Below are positions 1-64,000 of a DNA stretch of 64,000 bases, in pieces. The notes beneath the pieces were generated by a model, which was given only the letters and a program-made list of their open reading frames with translations, ran no database searches and was not told the origin of the DNA. The position numbers and the translations under genes were made by a program. This DNA is from Escherichia coli (lineage in GTDB: Bacteria; Pseudomonadota; Gammaproteobacteria; Enterobacterales; Enterobacteriaceae), in assembly GCA_005400705.1 (NCBI GenBank), contig GCA_005400705.1_4079.1. One strand, given 5' to 3'. The stretch's first letter is position 1, and each line of letters opens with the position of its first letter.

Positions 1-249
1 AGTAAAATTTCTGATTATGTTGAATCTACTGATGAAAAGATCAAACGTCTATCATCTGAGCACCAAGAATTAAGAACTGTAGCAATTAATGAGTTGAATA
101 ACATTAAGATGGCGATAGATCTTGAGGTAGCAACTGATTATGAAATAGAACTGTTTCCTAAGTTGAAAGCATATGTTCTTGAGCTATCATCTCTAACAAC
201 ATCTGAATTTAGTAAGAAGAAGTTTTCGTTCCCTGTTAAACCTGTTTAA
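1..249 (+). CDS. hypothetical protein, 3' end only (gene begins upstream of window)
   Basis: Open frame from window edge to TAA at 247-249; coiled-coil-like composition. Confidence 0.4.
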   Translation, partial: SKISDYVESTDEKIKRLSSEHQELRTVAINELNNIKMAIDLEVATDYEIELFPKLKAYVLELSSLTTSEFSKKKFSFPVKPV

Positions 250-277
250 AAGTTTTTTGGAACAAAATCGTAAGTAG

Positions 278-286
278 TGATACAAT
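278..286 (+). promoter_or_regulatory. extended -10 promoter (TGaTACAAT)
   Basis: TG at 278-279, TACAAT at 281-286; upstream of small ORF and DNA polymerase. Confidence 0.4.
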
Positions 287-293
287 GTAGTCA

Positions 294-324
294 TCTCACC
301 GATTGTGGTGAGGTGACATTTTTT
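294..324 (+). terminator. hairpin plus T-tract immediately downstream of promoter -10 (terminator/attenuator)
   Basis: tctcacc-gattgt-ggtgagg stem-loop followed by TTTTTTT. Confidence 0.4.
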
Positions 325-350
325 TGAAAACACACATGGAGAAATACAAA

Positions 351-653
351 ATGGCTAAATCTAAAAAAGAAGTTAAAGTTGAAATTCGTGATCTAAACGA
401 TGAACAACGTAAACGTCTCGGTGACGCACTTAACAACATTGTTGTACAACTAACTTTCATTGATGATACCAAAGCATCCTTATCTGATTTTGTTTCTAGT
501 GTTTCTGATGAACTTGGTATCGATGCATCTGATATCAAACAAGCTGCACAACGTATGTACAAAGGTGATTACTTTGACAAACAAAATAAACTCGATAATA
601 TCGAAACTATTCTTAGTGTTACTAATAATCTTCCACAAGCAGATGATTACTAA
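351..653 (+). CDS. hypothetical small protein
   Basis: ORF with GGAG about 9 nt upstream of ATG 351; followed by terminator. Confidence 0.5.
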   Translation: MAKSKKEVKVEIRDLNDEQRKRLGDALNNIVVQLTFIDDTKASLSDFVSSVSDELGIDASDIKQAAQRMYKGDYFDKQNKLDNIETILSVTNNLPQADDY

Positions 654-675
654 TTAGTACTAAAATATATTAAAT

Positions 676-703
676 AGCCTCCAATGACGGAGGCTTTCTT
701 TTT
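676..703. terminator. rho-independent terminator
   Basis: agcctcc-aatgac-ggaggct hairpin followed by T-rich tract. Confidence 0.55.
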
Positions 704-732
704 AACTTAATAAACGTAAGGGAATACAAACG

Positions 733-3700
733 ATGTATATCGATGCTTATATGGAACGTAAACGTACTGGTGATATTCTTCATGTAGTTGAACGTAAGAA
801 TGGTAAACGTATTCTACGCGAATTAGAACCAGTATATGAATATTATGTTGAATCCCCACAAGGAACACATAAAACTGTTTATGGTACAATGGCTAAACAT
901 TTTGAGTTTCAAACTCAAGCTCAAATGAATAAAAGTGTAGAGCAACACAAAAGTGAAGGTCTACGTATTTTTGAAAGTGATTGTAACATTACATTTAAAA
1001 CATTAGCTAAAGAATATATGGGAAAAGGTTCACCCGATTTGAACATCGTGTTCTTCGATATCGAGACTGATTTCCATAAGAAATTTGGTTATGCTCCACC
1101 ATCAGACCCGTTTAACCGAGTAACCGCTATTTCTCTATATCAATCATGGACTGGAAAGGATTATGTACTTACTTTACCACCTGCTGATATGGAAATTTAT
1201 GAAGCACAAGATATTGTTCGCCAACTAAATGAAGAAACAAACGATCCTAACAGTACTGTAATTTTATATACAGACGAAAAGGAAATGTTTATGGAATTCT
1301 TTAGTTTAATTGATGATTCTGATGTTATTTCAGGATGGAATAGTGAATTCTTTGATATTCCATATATGATCAATCGAACTAAAAAAATCTTCAATGAAGC
1401 AACAACTGCTCGTTGGTGTTTATGGAATAAAAAACCAAATTCACGTGAAGCAGACAACTTTGGTAAAACTGTTCAAACATATGATCTGGTAGGTCGCGTC
1501 CATCTTGATTATTTGGCTTTGTATAAGAAACATGCTGGTCAAGTTGAACAATCTTATAAACTAGATTATATTGCTGAAAAAGTAACTAAAGAAAATAAAG
1601 TATCATATGAAGGTTCATTGGATAAACTTTACAGAGAGGATTACATTACTTTCTTGCGTTATTCTAAACAGGATAGTATTCTTCTTAAAAAGATTGATGC
1701 TAAATGTGACTATATCAACCTACACAATCGACTTGCACACAAAGAATGTGTACTTATCAGTACAACAATGGGTTCAGTAGCACTAATCGACACTGCTATT
1801 ATCAACTTAGCACATACTCGTGGTGAAGTTGTTTTCAACAAAGCACCGAAAGATGATCTTGAGTTTGATCCAGAAATGGAATATTATGGTGAAGATGGTG
1901 AAGATGAAGATGAGAAAATTAGTGCAAAAGCAGCAGGTGCATGGGTACAAGATCCAGTACTAGGACTTGTAAGTGACCTTGGGTGTACTGACTTTAACTC
2001 TCTTTACCCTACTGTTCTACGTACTTTGGGTATGAGTACTGAATGTATTCTTGGTCAATTACGTCAAGATTACACCGATGCGTATCTTGCAGCTAAAATC
2101 CAAGAACAGAAGAACAAATCTAAATCTAAATCATTTGAACCAGATTGGACTGCGGCATGGCATGGTTTATTTGCTGCTGTTGAATTTACAATGGTTCATG
2201 AAAAGTCAGAAGAAACATTGATTGTTGATTTAGAAGATGGGAGTTCTTTTAAAGCAACGGGCAAAGAGCTATATGATATTATTTTTGCAGAAGATAGTAC
2301 TATTGTACTTAGTGCAAACGGAACACTTTTTGATAAGTCTAAGTCTGGTGTAATTCCTGACATTCTAACTCAATGGTATTCTGAACGTAAAGCACAGCAA
2401 AAAATGGTCATTGACTACAAACATATGTATACTGATGGTTGGGAGTTTAATGGCTATGAAAAAGTCGAACCACTACTATCAAACTATACCCCTGGTACAA
2501 TGTTTAGAACTAATATTCATGATAATGATCCTGTATACTTACTTCGTAAAGAAATTGGTAAAGGACAGTGGGATGAAGTTGCTAAGTTGATTGTAGAAAA
2601 CGGATTAGTACTAAAAGATGGTCGTATTTTCTGTCCTAAAGAAGAAAAAGATTACTTCAAACAACGTAGTGCTTTCTGGAAACAGAACCAACAGATTCGT
2701 AAGATTCTTCTAAACAGTCTATATGGTGCACTATTGAACAAAGGTTCTCGTTTTTTTGACAAACGTTTAGGTCAATCCGTAACATTAACTGGACGTTCTA
2801 TGACCAAACATATGGCAAGTCGTATCAATGAAATTACTACTGGTGTATATAACCACCAAGGTGGTTCAGTAATTTATGGTGATACTGACTCAGTTTACTT
2901 TAGTGTAACTCATTATCTGAAAGAACAAGGTATTCCATATAATCTATCTAAAGAAGAGATTGTTGATATGTATATTAAAATTGGTGAAGAAGTTGGTGAA
3001 TCTTTCCCATCATTTATGCATGAGATGTTCAACACTGGTATTGAAAAAGGTAAGATTGTTGGTGCAGACCTTGAGATGGTTGGTTCGCGTGGCCTATTCT
3101 TGAAGAAAAAACGTTATGCAATTCTGAAGTACTGGGAAGATGGGTTCCGTAAAGATATTGATGGTAAACCAGGTGAAATCAAAGCGATGGGTCTTGAAAT
3201 TAAACGCTCAGACACGCCAAAATACATCCAGAACTTCCTAGAAGAGACTCTAATCGCATTACTGGTAGGTGAGAGTGAACAACAGCTAAAACAGCGTGTA
3301 CGTGAGTTTAAGGACGTATTTAAGGATATGCCTGTACATGAAAAAGGTTCACCAAAAACTGTAAAAAACTACACTAATTTAGAGGCTGAATATCAGCTAA
3401 CTGGTAAGTGTAAAGTTGGTCACGTTCTTGCTGGTATCCAATGGAACCGTCTACGTGAAGTTTATGATGATAAATCTGTTCCAGAAGTAACAGATGGAAC
3501 AAAAGTAATTGTCTGTAACTTAAAAGATAATCCTATGGGAATTAAAGCAGTTGGTTATCCAATTGACTGTGTTGAGTATCTTCCAGAATGGTTCTTGGAA
3601 CTACCATTTGATACTGAAAAAATGGAAGAGATTGTTCTAACTAAAAAATTAGAGAATATTTTTGGTATTTTGGATATGGATATTGGTATTCATGAAAAAA

Positions 3701-3738
3701 GTACTGCGTCAGTAAACAATGGATTCTTCACTTGGTAA
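733..3738 (+). CDS. DNA polymerase, family B (T4 gp43-like) with 3'-5' exonuclease domain
   Basis: FFDIETD (Exo I), YSKQDS (Exo II), DFNSLYP (motif A), KILLNSLYG (motif B), YGDTDS (motif C) in 1001-aa ORF. Confidence 0.95.
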   Translation: MYIDAYMERKRTGDILHVVERKNGKRILRELEPVYEYYVESPQGTHKTVYGTMAKHFEFQTQAQMNKSVEQHKSEGLRIFESDCNITFKTLAKEYMGKGSPDLNIVFFDIETDFHKKFGYAPPSDPFNRVTAISLYQSWTGKDYVLTLPPADMEIYEAQDIVRQLNEETNDPNSTVILYTDEKEMFMEFFSLIDDSDVISGWNSEFFDIPYMINRTKKIFNEATTARWCLWNKKPNSREADNFGKTVQTYDLVGRVHLDYLALYKKHAGQVEQSYKLDYIAEKVTKENKVSYEGSLDKLYREDYITFLRYSKQDSILLKKIDAKCDYINLHNRLAHKECVLISTTMGSVALIDTAIINLAHTRGEVVFNKAPKDDLEFDPEMEYYGEDGEDEDEKISAKAAGAWVQDPVLGLVSDLGCTDFNSLYPTVLRTLGMSTECILGQLRQDYTDAYLAAKIQEQKNKSKSKSFEPDWTAAWHGLFAAVEFTMVHEKSEETLIVDLEDGSSFKATGKELYDIIFAEDSTIVLSANGTLFDKSKSGVIPDILTQWYSERKAQQKMVIDYKHMYTDGWEFNGYEKVEPLLSNYTPGTMFRTNIHDNDPVYLLRKEIGKGQWDEVAKLIVENGLVLKDGRIFCPKEEKDYFKQRSAFWKQNQQIRKILLNSLYGALLNKGSRFFDKRLGQSVTLTGRSMTKHMASRINEITTGVYNHQGGSVIYGDTDSVYFSVTHYLKEQGIPYNLSKEEIVDMYIKIGEEVGESFPSFMHEMFNTGIEKGKIVGADLEMVGSRGLFLKKKRYAILKYWEDGFRKDIDGKPGEIKAMGLEIKRSDTPKYIQNFLEETLIALLVGESEQQLKQRVREFKDVFKDMPVHEKGSPKTVKNYTNLEAEYQLTGKCKVGHVLAGIQWNRLREVYDDKSVPEVTDGTKVIVCNLKDNPMGIKAVGYPIDCVEYLPEWFLELPFDTEKMEEIVLTKKLENIFGILDMDIGIHEKSTASVNNGFFTW

Positions 3739-3749
3739 GGAGTAATAAT

Positions 3750-3899
3750 ATGGTTATTGTAAATGAAATTGAACTAAACTATGACGAAGTAAACGATACT
3801 TTCACTAATGAGATGTTGAATCTTACTGAAGAAAGTGTAAATGAGGCATGGGAAAAATATGTAGAATGGACTTCATTACAAGGTAAAAATGATGAGTAA
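3750..3899 (+). CDS. hypothetical small protein (49 aa, not in ORF track)
   Basis: AAGGAG-like RBS then ATG at 3750; stop overlaps next start. Confidence 0.3.
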   Translation: MVIVNEIELNYDEVNDTFTNEMLNLTEESVNEAWEKYVEWTSLQGKNDE

Positions 3900-4188
3900 T
3901 ATATATAAGCGTATTGGTGAAGTATTAGAAGGCAATGGTATCATTAATTCTGTACTAGCATATGATAATGATGAAGAAGTAGTTCTAATTGGTGCGGGTT
4001 TTACTCGCACTGGTTCAGTGGAAGTTGACGGAGAGATTGCTGATGTTTACACTCTTGTGAAAAAGCGTAAAGTTGTTTTTGTCGATGATGTACATACATT
4101 AAAAGACTTGAAAAAATTACGAGATAAAATTGGCATGAGTTCTACAATTGATAAGCCTTATCTTCAACGTTGGAATACAAAATACTGA
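3889..4188 (+). CDS. hypothetical protein
   Basis: 99-aa ORF, same strand, tightly packed. Confidence 0.45.
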   Translation: MMSNIYKRIGEVLEGNGIINSVLAYDNDEEVVLIGAGFTRTGSVEVDGEIADVYTLVKKRKVVFVDDVHTLKDLKKLRDKIGMSSTIDKPYLQRWNTKY

Positions 4189-4195
4189 TAAAAAA

Positions 4196-4225
4196 TTGAG
4201 ACAAGCATCATTTTTGAGATATAAT
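4196..4225 (+). promoter_or_regulatory. sigma70-like promoter (TTGAGA-18-TATAAT)
   Basis: TTGAGA 4196-4201, TATAAT 4220-4225, upstream of clamp gene. Confidence 0.4.
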
Positions 4226-4289
4226 GGTGCTTGTAGTAATCTTACATAAAAACATTTTTTGATTAACAAATAAAACGGAGAATTATATA

Positions 4290-5021
4290 ATGGATCTACG
4301 CAACGTACTACGTGACCTCGTAAACACAACCAGTGGTATTGACTTCTCTTGTATTGCAGTAAGCAGTGAAGACCGTGGTGAAGGACAACGTGTATATCTA
4401 GAAGCGTACACAGATGACCGAACTCTTGTAATGCGAGCATATACTAAAGAAGATGTTCCTGAAGTTCAGGGTCGTTTTGGCTTAGGTAATCTAGGTCTTC
4501 TTCAGGGTCTAATGTCTCTAAAAACATACAGTACCGAAGGAACCACAATCACATCAAATGTTAAAGATGGTTCAGTTAAAAGTCTGGCATTTAAATCTGA
4601 AGATGCAAGCACTACATTTATGGTACAAGCTGAAAAACTTATTCCAGTTCAACCACGTTTTCATGAACAACCATATGACGTACAGGTTATTCCTAGTGCA
4701 GCAAAAGTTCAGGAACTAAAGAGTTTTTCTGGTGTATTTAAATCTTTTAGTTCTCTTGTAACTCCGTATACTGAAGGCGACACCCTATACTTTCACGTTG
4801 GTGAGAAAAACAAAAGTAACCACGTTGGTTCTCTAGCTTTTTCTAAAACTGAAGGTGAATTAGGTCTTGGTTTTGGTTATAATATTGATCGCGTACTTCA
4901 AGCATTATCTCGCGTATCTAATGCCGAATCAGTATCACTTGGTATTACTAAAACTGGTATGCTAAATGTAACACTAGATACTGGAATTGCAGTATACAAA
5001 TTTTACGTAACAGGCTGCTAA
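4290..5021 (+). CDS. sliding clamp (T4 gp45-like)
   Basis: 243 aa; GLGNLGLLQGLMSL segment resembles the gp45 LNGFLGILSLV region as I recall it; sits near polymerase. Confidence 0.55.
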   Translation: MDLRNVLRDLVNTTSGIDFSCIAVSSEDRGEGQRVYLEAYTDDRTLVMRAYTKEDVPEVQGRFGLGNLGLLQGLMSLKTYSTEGTTITSNVKDGSVKSLAFKSEDASTTFMVQAEKLIPVQPRFHEQPYDVQVIPSAAKVQELKSFSGVFKSFSSLVTPYTEGDTLYFHVGEKNKSNHVGSLAFSKTEGELGLGFGYNIDRVLQALSRVSNAESVSLGITKTGMLNVTLDTGIAVYKFYVTGC

Positions 5022-5029
5022 TATAAATA
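5022..5029 (+). promoter_or_regulatory. TATAAATA late-promoter-like motif
   Basis: Exact TATAAATA followed by ggggaaca/tgttcccc hairpin (5032-5050). Confidence 0.3.
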
Positions 5030-5085
5030 ACGGGGAACACTATGTTCCCCAAATTAGTTTGATTTAAAAAGTAAAGGAATACAAA

Positions 5086-5292
5086 ATGCCATTATATACA
5101 TATCGTTGTGAAAAAGAAGAATGCAAACATAGCATGGAAAAAATTGTTAAAATTGCAAATCGTGATGAACCTCATGATTGTCCTAAATGTAATGGTGAAA
5201 AAACTATGAAGTTGGAAGTGTTCACTCCAGGTGATAAGGGTGCTAATCTTTATTTCCGTGGAAAATGGTTTGCAAATACTGGAGGTTACTGA
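5086..5292 (+). CDS. zinc-ribbon protein (FmdB-like)
   Basis: MPLYTYRCEKEEC...CPKCNG: two CxxC pairs in 68 aa. Confidence 0.5.
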   Translation: MPLYTYRCEKEECKHSMEKIVKIANRDEPHDCPKCNGEKTMKLEVFTPGDKGANLYFRGKWFANTGGY

Positions 5293-5293
5293 T

Positions 5294-5593
5294 ATGAAAA
5301 TTAAAATGATTAATGATTACGTTCTTGTTCGACAAATTGAAGCACAGAATAAAAGTACTGGTGGTATTATTCTAGGTAATGTTGAACCACCATGTATTGG
5401 GATGGTAATTTCCGTTGGTCCAGGTAAAATTCTTCCGAACGGACAACTTGCAGAACATAATATTAAAGAAGGTGATATGGTTGTGTTTGGTCGTTCATCT
5501 TTGAACACACCACTGACTGAAGATCTTGGTGGCGGTGAAGATACATATTATGTAATGAAAATCGAAGAGATTTTTGGTAAGAAAAATGGCTAA
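5294..5593 (+). CDS. GroES/Cpn10-like co-chaperonin
   Basis: KSTGGIILG mobile-loop-like motif, VISVGPGKILPNG, GDMVVF; GGAGG RBS 8 nt upstream. Confidence 0.75.
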   Translation: MKIKMINDYVLVRQIEAQNKSTGGIILGNVEPPCIGMVISVGPGKILPNGQLAEHNIKEGDMVVFGRSSLNTPLTEDLGGGEDTYYVMKIEEIFGKKNG

Positions 5594-6311
5594 AAAGAAA
5601 TTTATTCCATTTTGGATGGTCCCTGCTCACTGGGGACTTTCTGGAAAGGCAAAAGAGATAGCTAAAGCATACTACTACAATGATGATTATGAAGCTGATA
5701 TGAAAGTTGCTGAATTGACATATCTAACTCCATATGAAGTTGAAGTGGCCCAATTGGATATTAAAAAGAAATATAGCGTAATTGGAGATTTGGAATATCT
5801 AATTGCTGCACTTGATGTTGAACTAAAATATTCTAAAATTACTCGTGAACAGTATGATGTTAAAGTTCTTGATGCAAAACTAAGTATTGGAGTTATTACA
5901 GAAAAAGAATATGATATGGAAATCATTGAGTTAATGCCAGAAGGTGATGAAAAAAGGCTTAAGGCTATTGAATTTGCATATCGTTACGATGAAATCACAC
6001 AAAGTGAATATTCTAAGGAAATATACACACTTCGTAAAGAACCTTGGATTGATTTGGATGTTGTTCTTGATCCTGAAACTAATGAAGTTGAGTTTGTATT
6101 TGACTATAATGAATATTTCTGGAAAAAGTTGAAAGCTGAAGGTCATCCAGGAAATGATGAAGAAGAAATTATCGATAACTTTGTGAGAGACTTGGGGCGT
6201 AAACTTGCTACGGATGATTTCAGTGATGATTACGACACAAAGCTGGTGAGTGCGAACGAAGGATTAGACAAGCTACCTGGTTTGCCTGAAGGATTTCGTT
6301 CATATAGATAA
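5586..6311 (+). CDS. hypothetical protein with repeated ITxxEY (SHOCT-like) motifs
   Basis: KITREQYDVK / VITEKEYDME / EITQSEYSKE repeats; start overlaps GroES stop. Confidence 0.5.
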   Translation: MAKKKFIPFWMVPAHWGLSGKAKEIAKAYYYNDDYEADMKVAELTYLTPYEVEVAQLDIKKKYSVIGDLEYLIAALDVELKYSKITREQYDVKVLDAKLSIGVITEKEYDMEIIELMPEGDEKRLKAIEFAYRYDEITQSEYSKEIYTLRKEPWIDLDVVLDPETNEVEFVFDYNEYFWKKLKAEGHPGNDEEEIIDNFVRDLGRKLATDDFSDDYDTKLVSANEGLDKLPGLPEGFRSYR

Positions 6312-6323
6312 CATATAAAAAAA

Positions 6324-6350
6324 GGAGAGCAAATGCTCTCCTTTTCTTTT
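6324..6350. terminator. bidirectional rho-independent terminator between convergent genes
   Basis: ggagagc-aaat-gctctcc hairpin flanked by A-tract and T-tract. Confidence 0.6.
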
Positions 6351-6358
6351 GAAAAATA

Positions 6359-7048
6359 TTAAACCAATGCTGGGATGTATTGGAAAAGTTTAACACCGAA
6401 ATCACCTGCTGCATCAGCAGATTGGGAACGTAGGTAAACTTCGGTAACACCATCTTTAGCAAGTAGTGGAACACCAGTTAGATCATCAATTAGTAGACGG
6501 CCTTCTTCGGATTCAGTACTTGGTACACCTTGTGGTGATTTAAGATCTTTGTTAAAGACACCCGCACGTTCAACTAGGAAGGTAACAACAGAAGCATCAG
6601 CAATACTAACTGAACCTGCACTCAATACACCATCAGGTGCGTTGGTGAAACCAGTAACTGGAAATACTTCAAGACCATTACCTGCGATGTTAGAGGTAGC
6701 GATGATAACCGCACGTTGTTGAACAACATCGACAATACGTTTAACGTTAGTTTGTGCTGCATAAGATGCATTGTAATCAGCTTCTAGTGTGCCAAGAACA
6801 AATGCAGTTCCATCAATACGTTTGATACCTTTATCATTTAGATATGCTAGAATTTCTTCTGGAATATCAGTGTTTAGAAAACGTTGTAGACCAGCATAAG
6901 AAGAAACTGCACCAGTAACTAGAACGTTTACGTCTCCTAGCTTACTGATAGCAATGGATGCTAGGGCGTTAGTGCCACAAAAGTAACCTAGAATACGTTC
7001 AAAGGAATAACCATTGATACGTTCAAAAGAAGTATTAGTATATGACAT
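6359..7048 (-). CDS. hypothetical protein, paralog of 7063..7662 (possible late/structural)
   Basis: 229 aa, A/G/V/T-rich; AGGAGG RBS; shares QQRAV...VTFLVERAGVFNK block with neighbour. Confidence 0.6.
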   Translation of the reverse strand: MSYTNTSFERINGYSFERILGYFCGTNALASIAISKLGDVNVLVTGAVSSYAGLQRFLNTDIPEEILAYLNDKGIKRIDGTAFVLGTLEADYNASYAAQTNVKRIVDVVQQRAVIIATSNIAGNGLEVFPVTGFTNAPDGVLSAGSVSIADASVVTFLVERAGVFNKDLKSPQGVPSTESEEGRLLIDDLTGVPLLAKDGVTEVYLRSQSADAAGDFGVKLFQYIPALV

Positions 7049-7062
7049 AATCTATCCTCCTA

Positions 7063-7662
7063 TTATAGTTGAACAGGAAGAGCAGCACGTACTTTAATTG
7101 CTACAGCAGTAGATGCACCTGCATCACCAACACCATCAGTACCTTGACTTACGAAAGTTTTGGTACGGAAAACTTTAGCTTGAGCGATAGACTTAGCTAG
7201 GTCAACAGTTGGATCAACTGGAGCAGGACATGCTGAACCAGGACGAACTTCTTGCTTGTTAAATACGTCTTGACGTTCACAGATGAAAGTCAATGCAACA
7301 GAATTAGCACCACCTGCTACATCAGCACCACTAGTGCCGAACGCAACTACGTTTGGATTAGCATTTTTGAAATCAGCAGGAATAACAACTTCTGAATCAA
7401 GAGCTAGTAGAGAGGTAGTAACTAGAACTGCACGTTGTTGTAGTAGTTGGGTAACCATGAATAGGTTATATTGAGCATTACTTAGAGCAGTTTGATACGC
7501 TTCAGCTTGAACATCAGAACCGTCAGAAGTAACTTTGGTAGTACCTAGTTCAACATCAGTTGGTAGATCGATTACGATGGTAACGAAACCGTTATTACCA
7601 CCCCACCATTCGCGAGCAACGCTAGACATACCATAGTTACGGTTAAAAGAATTAAGACTCAT
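7063..7662 (-). CDS. hypothetical protein, paralog of 6359..7048 (possible late/structural)
   Basis: 199 aa; AAGGAG RBS; QQRAVLVTTS...LTFICERQDVFNK aligned with neighbour. Confidence 0.6.
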   Translation of the reverse strand: MSLNSFNRNYGMSSVAREWWGGNNGFVTIVIDLPTDVELGTTKVTSDGSDVQAEAYQTALSNAQYNLFMVTQLLQQRAVLVTTSLLALDSEVVIPADFKNANPNVVAFGTSGADVAGGANSVALTFICERQDVFNKQEVRPGSACPAPVDPTVDLAKSIAQAKVFRTKTFVSQGTDGVGDAGASTAVAIKVRAALPVQL

Positions 7663-7803
7663 GAAAATCTCCTTGTCAAATTTTGTGCAGGTATATCCTG
7701 CTTAAAGTTATTTATCAAAAAATATCACTAGCATTTAAATTTACTGAGATATTTAATGAATTTCTATGATATTATTTATCAAATCTGGGAAAGTGATTCA
7801 AGA

Positions 7804-7814
7804 TGTGCTATAAT
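7804..7814 (+). promoter_or_regulatory. extended -10 promoter (TGcTATAAT)
   Basis: gtgctataat; followed by caatga-aaa-tcattg palindrome at 7819-7833. Confidence 0.45.
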
Positions 7815-7823
7815 TATCAATGA

Positions 7824-13081
<5,258 letters not shown>

Positions 13082-13109
13082 TTAAAAAATATGGGACAGT
13101 ATAAAAACC

Positions 13110-13120
13110 TGTGCTATAAT
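13110..13120 (+). promoter_or_regulatory. extended -10 promoter (TGcTATAAT) for SSB gene
   Basis: gtgctataat about 88 nt upstream of ATG 13208. Confidence 0.45.
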
Positions 13121-13207
13121 GTAAAACGTTGAAGGAACAATGAAGTTTCTGAAACATTGAAGCCAATTAACAAATAACAAAGAAACCCAAAATCAAGGAA
13201 GATATAT

Positions 13208-14260
13208 ATGAAATCTCTAGCTGAAATTCGTGCACACCTAAAAGCAGAACAAGAAAAAGCAGAAGCTCAAAAGAATGGTACATTTACTGGCGAGCGTAAA
13301 GCTGATTCGTTCTTAGCTTTCTGGAACGTACCTTATAACGAACCACTAAACCTACGTTTTCTACCAGATGCAGATGAGTCTAACCCATTCTTCTGGCGTG
13401 AACGTGACATGATTAACCTAACTTTCAATGGTGTAGTCGGTATGCACACTGATAAAGTTACCGTTCAAGTACCTTGTAACGAAATGTGGGTTCCTAAATC
13501 CTGTCCGGTTCTGAAAGAAGTACGTCAATGGTTCCAAAGTGCGAATGAAACAGGGAACGAAGAACTAAAAGCAATGGCTGGTCGTTACTGGAAGAAGAAA
13601 ACCTATCTAATGCAATGTTTTATTGCTCCTGATAGCGTTGCAGTAAAAGACGACATTGCACCAGAAAATCCAATTCGTCGTATTCTGGCTAACAAAGATA
13701 TCTTTGATAAAGTTAAATCCATCCTGCTAAACCCAGGCATCAAAGAGTCTCCAACTCACTACGTTCAAGGTCGTGATTTTGGTATTGTTAAAACTAAGAA
13801 TGGTGGTGGTTATAATAGCTACGACATGTCTCAATTCTCCATGTCTGAGCGTCCACTAAACGAAGAAGAACTAGCAGCAATTGAAAAATATGGCCTATAC
13901 AATCTAAATGATTTTATGCCAAAACAACCAACTCCAGAAGAGTTGAAAGCAATTGAAGAAATGTTCGAAGCATCAGTAAATGGTGAAGCATATGATCCAG
14001 CACGTTGGGCATTTGCATATCGTCCAGCAGGTGTACCAAAACCTAACTCTGGAACTGTTACTGAATCAAAACCAACTCCTGCTCCAGTACAACAAGAGTC
14101 AGCACCTGCACCAGTAGCACCTACTGCTCCAGTTACACCAGCCCAACAAGCTGCTCCAGTAACTCCAGTCGCTACCCCAGCAGCAACCACTCCTGAAGCA
14201 CCAAAAGAACAACTATCTGCATCTGCACTAGTTGCTCGTTTGAAACAACAAGGTAAGTAA
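13208..14260 (+). CDS. single-stranded DNA-binding protein (T4 gp32-like)
   Basis: His/Cys cluster (MHTDKV...VPCNEMWVPKSCP) consistent with gp32 Zn site; Pro/Ala-rich C-terminal tail. Confidence 0.75.
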   Translation: MKSLAEIRAHLKAEQEKAEAQKNGTFTGERKADSFLAFWNVPYNEPLNLRFLPDADESNPFFWRERDMINLTFNGVVGMHTDKVTVQVPCNEMWVPKSCPVLKEVRQWFQSANETGNEELKAMAGRYWKKKTYLMQCFIAPDSVAVKDDIAPENPIRRILANKDIFDKVKSILLNPGIKESPTHYVQGRDFGIVKTKNGGGYNSYDMSQFSMSERPLNEEELAAIEKYGLYNLNDFMPKQPTPEELKAIEEMFEASVNGEAYDPARWAFAYRPAGVPKPNSGTVTESKPTPAPVQQESAPAPVAPTAPVTPAQQAAPVTPVATPAATTPEAPKEQLSASALVARLKQQGK

Positions 14261-14278
14261 TAGTTTTTGAAAAGTTAA

Positions 14279-14305
14279 GGGGCAACGGAGTTTGCCCCGT
14301 TTTAT
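14279..14305 (+). terminator. rho-independent terminator
   Basis: ggggcaa...ttgcccc hairpin followed by T-tract. Confidence 0.55.
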
Positions 14306-14329
14306 TTCATAAAATTCAAGGAGCGAATT

Positions 14330-15448
14330 ATGAAAATGACAAGTGGTTTTGCGAACATTCTTAAAAACAGTACTGGTAGTGTTAAAAAGAATACTGGTGT
14401 TAGTGTTGGTTTTCATGATCCAGATACATGGGTTAGTACTGGTAACTATGCACTAAATTATCGCATCAGTGGCTATTTTGACCGTGGTATCCCACTAGGC
14501 AAAGTAACGATGTTTGCTGGTGAATCAGGTAGTGGTAAATCTTTTATCGTATCTGGTAATATTGCACGTGAAGCTCAAAAACAAGGCATCTTTGTTGTTA
14601 TGATTGACTCAGAGAACGCATTGGATTCAGATTGGCTTCAAGCACTTGGTGTTGACACTTCTGAAGAAAAACTTTTGAAAGTCAATATGGGTATGATTGG
14701 TGACGTTGCAAAATTCACCTATGAGTTCATTGAAGGATATCGTAAAGAATACGAAAATACACCTAAAGATGAACGTCAAAAAGTATTGTTTATTATTGAT
14801 TCAATTGGTATGCTAAACACTGAAGTAGCCAATGATCAAATGAAAGCGGGTAACCTTAAAGGTGACATGGGTCATAAACCCAAACAGCTTAAAGCATATA
14901 TCACAAACTGTGTAAACTCTATTGGTTCATTGAACATTGGTATGGTTTGCGTTAACCACAGTTATGAATCTCAGGACATGTTTAACCCAGATCCTAAAGT
15001 TTCAGGTGGTAGTGGTTTGATTTATGCTTCATCTATGGTTATCGCAATGGGTAAATTAAAACTTAAAGAAGATGAAGACGGAAATAAAACTTCCGAAGTA
15101 AATGGTATTCGTGCTAAATGTAAAGTCATGAAGACTCGTTACAACAAGCCGTTTGAAGATGTAGAAATTAAAATTCCTTGGGATAAAGGTATGGACCCAC
15201 GTAGTGGTCTACTAGATATGTTTGAAAAATACGGTCTAATCACTAAATCAGGTAACCGTCTATTGTATGTTGATATTGTAACTGGCGAACAGATTCTAAA
15301 ATATCGCAAAGAGTGGATGCGTAATGAAGATTCATGTCTTGATTTGGTAATGCATCAATTTAAAAATCATCCTTTGATTGAAGAAGTTAAAGAAGAAGAA
15401 AAAGGTGATGAAACTTTTGGTACTGATGTGGATATTAGTGAGGAATAA
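14330..15448 (+). CDS. uvsX: UvsX recombinase (RecA/Rad51 family)
   Basis: Walker A GESGSGKSF; VCVNHSYESQDMF block; Walker B LFIIDS. Confidence 0.85.
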   Translation: MKMTSGFANILKNSTGSVKKNTGVSVGFHDPDTWVSTGNYALNYRISGYFDRGIPLGKVTMFAGESGSGKSFIVSGNIAREAQKQGIFVVMIDSENALDSDWLQALGVDTSEEKLLKVNMGMIGDVAKFTYEFIEGYRKEYENTPKDERQKVLFIIDSIGMLNTEVANDQMKAGNLKGDMGHKPKQLKAYITNCVNSIGSLNIGMVCVNHSYESQDMFNPDPKVSGGSGLIYASSMVIAMGKLKLKEDEDGNKTSEVNGIRAKCKVMKTRYNKPFEDVEIKIPWDKGMDPRSGLLDMFEKYGLITKSGNRLLYVDIVTGEQILKYRKEWMRNEDSCLDLVMHQFKNHPLIEEVKEEEKGDETFGTDVDISEE

Positions 15449-15909
15449 TGAAACCTTGGCATTGGATTATCAAAGATGATAAATCTAAAATTATTGAAAT
15501 GATTGAGTTCTTTAACAAAGAAGTTGAAGAAGCTCGTCGTGAAGTAAAGAAGATTGGCATCATTGAAAAAATTGCTCAAGAGATTCCTGGCTGGCATGAG
15601 ACGCGTCTAAGCCAGCTTCAAGAACTTGAAGCAGTATTGGAAATGTTAGAAATTGAAATGCGTCAGGTACAAGCCGAGAAGTTCAAATACTTTCTCGAAG
15701 GATACCGCCGTGCACTATCTTCATCTGACTGTAAAAAGTATGTTGAAGGTGATAAAGATGTTTGTGAGTTAGCAGAACTTATAAACGAGGTATCTTATAT
15801 AAGAAATACATATTCAAGTATTGTTAAATCCTTAGAGATGAAAGCTTTTCAGTTAAACAATATTGTGAGACTACGTGCCGCTGGTATTGAGGATGCACGT
15901 TTAGAATAA
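15448..15909 (+). CDS. UvsY-like recombination mediator
   Basis: 153 aa immediately after UvsX with TAATG overlap; C-terminal half resembles UvsY by pattern. Confidence 0.55.
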   Translation: MKPWHWIIKDDKSKIIEMIEFFNKEVEEARREVKKIGIIEKIAQEIPGWHETRLSQLQELEAVLEMLEIEMRQVQAEKFKYFLEGYRRALSSSDCKKYVEGDKDVCELAELINEVSYIRNTYSSIVKSLEMKAFQLNNIVRLRAAGIEDARLE

Positions 15910-15919
15910 TTATCATTAA

Positions 15920-15941
15920 GGACGCATATCGCGTCCTTTTT
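15920..15941 (+). terminator. rho-independent terminator
   Basis: ggacgc-atatc-gcgtcc hairpin + TTTTT. Confidence 0.55.
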
Positions 15942-15956
15942 CTATGCGAGAATAAA

Positions 15957-16775
15957 ATGACAAAATTAAATGAGTTTTTATCAAATGTAGCAGTTCTAGA
16001 TACTGAAACTACTGGGGTTGAGAGTGAAGATGATATTATTGAATTTAGTATCTCGTATCCACATACTTCACATGAAAACATTGATACTATTGATAACTAT
16101 ACATTGAGATACAAACCCTTGAAAGATATTCCACCAGAGGCATCTGCTGTGCACTTTATCAGTACTGAGGATGTAGCTAATTGTGTTGGGTATAAAGATG
16201 ATTTAGATAACATTGATGCACTTATGGGCTGCCGTAAGTATTTTGTTGGTCATAATGTACAATTTGACCGTAGAATGATGGTAGATAACGAATATAAATA
16301 TCGTAACTCAATTTCACAGTACTTACTTGATGAAAATAAATGGATTTGTACCCTTCGTCTTGCTAAGAAAATGTTCGCAGAAGATATTGAATTTAAAAAC
16401 TTAACTCTAAGTTATTTGTGGTATAAGTTTGGATGTTATCGTGATGTTCATCGACCTGTTAATGCACACGCAGCAAAAGACGATGTGTTTATGTGTTATC
16501 AGGTTCTAATCAAATTAGTTGAAATTGCAATCGAACGTGGATATATCGAACCTAATGGTGATATTGGTGAGCAAATTGTAACTTTCTGCAACACACCAAT
16601 GCGTTATCAATTCATGCCATTTGGTAAACACAAAGGTGAGCCAATGAGTACAGTTCCATTGAATTACATTGAATGGATGATTACTAATAGTGACATTTTA
16701 GATGCAAGTAACCCTAACTGTGATAAAGATTTAGTATATACATTTGAGTACGAATATAATACTCGAACTAATTAA
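15957..16775 (+). CDS. DEDDh 3'-5' exonuclease (DnaQ/ExoX-like) with C-terminal FGKHKG domain
   Basis: Exo I VLDTETTG, Exo II VGHNVQFD, Exo III HAAKDD; C-terminal FGKHKGEP...YIEWM. Confidence 0.7.
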   Translation: MTKLNEFLSNVAVLDTETTGVESEDDIIEFSISYPHTSHENIDTIDNYTLRYKPLKDIPPEASAVHFISTEDVANCVGYKDDLDNIDALMGCRKYFVGHNVQFDRRMMVDNEYKYRNSISQYLLDENKWICTLRLAKKMFAEDIEFKNLTLSYLWYKFGCYRDVHRPVNAHAAKDDVFMCYQVLIKLVEIAIERGYIEPNGDIGEQIVTFCNTPMRYQFMPFGKHKGEPMSTVPLNYIEWMITNSDILDASNPNCDKDLVYTFEYEYNTRTN

Positions 16776-16790
16776 TAAAGGTAATCATGG

Positions 16791-18275
16791 ATGAAAACTT
16801 GTAAGTTAACCTTATTGGATGAGGTGAATTGTAAATTTGAGGGACTTGATCCCTCAATTAGACAAAAGATGATTCGTGCAACTGAATATGTGTTACCATA
16901 TGCAAAGTTCACACCAGCAGGACGTATTGGACGTTGGGATGGTAAAGTTCAGTTTATGAATTTAGGCGGGACAACTTATTATCATATGTTAGATAAGTTA
17001 TTGCCTATTCTTGATGAAGCTAAGATTGACATTGAATTAGTAGATCATAGGGTAGATTATGGATTTAAATTTGACCCCATTGATGAAGATATTTTTAGTG
17101 ATGTTGTATTCGGTGCAGGACACCACATGGAAGGTAAATCCATAAAACTACGTGAACATCAAGTTAATGCGGTTAATGCATGTTTGGCTAATCCACACGG
17201 ACTACTATTGGCAGCTACTGGTGCAGGTAAAACTCTCATTACTGCTGCATTGTCAAAGAAAGTGCAAGAGTATGGACGTTCTGTTATAATAGTACCAAGT
17301 ACTGACTTAGTACAACAAACATATGATGACTACATTATGTGTGGGTTGGATACTGGCATGTTCTATGGTTCACAAAAAGATTTTGGTCACCAACATACTA
17401 TTACGACTTGGCAATCATTTAACTCTCTATGGAAGAAAACCAAGAAAGGTGAAATTGAATTAACTGAACAAGACGTGAATGATTTTATCGATGGAGTAGT
17501 TTGTGTTATCGTTGATGAGTGTCAAGGTGCAGGCGGTGACGCATTAGTTCAAGTACTTTCTAAAGTTATGAATAACGTACCATTACGTTGGGGTCTTACT
17601 GGAACAATTCCTAAAGATCCGGTAGTTGCCGCGAAAATCAAATGTAATGTTGGTGATGTTATATTTAAAATAACTGCAAAGGAATTACAAGATAAACAAA
17701 TACTAAGTACATGTAATGTGAATTGCATCAAACTAAAAAGTAGTATGAAGTTTGCATCATATGCTGAAGAGTTGAAATACTTAGTAACTGACAGAGATAG
17801 GATGGCATATGTAGCGTCATTGATATCTGCGTTATCTGAATCAGGAAACACTTTAGTTTTAGTAGATAGACTTGAAGCAGGTGAGTTGCTATGTGAATTT
17901 TTAGGCATTCCCAAATCAGAATTCGTTCGTGGAGAAACTAAAAAGAAAGATCGAGAATCATCTTATGGTGAAATTCGTTGGGCTGATAATAAAATACTTA
18001 TTGCGACATACGGCGTTGCCAGTACTGGTATTAGTATTTCAAGGTTATATAATGTAGTATTGATTGAGCCAGGAAAAAGTTTTGTAAGAACTATACAGTC
18101 AATTGGACGTGGATTACGCCGAGCAGAAGATAAAGACCACGTAGAAATATATGATATTAGTGGTTCTAATAAGTATAGTGCCAAGCATTTACGAGAACGT
18201 TTAGCTTACTATAAGGAAGCACAATATCCTCATAGTATAATAGATGTTAAAGATTGGGAAAACACAGCGGGATAA
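16791..18275 (+). CDS. SF2 helicase (UvsW-like)
   Basis: Walker A ATGAGKT, DExx box VDECQ, TGT motif, helicase C QSIGRGLR. Confidence 0.75.
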   Translation: MKTCKLTLLDEVNCKFEGLDPSIRQKMIRATEYVLPYAKFTPAGRIGRWDGKVQFMNLGGTTYYHMLDKLLPILDEAKIDIELVDHRVDYGFKFDPIDEDIFSDVVFGAGHHMEGKSIKLREHQVNAVNACLANPHGLLLAATGAGKTLITAALSKKVQEYGRSVIIVPSTDLVQQTYDDYIMCGLDTGMFYGSQKDFGHQHTITTWQSFNSLWKKTKKGEIELTEQDVNDFIDGVVCVIVDECQGAGGDALVQVLSKVMNNVPLRWGLTGTIPKDPVVAAKIKCNVGDVIFKITAKELQDKQILSTCNVNCIKLKSSMKFASYAEELKYLVTDRDRMAYVASLISALSESGNTLVLVDRLEAGELLCEFLGIPKSEFVRGETKKKDRESSYGEIRWADNKILIATYGVASTGISISRLYNVVLIEPGKSFVRTIQSIGRGLRRAEDKDHVEIYDISGSNKYSAKHLRERLAYYKEAQYPHSIIDVKDWENTAG

Positions 18276-18288
18276 ACCCGCTGTTTGT
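18264..18288 (+). terminator. terminator hairpin abutting next promoter
   Basis: acagcggg-ataaa-cccgctgt hairpin. Confidence 0.45.
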
Positions 18289-18296
18289 GATATAAT
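18288..18296 (+). promoter_or_regulatory. extended -10 promoter (TGaTATAAT)
   Basis: gtgatataat followed by perfect palindrome tgtcatatgaca. Confidence 0.45.
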
Positions 18297-18330
18297 GTGT
18301 CATATGACAACAACAAGGATGTAAAATAAA

Positions 18331-18759
18331 ATGGAATTGAGATCTAGTATTGCTTTTATTTGTGACCAAGAAACTTTAGAAGTTATGGATGTATTGTTGA
18401 ACGATGATGGTATTATGGATGACATGGTATCTTCTCTTGACTATATACCTGAGCTAGAAACGGATGATACTAACGTATGGAGATGTAATATTGATAGTGA
18501 TTCTTGGATTAATATCTATGAATTACAGACACGAATTGATTCTAAAGTAGAATCATTGAAATATGATATCATCTATGCAAGTACTGACACGAAAACTTTT
18601 ATTGATGTAGTAAGTCTAAGTGGTAATTTTGATTCATATCTGGATACTGATGTAGATAAAATTCAAGAGATGTGTGAAACTTATGGACTTGAATTTTATG
18701 GGGTAGAAGACCAAGATGATGAAGAATATTATGATGACGAAGAAGATTCGCAGTACTAA
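18331..18759 (+). CDS. hypothetical acidic protein
   Basis: 142 aa with highly acidic C-terminus (DQDDEEYYDDEEDSQY). Confidence 0.5.
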   Translation: MELRSSIAFICDQETLEVMDVLLNDDGIMDDMVSSLDYIPELETDDTNVWRCNIDSDSWINIYELQTRIDSKVESLKYDIIYASTDTKTFIDVVSLSGNFDSYLDTDVDKIQEMCETYGLEFYGVEDQDDEEYYDDEEDSQY

Positions 18760-18768
18760 GGAGATGAC

Positions 18769-19266
18769 ATGAACGTATTAACACCTGAAAATAATTCTTT
18801 TGACATGGATTTAGTAACAGAACATATCCCTGAAGAAATGTATTGTGTTTTGGATCTAAGCCCAAATGGTGAATCTGATTTTTATTTTAGACATATTCTA
18901 AACACCGTATCATTTAATAGTATTAGTGCTGATCTTCAAATTGGTGAAAAGATTATTCAAGTGCCTCTAGGATGGCAAATTATGTTAGGTGATGAAGAAA
19001 CTGGTATGGTTGAGATGTGTACAATTGAAAACATTCTTAACATGAAAGAACCAAAAGCTTTTGTTTACAATCCTATCCGTTCAATGTATCCTAAGTTTGA
19101 ACCAGTCAAAGTACTACGTGTATTTGCATTAACTACAAAGTGGCAGATACCAATGTTACCTAAAAAGAATTTACTATGCGTCCCACTACATAGTGGTGAA
19201 AATCCACCATGTGTGTACTTTGCAGATGAAAACGAAAAAATTCAAGATTTGTATCTAGGAGTATAA
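18769..19266 (+). CDS. hypothetical protein
   Basis: 165-aa ORF. Confidence 0.5.
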   Translation: MNVLTPENNSFDMDLVTEHIPEEMYCVLDLSPNGESDFYFRHILNTVSFNSISADLQIGEKIIQVPLGWQIMLGDEETGMVEMCTIENILNMKEPKAFVYNPIRSMYPKFEPVKVLRVFALTTKWQIPMLPKKNLLCVPLHSGENPPCVYFADENEKIQDLYLGV

Positions 19267-19270
19267 AATA

Positions 19271-20116
19271 GTGTTTGATTTCAGTGATATTAAAAATAAG
19301 TCGGTCGATGATGATGAAAAACCAACACAGCATTCTTTTTCTATTGCTGAATTTCTAAAACACATTGACCGTGCTGATTATAAGTACTATAATGACATGA
19401 CCGAAAAAGAACGAAAAGAGTTTACTCCATATACTGTTTTGCGATGGGTAAGCTCTTTAGATGATTCGTTACAAGTAACCTACCCTAGTAGTAAAGTTGA
19501 AAGTGTATTTGGAAAATGGAAATCTGGTGGTAAAGAAGCACTGACTGAACTAGTTACTGAATTAAAGTCTTCAGGGACAAATGTTTCATCAGTAACTAAG
19601 TACTGTCATAGTGATTATGATTGGCGTATTAAATTTGCAGTCCAATCAAAAGATGACGCACAAAAATTAATATCATCAATGGTCGAATTTGGTGTATCAG
19701 GTTCCGAAATTGTTTCATTGGTAGATACTGAAGTTGTCAAATACCAACTTATTATGCTAAATGATATGGTTAATGATGGATTTTGGGATATGAAAGAACA
19801 TCCAGAATTAGTATATCAGCTTATGTGTTCAGTGCATGATATGATTGGTGGACAAGAAATGCCACGTAACTGGTTAAACTTTTCTAAGAATTTCAAAAAA
19901 GCAAATAATGAATTATTTGAGTTAATTAAAAGCTCACAACCTGATACTATATCTACTCAAATGAATGAAGATGAGTACAAAATTGTTCTATTACAGTATG
20001 ATAAAAAAACATTTGAGACATTTCTTGACAATAATGGTTTTCAAGATAATGAAAAGAAATCTATGATGAAATTGTTTAAAGAAGAATGTAAAAAATATGG
20101 CAAAGAAATCAAGTAA
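19271..20116 (+). CDS. hypothetical protein (probable GTG start)
   Basis: GGAG 9 nt upstream of GTG 19271; first in-frame ATG is about 40 codons downstream. Confidence 0.45.
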   Translation: MFDFSDIKNKSVDDDEKPTQHSFSIAEFLKHIDRADYKYYNDMTEKERKEFTPYTVLRWVSSLDDSLQVTYPSSKVESVFGKWKSGGKEALTELVTELKSSGTNVSSVTKYCHSDYDWRIKFAVQSKDDAQKLISSMVEFGVSGSEIVSLVDTEVVKYQLIMLNDMVNDGFWDMKEHPELVYQLMCSVHDMIGGQEMPRNWLNFSKNFKKANNELFELIKSSQPDTISTQMNEDEYKIVLLQYDKKTFETFLDNNGFQDNEKKSMMKLFKEECKKYGKEIK

Positions 20117-20807
20117 CCAAGTATATACCTGTAGATTTTGTGATCGTGAATTTAAACGTGAAGAAACTGTAAACACACATAAATGTATAAAACGTGACCG
20201 ATACGAAGATCGCCAAAGCCGCCAGATGATGGAGGCTTTTCGTATATATATGCAATTTATGGAATTGAATAAGTTCCCATTTAAAAAAGGCGTAGAGCCT
20301 TTTATTGCTTTTATAAAGTCAAAGTACTTTAATGATTTTTATAATTTTGCCCAATACTATTTGAATAATAGAGATATTATTAATGTGGACGAGTTTGTAA
20401 AGTACTTGATTATCAATAACAAACCAATCACGGAATGGAGTACATATAAAGCAAAAGATGAATGGATATTAAAAACGATTCGTGCCGAGCACCCAAAAGA
20501 AGCAATTGCAAGAAGTGTTATCTCACTGGTTGAATGGGCTGAAAATTTGAATGTACAATGGAATACTTTCTTTGAAAATGTAAGTTCTGCTCGTGCAATT
20601 GCATGGATAGAGAGTGGTAAAATTTCACCTTGGATTATCTGGCTTGCTCCTAAAAAAAGTACTAATAAGTTTTTTAAAAAACTATCAAACTCAGAAATTG
20701 AATATATACTTAAATACATCGATCCAAGTTATTTTGAAATCAAAACTATAAAATACAAAAAGGATTGTGATGAAATTAAGATTATGCTATGTGAGGCAGG
20801 ATTATGA
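20097..20807 (+). CDS. hypothetical protein with N-terminal Cys/His zinc-finger-like motif
   Basis: YTCRFCDREFKREETVNTHKC. Confidence 0.45.
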   Translation: MAKKSSNQVYTCRFCDREFKREETVNTHKCIKRDRYEDRQSRQMMEAFRIYMQFMELNKFPFKKGVEPFIAFIKSKYFNDFYNFAQYYLNNRDIINVDEFVKYLIINNKPITEWSTYKAKDEWILKTIRAEHPKEAIARSVISLVEWAENLNVQWNTFFENVSSARAIAWIESGKISPWIIWLAPKKSTNKFFKKLSNSEIEYILKYIDPSYFEIKTIKYKKDCDEIKIMLCEAGL

Positions 20808-21133
20808 ATGGAAAAAGTATATATAATAAAATACCAGAAGGGTATGTACCTGTACCTAAAGAACAAAAATCAAAACAAATATCTCTACTTAGACAAGGAT
20901 CTATTACTGAAATAACTTTAGATGGTAAAACATTTCAAGTTCATGATCCTGCTCGTATTGAAAAAATTATTTCTTTGGTAGAAAGACACGAAGAACGATT
21001 TTTCAGTTTAAGTCAAGAGTTGGCAAAGACAAAACAAAATTGTAGACTATTAGAGAATCAAATATCAACTTTGACTAATACAGTTAAACAGTTACAGGAG
21101 CAAATAAAAAATGCAGGATTCGACCGATTCTAA
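20804..21133 (+). CDS. hypothetical coiled-coil protein
   Basis: 109 aa, heptad-like C-terminus. Confidence 0.4.
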   Translation: MNGKSIYNKIPEGYVPVPKEQKSKQISLLRQGSITEITLDGKTFQVHDPARIEKIISLVERHEERFFSLSQELAKTKQNCRLLENQISTLTNTVKQLQEQIKNAGFDRF

Positions 21134-21749
21134 ACATTATAGAAAAGCCCGAACTGATATTGACATTGACTTCAAGGATAGTAAAAGCGTAATTGCAAAA
21201 CTTCCTTGCGTGCGAAGTACTGAAAAAATTACGGAGGATGGTTTAATCCCCCATAATAGTGGTGTTCATTTTGATAATATACCAATTGATCCAATAACCG
21301 GATTGGCAAGTATACAATATAAAGAAGCTGAAAGTCTAGGATATCAAAAAGTTGATATTCTTTCACAGTCAGCTTACATGTATGTTCGTGATAGAGAGCA
21401 TTTAAAAGAACTAATGAATCAGGAACCAAATTGGGATCTATTATTAGAACCGGAAATTGTAGAACATCTTTCGCAAATTAAAAAACATGTAACTTTATTA
21501 AATGTATGGAAACCTAAATCCATAGACGAACTTGCAATGTTTATTGCAATGATACGCCCTGGAAAAAGGCAGTGCCAAAGTATGAACACATGGGACGAAG
21601 TTAAAGCCACCATATGGGATTATAGTACTATCGGCACTGACCAAGCAGGAAATAAATTACGATATTTCAAAAAGCCACATGCTTATGCATATAGCTTAAT
21701 GATTGTTGTACAACTAAATGCTTTAGTTGAACATCTTACTTCTTCTTAA
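21111..21749 (+). CDS. DnaE (Pol III alpha) core-like fragment, palm/fingers segment without catalytic Asp region
   Basis: GYQKVDILSQ (cf. GLVKFDFLGL), AMFIAMIRPGK (cf. IALVALFRPGP), FKKPHAYAYSL (cf. FNKSHSAAYAL), colinear. Confidence 0.5.
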   Translation: MQDSTDSKHYRKARTDIDIDFKDSKSVIAKLPCVRSTEKITEDGLIPHNSGVHFDNIPIDPITGLASIQYKEAESLGYQKVDILSQSAYMYVRDREHLKELMNQEPNWDLLLEPEIVEHLSQIKKHVTLLNVWKPKSIDELAMFIAMIRPGKRQCQSMNTWDEVKATIWDYSTIGTDQAGNKLRYFKKPHAYAYSLMIVVQLNALVEHLTSS

Positions 21750-22089
21750 GAGCCACATTACGACGCTTGATGCGTTTTTGTGGCAAATTGCTTAAAGAAA
21801 CTACTGGACCACATACGAAATTCACCGACGGTGTATCGAATCTCTGTGTGTACGGTTCAAATTTCTCCATCTCTTCTTGAAAGAATAGACAAACTGGAAT
21901 GGTTCTATTACTTTGCCACCACCAATCGTGTGCTATACCTAACAATTCGTCTTGCATTGAATCATCCATATCATCGAAACAGTAAAGAGTTGTATACTGT
22001 TTGCTTTTGATTTTGATGATACCAACAAACGTTTTACCATCATACTGGATTACAGTAATGAATGGTGGAATAGTGTTATATTGATTCAT
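21736..22089 (-). CDS. hypothetical protein (lone minus-strand gene)
   Basis: 117-aa ORF convergent with upstream gene; TATAAAT-like motif upstream on minus strand. Confidence 0.4.
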   Translation of the reverse strand: MNQYNTIPPFITVIQYDGKTFVGIIKIKSKQYTTLYCFDDMDDSMQDELLGIAHDWWWQSNRTIPVCLFFQEEMEKFEPYTQRFDTPSVNFVCGPVVSLSNLPQKRIKRRNVALKKK

Positions 22090-22146
22090 ATTAGTTCCAT
22101 AAATATTAGTATAAATTTATACCTATTATTTATGGAAGGAAAAACT

Positions 22147-23124
22147 ATGGCTCATCACGGCGTGTTTATGTACCCTTATAATCAGGAAGTATCATTGGGC
22201 AATTTTAATATGCCATATAGCAATGAAAAACTAACTATATATAGAGGGGCAAATAATAATTTATCTTTTACTGTTCACAACGCTGATGGAAAATATACTT
22301 TATTGAAAGATAATGAATATCTTACATTTATGATTTTTGATGCACGAAATAATACTAAACTATTTGATGTTGTATTAGAAAAACAAGAACCCAGTTGGTT
22401 ATCAGAAAGTGGACAAGCAAGACAAACATTAGGAAATAAAAAGAAAGTATATTATGGATGTATTGTTCCAGCAGGAGTTATTCAAGATACCAGTCCTGGT
22501 TCAAAATATAGATGGAGCATTACTAAAGTAACAATGGATGGTTCACTTATAGAACCAACACAATATCTATACACAGGGATGAACTTTGAGGCATCAGCAG
22601 AGCTAATAATTTCAGACCAAGCAGCACCTGTATTTGTCCCCAGTACTGAAATATCAGTTAATAAAAATCCAGCATGGACAACTATAAAGCGTTTATATCA
22701 TGAACCAATTGGAAATGGTATGATTGGTGAATATGATATTCTCGCATCAACTCCACTACCAGCACAAATGCAGTTTGGATTAGTAGATGGATTAAGTAGT
22801 ATTGCAATCTATTTTGATAAATTTATTGGTAGAATACAGCTACAAGGGTGCTTGTGTAACAACGTACCTAATGATAATGAAAACTATAAATGGTTTATTA
22901 TTAAATTAGATGGAAAGGATTATATTGAAAATGGAATTGATTCAGAAGGTTTTCCAAAAGAACTTGACGGAATACAAGCATTTAATTTTAAAGGAAATTA
23001 TATGTGGTTACGTTTGGTGGTTGCTATTCATCCCAAAATTGTTCCAGTACCATATGACTATGCTGCTGTCCGAAAAGTGTATGACCCTTTCCTAACAGTA
23101 CCTAAAATTTTGATACGTAGATGA
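22147..23124 (+). CDS. hypothetical protein (possibly structural)
   Basis: GGAAGGA RBS; N/G/T-rich beta-like composition. Confidence 0.5.
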   Translation: MAHHGVFMYPYNQEVSLGNFNMPYSNEKLTIYRGANNNLSFTVHNADGKYTLLKDNEYLTFMIFDARNNTKLFDVVLEKQEPSWLSESGQARQTLGNKKKVYYGCIVPAGVIQDTSPGSKYRWSITKVTMDGSLIEPTQYLYTGMNFEASAELIISDQAAPVFVPSTEISVNKNPAWTTIKRLYHEPIGNGMIGEYDILASTPLPAQMQFGLVDGLSSIAIYFDKFIGRIQLQGCLCNNVPNDNENYKWFIIKLDGKDYIENGIDSEGFPKELDGIQAFNFKGNYMWLRLVVAIHPKIVPVPYDYAAVRKVYDPFLTVPKILIRR

Positions 23125-23140
23125 GACAAAACTAGAAGGT

Positions 23141-23150
23141 GTGCTATAAT
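23141..23150 (+). promoter_or_regulatory. extended -10 promoter (TGcTATAAT)
   Basis: gtgctataat 30 nt upstream of primase ATG. Confidence 0.45.
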
Positions 23151-23179
23151 CATTTGTAAGAAAAGACAAGGATTAACTT

Positions 23180-24235
23180 ATGAACGCTGTACAAAACATA
23201 ATGGCACAAATTATGAATGATCCAGTACCTGCGATTGGTACATGGTCACGACACAACTGTCCAGCTTGTGTGTTCAGAGGACATTCAAGGCCGGATACAA
23301 AGCACCGTGGTAATCATATGTTCAATGCAGATGGTTCCGTTTCATATAACTGCTTTAACTGTAGTTTAAAAACTGGTTGGCAACCAGGAAAATATATGAG
23401 CAAAGATATGGAGTCTTTGCTCATTTCTTTTGGTGCACAAGATAAAGAAATAGAATTAGTTAAGTTTTATATTAAAGAAATGGTTGACAGCGGTGATTTT
23501 GCTGCACAAGAAACTGTTGCATCAAAATTGTATGACCGAGTAACAGTACGTGATTTGCCATCAAATGCAAAAACATTTTGGGAATGGGCTTCTTTACCTG
23601 AAGATAAAATTCCACAAGAATTTATAAGTGTTTTGCATAATGTCAATGAAAGAAACCCATATCTGTTAGACTTAGAATTATATTGGTCACCTAATAAAGA
23701 ACATAAAATGTATGACAGATTTATTATTCCATATTTCATGAATGGTAAAATTATTGGTTATACTGCACGACATAAATTAAAAGATCCTGGAAGTACATAC
23801 AGGTTCATAAATCAAGTAAGTACTAATATACTATATAACTATGATTTATTAAAAGATGAACGAATAAAAACAATTTTAGTATGTGAGGGTCCGTTAGACG
23901 CAGCATTAATGGGTGGTGTATCTGCTAATAACTTTAAATTATCAAACGTACAGATTGATGTATTAAAAGATGCACAGCAAAAAGGTAAAAAAATAGTTAT
24001 TGTTCCAGATAGAGATAAAGATGGATTAATAACTATAGATCAAGCACTTGAAAATGGATTCAGTGTTTCCTTCCCAGACTTTGGTGCTGTAAGAGAAGGT
24101 AGTACAATACGTCATATCAAGGACTTTGAAGAAGCTTGTGCACGATTTGGTAGGTTATTTTGTTTACAATTAATACATGATAGTATAGTAGATGAGCCAT
24201 TTTATATTAAAGCTCAAACGGATAAATGGATGTAA
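23180..24235 (+). CDS. DNA primase (T4 gp61-like; zinc ribbon + Toprim)
   Basis: CPACVF...CFNCS zinc ribbon; VCEGPLDA and IVIVPDRDKDG Toprim motifs. Confidence 0.8.
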   Translation: MNAVQNIMAQIMNDPVPAIGTWSRHNCPACVFRGHSRPDTKHRGNHMFNADGSVSYNCFNCSLKTGWQPGKYMSKDMESLLISFGAQDKEIELVKFYIKEMVDSGDFAAQETVASKLYDRVTVRDLPSNAKTFWEWASLPEDKIPQEFISVLHNVNERNPYLLDLELYWSPNKEHKMYDRFIIPYFMNGKIIGYTARHKLKDPGSTYRFINQVSTNILYNYDLLKDERIKTILVCEGPLDAALMGGVSANNFKLSNVQIDVLKDAQQKGKKIVIVPDRDKDGLITIDQALENGFSVSFPDFGAVREGSTIRHIKDFEEACARFGRLFCLQLIHDSIVDEPFYIKAQTDKWM

Positions 24236-24257
24236 TACATATAATGAGGGAACATAG

Positions 24258-25778
24258 ATGATTCAAAGCACAGTGGATGTGAAACAATATGGGATTAATG
24301 CACAACAATACTTATTATCTCAGATTTTCAGTAATCCTGATTTATATGTACGTTGTAAAAATATCCTTAAACCAGAATATTTTGATAAAACATTTCATGA
24401 AAGTATTCAATACGTGCATGATTATGCTGCAAAATATAGTTCATCACCTACTTTAAAAGATATTGAAGTTAAAGGTGGTTATCAATACGATCAATATGAA
24501 GTTCAAGAATTACATAAACAATCAGTACTTGATACATGTGGTGAATTTTGTCGCCATAAAGCATTAGCTTTAGCCGTTGAAAAAGGAATGGAACTTGTCC
24601 ATCAGAAAAAATATGGTGGAATCGAAGAACTAATCCGAGAAGCAATGTTGGTAACGGTACAGAATGAGTTAGGTTTGGATATTTTTGAAAACCCTGAAGA
24701 TACAATCCGCTCACTCAGTACAATGCAAGGGTCATTTAAGAGTGGTTGGGAAACTCTTGATTACAAACTTTTCGGTGGATTTGGGCGTAGAGAGTTAGAG
24801 ATCTTTGCTGCTGCATCAGGTGGTGGTAAATCAGTAGTACTGCAAAATTTAGCAGTTAACTTTGCGAAAGCTGGTATGAATGGTGCATACATTTCACTTG
24901 AACTAGCTGAAGAGTTGGTTGCTGTTCGTATCTATGGTATGATGACTGAATCAAAACTCAGTAACGTAAAAAATGAAGCTGAAAAGATTGGATTTGCTGT
25001 TAAAGTTGAAGGTAAAAACAGTGGTATGTTGCGTATTAAACGCTTACCTGAATCTGTAACAACCACTGACGATATTGAAAGTTATCTACGTGAATTACAA
25101 ATTAAGATGGAAATCAAACTTGATTATGTATGCGTGGACTATTTGGATCTATTAACTTCTAATCGTCTTGGACCAAATGATAAATCCAATACATTTACTA
25201 AAGATAAGTTTGTATCAGAAGAATTACGTGCACTTGCAACCAAAATGGATTTAACTGTTTTCACTGCATCTCAGTTTAACCGTAGTGGTATGGACGAAGA
25301 TAAGAAAAGTCAAAGTCAGATTGCTGGTGGTATTTCGAAAATTTATACTGCTGATAACGTAATTTATATTGAGGCACGAAAAGAAACTGGCGAACTATGG
25401 TTTGATTTCCAAAAAACACGTAACAGTAGTGCAGTAGGTTCCCGTTTGCGTATGTCATATGATATTGATTCATTGAGAGTTCTTGACCACGCAACTACAG
25501 TACAACAAATGGAAACCGAAGGTAATGGATTCCGTCACAGCGGTGTTTCTAAGATTGGTGGAGGGAATATGGCGTTACCACCCAGCACTATGCAAACATT
25601 ACGTCATACGCTTTCTGGTGCAGCTAAATCACCATCTGTGCAACCTGACAATACAGTAACACTAAATACTGATAGTGCTCCTAACTCTACGACACAAAAC
25701 GAAATACAGAATCCACAGACACATGCTGGTACTGATCGTGTTCATGCAATGAAGCAATGGTTAAATCAAAGGAAATGA
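24258..25778 (+). CDS. replicative DNA helicase (DnaB family, T4 gp41-like)
   Basis: Walker A AAASGGGKSV; Walker B DYVCVDYLD; SQFNRSG motif. Confidence 0.85.
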   Translation: MIQSTVDVKQYGINAQQYLLSQIFSNPDLYVRCKNILKPEYFDKTFHESIQYVHDYAAKYSSSPTLKDIEVKGGYQYDQYEVQELHKQSVLDTCGEFCRHKALALAVEKGMELVHQKKYGGIEELIREAMLVTVQNELGLDIFENPEDTIRSLSTMQGSFKSGWETLDYKLFGGFGRRELEIFAAASGGGKSVVLQNLAVNFAKAGMNGAYISLELAEELVAVRIYGMMTESKLSNVKNEAEKIGFAVKVEGKNSGMLRIKRLPESVTTTDDIESYLRELQIKMEIKLDYVCVDYLDLLTSNRLGPNDKSNTFTKDKFVSEELRALATKMDLTVFTASQFNRSGMDEDKKSQSQIAGGISKIYTADNVIYIEARKETGELWFDFQKTRNSSAVGSRLRMSYDIDSLRVLDHATTVQQMETEGNGFRHSGVSKIGGGNMALPPSTMQTLRHTLSGAAKSPSVQPDNTVTLNTDSAPNSTTQNEIQNPQTHAGTDRVHAMKQWLNQRK

Positions 25779-25781
25779 TAA

Positions 25782-26054
25782 ATGTCTAGTAAATCCAATA
25801 AAAAGAATCTACTTGATAGTATAGTTGACTATACGCCAGAGAAAGATACATTACAGAGTTTTAGTAATCGTGCAGACCACGCAATAAACTCTGTGATTCA
25901 TTTATTGGAGAGCATTGAAGATGAGTTTAACCAAACTGATGCTGAAGATTTAAAAAAACGCTTATTTCTAAGTATAAAAAACCGAGATTATAAAAAGTTT
26001 CAAAAAGGGTTAGAGAATATAGCACTTGATGAAAAACGTAATAAAGGAAATTAA
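25782..26054 (+). CDS. hypothetical protein
   Basis: 90-aa ORF. Confidence 0.45.
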   Translation: MSSKSNKKNLLDSIVDYTPEKDTLQSFSNRADHAINSVIHLLESIEDEFNQTDAEDLKKRLFLSIKNRDYKKFQKGLENIALDEKRNKGN

Positions 26055-26055
26055 T

Positions 26056-26220
26056 ATGAAGAAAAAGAATATCAAAGAAAATGCATCTTCTGGAGCTACT
26101 TCAGCAGGTGCTATTGCATCAGTCAGTACTGGTTTACATTATCCATTACATCGTAGATTGCCTCCTACTAACTTCTTTGGATACAAAGTCGTAGAGAAAA
26201 AAGATAAGGACAAAGAATGA
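26056..26220 (+). CDS. hypothetical small protein
   Basis: AAAGGAAA RBS before ATG 26056. Confidence 0.35.
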   Translation: MKKKNIKENASSGATSAGAIASVSTGLHYPLHRRLPPTNFFGYKVVEKKDKDKE

Positions 26221-26609
26221 AACCATATACATTCTACACAATTCACACTGTAGTAGATATTGGTGATGGTAAAACCCCAACAATCATAGATTCTAAGTTC
26301 ACTGGTGCTATGAACTTGTCTAGGTTGTTGGAAGCTATTATGGTATATGACTATCCAATGATGGTAAGCGTTGTTAAAAATGAAGTCGATTTATATAAAG
26401 ATAATAATTCATCTTTTTATAACATGCCAATTTCTTGGGGAAAATGTACCATAAGCACATTCAAATTCGCATTACCAATGGATGTCGAACTTCGTTTGAA
26501 TGGTATACCATTGGTTCTACCAACCGAATTAAATGGAAAACGAATAACAAAATTTATCACATCTGGTGATGATATTAACATTAGCATCAGCAAACAGACC
26601 TTTTCTTAA
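26217..26609 (+). CDS. hypothetical protein
   Basis: 130-aa ORF, ATGA start/stop overlap. Confidence 0.45.
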   Translation: MKPYTFYTIHTVVDIGDGKTPTIIDSKFTGAMNLSRLLEAIMVYDYPMMVSVVKNEVDLYKDNNSSFYNMPISWGKCTISTFKFALPMDVELRLNGIPLVLPTELNGKRITKFITSGDDINISISKQTFS

Positions 26610-26665
26610 TTGTGATAAATATCATAAAGCAAGACAGAGGTCTTTTTATTTTATATGGAGAAAAT

Positions 26666-27610
26666 ATGGATATAAACCAAACAGCAACTGAACTTCAAAA
26701 GTTCGCAGATGCACATAATTTGAATGTTGATGTTTCTGTTATTCTTGATAATATGGATGCAGGTGATTTTATCACTTTAAATTCTGCGATTGATAATTCT
26801 GACAATCGTGAAATATTCCAAATTTTACAAAAATACAAAGCACAGATGAGTGAATGTTATAATTATTTTAGTACTAAAAATGTTAACAAACATATTAATG
26901 AAAGTACTGAACTTCATAGTATTGTTGATTCAATGTCACTAAAGCAATTAGCAGAAGAGTATCATAAAAATTATACATATTCAGATATAACAAAACTAAC
27001 CACACAAGAATTAAAAGCAATTGTATTTGAAGATTTACAAAATCAAGCCACACAAATGCAAGCAAAACAAATTGCTAAAATGAATGTTTCTCAGGGTCAA
27101 CAACAAGTCAATCCACAAACTCAAGCTAAAATGAAACAAGCTGAGTTGCAAAGAAATGCTAATAATATGAAAGTTAGTGTTCCTGGTACACAAAGCGGGA
27201 CAGATTCGGTTGAACCTGTAGTTGGTGTTGACCCAGGTCAAACACCGGAGCAATCATTAGTTATTACTAAAAGCGGGACCAAGCCAAATGAGTTGAACGT
27301 TTTTCCTTTGAGTGATGTTAATCCTATTGATAATCAAAATAATCCAATTCGTGAAGAAAAATCTCCACAAGAAATTAACAGTGAACTTATGGCTAATTCC
27401 AGTTTAGAGCCTGATAGTAATCCTGATACACCATCACCATTGTCACATCATGCACCAGGTATGGGCGAAATGATACATGCAATTTCTGATATTGAAAAAG
27501 AAGATGATATCTATGGTGATGAAAGTGTTATGGCAAACACATCACAATCTGATAATGATGACATGGTAGACCAAATTATCGATTTCTGTCATCGTATGCG
27601 AGGTCGTTAA
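26666..27610 (+). CDS. hypothetical Gln-rich protein
   Basis: GGAG RBS at 26657; ATG 26666 preferred over track start 26612. Confidence 0.5.
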   Translation: MDINQTATELQKFADAHNLNVDVSVILDNMDAGDFITLNSAIDNSDNREIFQILQKYKAQMSECYNYFSTKNVNKHINESTELHSIVDSMSLKQLAEEYHKNYTYSDITKLTTQELKAIVFEDLQNQATQMQAKQIAKMNVSQGQQQVNPQTQAKMKQAELQRNANNMKVSVPGTQSGTDSVEPVVGVDPGQTPEQSLVITKSGTKPNELNVFPLSDVNPIDNQNNPIREEKSPQEINSELMANSSLEPDSNPDTPSPLSHHAPGMGEMIHAISDIEKEDDIYGDESVMANTSQSDNDDMVDQIIDFCHRMRGR

Positions 27611-27828
27611 TGAGAACAGTACTAAATGTGCATGGTCACAATACAATGGTTTCTAATGAAGAATATAAACTATTACAAAAGATAAAAGCACGCGGTACTG
27701 TTCCAGTTGAAAAGGTAAATGAATATTATCAGGAATTAGCTGATAAGATGGTATCACGTGGTGTTCTAAATAAAATAGAAAATGATGACGGTACTGAATC
27801 TTACCAAACAGTTAGGAGTAGTAAATGA
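27610..27828 (+). CDS. hypothetical small protein
   Basis: 72-aa ORF, TAATG overlap. Confidence 0.4.
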   Translation: MRTVLNVHGHNTMVSNEEYKLLQKIKARGTVPVEKVNEYYQELADKMVSRGVLNKIENDDGTESYQTVRSSK

Positions 27829-28496
27829 ATTACGAATATGATCAACAATCAGTTAATCAGATGGCTGATTTGTTAAGTGGATTGAATGACATTGAAGCTG
27901 GTGAAACACATAACGCATCGGGGGTTCCATATAAAACTGGTGGTGATATCGGTGCTATGGCTTCTATTTTAACTTCATTAAATGAAGCAGGTATGGATTA
28001 TGGTGAACCACAACATCCACATATGGTTCAATACAATTCTCCGTATAATGAACATTTATCAGGGAATTCACCAGTACCTTCGCCACGACCATCACAAGCA
28101 CCTATTAAACCAAAAACTAATTGGAGTTTAGTGGAAGAAAAAGTACAAGGTACTAAATCTACTAAAGTTTATAGCATTAAGTGTAATCATAGTTCACAAA
28201 TTATCATGAATAATATTATGATGTATGAAGCAGCACTTACATTAGTTAATCTTCTCAATGAAGGAAGAATGTTGACAGATGCAAAAGTACTTGGTATAAT
28301 CAGTTCGGGTCTTCAATACACGAATGTGATTAGTGAAGCATTGAAAGCAGCCCAGAAACGTCAACGCGTACTTAATGAATCGAAGTATGATGAAGCAAAA
28401 GATTTAGATATAATTATTGCAGAAAAGAAAGCTGAAGCGTATAAATTAAAAGAGCGTGTATTAAACTTTCTAAAAGGCGAAGGTTATATAAAGTAA
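27825..28496 (+). CDS. hypothetical protein
   Basis: 223-aa ORF. Confidence 0.45.
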   Translation: MNYEYDQQSVNQMADLLSGLNDIEAGETHNASGVPYKTGGDIGAMASILTSLNEAGMDYGEPQHPHMVQYNSPYNEHLSGNSPVPSPRPSQAPIKPKTNWSLVEEKVQGTKSTKVYSIKCNHSSQIIMNNIMMYEAALTLVNLLNEGRMLTDAKVLGIISSGLQYTNVISEALKAAQKRQRVLNESKYDEAKDLDIIIAEKKAEAYKLKERVLNFLKGEGYIK

Positions 28497-28528
28497 ATAA
28501 ATGAGTGATATTTTATAAGGAAATACAA

Positions 28529-29161
28529 ATGTCAAAATATAAAAAACTAATGGAAGCAGCTTCTCGTGCAGAAGCTATGAAGTTTATTCAACTAAATGAA
28601 TCTAATATTGAAAAAGCAGAAATTGTTCTTTCAGTAAAAGGTGAGATTGTTGATAAACTCCAACGTCAATCTGAGGTTATTAACAACATGGGTGTTGACG
28701 TACTAGGCCCACTACTTGACCGTATTAAAGCCGAGCAAGGTCTAGATGCTGCACAAAATTTTAGTGATAATGTTCGTCATCTACTACAACATGCAGTTAC
28801 TACCTTAATGGATGTAAAAGACAAAATCAGTACTGAAACACTTAAACTAACTGGTGATATCACTGATGGTCCAGATGTTTCTGATATTGGAAGTGAAGAT
28901 GTTGATATTGATATTGCAGCAGATACCCCAACTTTTGATATGGATGCAGACGCAGACTTTGAAGAAGACATTATCTCTGAGCCAGTACCAACTGAACGTG
29001 AAATGAAAGAATCTGTTAAACCAAGTAAAGTTGGTGTAAAAATGGAAAGTATTCGCGGAACTGTGGGTACTAAATACTTTAGTTCAAAAGAAGAAATGAA
29101 AACATGGCTTTCTGAGAATGAAAAGAAAGTTAAACGTGTTCTAGGATACGTTAAAAAATAA
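28529..29161 (+). CDS. hypothetical acidic protein
   Basis: AAGGAAATACAAATG initiation region; acidic central tract. Confidence 0.45.
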   Translation: MSKYKKLMEAASRAEAMKFIQLNESNIEKAEIVLSVKGEIVDKLQRQSEVINNMGVDVLGPLLDRIKAEQGLDAAQNFSDNVRHLLQHAVTTLMDVKDKISTETLKLTGDITDGPDVSDIGSEDVDIDIAADTPTFDMDADADFEEDIISEPVPTEREMKESVKPSKVGVKMESIRGTVGTKYFSSKEEMKTWLSENEKKVKRVLGYVKK

Positions 29162-29177
29162 TTAAGGACAATTCTAC

Positions 29178-29513
29178 ATGAGATTTCGTGATCTTACTGA
29201 AGAGGCTCCTGGTAAAGATATACGCAATATGATTACTACTATTGCGTTGTCTTTAGTGTCCACGGGTCGAGAAGAAGTAAATGTTCAATCTTTGATTTCT
29301 GAAATTAAAAAGAGAACCAACATCGATGTTCCATACAATGTAATGATGGACATTTTGAATTCCCTTCCTTTTGTACAGGATGCTAATTCTGATGTTGTAA
29401 CTTTTGCAGGAAATTCAGCAGAAGGTTCAGAAGAAGTCGAGCAAGATTCTGAAGAGCAAGTTGAAGATTGGGCCACAAAAGCTGCTGTGACAGCAAATAA
29501 ACAAAAAAACTGA
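29178..29513 (+). CDS. hypothetical protein
   Basis: 111-aa ORF. Confidence 0.45.
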   Translation: MRFRDLTEEAPGKDIRNMITTIALSLVSTGREEVNVQSLISEIKKRTNIDVPYNVMMDILNSLPFVQDANSDVVTFAGNSAEGSEEVEQDSEEQVEDWATKAAVTANKQKN

Positions 29514-29530
29514 GACAAATTAAAATATAA

Positions 29531-29539
29531 TGCTATAAT
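29531..29539 (+). promoter_or_regulatory. extended -10 promoter (TGcTATAAT)
   Basis: tgctataat followed by AGGAG RBS of nuclease gene. Confidence 0.4.
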
Positions 29540-29552
29540 TAGGAGTACACGG

Positions 29553-30272
29553 ATGTACACACCACCAATTGTTAGCAGATATACATATGTTGGTTACAAT
29601 AGAATTGAAGGCGGCCCAGAAGGTCGCCTTTATTCAACTCCAACAGGTAATCTGCCGTCAGTAACAACAATTCTAAGTGCGACCTCGAATGACGAAGGTT
29701 TAAAGAAATGGAGAGAATTTGTTGGTGAAGAAAAGGCTAATGAGATTACATTAGAAGCATGTACAGTTGGTACTTTTATGCATGAGAACTTGGAATTTAG
29801 ATTGGAAGGAAAGCCAGACCATGAAGGTGGTATGCCAATTCGAGTTCTTGCACGTAGAATGGCTGACAAAATTCAGCAAGAAGCATGGCCTAGAATTAAT
29901 GAAGTATGGGGACAGGAAGTCCCATTGTACTATGAAGGTTTATGGGCCGGAACAACTGATTTAGTAGGTGTTCATGATGGAATCCCAACCATTATGGATT
30001 ATAAAAATTCCCGTAAAGTTAAGAAGTGGGGACAAATAGAAAATTATCGTATGCAAATTGCAGCATATGCATTAGCCCATAATCAAATGTTTGGAACTAA
30101 TATAGAACGTGGTGTGATTTTCATCTGTGTAAGAAAAGATCCTAACAATCTACAATATCAAGAGTTTGTCATAGAAGGACAAGACTTCAAAGATGCAGTC
30201 AATATGTGGATTGAACGTGTAGAACAATACTATATTTTACGTGGAGAAATTGAATCAAATGGAGCAGCATAA
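29553..30272 (+). CDS. PD-(D/E)xK nuclease (RecB/Cas4-like fold)
   Basis: GTTDLVG (motif II), IMDYK (motif III), QIAAYAL (QxxxY). Confidence 0.6.
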   Translation: MYTPPIVSRYTYVGYNRIEGGPEGRLYSTPTGNLPSVTTILSATSNDEGLKKWREFVGEEKANEITLEACTVGTFMHENLEFRLEGKPDHEGGMPIRVLARRMADKIQQEAWPRINEVWGQEVPLYYEGLWAGTTDLVGVHDGIPTIMDYKNSRKVKKWGQIENYRMQIAAYALAHNQMFGTNIERGVIFICVRKDPNNLQYQEFVIEGQDFKDAVNMWIERVEQYYILRGEIESNGAA

Positions 30273-30813
30273 AAAAATGAAACAAGATCTATATACAATT
30301 CGTGCACTAGTAAGTAAAGGTTATGATTTAGAAGAAGTAATTAAACTTAGTGAAGAAGAGATTGATAAACTGGATTTGTCAAATAAGCTAATTCTAAATA
30401 TCAAAGATTATAAACAACGTGGTGCTAAACCTGTTGAAGAAATTAAAGAACAAATTGCACAAGATATTAGTGTTGATGAAGTATCACGCAATGTACCACC
30501 AGAAGTTATTCAAGAGTATGTTGTTGATAGTGAAGAACAAGTTAAAGTTTCTGAAGAAGTAGAAATTATTGCAGAAGAACTTGCTCCTGAATTGGAAGAA
30601 GATGAAGTTGTTATTGAGCGTGTTGTTTCATCTAAAGAAGATTTGGACATTATCAAAGAAGCATTGCAAACTAAAGAATTAAAAAGTGTTTCCAATTATG
30701 TTAAACATTTAAAATCTTTAGTACCAGAACAAATTCTATCTTCTGTAGATAGCTCAGTTGTATCTCAACTAATTAATGAGCGTATTGCGGAAGTTAAAGA
30801 AAAAGCTAAATAA
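30259..30813 (+). CDS. hypothetical acidic protein
   Basis: Glu-rich ORF; start uncertain (30241/30259/30277). Confidence 0.4.
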   Translation: MEQHKKMKQDLYTIRALVSKGYDLEEVIKLSEEEIDKLDLSNKLILNIKDYKQRGAKPVEEIKEQIAQDISVDEVSRNVPPEVIQEYVVDSEEQVKVSEEVEIIAEELAPELEEDEVVIERVVSSKEDLDIIKEALQTKELKSVSNYVKHLKSLVPEQILSSVDSSVVSQLINERIAEVKEKAK

Positions 30814-30841
30814 TCCTATAATACTATAGGAGATAGTTTTT

Positions 30842-31423
30842 ATGGCACAACAACAAATTGCTTTACAACAAGTAAGAACTGGTAAACAGAGAGACTTACC
30901 TGATGCATTAGAAAAAGGTCAGATAGGATTCAGTACTGATGTGGGTCGTGTTTTTATTGGCCTTCCATCATCATCTGACCCAGCCAGCTTAGTCGCTGGA
31001 AGAACTTGGACTACTGATCCAAATTCAGGTAAAGAAAACGTAGAAATAATTACAGAATTTTCACCGTGGAGAACGGTATCAAAAATAATTAATAGACCGT
31101 TTAAAGTTGATCTTCCACAAAATCAAGAAAGTATAGAAGTTATTCTTGAAAGTGAAAGTAGAGTATTCATCGATTATATTGCATATGATGATACAGAAAC
31201 GGTTTTAGAATCAGGAACTATTCAACTAGTAGCCGCTGGTTCAAACACAATGATTGCACAGTCTAATAACACAAATCGTACTGATGCAATTATATCTATC
31301 TCATTTGAAGATCCTGCATATGATTCAATAACTGGAAATATGCAATTTAACATAGTTAACTCGGATTATTTAAATTCAGGATATCATATAGAATTTGTAT
31401 ATCGTGGGTGGGACAAACCTTAA
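30842..31423 (+). CDS. hypothetical protein
   Basis: 193-aa ORF. Confidence 0.45.
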   Translation: MAQQQIALQQVRTGKQRDLPDALEKGQIGFSTDVGRVFIGLPSSSDPASLVAGRTWTTDPNSGKENVEIITEFSPWRTVSKIINRPFKVDLPQNQESIEVILESESRVFIDYIAYDDTETVLESGTIQLVAAGSNTMIAQSNNTNRTDAIISISFEDPAYDSITGNMQFNIVNSDYLNSGYHIEFVYRGWDKP

Positions 31424-31442
31424 AAGGCGTCCCGCCTTTTTC
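31422..31442. terminator. bidirectional terminator
   Basis: aaaaggcg-tcc-cgcctttt. Confidence 0.5.
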
Positions 31443-31486
31443 TTCCACTAAAAAAAGAAATTTATATCAATAAACAAGGATGACAC

Positions 31487-33805
31487 ATGATTAACGTAAC
31501 CAAGCGTAATGGAATGAAAGAGCCGTTATCATTGGATAAGATCCATCAAATTTTATTTTTCGCTGCTGAAGGGTTAAGTGGTATTTCCGTTTCTGAAATT
31601 GAAATCCGTGCACAGCTTCAGTTTTATGAAGGTATTGAAACCAGTACTATTCATGATATTCTAATAAAAGCAGCAGCAGAACTTATTTCTGAAGATACGC
31701 CTAACTATCAATACGTTGCTGGAAGATTATTAAACTATAGTATTCGTAAGCAAGTATATGGACAGTATGACCCAATTAAGTATACTGCTCATCTTCAAGA
31801 AATGGTAGATACTAAAATATATGATCCTGAAATTTTGGAGAAATATACTCTTCAAGAAATTGAAGAGCTTGGACGTTACATCAAACATAAACGTGATGAT
31901 AAATTCACTTATGTTGCTATGCGTCAGTGGGAAGGAAAGTATCTATATAAGAATCGCGTAACTAAGAAAATCTACGAAACTCCACAAATGGCATATATGA
32001 CCATTGCAGCAATCATCTTTATGGAGTATGATCGCTCTGTACGTATGTCTTATGTTAAGAAGTTTTATGATGCTGTTAGTAACTTTGATATCAGTCTCCC
32101 GACTCCTATCATGGCTGGTCTACGTACCAATACACGTCAGTTTAGTTCTTGTGTAGTACTAAACGTTGGAGATAGTCTAGATAGTATTGGTTCTTCTAAC
32201 CACGCTATACTACGTTATATTTCCCGTAAAGCTGGACTTGGTATCAATATGGGCCGCATTCGTGCTCTGGACTCCGAGATTCGTTCAGGTGATGCAGTAC
32301 ACACTGGTTTGATTCCTTTCATTGCATCAACTGCTAAGACCGTTAAAAGCTGCTCTCAAGGTGGTGTACGTGGTGGTGCAGCAACAGTCCACTTCCCATT
32401 GTGGCATTTGGAATTTGACAATCTTGTAGTACTGAAAAATAACAAAGGTACTGAGTTCAACCGTGTTCGACAACTTGACTATTGTTTCCAAGTGAACAAA
32501 ACACTATATCAACGTTTAGTGGATGGCAAGAATATTACATTCTTTAGTCCTAATGAAGTTCCTGGGCTATATGAAGCATTCTGTTCTAACCTAAAAGAAT
32601 TTGAAAAGCTGTACAAGAAGTATGAAGCTGATCCAAGCATTCGTAAAAAATCTGTATCTGCTGTTGAAGTATTCAGTACTCTAATGACTGAGCGTGCAGA
32701 AACTGGTCGTATCTATATTCAAAACATTGACCATGCAAACACACACTCAACCTTTATTGAATCAATTGCACCAATTGAACAATCCAACTTGTGTCAAGAA
32801 ATCGCACTACCATCTGTGCCATTTGATGATATTAATACTGGCGAAGGTTTGATTAGTCTATGTACTTTGAGTGCAATCAACTGGGGTAACTTTGACCGCC
32901 CAGAAGATATGGAAACTGCTTGTGATCTTTCTGTACGTGCTCTTGATTCTCTATTGGATTATCAAGACTACCCAGTAGTTCATGCTGACCGTGCAACTAA
33001 AATGTATCGCCCATTAGGTGTTGGTATCATTAACTTTGCATACTTCCTTGCTAAACGTGGTTTACGTTATAATGAAGCAGCATTAGAAACAGTTAACGAG
33101 TGGGCTGAAGCATGGTCTTACTATCTAATTAAATCTTCTGTACAGCTTGCTAAAGAGAAAGGTAAGTGTGAAGGTTTTGACACACTAAAATATGCTAAAG
33201 GTATTCTACCAATTGATACCTATAAAGAAGATATTGATGCGTTGGTATCTCCTGAACTAAAACAAGATTGGGAAACATTGCGTCAGGATATCAAACAATA
33301 TGGTATTCGTAACGCAACAACTATGGCACTGATGCCAGCAGAAACTAGTGCACAAATCAGTAACAGTACTAATGGTATTGAGAAACCTCGTTCACTTGTA
33401 ACTAAGAAACTATCTAAAGATGGTATTCTTAAACAAGTCGTTCCTGAAATCAATAAGTTGAAAAACAAATATGATTTACTATGGGATCAGAAAGATAACA
33501 TCGGTTATCTACAAATCTGTGGTGTTCTTCAGAAATACATTGACCAAAGTATTAGTGTGAATACCAGTTACAATCCAGCACACTTCCCTGATGGTAAGTT
33601 GCCAATGTCAACACTACTAACTGAACTAATGTATGCATACAAAGTTGGTTTGAAAAATCTGTATTATCATAATACTAATGATGGTTCTGATGAAGTGGAT
33701 GTTGAGAAAGTACTAAAAGAAGCTGCAAAACCAGAATCAGGACAGTTTGTGTTGCCTACACTACCTGACTTAGATGAAGGTGATTGTGATAGTTGTAAGA
33801 TCTAA
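31487..33805 (+). CDS. nrdA: ribonucleotide reductase class Ia large subunit
   Basis: N-terminal ATP-cone (VTKRNGMKEPLSLDKI), active-site CSQGGVRGG region, C-terminal CDSCKI. Confidence 0.9.
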   Translation: MINVTKRNGMKEPLSLDKIHQILFFAAEGLSGISVSEIEIRAQLQFYEGIETSTIHDILIKAAAELISEDTPNYQYVAGRLLNYSIRKQVYGQYDPIKYTAHLQEMVDTKIYDPEILEKYTLQEIEELGRYIKHKRDDKFTYVAMRQWEGKYLYKNRVTKKIYETPQMAYMTIAAIIFMEYDRSVRMSYVKKFYDAVSNFDISLPTPIMAGLRTNTRQFSSCVVLNVGDSLDSIGSSNHAILRYISRKAGLGINMGRIRALDSEIRSGDAVHTGLIPFIASTAKTVKSCSQGGVRGGAATVHFPLWHLEFDNLVVLKNNKGTEFNRVRQLDYCFQVNKTLYQRLVDGKNITFFSPNEVPGLYEAFCSNLKEFEKLYKKYEADPSIRKKSVSAVEVFSTLMTERAETGRIYIQNIDHANTHSTFIESIAPIEQSNLCQEIALPSVPFDDINTGEGLISLCTLSAINWGNFDRPEDMETACDLSVRALDSLLDYQDYPVVHADRATKMYRPLGVGIINFAYFLAKRGLRYNEAALETVNEWAEAWSYYLIKSSVQLAKEKGKCEGFDTLKYAKGILPIDTYKEDIDALVSPELKQDWETLRQDIKQYGIRNATTMALMPAETSAQISNSTNGIEKPRSLVTKKLSKDGILKQVVPEINKLKNKYDLLWDQKDNIGYLQICGVLQKYIDQSISVNTSYNPAHFPDGKLPMSTLLTELMYAYKVGLKNLYYHNTNDGSDEVDVEKVLKEAAKPESGQFVLPTLPDLDEGDCDSCKI

Positions 33806-33822
33806 TTAAAGATCCCGCTTCG

Positions 33823-33847
33823 GCGGGATTTATTTCATAGGAGTGAT
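33823..33847 (+). terminator. rho-independent terminator
   Basis: atcccgc-ttcg-gcgggat hairpin + T-rich tract. Confidence 0.55.
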
Positions 33848-33850
33848 ATA

Positions 33851-34624
33851 ATGAAAGTTGACTATCGTAGTCCAATAGATATTGGATTCATAGAAGAATT
33901 TTGGGATGATCTTGATATGGATATGATTGTTCGCTATCAAAAACTCCCACAAGACTTTATAAAAAAACATTTTGATAAAATGAACCCTAATATGTTAGTT
34001 CGATATCAAACAATGTCAACTGATTTTCTTAAAGAAAAGTGGGAGTGGTTTGATAAAAATGTTATTGCACAATATGTAGTCATGCCAATGGAATTGATTA
34101 TGGAAAAATGGAATGACTTCAAAGATAACTTTCTTGATACTGTTGCTAAGTATCAAAAACTAACACAAGATTTTATTCAAGACAAATGGAATGACTTTGT
34201 TGAATTTAGAGATGGTGTAATGTCGGAAATTTCCAGATATCAAAAACTAACACTTGATTTCATTAAAGATAAATGGGATTATATTGATAAGAACTATATT
34301 TCATATTACCAAACTTTAACGGTTGATTTTATCAAAGATAATATTACTGAATTAAATGTTGCAGCAGTATCAGCATTTCAAATACTATCGGATGATATAC
34401 GCTCATTGATGGGATTAGAAGCACCAGCAAAAACTATTACTGGTAATCAAATACTCGCGTTGGACCCATGTGCCGATGGTATGGCTCGATACAATGCTCA
34501 TACACCTGACAATAATAAAGTTTTGACATGGAATGAACTACTTACACTACACTTGGGTTCACAAGAAGGAATTAGTGATATCCATTGGCTATCATATAAA
34601 TTGGGTCATAAAATTAATACATAA
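33851..34624 (+). CDS. tandem-repeat protein (about seven 24-aa xRYQxLxxDFIKxKW units)
   Basis: Repeats IVRYQKLPQDFIKKHF / VRYQTMSTDFLKEKW / AKYQKLTQDFIQDKW / ISRYQKLTLDFIKDKW / YYQTLTVDFIKD. Confidence 0.55.
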   Translation: MKVDYRSPIDIGFIEEFWDDLDMDMIVRYQKLPQDFIKKHFDKMNPNMLVRYQTMSTDFLKEKWEWFDKNVIAQYVVMPMELIMEKWNDFKDNFLDTVAKYQKLTQDFIQDKWNDFVEFRDGVMSEISRYQKLTLDFIKDKWDYIDKNYISYYQTLTVDFIKDNITELNVAAVSAFQILSDDIRSLMGLEAPAKTITGNQILALDPCADGMARYNAHTPDNNKVLTWNELLTLHLGSQEGISDIHWLSYKLGHKINT

Positions 34625-34636
34625 AGGAATATATAT

Positions 34637-35761
34637 ATGTCAGTTTTCAAAATTAATGAGAAGTCTCACCTAGAAAAGAATATGTTTTTTGATGAAAGTG
34701 TTGATATCCAACGCTTTGAAAGTAACAAATACTCTACACTTGAAAAACTAACAGAACAACAGAAAAGTTTCTTCTGGACACCAGGTGAAGTTGACGTATC
34801 TAAAGATAAAATTGATTTTGCTAACCTCAATGATTCTGAGAAGCATATCTTTACATCAAACTTAAAACGTCAAATCCTTCTTGATTCAGTTCAAGGTCGT
34901 GGTCCTAACCTAATGCTACTACCATATGCATCTCTACCTGAACTTGAAAACTTTATTGAAACATGGGCGTTCTTTGAAGGTGCTATTCATAGTAAATCAT
35001 ATACACATATTATTCGTAACATTTATCCTAATCCATCTGAAGTTTTTGATACTATGTTGGACATTCCAGAAATCACTGATTGTGCTGCTGATGTTTCAAA
35101 ATACTATGATGACCTTGATGAACTCGGAACATTGTATCGTGCATTGGGTGAAGGCACTCATACTGTTAATGGTAAAACTATTGAAATTAATATGTATGAC
35201 CTAAAGAAAAAACTATGGTTATGTTTGAATAGTATTAACATTCTTGAAGGTGTTCGTTTCTATGCTAGTTTTGCTTGTTCATGGGCATTTGCAGAGAACA
35301 ACCTCATGGAAGGTAATGCAAAGATTATCCGTCTAATTTGTCGTGATGAAAACCTTCATCTAGCAGCAACACAAATGATTTTACGTCTTCTAAAGAAAGA
35401 AGATCCAGATATGGTAAAAATTGCCGAAGAGTGCTATGATGAAGTACTGGAAATGTTTATGTCTGCTATTCGACAAGAAGAAGCCTGGGCAGATTTCCTC
35501 TTTAAAGATGGTTCTATTATTGGATTGAACTCTGAAATTCTTAAACAGTATGTCCGCTGGATTGGTTCTAAGCGTATGACGGCACTTGGTATCAAATGTC
35601 CATATACTGTATCCAAGAGTAACCCACTACCGTGGACTGAACACTGGGTAAGTGGTAGTTCTGTACAGGTAGCACCACAAGAAACTGAAATCAGTTCTTA
35701 TATTATTGGTGGTATTGTGAATGATATCCAAGTAGATACATTCACACCATTCAAACTATAA
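34637..35761 (+). CDS. nrdB: ribonucleotide reductase small subunit
   Basis: Ferritin-like ExxH pairs (EGAIHSKSYTHII; RDENLHL); follows nrdA. Confidence 0.85.
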   Translation: MSVFKINEKSHLEKNMFFDESVDIQRFESNKYSTLEKLTEQQKSFFWTPGEVDVSKDKIDFANLNDSEKHIFTSNLKRQILLDSVQGRGPNLMLLPYASLPELENFIETWAFFEGAIHSKSYTHIIRNIYPNPSEVFDTMLDIPEITDCAADVSKYYDDLDELGTLYRALGEGTHTVNGKTIEINMYDLKKKLWLCLNSINILEGVRFYASFACSWAFAENNLMEGNAKIIRLICRDENLHLAATQMILRLLKKEDPDMVKIAEECYDEVLEMFMSAIRQEEAWADFLFKDGSIIGLNSEILKQYVRWIGSKRMTALGIKCPYTVSKSNPLPWTEHWVSGSSVQVAPQETEISSYIIGGIVNDIQVDTFTPFKL

Positions 35762-35773
35762 ATTCAAACTAAC

Positions 35774-35798
35774 AGGGATTCTATGAATCCCTTTTCTT
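35774..35798 (+). terminator. rho-independent terminator
   Basis: agggattc-tat-gaatccct + TTTTC. Confidence 0.55.
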
Positions 35799-35811
35799 AT
35801 GGGTATAATAT

Positions 35812-37412
<1,601 letters not shown>

Positions 37413-37419
37413 TAAAAAA

Positions 37420-37446
37420 GGAGCAACAAAATGTTGCTCCTTTTAT
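37420..37446. terminator. bidirectional terminator between convergent genes
   Basis: ggagcaaca-aaat-gttgctcc flanked by A- and T-tracts. Confidence 0.6.
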
Positions 37447-37447
37447 T

Positions 37448-38850
<1,403 letters not shown>

Positions 38851-38935
38851 TGTTAATCTCCAATCTTATTGTTATTTTTATAAAGTATTTACCCATTTTT
38901 ACGTTTTACATAGATTATATGGAGAAAGAAGTAAT

Positions 38936-40238
<1,303 letters not shown>

Positions 40239-40265
40239 CTTGAAATGTAAAAATCAGTCGAGGGA

Positions 40266-41609
40266 ATGATGAGTAAAATTAAGCTTACGGATAAGCAACA
40301 AGAAATCTTTGATGATTTTATAGATCGTGTTTACAACTATGCAGGTAAGACCATTTCGGTTTTGTCTGCCCCAGCAGGAACTGGAAAAACATTCACTACT
40401 GCTGAGATTGTAAAAGCACTATGTAAAAACTATAATATTGCAGTAACTTCACCTACACATAAAGCCAATGCTGTTATTCGTAATATGCTAATCAATAATG
40501 CTGGTCTTACTAAGGAAGATGCACAAGTTAGTACAATACACTCTTTTTTAGGACTAAAATTAGTATATGAAAAGAATCGTCAAGTACTGAAACATGATCC
40601 CCAAAGTAAAGTTAGTAATACTAACGTTGACATTCTTATTGTTGATGAGTGTAGTATGATTTCAGAAGAATTATTCCAACATATTCAGGATCAATTGTGG
40701 CGTGTCCGTCGAGCAGTTTTATTCATTGGTGATCGTTGTCAATTGCCCCCAGTTGAGTCCGAAGGTACAATGGGAGAGACTAAATTGTCTCCTACGTTTG
40801 ATGTACCTGTTCAATATGAGTTAACTGAGGTTTTACGTCAAGCATTGGATAATCCGATTTTGGCAGTTGCAACTGCTATTCGAGAGTGTATTGGGACTAG
40901 TAAAAATCCATTTGATATTATGCATCAGACATATGGTTTAAGCACTATTACACCTATTGATGATGAAGATTTATTTTTAGATGTTTATCGTGAATTTATT
41001 ATGGAAAACAAGGGTTCATCTAAAAAAATATTTGATTTCGTAAATGAAAATAAAATCTTAGCATATACTAACTATCGAGTTAATTTGGCTAATATTTACA
41101 TTAGAAGTCAACTATTTGAAGTACCAGATGAATTTACTAAAGGTGAACCAATTGTTTTTGAAAGCATAACTGAGAATAGTCCATATGTAGTACAACAAAT
41201 TATACAATGTCCTGAAGTGAAACGTGAAAGTTTTATGGGGATTGATTGTTGGCAATTCCGTTTACCTAATGGTAGTTATATTTTAGGCGTAGGACCAGAA
41301 ACAAGAATTGCAATGGACGAAAAACTAGATAAACTTGTTAAGGATATTGAGAAAAAAGAAATAAATCCATTGACAAAGAAACCATATATGTGGCAGGATT
41401 ACTATGTAATAAAGAATAAATTGCATATTATCAATTATCCTTACGCAACAACTGTTCATAAATCGCAAGGAAGTACTTTTGATAACATTTGGTTTGATAC
41501 TGATTTTATTGAACGTATTGGTACAAATGATACTAAGTGTAGAATTTTATACACTGCCATGACACGTCCACGTTATAGTGTTATGTTGAGACAAAATGCA
41601 CGATTCTAA
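40266..41609 (+). CDS. SF1 DNA helicase (Dda/RecD-like)
   Basis: Walker A APAGTGKTF; VDECSM; GDRCQLPPV; C-terminal TVHKSQGSTF. Confidence 0.75.
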   Translation: MMSKIKLTDKQQEIFDDFIDRVYNYAGKTISVLSAPAGTGKTFTTAEIVKALCKNYNIAVTSPTHKANAVIRNMLINNAGLTKEDAQVSTIHSFLGLKLVYEKNRQVLKHDPQSKVSNTNVDILIVDECSMISEELFQHIQDQLWRVRRAVLFIGDRCQLPPVESEGTMGETKLSPTFDVPVQYELTEVLRQALDNPILAVATAIRECIGTSKNPFDIMHQTYGLSTITPIDDEDLFLDVYREFIMENKGSSKKIFDFVNENKILAYTNYRVNLANIYIRSQLFEVPDEFTKGEPIVFESITENSPYVVQQIIQCPEVKRESFMGIDCWQFRLPNGSYILGVGPETRIAMDEKLDKLVKDIEKKEINPLTKKPYMWQDYYVIKNKLHIINYPYATTVHKSQGSTFDNIWFDTDFIERIGTNDTKCRILYTAMTRPRYSVMLRQNARF

Positions 41610-41692
41610 AAGACTAAATGTTATACGTAAATATTTTTGATTTTTAATAATAAATAATCAAAAGTGTTTTGTATTATGGAGAAGAATATACA

Positions 41693-42259
41693 ATGAACAA
41701 TTTACTACAAGTATTTAAAATTGAAGTTGCAGGGACGAACCTAGATAATATCCCATATTATATGTATGGTGATTATGATTCATCTTCCCCAACAACCGCA
41801 CCGACTGACCAGCAAACTATTGATAAGTCAATTGCACTTTTGCGTTACCTACAACTTTCTCGTTTGCTTTCAACTTATTCAGTACCAGTTTATAGCAATG
41901 TTGAATTTGCTACACCAGGAACTGCAAAAACGATCCCAACTGGTGCAACAATCACTGTTGGATATATTAGTTATCAACCTTTTCTTAGTACTTTGAGTGT
42001 TGCAGAGCAAGCAGCACTAACTAGTGAAGATATGAAAACAGCAAAAGCTGCTGAGATTATCCAAACACTAATCAATGATTCATTGAAAGGTAATGGCACT
42101 AATGCACTAGAAAATGAAGAAATTACTGTACAAAAAACCATACAACGTATCAAGAATGCTCTTACTACGAGTACTGTTGATTTCATTGAGTATGAGAACG
42201 TGTATCTTAATGTTCCTTCTGTTTCTGATGCATCTGTAGTATCTTACGTTAAATTATAA
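41693..42259 (+). CDS. hypothetical protein
   Basis: S/T/A-rich ORF with GGAG RBS. Confidence 0.45.
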   Translation: MNNLLQVFKIEVAGTNLDNIPYYMYGDYDSSSPTTAPTDQQTIDKSIALLRYLQLSRLLSTYSVPVYSNVEFATPGTAKTIPTGATITVGYISYQPFLSTLSVAEQAALTSEDMKTAKAAEIIQTLINDSLKGNGTNALENEEITVQKTIQRIKNALTTSTVDFIEYENVYLNVPSVSDASVVSYVKL

Positions 42260-42282
42260 TTTTATAACATGGAGTTCTTGAC

Positions 42283-42477
42283 ATGACTGACAAAACATTT
42301 TATGATCGTATTATTGAAGACAAGGGAGTTTTTGATAAGGTAGTTTATGACCTAGAACTTATGATCAAAGACGCACCGAACCCCCGTGTGCGAACCCAAG
42401 CAGAATTTGCAAAAACTTATCTTGTTCAAGTTCAAGCAATCTGTGAAGCAATTAAAAAACACAATGATAGTGCTTGA
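42283..42477 (+). CDS. hypothetical small protein
   Basis: 64-aa ORF; stop lies within -35 of next promoter. Confidence 0.4.
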   Translation: MTDKTFYDRIIEDKGVFDKVVYDLELMIKDAPNPRVRTQAEFAKTYLVQVQAICEAIKKHNDSA

Positions 42478-42502
42478 CAGAACTAATGTTCTATCCTATA
42501 AT
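42474..42502 (+). promoter_or_regulatory. consensus sigma70-type promoter (TTGACA-17-TATAAT)
   Basis: TTGACA 42474-42479, 17-nt spacer, TATAAT 42497-42502; drives IF3/ClpS-like genes. Confidence 0.55.
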
Positions 42503-42546
42503 TACTATCGAACAAAACATTAAAATCATATTGGAGCTTTTATTAC

Positions 42547-43609
<1,063 letters not shown>

Positions 43610-43620
43610 AATATAGACTT

Positions 43621-45786
<2,166 letters not shown>

Positions 45787-45787
<1 letters not shown>

Positions 45788-46578
45788 TGCCAAGTAAGAG
45801 TAAAAGTCAGGCTAAATTCTTCGCAGCCGCCGCACACAATCCAGAATTTGCAAAGAAAGCTGGAATTTCACAAAGTGCTGCTAAAGAATGGAATGCCGCT
45901 GATGAAAAGGAAGGAAATCTTAAAAAAAGTTCTAAACTTCCTAATAAAGTAAAAGAAGCAAGTATGCGTAGTTTAGTCGATATTGTACAAGATGCAGAAT
46001 TAGCTGATACAGACGACAGAACTTGTGATATAATGGATTCATGTGAAGACGACAAAGATAAGTTGGATGAAATGCCACAACGTTTCGATAGTTTTCAAGG
46101 TCAAGACCGAGACGAGTTTGTCGATAAAACTGCCGAAATGACAGGTAAGCACAACATGGTTAAGTTCGCAGAACATAAAGACTATGATGTATATATGAAC
46201 AAAAACGGTACTGGATTTATCGCTTACGATAAGTCTGGTAAACAGCTTGCTATAGTTAGTGGGCATTTATCCAATGATGCAGTACTTGGTGTTCAAAACG
46301 TTTTTGAAATTGCCGCAACTGCATCTAAAACTGGAACTAAAGGTATAATTTATAATATTTTTATGGATATGATATCACATGGTATTAAAGTTCTGAGTGA
46401 TAGTCTGCATACTGATGATGCAATTAAATTCTGGACCCGTTTAATTGGTTCCCATCAAGTTTATATTGTTGGTGGTGGTGAAGTACTTGCAAAGGCGAGT
46501 CCAGATAAGGTTCATAAGTACTGGAGTGATGATGAATCAAGTCCAAGTGCCGAACTTCAACTTATGTTAGTAAAATAA
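45787..46578 (+). CDS. hypothetical protein
   Basis: 263 aa; N-terminal SKSQAKFFAAAAHNPEFAKKAGISQSAAKEW motif. Confidence 0.45.
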
Positions 46579-46582
46579 TAAT

Positions 46583-46615
46583 ATATCGGGACAAATCGTT
46601 CCGATATTTTTTTTG
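46583..46615 (+). terminator. rho-independent terminator
   Basis: tatcgg...ccgata hairpin + TTTTTTTT. Confidence 0.5.
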
Positions 46616-46633
46616 AGACAAACAAAACATTGG

Positions 46634-46642
46634 TGATACAAT
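46634..46642 (+). promoter_or_regulatory. extended -10 promoter (TGaTACAAT)
   Basis: ggtgatacaat upstream of topoisomerase gene. Confidence 0.4.
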
Positions 46643-46676
46643 GTTTTATGACAAAGAGACATGATAAGGAATTCAA

Positions 46677-48641
46677 ATGGCTAAGAAAGAAAGTGCTGTT
46701 CTACAGGAACATGATGTTCAACGACTAAATGATTATCAACATGCTCGTTTGCGTACCGAGATGTATCTTGGTTCTCGTTCAGTGCATGAAAGTCAAGTAC
46801 TGATTTTTGGCGAATCAGGTTATGAGGTTAAGAACGTAGAATGGGTTCCTGCAATTCTTACTGCTACACGTGAAATTATTGATAACAGCTTAGATGAATT
46901 TAAAAAAGCTGGAACCAAAGAACCTGTTTTGAAAGTTGATTTCAATGAAGAAGAACTATCATTTGAAATTAGTGACAATGGACGTGGTATTCCAATTGAT
47001 TATGTTCCAGAGTATCAGAAAAACTTGTGTACTATGGTAATGACTGAAACAAAAACAGGCCGTAACTTTGACGATTCAAAACGTGATGAAACGATTGGTC
47101 AGAATGGTTTAGGTGGTTCTGTTGCAATGATTGTCAGTTCTAAGGCAGAGTTAGAAATTCATCGCCAAGGTCGTCCGTATAAAACACAAAGTAGTAATGA
47201 TGGTTATGATGGGTTTTATAAGTTCAATCAGAAGTTTGAGGAAGGAACTATTATGTTCCCTGAGCTTCATGTACACGAACCTACTATTAGAAAGGTACAA
47301 ACCGATAAAACTGGAACAACAATTCGTTTTACTTTGAGTAAAGAAGTTTTTCCAAACAGAAAACTACCAACCGAATTACTTTATAGTATTCTTAAAGAAA
47401 TGGCAGCAGCTAACCCAACTTATAAAATCTTTCTGAACGGGAAACGTATTGCTATTAAAGGAAACACTGAAAAAGCACTCTTCAATGCATCTAAATTAAT
47501 GCAGTTGAATGTTAAAGATGATTCATTCAATTTTAACAGTACTTTTTATATTGTTCCTAATGCAGTAGCTGGCATGAACACGAATTTCCATATGCATGGG
47601 TTGGTTAACAATGCTCCTGCATTTGATGGTGGTACACATCTTGATACATTCAAGAAATTCTTCTCACTCGGTGTAGGAACTGCACTAGAGAAAGAATCTA
47701 AGAAACGTAGGATGAAACCTAATCGTTCTGATATTGAAGAAGGTTTGTTGATTTATAATGTCACAACTATGAAAGCACCTTCATTCAACTCACAGATTAA
47801 ATCTAAACTAACTAATGAAAACGTAATCCGTCCAATTCAACAAGCTATGAGTACCGAATGGTTTGATGAATTAGTTAAGAAGAACAAAGAATGGGTTGAT
47901 GAAATCTTCGAACGTTGTGCTGCCCGTACAAATAAGAAAGATGCAGAAGAAGATCGTCGCCTAGCAAAGAAACTTCTAAAAGGTAAAGTTGCAAAACTAT
48001 TGGATAGTACTGGAACAGACCGTTCACAGTGTATTCTATTGATTGCAGAAGGTGACTCTGCAATTTCCAACATGGCTAGTGCTCGTATACCAAGTATTCA
48101 TGGTATTCTACCATTGCGTGGGAAAATTATGAACGTCAGTGGTACTGAGAAAACCAAAGAATTAATGGATTCAATGGCTTTACATGATATAATGGCTAGT
48201 ATCAACTTAGTTCCAGGTGTTAAAGCAGAACGTTCTGAACTAAACTATGGTAAGCTTTACATCTGTGCTGATGAAGATGAAGATGGGAAGAACATTGGTG
48301 CTCTAGTGTGTAACTTCTTATTTAAATTCTGGCCTGAATTGTTTCAAGACCCAGAAAATCCATTTGTGTATGTATTCAAAACACCATTTATCATTCTTGA
48401 GAAAGGTAAAGAATCAAAATACTACTATGGTCATAATGTGCATGAATATAACCCAGATGATTGGAAAGGCTGGAAAGCAACGCGTGCAAAAGGTTTAGGA
48501 ACTTTAGAAAAAGCAAACTTCCGTGATGCATTCACTAATAGTGTTGCAGTAGCGATCACCGATGATGGACGTCTTGGAGAAACTCTTGATTTGATTTTCA
48601 ACAAGAAACGTGCAGATGATCGTAAGAACTGGATGGAATAA
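46677..48641 (+). CDS. DNA topoisomerase II large subunit (GyrB-like ATPase + Toprim; T4 gp39-like)
   Basis: GHKL N-box EIIDNSLDE; GLGG; Toprim LIAEGDSA and ICADEDEDG. Confidence 0.85.
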   Translation: MAKKESAVLQEHDVQRLNDYQHARLRTEMYLGSRSVHESQVLIFGESGYEVKNVEWVPAILTATREIIDNSLDEFKKAGTKEPVLKVDFNEEELSFEISDNGRGIPIDYVPEYQKNLCTMVMTETKTGRNFDDSKRDETIGQNGLGGSVAMIVSSKAELEIHRQGRPYKTQSSNDGYDGFYKFNQKFEEGTIMFPELHVHEPTIRKVQTDKTGTTIRFTLSKEVFPNRKLPTELLYSILKEMAAANPTYKIFLNGKRIAIKGNTEKALFNASKLMQLNVKDDSFNFNSTFYIVPNAVAGMNTNFHMHGLVNNAPAFDGGTHLDTFKKFFSLGVGTALEKESKKRRMKPNRSDIEEGLLIYNVTTMKAPSFNSQIKSKLTNENVIRPIQQAMSTEWFDELVKKNKEWVDEIFERCAARTNKKDAEEDRRLAKKLLKGKVAKLLDSTGTDRSQCILLIAEGDSAISNMASARIPSIHGILPLRGKIMNVSGTEKTKELMDSMALHDIMASINLVPGVKAERSELNYGKLYICADEDEDGKNIGALVCNFLFKFWPELFQDPENPFVYVFKTPFIILEKGKESKYYYGHNVHEYNPDDWKGWKATRAKGLGTLEKANFRDAFTNSVAVAITDDGRLGETLDLIFNKKRADDRKNWME

Positions 48642-48652
48642 TATAGACTAAT

Positions 48653-48675
48653 GGGGAACATGGTGTTCCCCTTTT
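48653..48675 (+). terminator. rho-independent terminator
   Basis: ggggaaca-tgg-tgttcccc + TTTT (same hairpin type as 5032-5050). Confidence 0.55.
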
Positions 48676-48691
48676 ACCAAGAGACAATGGA

Positions 48692-50104
48692 ATGGCTAAA
48701 AGTAAAAAAACAGAAAATCATAATATCGATAACCAAACACTAACTCTACTAGATTATAACAGTTCTGATTATGTGAATACAACATCACTAGAATATTCGA
48801 TGTATACACTAGACCGTGCTATTCCTGGAATTGATGGTCTAAAGAGTTCACAACGTAAAGCAATCTTCACATTATCTAAAATTAGTGGGGAAATTAAAAC
48901 AGTATCATGTGCTGGAAAAATGATTAGTGATGGTATCTATCTTCATGGGGACATGTCAGCATCAGGAACACTTCAAAATCTAGCATCTCCAGTAGCTAAC
49001 AACTATCCTCTTATTGGAAAACGTGGTGGTTTTGGTACACAAGTAAACAGTACACCAGCATCTGCTCGTTACACTTATGTTAAAAAGAATAAGAGTACTG
49101 AGATGCTTGTTTTGCGTGATGCTGATATTATACCAATGAAAGAGAACTATGACGGGACAACATATGAACCTGTTCATTTCTTGCCTATTATTCCATTATC
49201 ATTGTTTGGTAATGATAGTATGTCAGTTGGTTATAAGAGTACAATTCTACCACATAAAATTGAAGATATTATTGATAATTGCATTCGTGCTATTGATAAA
49301 AAACCACTAAAAGAAATGACCCCATATTATGTTTCATGTGGTGCAAGTGATGTTGTGACTAAGCTTGATGAAAATAAGTATGAATTCTATGGTAAAGCTG
49401 AGGTTATTGATGCAAGCACTGTTAAAGTAACAGGCTTACCACCTAATTACAGTATTGAGAAATTCATCGAAAAACTAATCAAAATGAGTGATGATGGTGA
49501 GATTCGTGATTATGACAATGATAGTACTGATGTAATTGATATTACCATTAAACTTCCACGTGGAACGTCAGCTAAATGGACAGAGATGGATGTTATTGAG
49601 TATTTTGGCATTAACAAAAAAATGACTCAACATTTAACTGTTCTAGGTGAAAATGGCAAAGTGAAAGTTTACGATACTACGATGGATTTGATTAAAGACT
49701 TCGTTGATTTCCGTTTCAAATATTACATCAAGCGTTATGAAAAGAAACTTGATGATTGTGCTGCTGAAGTTCGTTATAAAATTCTAATTAAAGAATGTTT
49801 CGATAATGATATGATTGCTAAGGTAAAAGGATTTGCAAACCGTGCTGAAATGGTTGAATTCGTTAAATCGTTAAATACCGAAATTGAAGCAACGGAAGAG
49901 AATATTCAAAGCATTGTAAACTTCCCTTCATATCGCTGGACGCAAGATAATTATCAATCAGTACTACAAGATATTCAAGATAATCTTGATTTGATGGATA
50001 AGTACAATGAACTGTTATCTAATCATGACTTAATTTGGGACATTTATAAATCTGAACTAAAAGAACTAAGAAAGATTGACTTTACTCCTAAATCAGACAA
50101 TTGA
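48692..50104 (+). CDS. DNA topoisomerase II medium subunit (GyrA-like; T4 gp52-like)
   Basis: AIPGIDGLKSSQRKAIF (cf. GyrA DGLKPVHRR); follows large subunit. Confidence 0.8.
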   Translation: MAKSKKTENHNIDNQTLTLLDYNSSDYVNTTSLEYSMYTLDRAIPGIDGLKSSQRKAIFTLSKISGEIKTVSCAGKMISDGIYLHGDMSASGTLQNLASPVANNYPLIGKRGGFGTQVNSTPASARYTYVKKNKSTEMLVLRDADIIPMKENYDGTTYEPVHFLPIIPLSLFGNDSMSVGYKSTILPHKIEDIIDNCIRAIDKKPLKEMTPYYVSCGASDVVTKLDENKYEFYGKAEVIDASTVKVTGLPPNYSIEKFIEKLIKMSDDGEIRDYDNDSTDVIDITIKLPRGTSAKWTEMDVIEYFGINKKMTQHLTVLGENGKVKVYDTTMDLIKDFVDFRFKYYIKRYEKKLDDCAAEVRYKILIKECFDNDMIAKVKGFANRAEMVEFVKSLNTEIEATEENIQSIVNFPSYRWTQDNYQSVLQDIQDNLDLMDKYNELLSNHDLIWDIYKSELKELRKIDFTPKSDN

Positions 50105-50114
50105 TATATTTAAT

Positions 50115-50140
50115 GGAAGACCTTATGGGTCTTCCTTGTC
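50115..50140 (+). terminator. terminator hairpin
   Basis: ggaagacc-ttat-gggtcttcc. Confidence 0.45.
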
Positions 50141-50145
50141 CTTTA

Positions 50146-50153
50146 TATAAATA
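50146..50153 (+). promoter_or_regulatory. T4-type late promoter motif TATAAATA
   Basis: Exact TATAAATA about 40 nt upstream of ATG 50192. Confidence 0.4.
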
Positions 50154-50191
50154 ATCTATAGATAATGGCAGCTTGGCTATGGAGAATTATA

Positions 50192-52585
50192 ATGACAACT
50201 TTTACCCCACGATGGGATATAAAAGCCGATGCTCGATATATACAAGAAGGACAAGACATTCTTGTGCGTTTGAGTATCAATAAAGAAAGCACAACGGATG
50301 ATAGCTATGTATTAAATGAAGATGAATACTTAGAAATGATTCTTAACATACAATGCTTGGATAGTTCAGGTGCTGTATTTGATCCAGAACCACATTATAC
50401 TTTTTATGTTGGTAATGACGAAAATACTTTTGTTCCTATTTCAGATGGTACAACTGGTAATAAATTAGTAAATGGTAAGCATAAGTGTAAAATCAGCAAA
50501 AATGAATTTAACTTATCTGCAAGTACTAATAGTGAAGATGTTTATTTTATAAAAATTCATTGTAAAAATGATGGAACCTATAATAATACAGAAATTATAA
50601 ATTTTTATTTACAAGCAGTAAATGTTATGTATTTTGGAAATATTTCACCAAGTGGTGTTCTAGGATTAACTGATACATCAATAACATATGATAGTCAAGA
50701 AGTTTGGGTTACACCCGGAGTTGAGATTGGTGATGACAAAAAGCTTTATTGTATTGGTGATGTTGAGTATGGCTCCAACAGTACATTGTTCGTTCAAGGA
50801 TTTGGAAGAAGACGACCTTTCATTTTGGGTACTGACATGACTACTGATATTACACCTCGTGTCTTTTTTCCAGCATATCGTTTGATTGACATGGATATTT
50901 CTGAAGTTCCAGATAAACATATTACGAATGATTTCGCAGTATTCAAGCCAGCACAATCAACATGGCCTATTTCTGGTATAAACAAAGAAGTAAAAGTTAA
51001 TATTCAAAATAGAAATGGTAATTTAATTGACACTGGAATGGTGTTCAACCCAAATGGGCAATTATTGCAAACATTTTTATATGACTCAGATGCTTGTGAT
51101 GCATATTTTAAAGTTGAGATTGTTGATATATTAAGTACATACACCGAAGAAAGTGAAAGGTTTGCTATCAATCAACGATATAAAGCATATCAAATGTGGG
51201 TTTGTCCTGAAGACATAGATACTATATATTCTATTTCAGAAAAACCACTACCCAATCATTTATATCAATTAAAAGATAATGTTGTGTATCCATACGTAAT
51301 TAGTGGTGAATACGATAATGGAACAATTAAGCCCGTTTATGATAGTAGTGATTGGATTGATTTAGGATATTATGACTCTACTCTTGGTGATAATATCATT
51401 GGTATGCAAAAAATGTTCAGGGTTTTGATAAACGCAGAAGAAGGTAATAATATAAACTTTATTACTGATAGTGATTTAGGAACCATACATGTTGGTGAAT
51501 ATTTTGGAGACAGTATATATCCTAAAATTGAAACTGATAGCTCTAATCAAGTTTCGTATGTTTTAGATGGTGGTGATGACATTAGAAAGTATGGGATAGA
51601 TTTGACACCAGATGGATATCTTGTAGGAACTGCATATGCCAAAAGTATTGATTTTAGTAAAAATGATGATATTAAATTATCGTTTTATGTTAAAGCATTT
51701 AGTACTGAAGGTGGTGAAGCAAGAAAAATATTTAACCTTAAGATTGTAAGAGGATTCGGACAGAATTATTTGAGTGCACATGTATTACCTTCGGTTGCAT
51801 TTGAGAGAGAATGGTTTAAATGTATAAGTACTTCATCATTCACTAATCAACTATTTTTCCGACAATCTGACAATAGATATGGTCTTCAGAAAATACCGAA
51901 GATGTTATTGAAAGAAAACTTCCTAAGTCAAACGTATCCATATACTAACCTTTCTGATATCAAGAAAGTATTGAGAAATAGTATAATTAACCCAAATGGA
52001 ACTACTATTCCAAATGGAAAATTTAAAATGGTAATGGGTAATTATAAAATAATATCAGCACTTGACAATCAAGGTAACTTACAATATGATCTATTATATA
52101 GAGAGGTTTTACCTGAAGGATCTTTAGTATCTGTATCCAAAAATCCACGTCAATATACTCAAATCGACAACGGTCAGCTTGGTGAATTATTTGGTTTACG
52201 ACAAAATATTTTTCAGGCTATTGGTGAAGACACAACCAACTTAGTAAAAGACCCAACCGATTTACAAAATCGTGGTCTATACGTTGATGCGATACCAAGT
52301 ATCAGTGATGAAATGCTTGATACGGTTCCAAGATTTATGAATCACCCATACATTGAAGATGGTATACAGAAAAAATTCATGCCTATCATTCCAGTTGCAT
52401 ATTGTCAACCAGGGAAAGGTGAAGCATTTTTCAACACTTTACTTCAGAACAATGAACATGGTACAATGGTAGGTGTAGAGTTCGAAATCACATCGGTTGA
52501 ATTCGGATACTTTTCGCATGAATCAGTGAATTATGTTTCAGATACATTTTTGATTACATTGCAAAACAATAACATAGGAGGTTAA
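50192..52585 (+). CDS. large beta-rich hypothetical protein (possible virion/tail-associated)
   Basis: 798 aa, N/G/T/S/Y-rich; GGAG RBS; late-type promoter; AT-rich codons. Confidence 0.55.
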   Translation: MTTFTPRWDIKADARYIQEGQDILVRLSINKESTTDDSYVLNEDEYLEMILNIQCLDSSGAVFDPEPHYTFYVGNDENTFVPISDGTTGNKLVNGKHKCKISKNEFNLSASTNSEDVYFIKIHCKNDGTYNNTEIINFYLQAVNVMYFGNISPSGVLGLTDTSITYDSQEVWVTPGVEIGDDKKLYCIGDVEYGSNSTLFVQGFGRRRPFILGTDMTTDITPRVFFPAYRLIDMDISEVPDKHITNDFAVFKPAQSTWPISGINKEVKVNIQNRNGNLIDTGMVFNPNGQLLQTFLYDSDACDAYFKVEIVDILSTYTEESERFAINQRYKAYQMWVCPEDIDTIYSISEKPLPNHLYQLKDNVVYPYVISGEYDNGTIKPVYDSSDWIDLGYYDSTLGDNIIGMQKMFRVLINAEEGNNINFITDSDLGTIHVGEYFGDSIYPKIETDSSNQVSYVLDGGDDIRKYGIDLTPDGYLVGTAYAKSIDFSKNDDIKLSFYVKAFSTEGGEARKIFNLKIVRGFGQNYLSAHVLPSVAFEREWFKCISTSSFTNQLFFRQSDNRYGLQKIPKMLLKENFLSQTYPYTNLSDIKKVLRNSIINPNGTTIPNGKFKMVMGNYKIISALDNQGNLQYDLLYREVLPEGSLVSVSKNPRQYTQIDNGQLGELFGLRQNIFQAIGEDTTNLVKDPTDLQNRGLYVDAIPSISDEMLDTVPRFMNHPYIEDGIQKKFMPIIPVAYCQPGKGEAFFNTLLQNNEHGTMVGVEFEITSVEFGYFSHESVNYVSDTFLITLQNNNIGG

Positions 52586-52586
52586 T

Positions 52587-52898
52587 ATGTTTAATCCGTT
52601 TTTTGACCCGTCTGGAATGACGGAAAAAGAACTACAGTTAAAAATTAATGAACAGTCTATGCGTTTAACTTCTGCTCGTGCTGCTGGCCTAAGCGACATG
52701 ATTATTGGTAATATGCAAACTGTCTTAAATCAATGTTATGCTGAACTAGAACTTCGCCAAGGACAAAAAGAAAAAACTGTTTATGACGAAGAAGACCCAT
52801 GTATCTTCGATATGGATTCATATCTAACTGACAACGAAGAGGCCCAGAAGAAGAAAAATGAAAGTACAAGGAAACAGATTTATAAGTCCCAATGGTGA
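52587..52898 (+). CDS. hypothetical protein
   Basis: 103-aa ORF overlapping next ORF by 41 nt. Confidence 0.35.
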   Translation: MFNPFFDPSGMTEKELQLKINEQSMRLTSARAAGLSDMIIGNMQTVLNQCYAELELRQGQKEKTVYDEEDPCIFDMDSYLTDNEEAQKKKNESTRKQIYKSQW

Positions 52899-53376
52899 TG
52901 TGAAATGTAATCTTAACGCAGTTGTTTATGCAATCAATTGCGGTGCAGATATCCAGTACTTACAATTGCAGGAAATTGATGAACCTGAAAGGTTGAAATT
53001 CAATGATAACTGTAAAAAATTTGGCTTAGAACAACGTATGCTGGATTATACAATTGAGCATGATAAAAATCATGAACTGTGGCGATATGATCCAGTATAC
53101 GACAAAATAAATCTGCGTGACTTTTTCTTACAAAAATGCACATCCGATGAAGCACGAAAACGTGTTGAGTATGAACTTGATTTATATGAATATTATAATA
53201 TGACAAAGCTACTAAGATGTATGATATGGCTTGTTGATTATATGGAAGAAAATGAGATCTTTTGGGGTCTAGGTCGTGGAAGCTCTGTTGCATCATACTG
53301 TTTGTTTTTGATTGGACTACATATGGTAGATTCATTGAAGTACGAACTTGATGTTAACGAATTTTTGAAATGGTAG
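52858..53376 (+). CDS. DnaE (Pol III alpha) core-like fragment ending just before catalytic-Asp region
   Basis: RVEYELDLYEYYNMTKLLRCMIWLVDYMEENEIFWGLGRGSSVASYCLFLIGL colinear with DnaE ...GPGRGSxAGSLVAY... palm segment. Confidence 0.5.
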   Translation: MKVQGNRFISPNGDVKCNLNAVVYAINCGADIQYLQLQEIDEPERLKFNDNCKKFGLEQRMLDYTIEHDKNHELWRYDPVYDKINLRDFFLQKCTSDEARKRVEYELDLYEYYNMTKLLRCMIWLVDYMEENEIFWGLGRGSSVASYCLFLIGLHMVDSLKYELDVNEFLKW

Positions 53377-53385
53377 AAAAACATG

Positions 53386-53394
53386 TGATATAAT
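53386..53394 (+). promoter_or_regulatory. extended -10 promoter (TGaTATAAT) inside inverted repeat
   Basis: tgtgatataa ... ttatatcaca inverted repeat (53384-53418). Confidence 0.45.
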
Positions 53395-53439
53395 GTTTAT
53401 TGTAGGCTTATATCACACATACAATAAAAGGATTTTGAT

Positions 53440-53784
53440 ATGTCTAAACATACAACTTATCGTGGTACAACAATTGACATGGATATGCTCAAGTACCAAA
53501 ATCAACATCAGGTAGCATTGGGTAATGCTAATCTAAACGCACGTGGTGATAAAATCGGTTCCGGTGGAACAATTATTAAAACTCGTGAAGAGTTGATTCA
53601 AGAAAAAGAACGAGAAATGCAAATTCCTGATTATATCCCTGAACATCAACTTCATAGTACTGAACATGGTACGGATGAAGTATGGGATGATGAGAGTTTT
53701 GAAGTTAAGCCCGAAGAACAAGAAGCTGAGGTTTCTGAAGAGAAGAAAGCACCACGTCGAGCTAGAACCAAAGATCAGGAGTAA
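53440..53784 (+). CDS. hypothetical protein
   Basis: 114 aa, acidic C-terminus. Confidence 0.45.
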   Translation: MSKHTTYRGTTIDMDMLKYQNQHQVALGNANLNARGDKIGSGGTIIKTREELIQEKEREMQIPDYIPEHQLHSTEHGTDEVWDDESFEVKPEEQEAEVSEEKKAPRRARTKDQE

Positions 53785-53792
53785 TATATTAA

Positions 53793-54119
53793 ATGACTAA
53801 TAAAGTAATGACTGCATGTAAAGGTAAAGTACTGGTAACTGAACTGGAACATGGTGAACGCAAAACAGCAGGTGGTATCGTTTTAACAAACGATGACGGT
53901 AAAATTAGAGGTATTCGTTCTCGCTGGGCAAAAGTTTATTCTGTAGGCGAAGACATTACTGATATTAAAGAAGGTCAATGGATTTTAATTGATCATGGTC
54001 GATGGTCAAGAACTATTGAAGTTGATGGTATTGAATTAAACTTGGTTGATTATCCAGCCGCAGTTAGTTTAGTTTCAGATGAAGATCCACGAACTAAAAT
54101 GCTAACCTTTGGTCGTTAA
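53793..54119 (+). CDS. second GroES/gp31-like co-chaperonin
   Basis: GKVLVTELEHGERKTAGGIVLT mobile-loop-like motif. Confidence 0.6.
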   Translation: MTNKVMTACKGKVLVTELEHGERKTAGGIVLTNDDGKIRGIRSRWAKVYSVGEDITDIKEGQWILIDHGRWSRTIEVDGIELNLVDYPAAVSLVSDEDPRTKMLTFGR

Positions 54120-54133
54120 TAAAATATAATTAA

Positions 54134-54160
54134 AGCTCGGATGAATATCTGGGCTTTTTA
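54134..54160 (+). terminator. terminator hairpin
   Basis: agctcgg-atgaatat-ctgggct + TTTTTATTT. Confidence 0.45.
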
Positions 54161-54175
54161 TTTGGACAGATTTTG

Positions 54176-54445
54176 ATGATAACTGATGATGGAAAATTTA
54201 GTTTCAAGGATGTAACATTAGTATCTAAAAACGGAAGATTCATGTTTGAAGATAGAAAAAATACCAAATATGTATATGAAGTTTCACATGATATGTTTAA
54301 AGTTTTATTAGTTGCATCAGCCCAAGCTGAAAGTACTGGGATTAAAAATAAGGCAAATTCTTTTAATTTTTTATTAAATCAATTGGAAATGACAGAAGAA
54401 CTTTTCACGGCTTTATTATATAATTCAGCCGATTGGATTCTATAA
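54176..54445 (+). CDS. hypothetical small protein
   Basis: about 89-aa ORF. Confidence 0.35.
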   Translation: MITDDGKFSFKDVTLVSKNGRFMFEDRKNTKYVYEVSHDMFKVLLVASAQAESTGIKNKANSFNFLLNQLEMTEELFTALLYNSADWIL

Positions 54446-54468
54446 CACGTACACATAAGGAAATACAA

Positions 54469-55422
54469 ATGACCACACTATGGACTGAAAAATATCGCCC
54501 ACAATCAATGGAAGATTATGTATCAAAAAACGATGCACTACGCCAGAAAATGGAAGAATGGATTAAGACTGGTGACATTCCACATATTGGGTTTTTTGGC
54601 CCAGCAGGAACTGGTAAAACATCTGCGATCAAAGTACTAATTAATGGACTAGTTCAAAATGGACACCTTGATCCAAGTGATGTGACCACGCTTAACATGT
54701 CCGATGAAGGCATTGATGCTGTTCGTGACAAAATCGATGCCGCAGCAAAGCTATCATGTTTTGGTAGATATCGTATTTTTGTTCTTGAAGAAATGGAGCA
54801 GATGAACCACAAAGCACAAGGTAGTTTGAAACGTGTAATGGAAGACTATCATGAAAATGCTCGCTTTATTTTAACAAGTAACGAACCACATAAAATTCAA
54901 AAACCTATCATTTCTCGTGTTCAAGTTATTACAATCGAAAAGCATGATATGGAACAATTCATGACTCGAATTTATAATATTCTTCTAGCAGAAGGTGTTG
55001 ATTTGAGTAGTGATGATAGTGTTGAACAAGTTCAAAAGTACATCAATGCTTCCTATCCTGATTTCCGTAAAACACTAAACGTATTGCAAAGTTCAGTTGT
55101 TGATGGTAAGCTAGTAAAACTTGAAGATAGTATTGAAAATTCAGCAGGGTATCGTACTGCAATTGTTGAAGCATTAAAGGCAGGCAACATTCGCCAAATG
55201 CGTGAACAAATTGTACAAAATATCCCTGATGATGAGATGGATGCATTTTTCTCTTACTTGTACAGAAATGCTGAAATGTTCAGTACTGATGAAATCACAC
55301 TGATGAAGATTAAAGTTAAAATTCGTGATGCAGTTGTTAAGCAAGCAACAGTATCAGACCGTGAAATGAATCTTAGTGCTTTACTGTGTGAGATTGACCT
55401 AATTTGTTCGGGGAACATGTAA
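54469..55422 (+). CDS. clamp loader ATPase subunit (RFC-like; T4 gp44-like)
   Basis: LWTEKYRP, Walker A GPAGTGKTS, Walker B FVLEEME, SRV sensor. Confidence 0.8.
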   Translation: MTTLWTEKYRPQSMEDYVSKNDALRQKMEEWIKTGDIPHIGFFGPAGTGKTSAIKVLINGLVQNGHLDPSDVTTLNMSDEGIDAVRDKIDAAAKLSCFGRYRIFVLEEMEQMNHKAQGSLKRVMEDYHENARFILTSNEPHKIQKPIISRVQVITIEKHDMEQFMTRIYNILLAEGVDLSSDDSVEQVQKYINASYPDFRKTLNVLQSSVVDGKLVKLEDSIENSAGYRTAIVEALKAGNIRQMREQIVQNIPDDEMDAFFSYLYRNAEMFSTDEITLMKIKVKIRDAVVKQATVSDREMNLSALLCEIDLICSGNM

Positions 55423-56048
55423 TGAAACCACGTTGTATAGTTTTTGATTGTGATGAAGTTCTATTGGACCATATGGGTATGCTTTCTGAGTTTGTAAAAC
55501 AAACTTATAATATCACACCATCAACACCATACCCATTAGAATATGATTTATCAGACTGGTTGGGTGTTCCTCAACCTGAAGTTAAAAAGATTCTTGAACA
55601 GTTCAACCAACAATCATATTTGTTTGGGTTGTTAAAGCCAGTCGAACCAAATACAGTTGATATTGTACAAGAGCTACGTGATCGTTTTCATAAAGAAAAA
55701 TTCGTAGTACTCACAAAATGTGGTAAAAAAGGCTATGGTGAAGTTTTACGAAATGTAAATCTAATGCGTGAATTTGGTGAAAACTGCTTTGATGAGATTA
55801 TTATCATAGAAATGAATGAATCAAAGAAAGAAGCATTAGAGGATTTACAAACACGATATGATGTAAAACTAATGATTGATGATTATATCAATAATATTGA
55901 AACTGCTATGGGTCTTGGTATTCCATCAGTTATGATGGGATGTTCTCATAATACTATGTATAAGAATCATAGTGGTTTTGAATATATCGAAAACTGGACA
56001 GAACTTAGACTGAAAATTTATTCAGTACTAGGTAAATATTACAAATAA
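55422..56048 (+). CDS. HAD-superfamily hydrolase, 5'(3')-deoxyribonucleotidase-like
   Basis: Motif I IVFDCDEVLLD; later KLMIDDY. Confidence 0.55.
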   Translation: MKPRCIVFDCDEVLLDHMGMLSEFVKQTYNITPSTPYPLEYDLSDWLGVPQPEVKKILEQFNQQSYLFGLLKPVEPNTVDIVQELRDRFHKEKFVVLTKCGKKGYGEVLRNVNLMREFGENCFDEIIIIEMNESKKEALEDLQTRYDVKLMIDDYINNIETAMGLGIPSVMMGCSHNTMYKNHSGFEYIENWTELRLKIYSVLGKYYK

Positions 56049-56060
56049 AACTTTTAAATT

Positions 56061-56084
56061 GGGGTTTGATTCAAACCCCTTTTG
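56061..56084. terminator. rho-independent terminator
   Basis: ggggtttga-ttcaaacccc + TTTT. Confidence 0.55.
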
Positions 56085-56144
56085 ATGTATTTTAAAAGTA
56101 GTAAATAGTATTATATGTGCTAGTTTTTAAGGATAATATAAAAT

Positions 56145-56708
56145 ATGGACGATTTAGATTATACAGATAATGCTATTCAGCAGTTGTATGATAACAGTGG
56201 TATGTTAGATATACTTCTTGCTGTAGAGAAATATTTCGATGATAATGATTTATATGCGTATAAAGGAATTATTGAGGGTGAGTTGGTAGAGGGGCCAATT
56301 GTAAGTAAGTATTGGTGTACTGTTACATTTAAATACTATCGTGAAAATTTTCCCGATCCTACCGCATTCTCTATTTTAGAGAAACATGGAACTAAAGTAT
56401 ATGTTAAAGCTGATTATGAAATAACTCCTATTAAAGAACCAAATCGTCAAGCTGACATGAAAAGTGTAGCGACACAATCTGGCTCTGTACGTATACCAAA
56501 AAATGAAAGAATCCCAGTACTATTGGTTAGAGTGCAGATTCCACGAAACTTGATTAATCCAGAAAGTTTTGATGAATATAAACTAATGGCAGCAGAATTC
56601 AATAGTAATCCAATGAATTCTCCTGAGAATATTGAAGAACCTGTAACTGGTGATGATGTGGATTTAGATGTAGAAGTAACGGATGAGACACAAGAAGGTG
56701 GAATGTAA
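56145..56708 (+). CDS. hypothetical protein
   Basis: 187-aa ORF. Confidence 0.45.
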   Translation: MDDLDYTDNAIQQLYDNSGMLDILLAVEKYFDDNDLYAYKGIIEGELVEGPIVSKYWCTVTFKYYRENFPDPTAFSILEKHGTKVYVKADYEITPIKEPNRQADMKSVATQSGSVRIPKNERIPVLLVRVQIPRNLINPESFDEYKLMAAEFNSNPMNSPENIEEPVTGDDVDLDVEVTDETQEGGM

Positions 56709-57388
56709 TGAAAAAGAAATTAAATGAACAAGGCTTACGTCCGCAAGTTCTCAAAGATTTGATTCATCCTATCATTAGTGTTGATGAATATACTCCTAAA
56801 ATTGAAGATAGTAATATTGTTATTATGTTTCAGGTACTTAACAATTTTGATGCAGCATATGATTTATCTTCTTTTATTGAAAAATTACCTATTGATGTAG
56901 CTGATACAGAAGCAGCAGAAACACCAAATTTAGATGGTCGATATCAAGTTTATGTTGAAATGGAACGAAATGCCGAATTCCCTGAAAAACTTTTACGTTT
57001 AATTAAAACTATTGAAAATATTTGTCCAGACCCAGGTTGGAAAATACAACTATATGGTGTTAATGACCCAATCGATGTTGATTTTGAAGAAATACAGCAG
57101 AGAATTGATTTGGGTATTCCTAGTTCAATTAGTGAGTTCCTTGATTATGCTGGTGTTTCAGTAATCAAAGAAGGAAACATGTTGACATTAAAAACAGCAT
57201 ATGGTAAATTACATTACAGTACTGGAAGCGGTTTTGTTTCAGAAACATATGTGAAAAAGTTATTAAAGAATGATACACAATTAGACACTTCGCGTCTTAG
57301 TTCCATACTAGGGGAAAGCTATACAGTACTACGAAGTGGTGATCAATATGTAATTGGAAGAAACGGGAAATATTTGGTGTTGCGATGA
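56708..57388 (+). CDS. hypothetical protein
   Basis: 226-aa ORF, overlapping start/stop. Confidence 0.45.
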   Translation: MKKKLNEQGLRPQVLKDLIHPIISVDEYTPKIEDSNIVIMFQVLNNFDAAYDLSSFIEKLPIDVADTEAAETPNLDGRYQVYVEMERNAEFPEKLLRLIKTIENICPDPGWKIQLYGVNDPIDVDFEEIQQRIDLGIPSSISEFLDYAGVSVIKEGNMLTLKTAYGKLHYSTGSGFVSETYVKKLLKNDTQLDTSRLSSILGESYTVLRSGDQYVIGRNGKYLVLR

Positions 57389-58203
57389 GAATTTTAAATA
57401 TGCTTAAATCTCTTCACGAAACAACCAAATTACATCAGGATGAAAAGTATCGTCGCAGCCTTACTAAAGATTTAGCATGTCGTATGTATATGCGTAGATT
57501 TGAAATTTCAAGAATTGGTAAAGGCTGGGATGATGTAAATCGTGAAGACATTGATCCAGATGCAATTTTTAAAGCATACATGGCTAGAAAAGTTTTCATA
57601 AATGAAAAAACTTTTTATATTGATAGTGATAGAGAATTAGAAAATAAATTTACAAAAGGTTTATGGAAGATATGGTGTGTTGAAGTATTCGGTGAAGTAT
57701 TACCTGAGCCACCTGTTCCAGAAACTTATAAAGATTTAAAAAGTATTTTTGATAATGAACATATACATTCAAATTTCTCATTATATGATACTGTGTCAGA
57801 AGCTGTATTTTATGGTGAGTTACATGGTCATAACAAATACTTTGATAGTATGGTTAGTTTTGATTTGTTTTGTCACTTGCCTGGTGTATCAAGTTGGACA
57901 TGTGACCAACACAGAGCAAGTAAGATTGATAAGCGAAAATTCTCGGCCCAAAGATTTATGCAAGTTGCTATGAGTATGTATAAACTTGATTATCTTGGTT
58001 GTCCAGAACCATATAAACATTTTTGGAAAGAAAGAGCACAAAAATGTTTAAACTATTGTATAATCCGTTTAATGGACACATACATTCTTAAGTTTAGAAA
58101 TGCAACTGTATACGACATGCCTGAACCACCAAAGAATGAAAAATATCCACCTGTCAAGACATTTGTATGGTACAAGGATAAAAGTAACAAAAGGATGCAC
58201 TAA
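57385..58203 (+). CDS. hypothetical Cys/His-rich protein
   Basis: 272-aa ORF. Confidence 0.45.
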   Translation: MRILNMLKSLHETTKLHQDEKYRRSLTKDLACRMYMRRFEISRIGKGWDDVNREDIDPDAIFKAYMARKVFINEKTFYIDSDRELENKFTKGLWKIWCVEVFGEVLPEPPVPETYKDLKSIFDNEHIHSNFSLYDTVSEAVFYGELHGHNKYFDSMVSFDLFCHLPGVSSWTCDQHRASKIDKRKFSAQRFMQVAMSMYKLDYLGCPEPYKHFWKERAQKCLNYCIIRLMDTYILKFRNATVYDMPEPPKNEKYPPVKTFVWYKDKSNKRMH

Positions 58204-58218
58204 GGTGCGTCCTTTTTT
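58192..58218 (+). terminator. rho-independent terminator
   Basis: ggatgcac-taag-gtgcgtcc + TTTTTT. Confidence 0.5.
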
Positions 58219-58229
58219 CTTTTCAGGTG

Positions 58230-58258
58230 TTGACATGTGTAGTCGAAGTATGTACAAT
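58230..58258 (+). promoter_or_regulatory. sigma70-type promoter (TTGACA-17-TACAAT)
   Basis: TTGACA 58230-58235, TACAAT 58253-58258. Confidence 0.5.
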
Positions 58259-58299
58259 ATCACCATAGCGTAAATTTTAATTGATTATGAGGTTTTATA

Positions 58300-59427
58300 A
58301 TGAAAGGTAAATATTTTTTCATTGAAAATGGCAAAGAAGTTGAGATTCAAGAATTTAACTATAATTATGTACTGAACTCTTTATTGAAACAATATGACCG
58401 TTCATCAAACAAAAAATACATTTACAATGTAATTGTACGTCGCACCTATGACTCGCTGGGTAATCCGTTATTTGATGTAAAAACTCTGTCATTAGATGAA
58501 ATCTATTTTGATAATAAACGTCTGAAAGTTCTTGATTTAATGAAGGATAAAATTCATTTTAGTAATATTAGAATTGATCCTAACATGCCAGTACCGCCAT
58601 TAGAGCGTGAATATCGTGAATGGAAAGAAGGTCGTGCCAAACCACGTTTAGACTTGGTACAAACATCACCAGATGTACCTGCACCTATTGTTCTTAAGAA
58701 AAAACCTATCAACCCAGACGATAGCAGAATTGATGACATTGAAAGATGGGTTGAATTCCCTAGTACTATTGAAAAGAATTCAGTAAAAGTACTAGACTGG
58801 TTTGTAAACTTACCAGTTTGTGCACAAGAAATTGGAACTAAGATTCAACAAATTTCAGAACGTCAATTGGATCTTAACTCAGCATTACAACAGCATAGTG
58901 ATTATATTAGAATGCTTATGAATAACCTTACTGTTGCGTTGGAGACGTTGTTCCCATTGAAGCCGACCTTTACACAGAAATTGTTTGGTAAAACTGATAT
59001 CAAAGTGCAACCATCAGATTTGCCAAAAGTGATGAAAGCACTAAATGAAGCAGTTAAGTATGACACTAATAAGTTTAGTGGTCTTGGTACGATGTTTTCA
59101 GAACTTAGAAACGAAGTTAATGAAATCAAAAATGAACTTGAATATGGTAAGTTGGGTTGTGAATACGCACTACGTTGTGTGGATGATGCGTTTGAATATG
59201 AATTAACATTAGAACGTATTATGAAAATGGGAATCACCACCTCCATGACTGAAACGAGCATTATTGCAACAAGTAAGCAATATCAAGTTGATATGAATCG
59301 TATGGTAGATATTCAAACTATTACTATTCCTTTGATTATCAATCGTTTACAATCACAGACAGGTAAAGCTGTGGATGAGAGTACTGTAGAAATTATTCGT
59401 AATCTGGCATATGGTAACAAAGAGTAA
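58300..59427 (+). CDS. hypothetical protein
   Basis: 375-aa ORF. Confidence 0.5.
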   Translation: MKGKYFFIENGKEVEIQEFNYNYVLNSLLKQYDRSSNKKYIYNVIVRRTYDSLGNPLFDVKTLSLDEIYFDNKRLKVLDLMKDKIHFSNIRIDPNMPVPPLEREYREWKEGRAKPRLDLVQTSPDVPAPIVLKKKPINPDDSRIDDIERWVEFPSTIEKNSVKVLDWFVNLPVCAQEIGTKIQQISERQLDLNSALQQHSDYIRMLMNNLTVALETLFPLKPTFTQKLFGKTDIKVQPSDLPKVMKALNEAVKYDTNKFSGLGTMFSELRNEVNEIKNELEYGKLGCEYALRCVDDAFEYELTLERIMKMGITTSMTETSIIATSKQYQVDMNRMVDIQTITIPLIINRLQSQTGKAVDESTVEIIRNLAYGNKE

Positions 59428-59436
59428 AAAAAATAC

Positions 59437-59465
59437 TTGACTATCATACGTGCTGCCCGTATAAT
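59437..59465 (+). promoter_or_regulatory. sigma70-type promoter (TTGACT-17-TATAAT)
   Basis: TTGACT 59437-59442, TATAAT 59460-59465. Confidence 0.5.
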
Positions 59466-59513
59466 GTTTATCACAGAGCAGCACATCATATTAAATTAAA
59501 CGAGGAATACTAA

Positions 59514-60650
59514 ATGTCCGAGAAAGAAATCAATCCTAAAAAAGCATCCACCGCAGCTAAATCAGCAAAACGCACTACTAAAACTGCGTCTAAAGGTCAT
59601 ACAATTGATGCAAGTGATATTTTTAACCAAACTACAAAATCACTACCAGTACTGAAAGATGTTAAGGGAAATACTATGTCTCTAACAGTTCAAAACATCA
59701 ATACTGTTGGTACAACTGCTGGTGCTGCTGTTGGGCGTTTGGCTGATGAAATTATGTCTAAAGTTAATGTAACGGATGACAATACCGAGTTTGGTAAATC
59801 AATCACCACAATTCTTACGTTGACTCGTGCAGTTGATATTGACAGTCTTCAAGAAGATAAATCAATTGTTGGTCGTATTAAGAAATTCTTTGTTAATGCT
59901 CAACAGAAAGTAGGTGATCAGTACAAAAACAGTAAAGAGCAAATTGACGAAATTATGAAAACTCTTCAAACTGGTATTAATCGCCAGCACGGAGAATGTG
60001 AATGGCTTGATAAAGCATATAATGAAAACAAAGAATATTTGTTTGAATTACGTGATACATTAGTTGGTTTAGAAGAAGTAACTAAAACACAAGATGCATT
60101 ATTATTAGAAATGCAAGCAGACAAAAATGTAGACTCTTTTGCTATTCAAGAGCAAAAGATGATTTGTGAAGCACTTTCTAAACAAGAAGATAAGATTCGT
60201 CGTCTTATCATGATGTGCGAGCTAAGTGGTCCACGTTTGATGAGTATGAAAAAAGTAAACTTGAACACTGTTTCTAAGTTTGAAGATTTAAAATCTGTTG
60301 TTATTCCAGCATGGAAGTCTCAATTGGCTGAACAGTTAATTTCCGAGCGTCAACGTAAGGATAATGAACTAGGCAATCTAATTGATAATGAGACAAACCG
60401 TCTTTTGGAAACTAACTCTAAAATGGTTGCAGCAAATATGTTGGACGCAGCAAAGGCAAACAACCGTGGTATTGTGGATATTAAAACCTTGCGTAATGTA
60501 CATAAAACGATGATTGACAGTATTGAAGCAGTTATTGAAGAAGAGAAAAAAGGTAAATTGGAACGTGAACGTGCTAAACAGGAAATTGCACAACTTTCCT
60601 ATGAACTGGAAGACACTCTTCGTGAAATTGCCGAAAAAGCTAACAAGTAA
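59514..60650 (+). CDS. hypothetical coiled-coil protein
   Basis: 378 aa, Lys-rich N-terminus, long helical heptad regions. Confidence 0.5.
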   Translation: MSEKEINPKKASTAAKSAKRTTKTASKGHTIDASDIFNQTTKSLPVLKDVKGNTMSLTVQNINTVGTTAGAAVGRLADEIMSKVNVTDDNTEFGKSITTILTLTRAVDIDSLQEDKSIVGRIKKFFVNAQQKVGDQYKNSKEQIDEIMKTLQTGINRQHGECEWLDKAYNENKEYLFELRDTLVGLEEVTKTQDALLLEMQADKNVDSFAIQEQKMICEALSKQEDKIRRLIMMCELSGPRLMSMKKVNLNTVSKFEDLKSVVIPAWKSQLAEQLISERQRKDNELGNLIDNETNRLLETNSKMVAANMLDAAKANNRGIVDIKTLRNVHKTMIDSIEAVIEEEKKGKLERERAKQEIAQLSYELEDTLREIAEKANK

Positions 60651-60653
60651 TAG

Positions 60654-60682
60654 TTGACATATGAGTGCGTTTTTAATATAAT
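60654..60682 (+). promoter_or_regulatory. sigma70-type promoter (TTGACA-17-TATAAT) embedded in hairpin
   Basis: TTGACA 60654-60659, TATAAT 60677-60682 in loop of hairpin 60664-60705. Confidence 0.5.
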
Positions 60683-60705
60683 CTTATTGAAAACGCACTC
60701 TTTTT
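60664..60705 (+). terminator. hairpin + T-tract enclosing promoter -10
   Basis: gagtgcgtttt ... aaaacgcactc arms, TTTTT after. Confidence 0.4.
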
Positions 60706-60729
60706 AATGTACAGATAAGGAACTAACTT

Positions 60730-61419
60730 ATGAAACGTCGTCATATTAGTGTTGATATCGAAGCTCTTGGAACACCTGAACTTTCCGGTTATGATATTAT
60801 TATCCCAAATTACGCAGCAGTAGTAGTTCCAAGTAAACCTGAAAATGACATTCGTCAGTTCTTATATATTAAATTACCATACCAGGATCAAGTTGCTGCT
60901 GGTTTAAAATCAGACGCAGGTGCAATGGATTTTTGGATGAATACATGTCAGAAAGAATACCCTAATGCATATTCTGAAGTTGCCAGTACTATGAAACTCA
61001 AAGCACCTGAACTGTATGGACCGAATGGTCAATCACGACGATTTTTTGCATACAGTAGTATTGTTGATTTCTGGAAAGAATTACGTTACAATGATTATGG
61101 TGAAGAAGTTCCTCATTCAGTCTGGGGCAACGGATGTAACTTCGATTGTAGTATTTTACAAGCAAACCATTTAAAACTAATGAACGCTGGTGAGTTGTGG
61201 AAGTATGATGCACCTGAAAATGCACGCACATTGAAACGTTTATTGAATGAAGAAGCTCGTATTGAAATGGATGAAATCGTTTCGGTACAGTTGGATAAAT
61301 TTATCACATATGCAAATACGTGTGGGATTAATGGGTTGGAGTTACATCACCCACTGTTTGATGCAGCACGTGAAGCAATCCAGATTTCATTCTGTCTAAA
61401 CAAGCTTAAAATGGATTAA
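60730..61419 (+). CDS. DEDD-family 3'-5' exonuclease (DexA-like)
   Basis: ISVDIEALGT (DxE), WGNGCNFDCSIL, HHPLFDAAREA (H-x4-D). Confidence 0.6.
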   Translation: MKRRHISVDIEALGTPELSGYDIIIPNYAAVVVPSKPENDIRQFLYIKLPYQDQVAAGLKSDAGAMDFWMNTCQKEYPNAYSEVASTMKLKAPELYGPNGQSRRFFAYSSIVDFWKELRYNDYGEEVPHSVWGNGCNFDCSILQANHLKLMNAGELWKYDAPENARTLKRLLNEEARIEMDEIVSVQLDKFITYANTCGINGLELHHPLFDAAREAIQISFCLNKLKMD

Positions 61420-61422
61420 TAC

Positions 61423-62517
61423 ATGAATTTCATTATTCTGTTAATACCTGCTCTTATCGTTGTATTCGTTATGAAATACATGTACGATAAGCATATCAGT
61501 ACTAAAGAACTATTGATTCATATTGGTTGTTGTCTGGTTGGTGCGGCTCTTGTTCTTGGTATTTCATACGCAATCAACTATAGCCAGCTTTATGATGTTG
61601 AGATTCTGAATGGTCAAGTAACTTCAAAATACAGCCACAAAGAATATTGCACACAATCTAGTTCATGTAAGCACTATACATGGCATGAGAAGTGCCATAC
61701 GCGATATGATAGTAAAGGTAAATCACATCGTGAGTGTGAATCATATAAGGTTTTTGATTACTCATATGAAGTTGATTGGTATGTGAAAAGTACAGTAGGT
61801 GAGTTTGAGATTGAACGTGTGAACCGTCAAGGTACAATGACACCACCACGTTGGCAGCAAGTTATGATTGGTGACTATGCCGCCGCAGAGAGTTCATATA
61901 TCAACTATCTATTTGCTGATAAGAACTCATTGTTTAGTCCTGAAGAACTACACAACATGTATGATGAAAAGTATCTTAGTACTATTCCAGAATACCCAAG
62001 TGTAGTTGATTATTACAAAACACATCACGTAATTAACACTACAAATTACAACGTTGATGGTTACGATGAATACCTTCGTAATGAGCTAAAAACGATGGGT
62101 GCACGAAAGCAGGTAAACATCCAAGTACTAGTTTATGATTACAAAGATGTGGATTTTGTTGATGCTACCCTTGCATCGTGGCGTGGTGGTAAGAAGAATG
62201 ATGTTATTATGTTCTTTGGTATTGACAATGATGGTAACGTTGTCAAATTTTACAGTACATCATTTGCACAAGGAATGAAGAATGAAGAGTTACATGCAAA
62301 GATGCGTATTGATGCATTAAATGAAAAATTAACTCTTGACTTACTAGTTAAAGAAGTACATAATATTGACACACAGTTTGAGAGACTCTCTAATAAAGAG
62401 TTTGAGTACTTGTCAGTAAAAATGGAACCTAGAAAAGATGTTCTTATCGGTGCTTCCATTGTGTTGTTGATTCTGTCTATTTTCATTGGCCTTTATATGA
62501 GGGATAACGATTTATGA
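61423..62517 (+). CDS. membrane protein (N- and C-terminal TM helices, Cys/His-rich central domain)
   Basis: N-terminal IILLIPALIVVFV and C-terminal LIGASIVLLILSIFIGL hydrophobic segments. Confidence 0.5.
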   Translation: MNFIILLIPALIVVFVMKYMYDKHISTKELLIHIGCCLVGAALVLGISYAINYSQLYDVEILNGQVTSKYSHKEYCTQSSSCKHYTWHEKCHTRYDSKGKSHRECESYKVFDYSYEVDWYVKSTVGEFEIERVNRQGTMTPPRWQQVMIGDYAAAESSYINYLFADKNSLFSPEELHNMYDEKYLSTIPEYPSVVDYYKTHHVINTTNYNVDGYDEYLRNELKTMGARKQVNIQVLVYDYKDVDFVDATLASWRGGKKNDVIMFFGIDNDGNVVKFYSTSFAQGMKNEELHAKMRIDALNEKLTLDLLVKEVHNIDTQFERLSNKEFEYLSVKMEPRKDVLIGASIVLLILSIFIGLYMRDNDL

Positions 62518-63068
62518 ATGGTAAACTCCTTGCGTTAATTGGTATTTTGGTAGTTATCGTACTAATGGTGTTTGGTTCTATTAGTATGTATGTTGGTGCA
62601 CATGATCGTGCAGTTGAGTTTGAAGGAAACATTAAAAAGTACTATGATGCATCTGAAAGTCAACTTAGCAATTATACTCTTACTATTCAAGATAAGGTTC
62701 AAGTAGCAGATAAGTACAAAAATGCGTTGAAAGAAACGATTGAGTCATACTTTAAAGGGCGTGAAGGTGTTGACCAGAAGTTTGTAATGTCACAGATTCA
62801 ACAACAGGTTCCAAATCTTGATCCTAAAATTTATCAGGAATTGATGGTGACAATTGAAGCAGGACGTACAAAGTTCAACAATCTTCAGAAAATGAAAATT
62901 GACCAGTGTACTGATTATGCTAAGTTCCGCAAAGGCTTCTGGAATTCCAAAATTCTTGATTCGAATACGTTTCCAAGTGAAAATATTGAACACCTTTGTA
63001 CAGTAGTATCTGATACACGTACCAAGAAAGCAATGGATACTGGTATTCAAGAATCAATTAAACTATAA
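62514..63068 (+). CDS. N-terminally membrane-anchored protein (LemA-like topology, tentative)
   Basis: LLALIGILVVIVLMVF TM then helical domain; ATGA overlap with upstream membrane protein. Confidence 0.45.
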   Translation: MNGKLLALIGILVVIVLMVFGSISMYVGAHDRAVEFEGNIKKYYDASESQLSNYTLTIQDKVQVADKYKNALKETIESYFKGREGVDQKFVMSQIQQQVPNLDPKIYQELMVTIEAGRTKFNNLQKMKIDQCTDYAKFRKGFWNSKILDSNTFPSENIEHLCTVVSDTRTKKAMDTGIQESIKL

Positions 63069-63077
63069 TTAAATGTT

Positions 63078-63102
63078 GGGAGTACTTTGTACTCCCCTTT
63101 TC
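63078..63102 (+). terminator. rho-independent terminator
   Basis: gggagtac-ttt-gtactccc + TTTT. Confidence 0.55.
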
Positions 63103-63115
63103 TATGGGGTGTACT

Positions 63116-63703
63116 ATGTTTTTAAAAAATACTTATGAATTAATTAAAATGCTTCAAAATATGAATTCCGGTGGCTTGTTTCCCTATTACTCTGAGGATG
63201 AAACTCATCGTTTAGTCCTTAAATTGGATGAAACTGGACGTATTATATCACTAAGAACAACAGTCCCCAGTGTAGAACCAGTAATTACCAAATCAACTCA
63301 AAATTCAGGAACTGCTGTTAAAACACCACAAACATACAACTCTAATTACCAACAACCACAAATGTACACGATTAGCACTCCACCTATTAAACGAGTTGCT
63401 TGTATTGTGAATATAAAAGTATCTAAGGACTATCGCGACTTAATATCAGTTGAATGGTCAGAACTAACATCATCATTAGCAACAAATGGATTTGTAGTAA
63501 CAAATACAGGTCTAGCACAAAATGTGAAAGAAGGACAACAGATCATGAGTGCATTGTATCTTAGTAATGGTTGTGTTATCATCAATGGTAAGTTGTATAG
63601 CGATGCCGACCCCACTGCATTCACTGAAGATTTGATTGGTGATAAAGAATACAGCATTCTAGAAATTATGAATTTGAAAAAGGTATATGAAAAAGGTATA
63701 TGA
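63116..63703 (+). CDS. hypothetical protein
   Basis: about 195-aa ORF. Confidence 0.45.
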   Translation: MFLKNTYELIKMLQNMNSGGLFPYYSEDETHRLVLKLDETGRIISLRTTVPSVEPVITKSTQNSGTAVKTPQTYNSNYQQPQMYTISTPPIKRVACIVNIKVSKDYRDLISVEWSELTSSLATNGFVVTNTGLAQNVKEGQQIMSALYLSNGCVIINGKLYSDADPTAFTEDLIGDKEYSILEIMNLKKVYEKGI

Positions 63704-63708
63704 AAACC

Positions 63709-64000
63709 ATGACTAGATTTCATCAGGATGATTTGCCATTTATCCAAGAACTAGAAGAACTGGTGATAAGTATTATGGATGAAATTAGTACTTGGGATAT
63801 AACAGTTTTTCGAAATGTATATGATAAAGTTGTGAATTTTAAAAATGTTAATATTGAAGTAAAACATAATAATTTTTACTTAACAAAACAATTCATTCTA
63901 ACTCGACCAGGATCAAAGCCAGTTAAACGTAATTTATCATTCGGACACCTGATTGGTGCAGAAAATGTACATGATGAATGGGTTGATTCAATCTATTCGT
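63709..64000 (+). CDS. hypothetical protein, 5' portion (continues past window)
   Basis: ATG 63709, open to window end. Confidence 0.4.
   Translation, partial: MTRFHQDDLPFIQELEELVISIMDEISTWDITVFRNVYDKVVNFKNVNIEVKHNNFYLTKQFILTRPGSKPVKRNLSFGHLIGAENVHDEWVDSIYS

Follow-up and report, generated by a model that had tools for sequence, protein, structure and literature searches.

LemA and TPM proteins are among the most abundant bacterial envelope proteins that lack an assigned function and, to our knowledge, with the exception of MamQ, no function has become known for either family since LemA was described in the 1990s. The bacterial LemA protein (PF04011) has about 185 residues and one N-terminal transmembrane (TM) helix, and its TPM partner (PF04536, YgcG-type) is membrane-anchored, its TPM-fold domain preceding a TM helix; the two are encoded by adjacent, co-oriented and often overlapping genes. 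Among ten bacterial loci sampled here, TPM proteins were the most frequent neighbors of LemA, adjoining it in five (Legionella, E. faecalis, Ralstonia, B. longum, and L. johnsonii), and the membrane-anchored partners of LemA also included HtpX/M48, DUF3137, and others. A chaperone-like role beside membrane complexes has been described for TPM proteins (PMC11237479; PMC13456599), and MamQ, a LemA-family magnetosome protein, is required for the formation of the magnetosome membrane, being the sole LemA member tied to a cellular process (PMC4902198).

The window analyzed here, a stretch of 64,000 nucleotides, comes from an Asteriusvirus jumbo phage with 99.5% identity to PBECO4/121Q and contains no tRNA genes. 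An initial annotation had proposed in it two open reading frames of 364 and 184 residues joined by an ATGA overlap, whose exact coordinates were confirmed and which are called genes A and B in what follows. A Shine-Dalgarno-like GAGG lies about 10 nt 5' of the B start codon. Both are real genes, given their protein-level conservation in 486 (A) and 483 (B) of 50,697 phage records, that is, about 1% of sequenced phages. The features of the locus, all on the + strand, are the following.

60654..60682, +: sigma-70-type promoter, TTGACA-17-TATAAT (12/12 consensus match), 48 nt 5' of the exonuclease gene
60730..61419, +: exonuclease gene, Rv2179c-like 3'-5' (Pfam PF16473, 1.1e-8; PHROG 255 'exonuclease')
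61423-62517, +: gene A, 364 aa (121Q gp68, phrog_2087)
61423..61482, +: A hydrophobic segment 1, about aa 1-20 (Kyte-Doolittle 1-22; model helix 2-20; family mean hydropathy +2.26)
61510..61581, +: A hydrophobic segment 2, about aa 30-53 (Kyte-Doolittle scan, 27-54, and model)
61585..61902, +: A predicted beta-rich domain, about aa 55-160 (AF2 model strands)
61636..61737, +: A Cys/His-rich stretch, about aa 72-105
62020..62382, +: A predicted TPM-fold alpha/beta domain, about aa 200-320 (approximate boundaries)
62179..62202, +: A signature W-x-G-G-K-K-N-D, aa 253-260 (N259 and D260 invariant in the family)
62437..62499, +: A C-terminal hydrophobic segment, about aa 339-359 (Kyte-Doolittle 336-361, model)
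62514-62517, +: ATGA overlap of A stop and B start; the B ATG shares bases with the A TGA
62514-63068, +: gene B, 184 aa (121Q gp69 'LEMA protein'; phrog_1383)
62526..62597, +: B predicted N-terminal TM segment, about aa 5-28 (Kyte-Doolittle scan, 1-31, and model)
62598..62984, +: B LemA-homologous helical domain, aa 29-157 (profile against 2etd_A, chain 9-154)
63078..63104, +: intrinsic-terminator-like hairpin GGGAGTAC-TTT-GTACTCCC plus T tract, 10 nt past the B stop

The two genes travel together. Of 89 phage loci, with identities down to about 27%, 88 have a homolog of B directly 3' of A in the same orientation. Among these 88, the two genes most often overlap or are separated by no more than 25 nt, and the one remaining locus breaks off at a contig edge. 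A profile of the A family recovers 2265 cluster representatives, and matches in genome collections include Achromobacter, Variovorax, and CPR MAGs; A and B occur together in 16 of 26 such loci from genomes or MAGs, and of the rest, at least six either end too near A for the test or could not be scored. In phage records the pair is confined to large virulent myoviruses of Gram-negative hosts, its carriers being Ackermannviridae, Rak2-like jumbo phages, ICP1, Aeh1-like phages, Agricanvirus, and Lak megaphages, and also the CBA120 and Vi01 lineages. No third neighbor is conserved across 39 diverse loci. A and B are thus one unit, a self-contained two-gene cassette, and the resemblance to bacterial pairs of LemA and a membrane partner noticed in the initial annotation is borne out by this linkage together with that of LemA and TPM in bacteria. 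A literature search found no published study of a phage LemA-TPM pair.

The stop codon of the exonuclease gene lies 3 nt ahead of the A start on the same strand, and the promoter at 60654 is probably the start of an exonuclease-A-B transcription unit, which this promoter and the downstream hairpin flank on both sides; the hairpin would act as its terminator. Near-consensus promoters number 13 on the coding strand and two on the other, about three being expected per strand. The exonuclease itself is context, outside the conserved A-B module: it occurs beside the pair, as do TelA and a 375-aa gene, in no group but the Rak2-like phages (5 of the 39 diverse loci), and TelA, considered as a third component, was rejected on this distribution.

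As the initial annotation had described, B combines an N-terminal TM segment (residues 1-31 in a Kyte-Doolittle scan) with a helical domain, its AF2 model being all-helical (pLDDT 72.9); its size, single N-terminal TM segment and helical domain fit the LemA build of about 180 to 200 residues. Direct scans of A and B with Pfam, NCBIfam, and PADLOC HMMs, the check that the annotation had suggested, matched neither LemA, TPM nor DUF2207, and B itself has no LemA match in Pfam at E≤1. Among 60 relatives of B, PF04011 is matched by 17 at E≤0.01 but below threshold (best E 1.9e-5), and four distant relatives scored singly gave at most 24.6 bits against the gathering threshold of 26.2 bits. However, hhalign of the B family profile (A4) against seven canonical LemA proteins gives a probability of 97% and an E value of 7.9e-11; the 145 aligned columns take in the TM segment. 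Moreover, the top PDB match of this profile is 2etd_A, annotated as 'lemA protein' (E 1.2e-4, query residues 29-157), the T. maritima LemA (2ETD), whose sequence match to the B family spans the entire soluble domain. This PDB match required the broader alignment, since a narrow profile of close relatives (A1) did not recover LemA from the PDB. Judged by profile comparison, B is a far-diverged LemA-family protein, and the LemA assignment that had been offered as tentative is thereby strengthened. MamQ belongs to the same family; unlike B, it has an MTB-specific insertion and magnetosome partners and lacks a TPM partner.

Gene A shows a more elaborate architecture: in an AF2 model of pLDDT 91.2, a pair of TM segments at the N-terminus precedes a beta-rich domain and then a TPM-fold domain, with a third TM segment near the C-terminus. 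The N- and C-terminal TM helices proposed initially are correct insofar as both ends are hydrophobic, but the Kyte-Doolittle scan gives three segments, two of them N-terminal. Likewise, the Cys/His-rich domain proposed between them is a real but short stretch (about residues 72-105; Cys 76, 82, 91, and 105; His 72, 84, 88, 92, and 102), embedded in a region of about 280 residues with two domains. The modeled strands of the beta-rich domain (57-75, 85-95, 101-111, 115-123, 126-130, and 152-160) are accompanied by the family-invariant D58, G64, and N161, which are assigned to this domain; no PDB match specific to it was found.

According to this high-confidence model, the second domain of A carries a TPM alpha/beta fold. 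TPM_phosphatase is the commonest weak Pfam match among A relatives (3 of 39, E≥0.013), and A itself does not match the TPM model (PF04536). Membership of the TPM family by sequence was rejected: an hhalign comparison of the A family with four TPM proteins from bacteria is not significant (probability 0.4%), so that it is the predicted fold on which the TPM assignment is based. In this non-significant alignment, the signature W-x-GGKKND, also used as a search pattern, falls on the TPM motif W.vG..KNNGVL. DUF2207, a LemA-associated membrane protein and the other family suggested at the outset, finds no support, A having no match to PF09972/PF20990 and only one of 39 relatives touching DUF2207_C, at E 0.013.

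Compared with the bacterial pairs, both phage proteins fall under the Pfam thresholds, and the gene order differs: LemA usually comes first in bacteria, whereas the TPM-fold gene comes first in phages, an order shared by an L. johnsonii plasmid with TPM upstream of LemA. Two elements of A have no counterpart in the bacterial TPM partner, namely the N-terminal TM hairpin and the Cys-containing beta domain (about 105 residues), and the Gly-rich tail at the C-terminus of YgcG-type proteins is missing from A. The extracytoplasmic TPM proteins AtTLP18.3 (3PW9), Psb32 (8C7I), LMTP1 (9H70), AscF/DUF5130 (6ADQ_J), BA41/BA42, and Rhom172_1776 share 9 to 13% identity with A, with no significant sequence-profile link to it, and none of them has its beta domain or its three-TM architecture. 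A and B very probably constitute a LemA/TPM-fold membrane pair, the phage counterpart of an envelope module widespread among bacteria. A 355-aa protein of a Citrobacter plasmid, whose gene overlaps a LemA gene, was considered as a bridge to A and found to be unrelated.

The orientation of the pair in the membrane can be approached through the charges that flank the TM segments. Over 60 relatives, the N-terminal stub of B averages +1.07 (K+R) and the 15 residues past its TM segment have a net charge of about -1.3. For the A family, the net charge is -1.28 past the second TM segment, the loop between the first two is neutral and the short tail after the C-terminal TM segment is net positive (+0.82); the TM segment at 339-359 follows the TPM-fold domain, which charge bias alone would place on the extracytoplasmic side. 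These biases are modest, but suggest that the soluble parts of both proteins face the periplasm.

The homologs of the pair in Kuttervirus (gp080/gp081) are missing from the five smallest viable selz mutants, in agreement with the reported loss of a fragment with 'genes 78-83', and the burst size of the smallest genome-reduced mutant is still 194 (PMC9825161). The pair is therefore accessory and dispensable in laboratory culture, as seen for these homologs, and a requirement for infectious particles is contradicted by the same five mutants. A LemA/TPM-fold cassette that hundreds of large virulent phages have kept, yet which the laboratory does not demand, points to an accessory host-interaction function. 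For the pair as a whole, a periplasm-facing, accessory function in the envelope is probable.

On balance, we favor a phage-borne, far-diverged bacterial LemA and TPM inner-membrane module that conditions or protects the envelope of the infected cell. In such a module, A and B would be transcribed early by host RNA polymerase, in one unit with the exonuclease gene that precedes them, and their translation would be coupled. In B, a short N-terminal stretch would lie in the cytoplasm, ahead of a single TM helix and the helical LemA domain; A, its obligate partner, would comprise an N-terminal hairpin of two TM helices, an ectodomain of about 280 residues (the Cys-containing beta-rich domain and then the TPM-fold alpha/beta domain), and a C-terminal TM helix. 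On the outer side of the cytoplasmic membrane the two would assemble into one complex, which, by analogy with TLP18.3/Psb32 on photosystem II, AscF on the mycobacterial CIII-CIV supercomplex, and MOLO-1 on a receptor channel, may dock on a membrane-protein complex of the infected-cell envelope and stabilize or modulate it. The most likely outcome is a conditioned or protected envelope, which may include effects on superinfection exclusion or lysis timing; the pair would serve fitness as an accessory, with neither a virion nor a replication function.

A bolder and rather unlikely version is that A-B, as a widespread accessory system of phages not recognized before, hijacks or mimics the host LemA-TPM module by docking from the periplasm on a specific inner-membrane complex, either excluding rivals or preserving the envelope of a long-lived, heavily loaded cell. 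If true, the LemA and TPM families would owe their first assayable phenotype and their first binding partner to phage genetics. The phage pair is, in any case, a tractable genetic handle on the role of the LemA-TPM module.

Any single outcome, superinfection exclusion for example, is unlikely at best. Exclusion and lysis timing are both consistent with the periplasm-facing prediction, the sigma-70 promoter, the lack of conserved linkage to structural genes and the dispensability in culture, and none of the analyses run gave a result pointing specifically to one or the other. In the case of exclusion, which we consider unlikely, the periplasm-facing A-B would block genome entry or wall piercing by a second phage in the manner of T4 Imm/Sp. 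The predicted site on the periplasmic side of the inner membrane and the probable early promoter for the host polymerase would suit this role, as would the restriction of the pair to large virulent myoviruses of Gram-negative hosts and its dispensability in single-phage laboratory culture, which exclusion genes share. However, no likeness in sequence or fold to known exclusion proteins was seen, and the bacterial LemA-TPM modules look like housekeeping systems with no link to phages. T4 Imm/Sp and RI/RIII, small phage accessory proteins of the inner membrane or facing the periplasm that are dispensable in simple culture, would be analogs of function only, with no detected relationship to A-B in sequence or fold. 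PADLOC matched no defense system for A, B or their neighbors at E≤1.

The opposite topology, with the large domains in the cytoplasm, zinc bound by the Cys/His cluster and action at the inner face of the membrane (for example, MamQ-like membrane remodeling or tethering of a cytoplasmic target), appears very unlikely. Zinc binding by the cysteines of A would imply a cytoplasmic location, and these Cys columns are filled in 28 to 38 of 39 relatives, many of which carry five to seven cysteines with CxC and CxxC motifs. Such odd counts (5 or 7) and the CxC...CxxC arrangement fit zinc binding about as well as disulfides, and LIM zinc-finger domains, which a profile matched weakly (E 0.2), point the same way; moreover, the orientation of LemA is disputed in the literature (PMC3905215), and MamQ is needed to form a membrane (PMC4902198). 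However, A of the window has only four ectodomain cysteines and no CxxC, and the family charge bias favors an N-in/C-out B and an external A ectodomain. Also, in alignment the bacterial TPM partners of LemA bear N-terminal signal-like segments, which imply an extracytoplasmic location, and the solved TPM proteins are lumenal or periplasmic according to their descriptions. In B, Cys132 and Cys162 are both present in 14 of 60 relatives, both absent in 45 and present singly in only one, a covariation that counts in favor of the periplasm-facing topology but may come from shared ancestry.

Control of lysis timing, in which the pair would sense periplasmic signals and modulate the holin like the T4 antiholins RI/RIII, is very doubtful. 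Membrane anchoring with a predicted periplasmic orientation would agree with it, and the Kuttervirus pair lies about 1.5 kb upstream of rIIA/rIIB, but neither protein resembles RI or RIII and there is no conserved linkage to holin, endolysin, spanin or any gene. Moreover, the genome-reduced mutant without the pair completes lytic growth, although many other genes are also missing there.

The fold of A raises another alternative, that its TPM-fold domain, as reported for TLP18.3 and BA41, is a periplasmic phosphatase or nucleotidase acting on a phosphorylated envelope or signaling molecule, with LemA as the membrane scaffold. The modeled TPM fold and the strictly conserved, Lys-rich W-x-GGKKND loop, at a conserved TPM loop position, would be compatible with an enzyme, and work cited in PMC11237479 proposes that certain TPM domains act as phosphatases or as ATPase/ADPase enzymes. 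Nevertheless, an enzyme is highly improbable: catalytic residues could not be mapped in A, and the activity ascribed to TPM domains is weak and disputed, with neither metal nor nucleotide bound by at least one TPM subunit (PMC13456599).

Finally, that B is a virion structural protein, as stated by the label of phrog_1383 and repeated, or worded as 'putative structural protein', in many RefSeq/GenBank records, is scarcely credible for a protein with an N-terminal TM anchor and LemA homology, from a pair located among early-type promoters and non-structural genes and deleted in viable, plaque-forming Kuttervirus mutants, all the more as the label could not be traced to proteomic detection (neither the LIMEstone paper nor the Agricanvirus mass-spectrometry paper lists the protein). 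Three annotations of the locus are corrected by these results, namely 'hypothetical protein' for A, 'virion structural protein' for B, and 'metallopeptidase', the database label of the neighboring exonuclease.

The initial annotation of two ORFs here, A and B, is confirmed in coordinates, lengths and the ATGA overlap, the ATG of B overlapping the TGA of A, and a GAGG motif is found ~10 nt 5' of the B start. An exonuclease gene ends just upstream, its stop codon being 3 nt 5' of the A start. The features of the locus are:

59514-60650, +, TelA-family ("toxic anion resistance") gene, PF05816 at 2.2e-37, phrog_5890
60654-60682, +, perfect sigma-70-type promoter TTGACA-17-TATAAT, 5' of the exonuclease gene
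60663-60700, +, terminator-like hairpin with a 16-bp stem, overlapping the preceding promoter in the TelA-exonuclease intergenic region
60730-61419, +, exonuclease gene, Rv2179c-like 3'-5' exoribonuclease domain (Pfam 1.1e-8), PHROG "exonuclease"
61423-62517, +, gene A, 364-aa ORF
62366-62394, +, TTGACA-17-TCTAAT site inside A, 120 nt 5' of the B start
62514-63068, +, gene B, 184-aa ORF
63078, +, terminator-like hairpin and T tract, 3' of B

The window belongs to the genome of an Asteriusvirus jumbo myovirus. Over 4.8 kb around A-B, identity is 99.1-99.6% with 20 database records, PBECO4 among them, and 98.3% with 121Q. In 121Q, the counterparts of A and B are gp68 ("hypothetical protein") and gp69 ("LEMA protein; bromodomain-like fold"), and in PHROGs they correspond to phrog_2087 (unknown function) and phrog_1383 ("virion structural protein"), respectively. 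The records of 121Q, PBECO4, phAPEC6 and UB name the product of 60730-61419 "metallopeptidase" or "putative peptidase", which looks like a propagated misannotation.

As a module, A-B is autonomous and strongly conserved. Among viral contigs, a scan yielded 197 A relatives, and in 88 of a subset of 89 loci a B homologue is located immediately 3' of A on the same strand, the lone exception being at a contig edge. The spacing in these 88 loci is usually an overlap or ≤25 nt, and in occasional loci one to a few small genes intervene. Also, on four contigs where distant A homologues have unrelated gene neighborhoods, a gene of ~186-198 aa lies downstream, directly after A in three of them and behind a 117-aa gene in the fourth. 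No third conserved gene was found among 39 diverse A-B loci. TelA, the exonuclease gene and a 375-aa gene are neighbors of A-B in the Rak2-like group alone (5/39 diverse loci), and TelA is for this reason ruled out as part of the module.

Among GenBank phages (50,697 records), A is present in 486 and B in 483, the lineages including Ackermannviridae (Vi01, CBA120, LIMEstone1), Asteriusvirus and other Rak2-like phages, Aeromonas Aeh1-like phages, Agricanvirus, Vibrio ICP1, ~100 kb Acinetobacter phages, Lak megaphages, and Sinorhizobium and Agrobacterium jumbo phages. Bacterial assemblies with A-B include those of Variovorax sp. WDL1 and Achromobacter anxifer; in the latter, with YqaJ and RecA genes next to it, the pair probably belongs to a prophage. 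In CPR MAGs (Peribacteria, Uhrbacteria, Gracilibacteria, SR1), a longer divergent A of 430-520 aa occurs with B, and one Uhrbacteria copy adjoins an ABC transporter, a cellular and a phage origin both being candidates.

B of the window has no relevant match among Pfam, NCBIfam and PADLOC models. Distant B partners of other phages match PF04011 just below threshold (2.5e-5 and 4.5e-3), and 17 of 60 B-family members do so at E≤0.01. Moreover, the best PDB match of the B-family profile is T. maritima LemA (2ETD; E 1.2e-4, residues 29-157), and hhalign against a canonical LemA alignment of seven proteins from annotated bacterial replicons gives 97% probability (E 7.9e-11, 145 columns), the alignment beginning within the TM helix. 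On these profile comparisons, B is classified as a far-diverged LemA. One metagenomic family member, P0175 (367 aa), has double the usual length and a precomputed PF07460 match, and could represent either a gene fusion or an error in gene calling.

In a comparison of ten bacterial LemA loci, all taken from annotated plasmids and chromids, a TPM-domain gene adjoins LemA in five (Legionella, E. faecalis, Ralstonia, B. longum and L. johnsonii), the Ralstonia locus having YgcG and a second TPM gene. In L. johnsonii, TPM lies 5' of LemA, the same order as in phage A-B. The neighbor is an HtpX/M48 membrane protease in two loci (Listeria and Bacteroides ovatus), DUF3137 in one (Thermus) and an uncharacterised protein in two. 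Together with the LemA homology of B, these adjoining partners bear out in substance the tentative LemA-plus-membrane-partner reading of the initial annotation, and their variety suggests for LemA a general role as adaptor of membrane-anchored proteins. Both phage proteins have diverged below family thresholds, and A differs from the bacterial TPM partner in its extra TM hairpin and Cys-containing beta domain and in having no Gly-rich tail. On a Citrobacter portucalensis IncF plasmid (locus L123, 2344-3980), the stop of a 355-aa protein overlaps the LemA start; this protein, one of the two uncharacterised neighbors, is unrelated to A.

The A family has many members of uniform build. By word-indexed search, 97 relatives with identity down to 23% were obtained, and an exhaustive search with the family profile gave 2265 cluster representatives (1030 at E≤1e-30), of which the best 150 are nearly all of 344-411 aa with an end-to-end match, none of these 150 having a Pfam domain. 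The AF2 model of A (39-sequence alignment; pLDDT 91.2, pTM 0.78) and the family alignment give the following features:

aa 2-20 and 27-54, N-terminal helices (model)
aa ~55-160, beta-rich domain (model)
aa ~200-320, alpha/beta domain, followed by a short helix (model)
aa 253-260, signature W-x-GGKKND, N259 and D260 invariant in the family
aa 338-361, C-terminal TM helix (model)

In this confident model, A contains a predicted TPM-fold domain. Sequence methods give no confirmation, PF04536 being touched by only 3 of 39 relatives at E≥0.013 and hhalign against four bacterial TPM proteins being not significant; A is therefore labelled TPM-fold and not a demonstrated PF04536 member. This non-significant alignment sets the W-x-GGKKND signature onto the conserved TPM loop W.vG..KNNGVL. 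No relative of the beta domain was identified, and DUF2207, one of the HMMs initially named for a check, is unsupported in window A and 39 relatives.

From the homology and fold assignments, the synteny and the dispensability in a related phage, which form the established base, we infer that A and B would form an inner-membrane complex, made early in infection, with its soluble domains facing the periplasm. By analogy, the best-supported mechanism is that this complex would dock on an envelope complex of the infected cell and then stabilise or modulate it. This is favoured because characterised TPM proteins act outside the cytoplasm as accessory factors of the membrane complexes to which they bind, namely photosystem II (TLP18.3, Psb32, LMTP1) and the mycobacterial CIII-CIV supercomplex, and have been proposed to be chaperone-like (PMC11237479); because MamQ, the sole LemA-family member with a known process, acts in magnetosome membrane biogenesis (PMC4902198); and because LemA also pairs with HtpX, a membrane quality-control protease. 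The payoff, perhaps visible only outside simple laboratory culture, could for example be an intact envelope in long infections, the shutting out of competing phages or an effect on lysis timing, the results favouring none over the others. A specific exclusion role, an antiholin role and a periplasmic phosphatase are rivals to docking, which is better supported.

Regarding topology, a hydropathy scan finds one hydrophobic segment in B (1-31), in agreement with its proposed N-terminal TM helix. In A, the N- and C-terminal segments stand, with three in total (1-22, 27-54, 336-361) instead of two, and the supposed Cys/His-rich domain between them exists only as a short stretch, residues 72-105. 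In 60 B relatives, the N-terminal stub has on average 1.07 K+R and 0.08 D+E, and the 15 residues after the TM have 0.72 and 2.03, which indicates an N-in/C-out topology. Cys132 and Cys162 of B are jointly present or jointly absent in 59/60 relatives, a pattern compatible with a disulfide that shared ancestry could also cause. The four Cys of window A occupy well-conserved columns, and 5-7 Cys, with CxC and CxxC motifs, are common among relatives, a pattern with which zinc binding, as in a rival cytoplasmic topology, would also be compatible. Across A homologues, the net charge is -1.28 over the 15 residues that follow TM2 and +0.82 over the C-terminal tail, and the TM1-TM2 loop is neutral, a bias that favours, only modestly, a periplasmic ectodomain.

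An essential virion role is contradicted by the Salmonella phage selz/SenALZ1 (Kuttervirus), whose homologues gp080 and gp081 (locus L129, 2501-4195) lie ~1.5 kb upstream of rIIA/rIIB. Copies with 100% identity are confined to the wild type, the near-identical isolate SeTs-2 and the three larger CRISPR-reduced mutants. In the five smallest viable mutants, both genes are missing and their former neighbors are joined, in line with the spontaneous loss of "genes 78-83" described in PMC9825161. A-B is thus accessory, and an essential role of B in the virion is excluded. The smallest mutant, selz_497L, which carries many other deletions, has a burst size of 194 versus 622 in the wild type (PMC9825161).

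B already carries a LemA label in a few GenBank records. According to the literature searched, the predicted TPM fold of A, the correspondence to the bacterial LemA-TPM module, the fixed two-gene cassette in ~1% of sequenced phages and its dispensability appear to be new. As a variant of a known, functionally unexplained module, the pair would not astonish a specialist; the cassette offers a genetic entry point into two old families of unexplained function, LemA and TPM.

Finally, near-consensus sigma-70 promoters (≤1 mismatch; ~3 expected per strand) number 13 on the + (coding) strand of the whole window versus 2 on the - strand, the former including sites at 28272, 42474, 58230, 59437 and 60654; three of the sites are perfect TTGACA-17-TATAAT matches. 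This strand bias argues for genuine host-polymerase (early) promoters and suggests that a large gene block is transcribed by host RNA polymerase. The terminator and promoter at 60654-60700 appear nested, and the site at 62366-62394 is a candidate internal promoter from which B may be made independently of A. The TelA gene, two genes 5' of A-B with its own near-consensus promoter at 59437-59465, is a second envelope-stress-type gene within the same early region.
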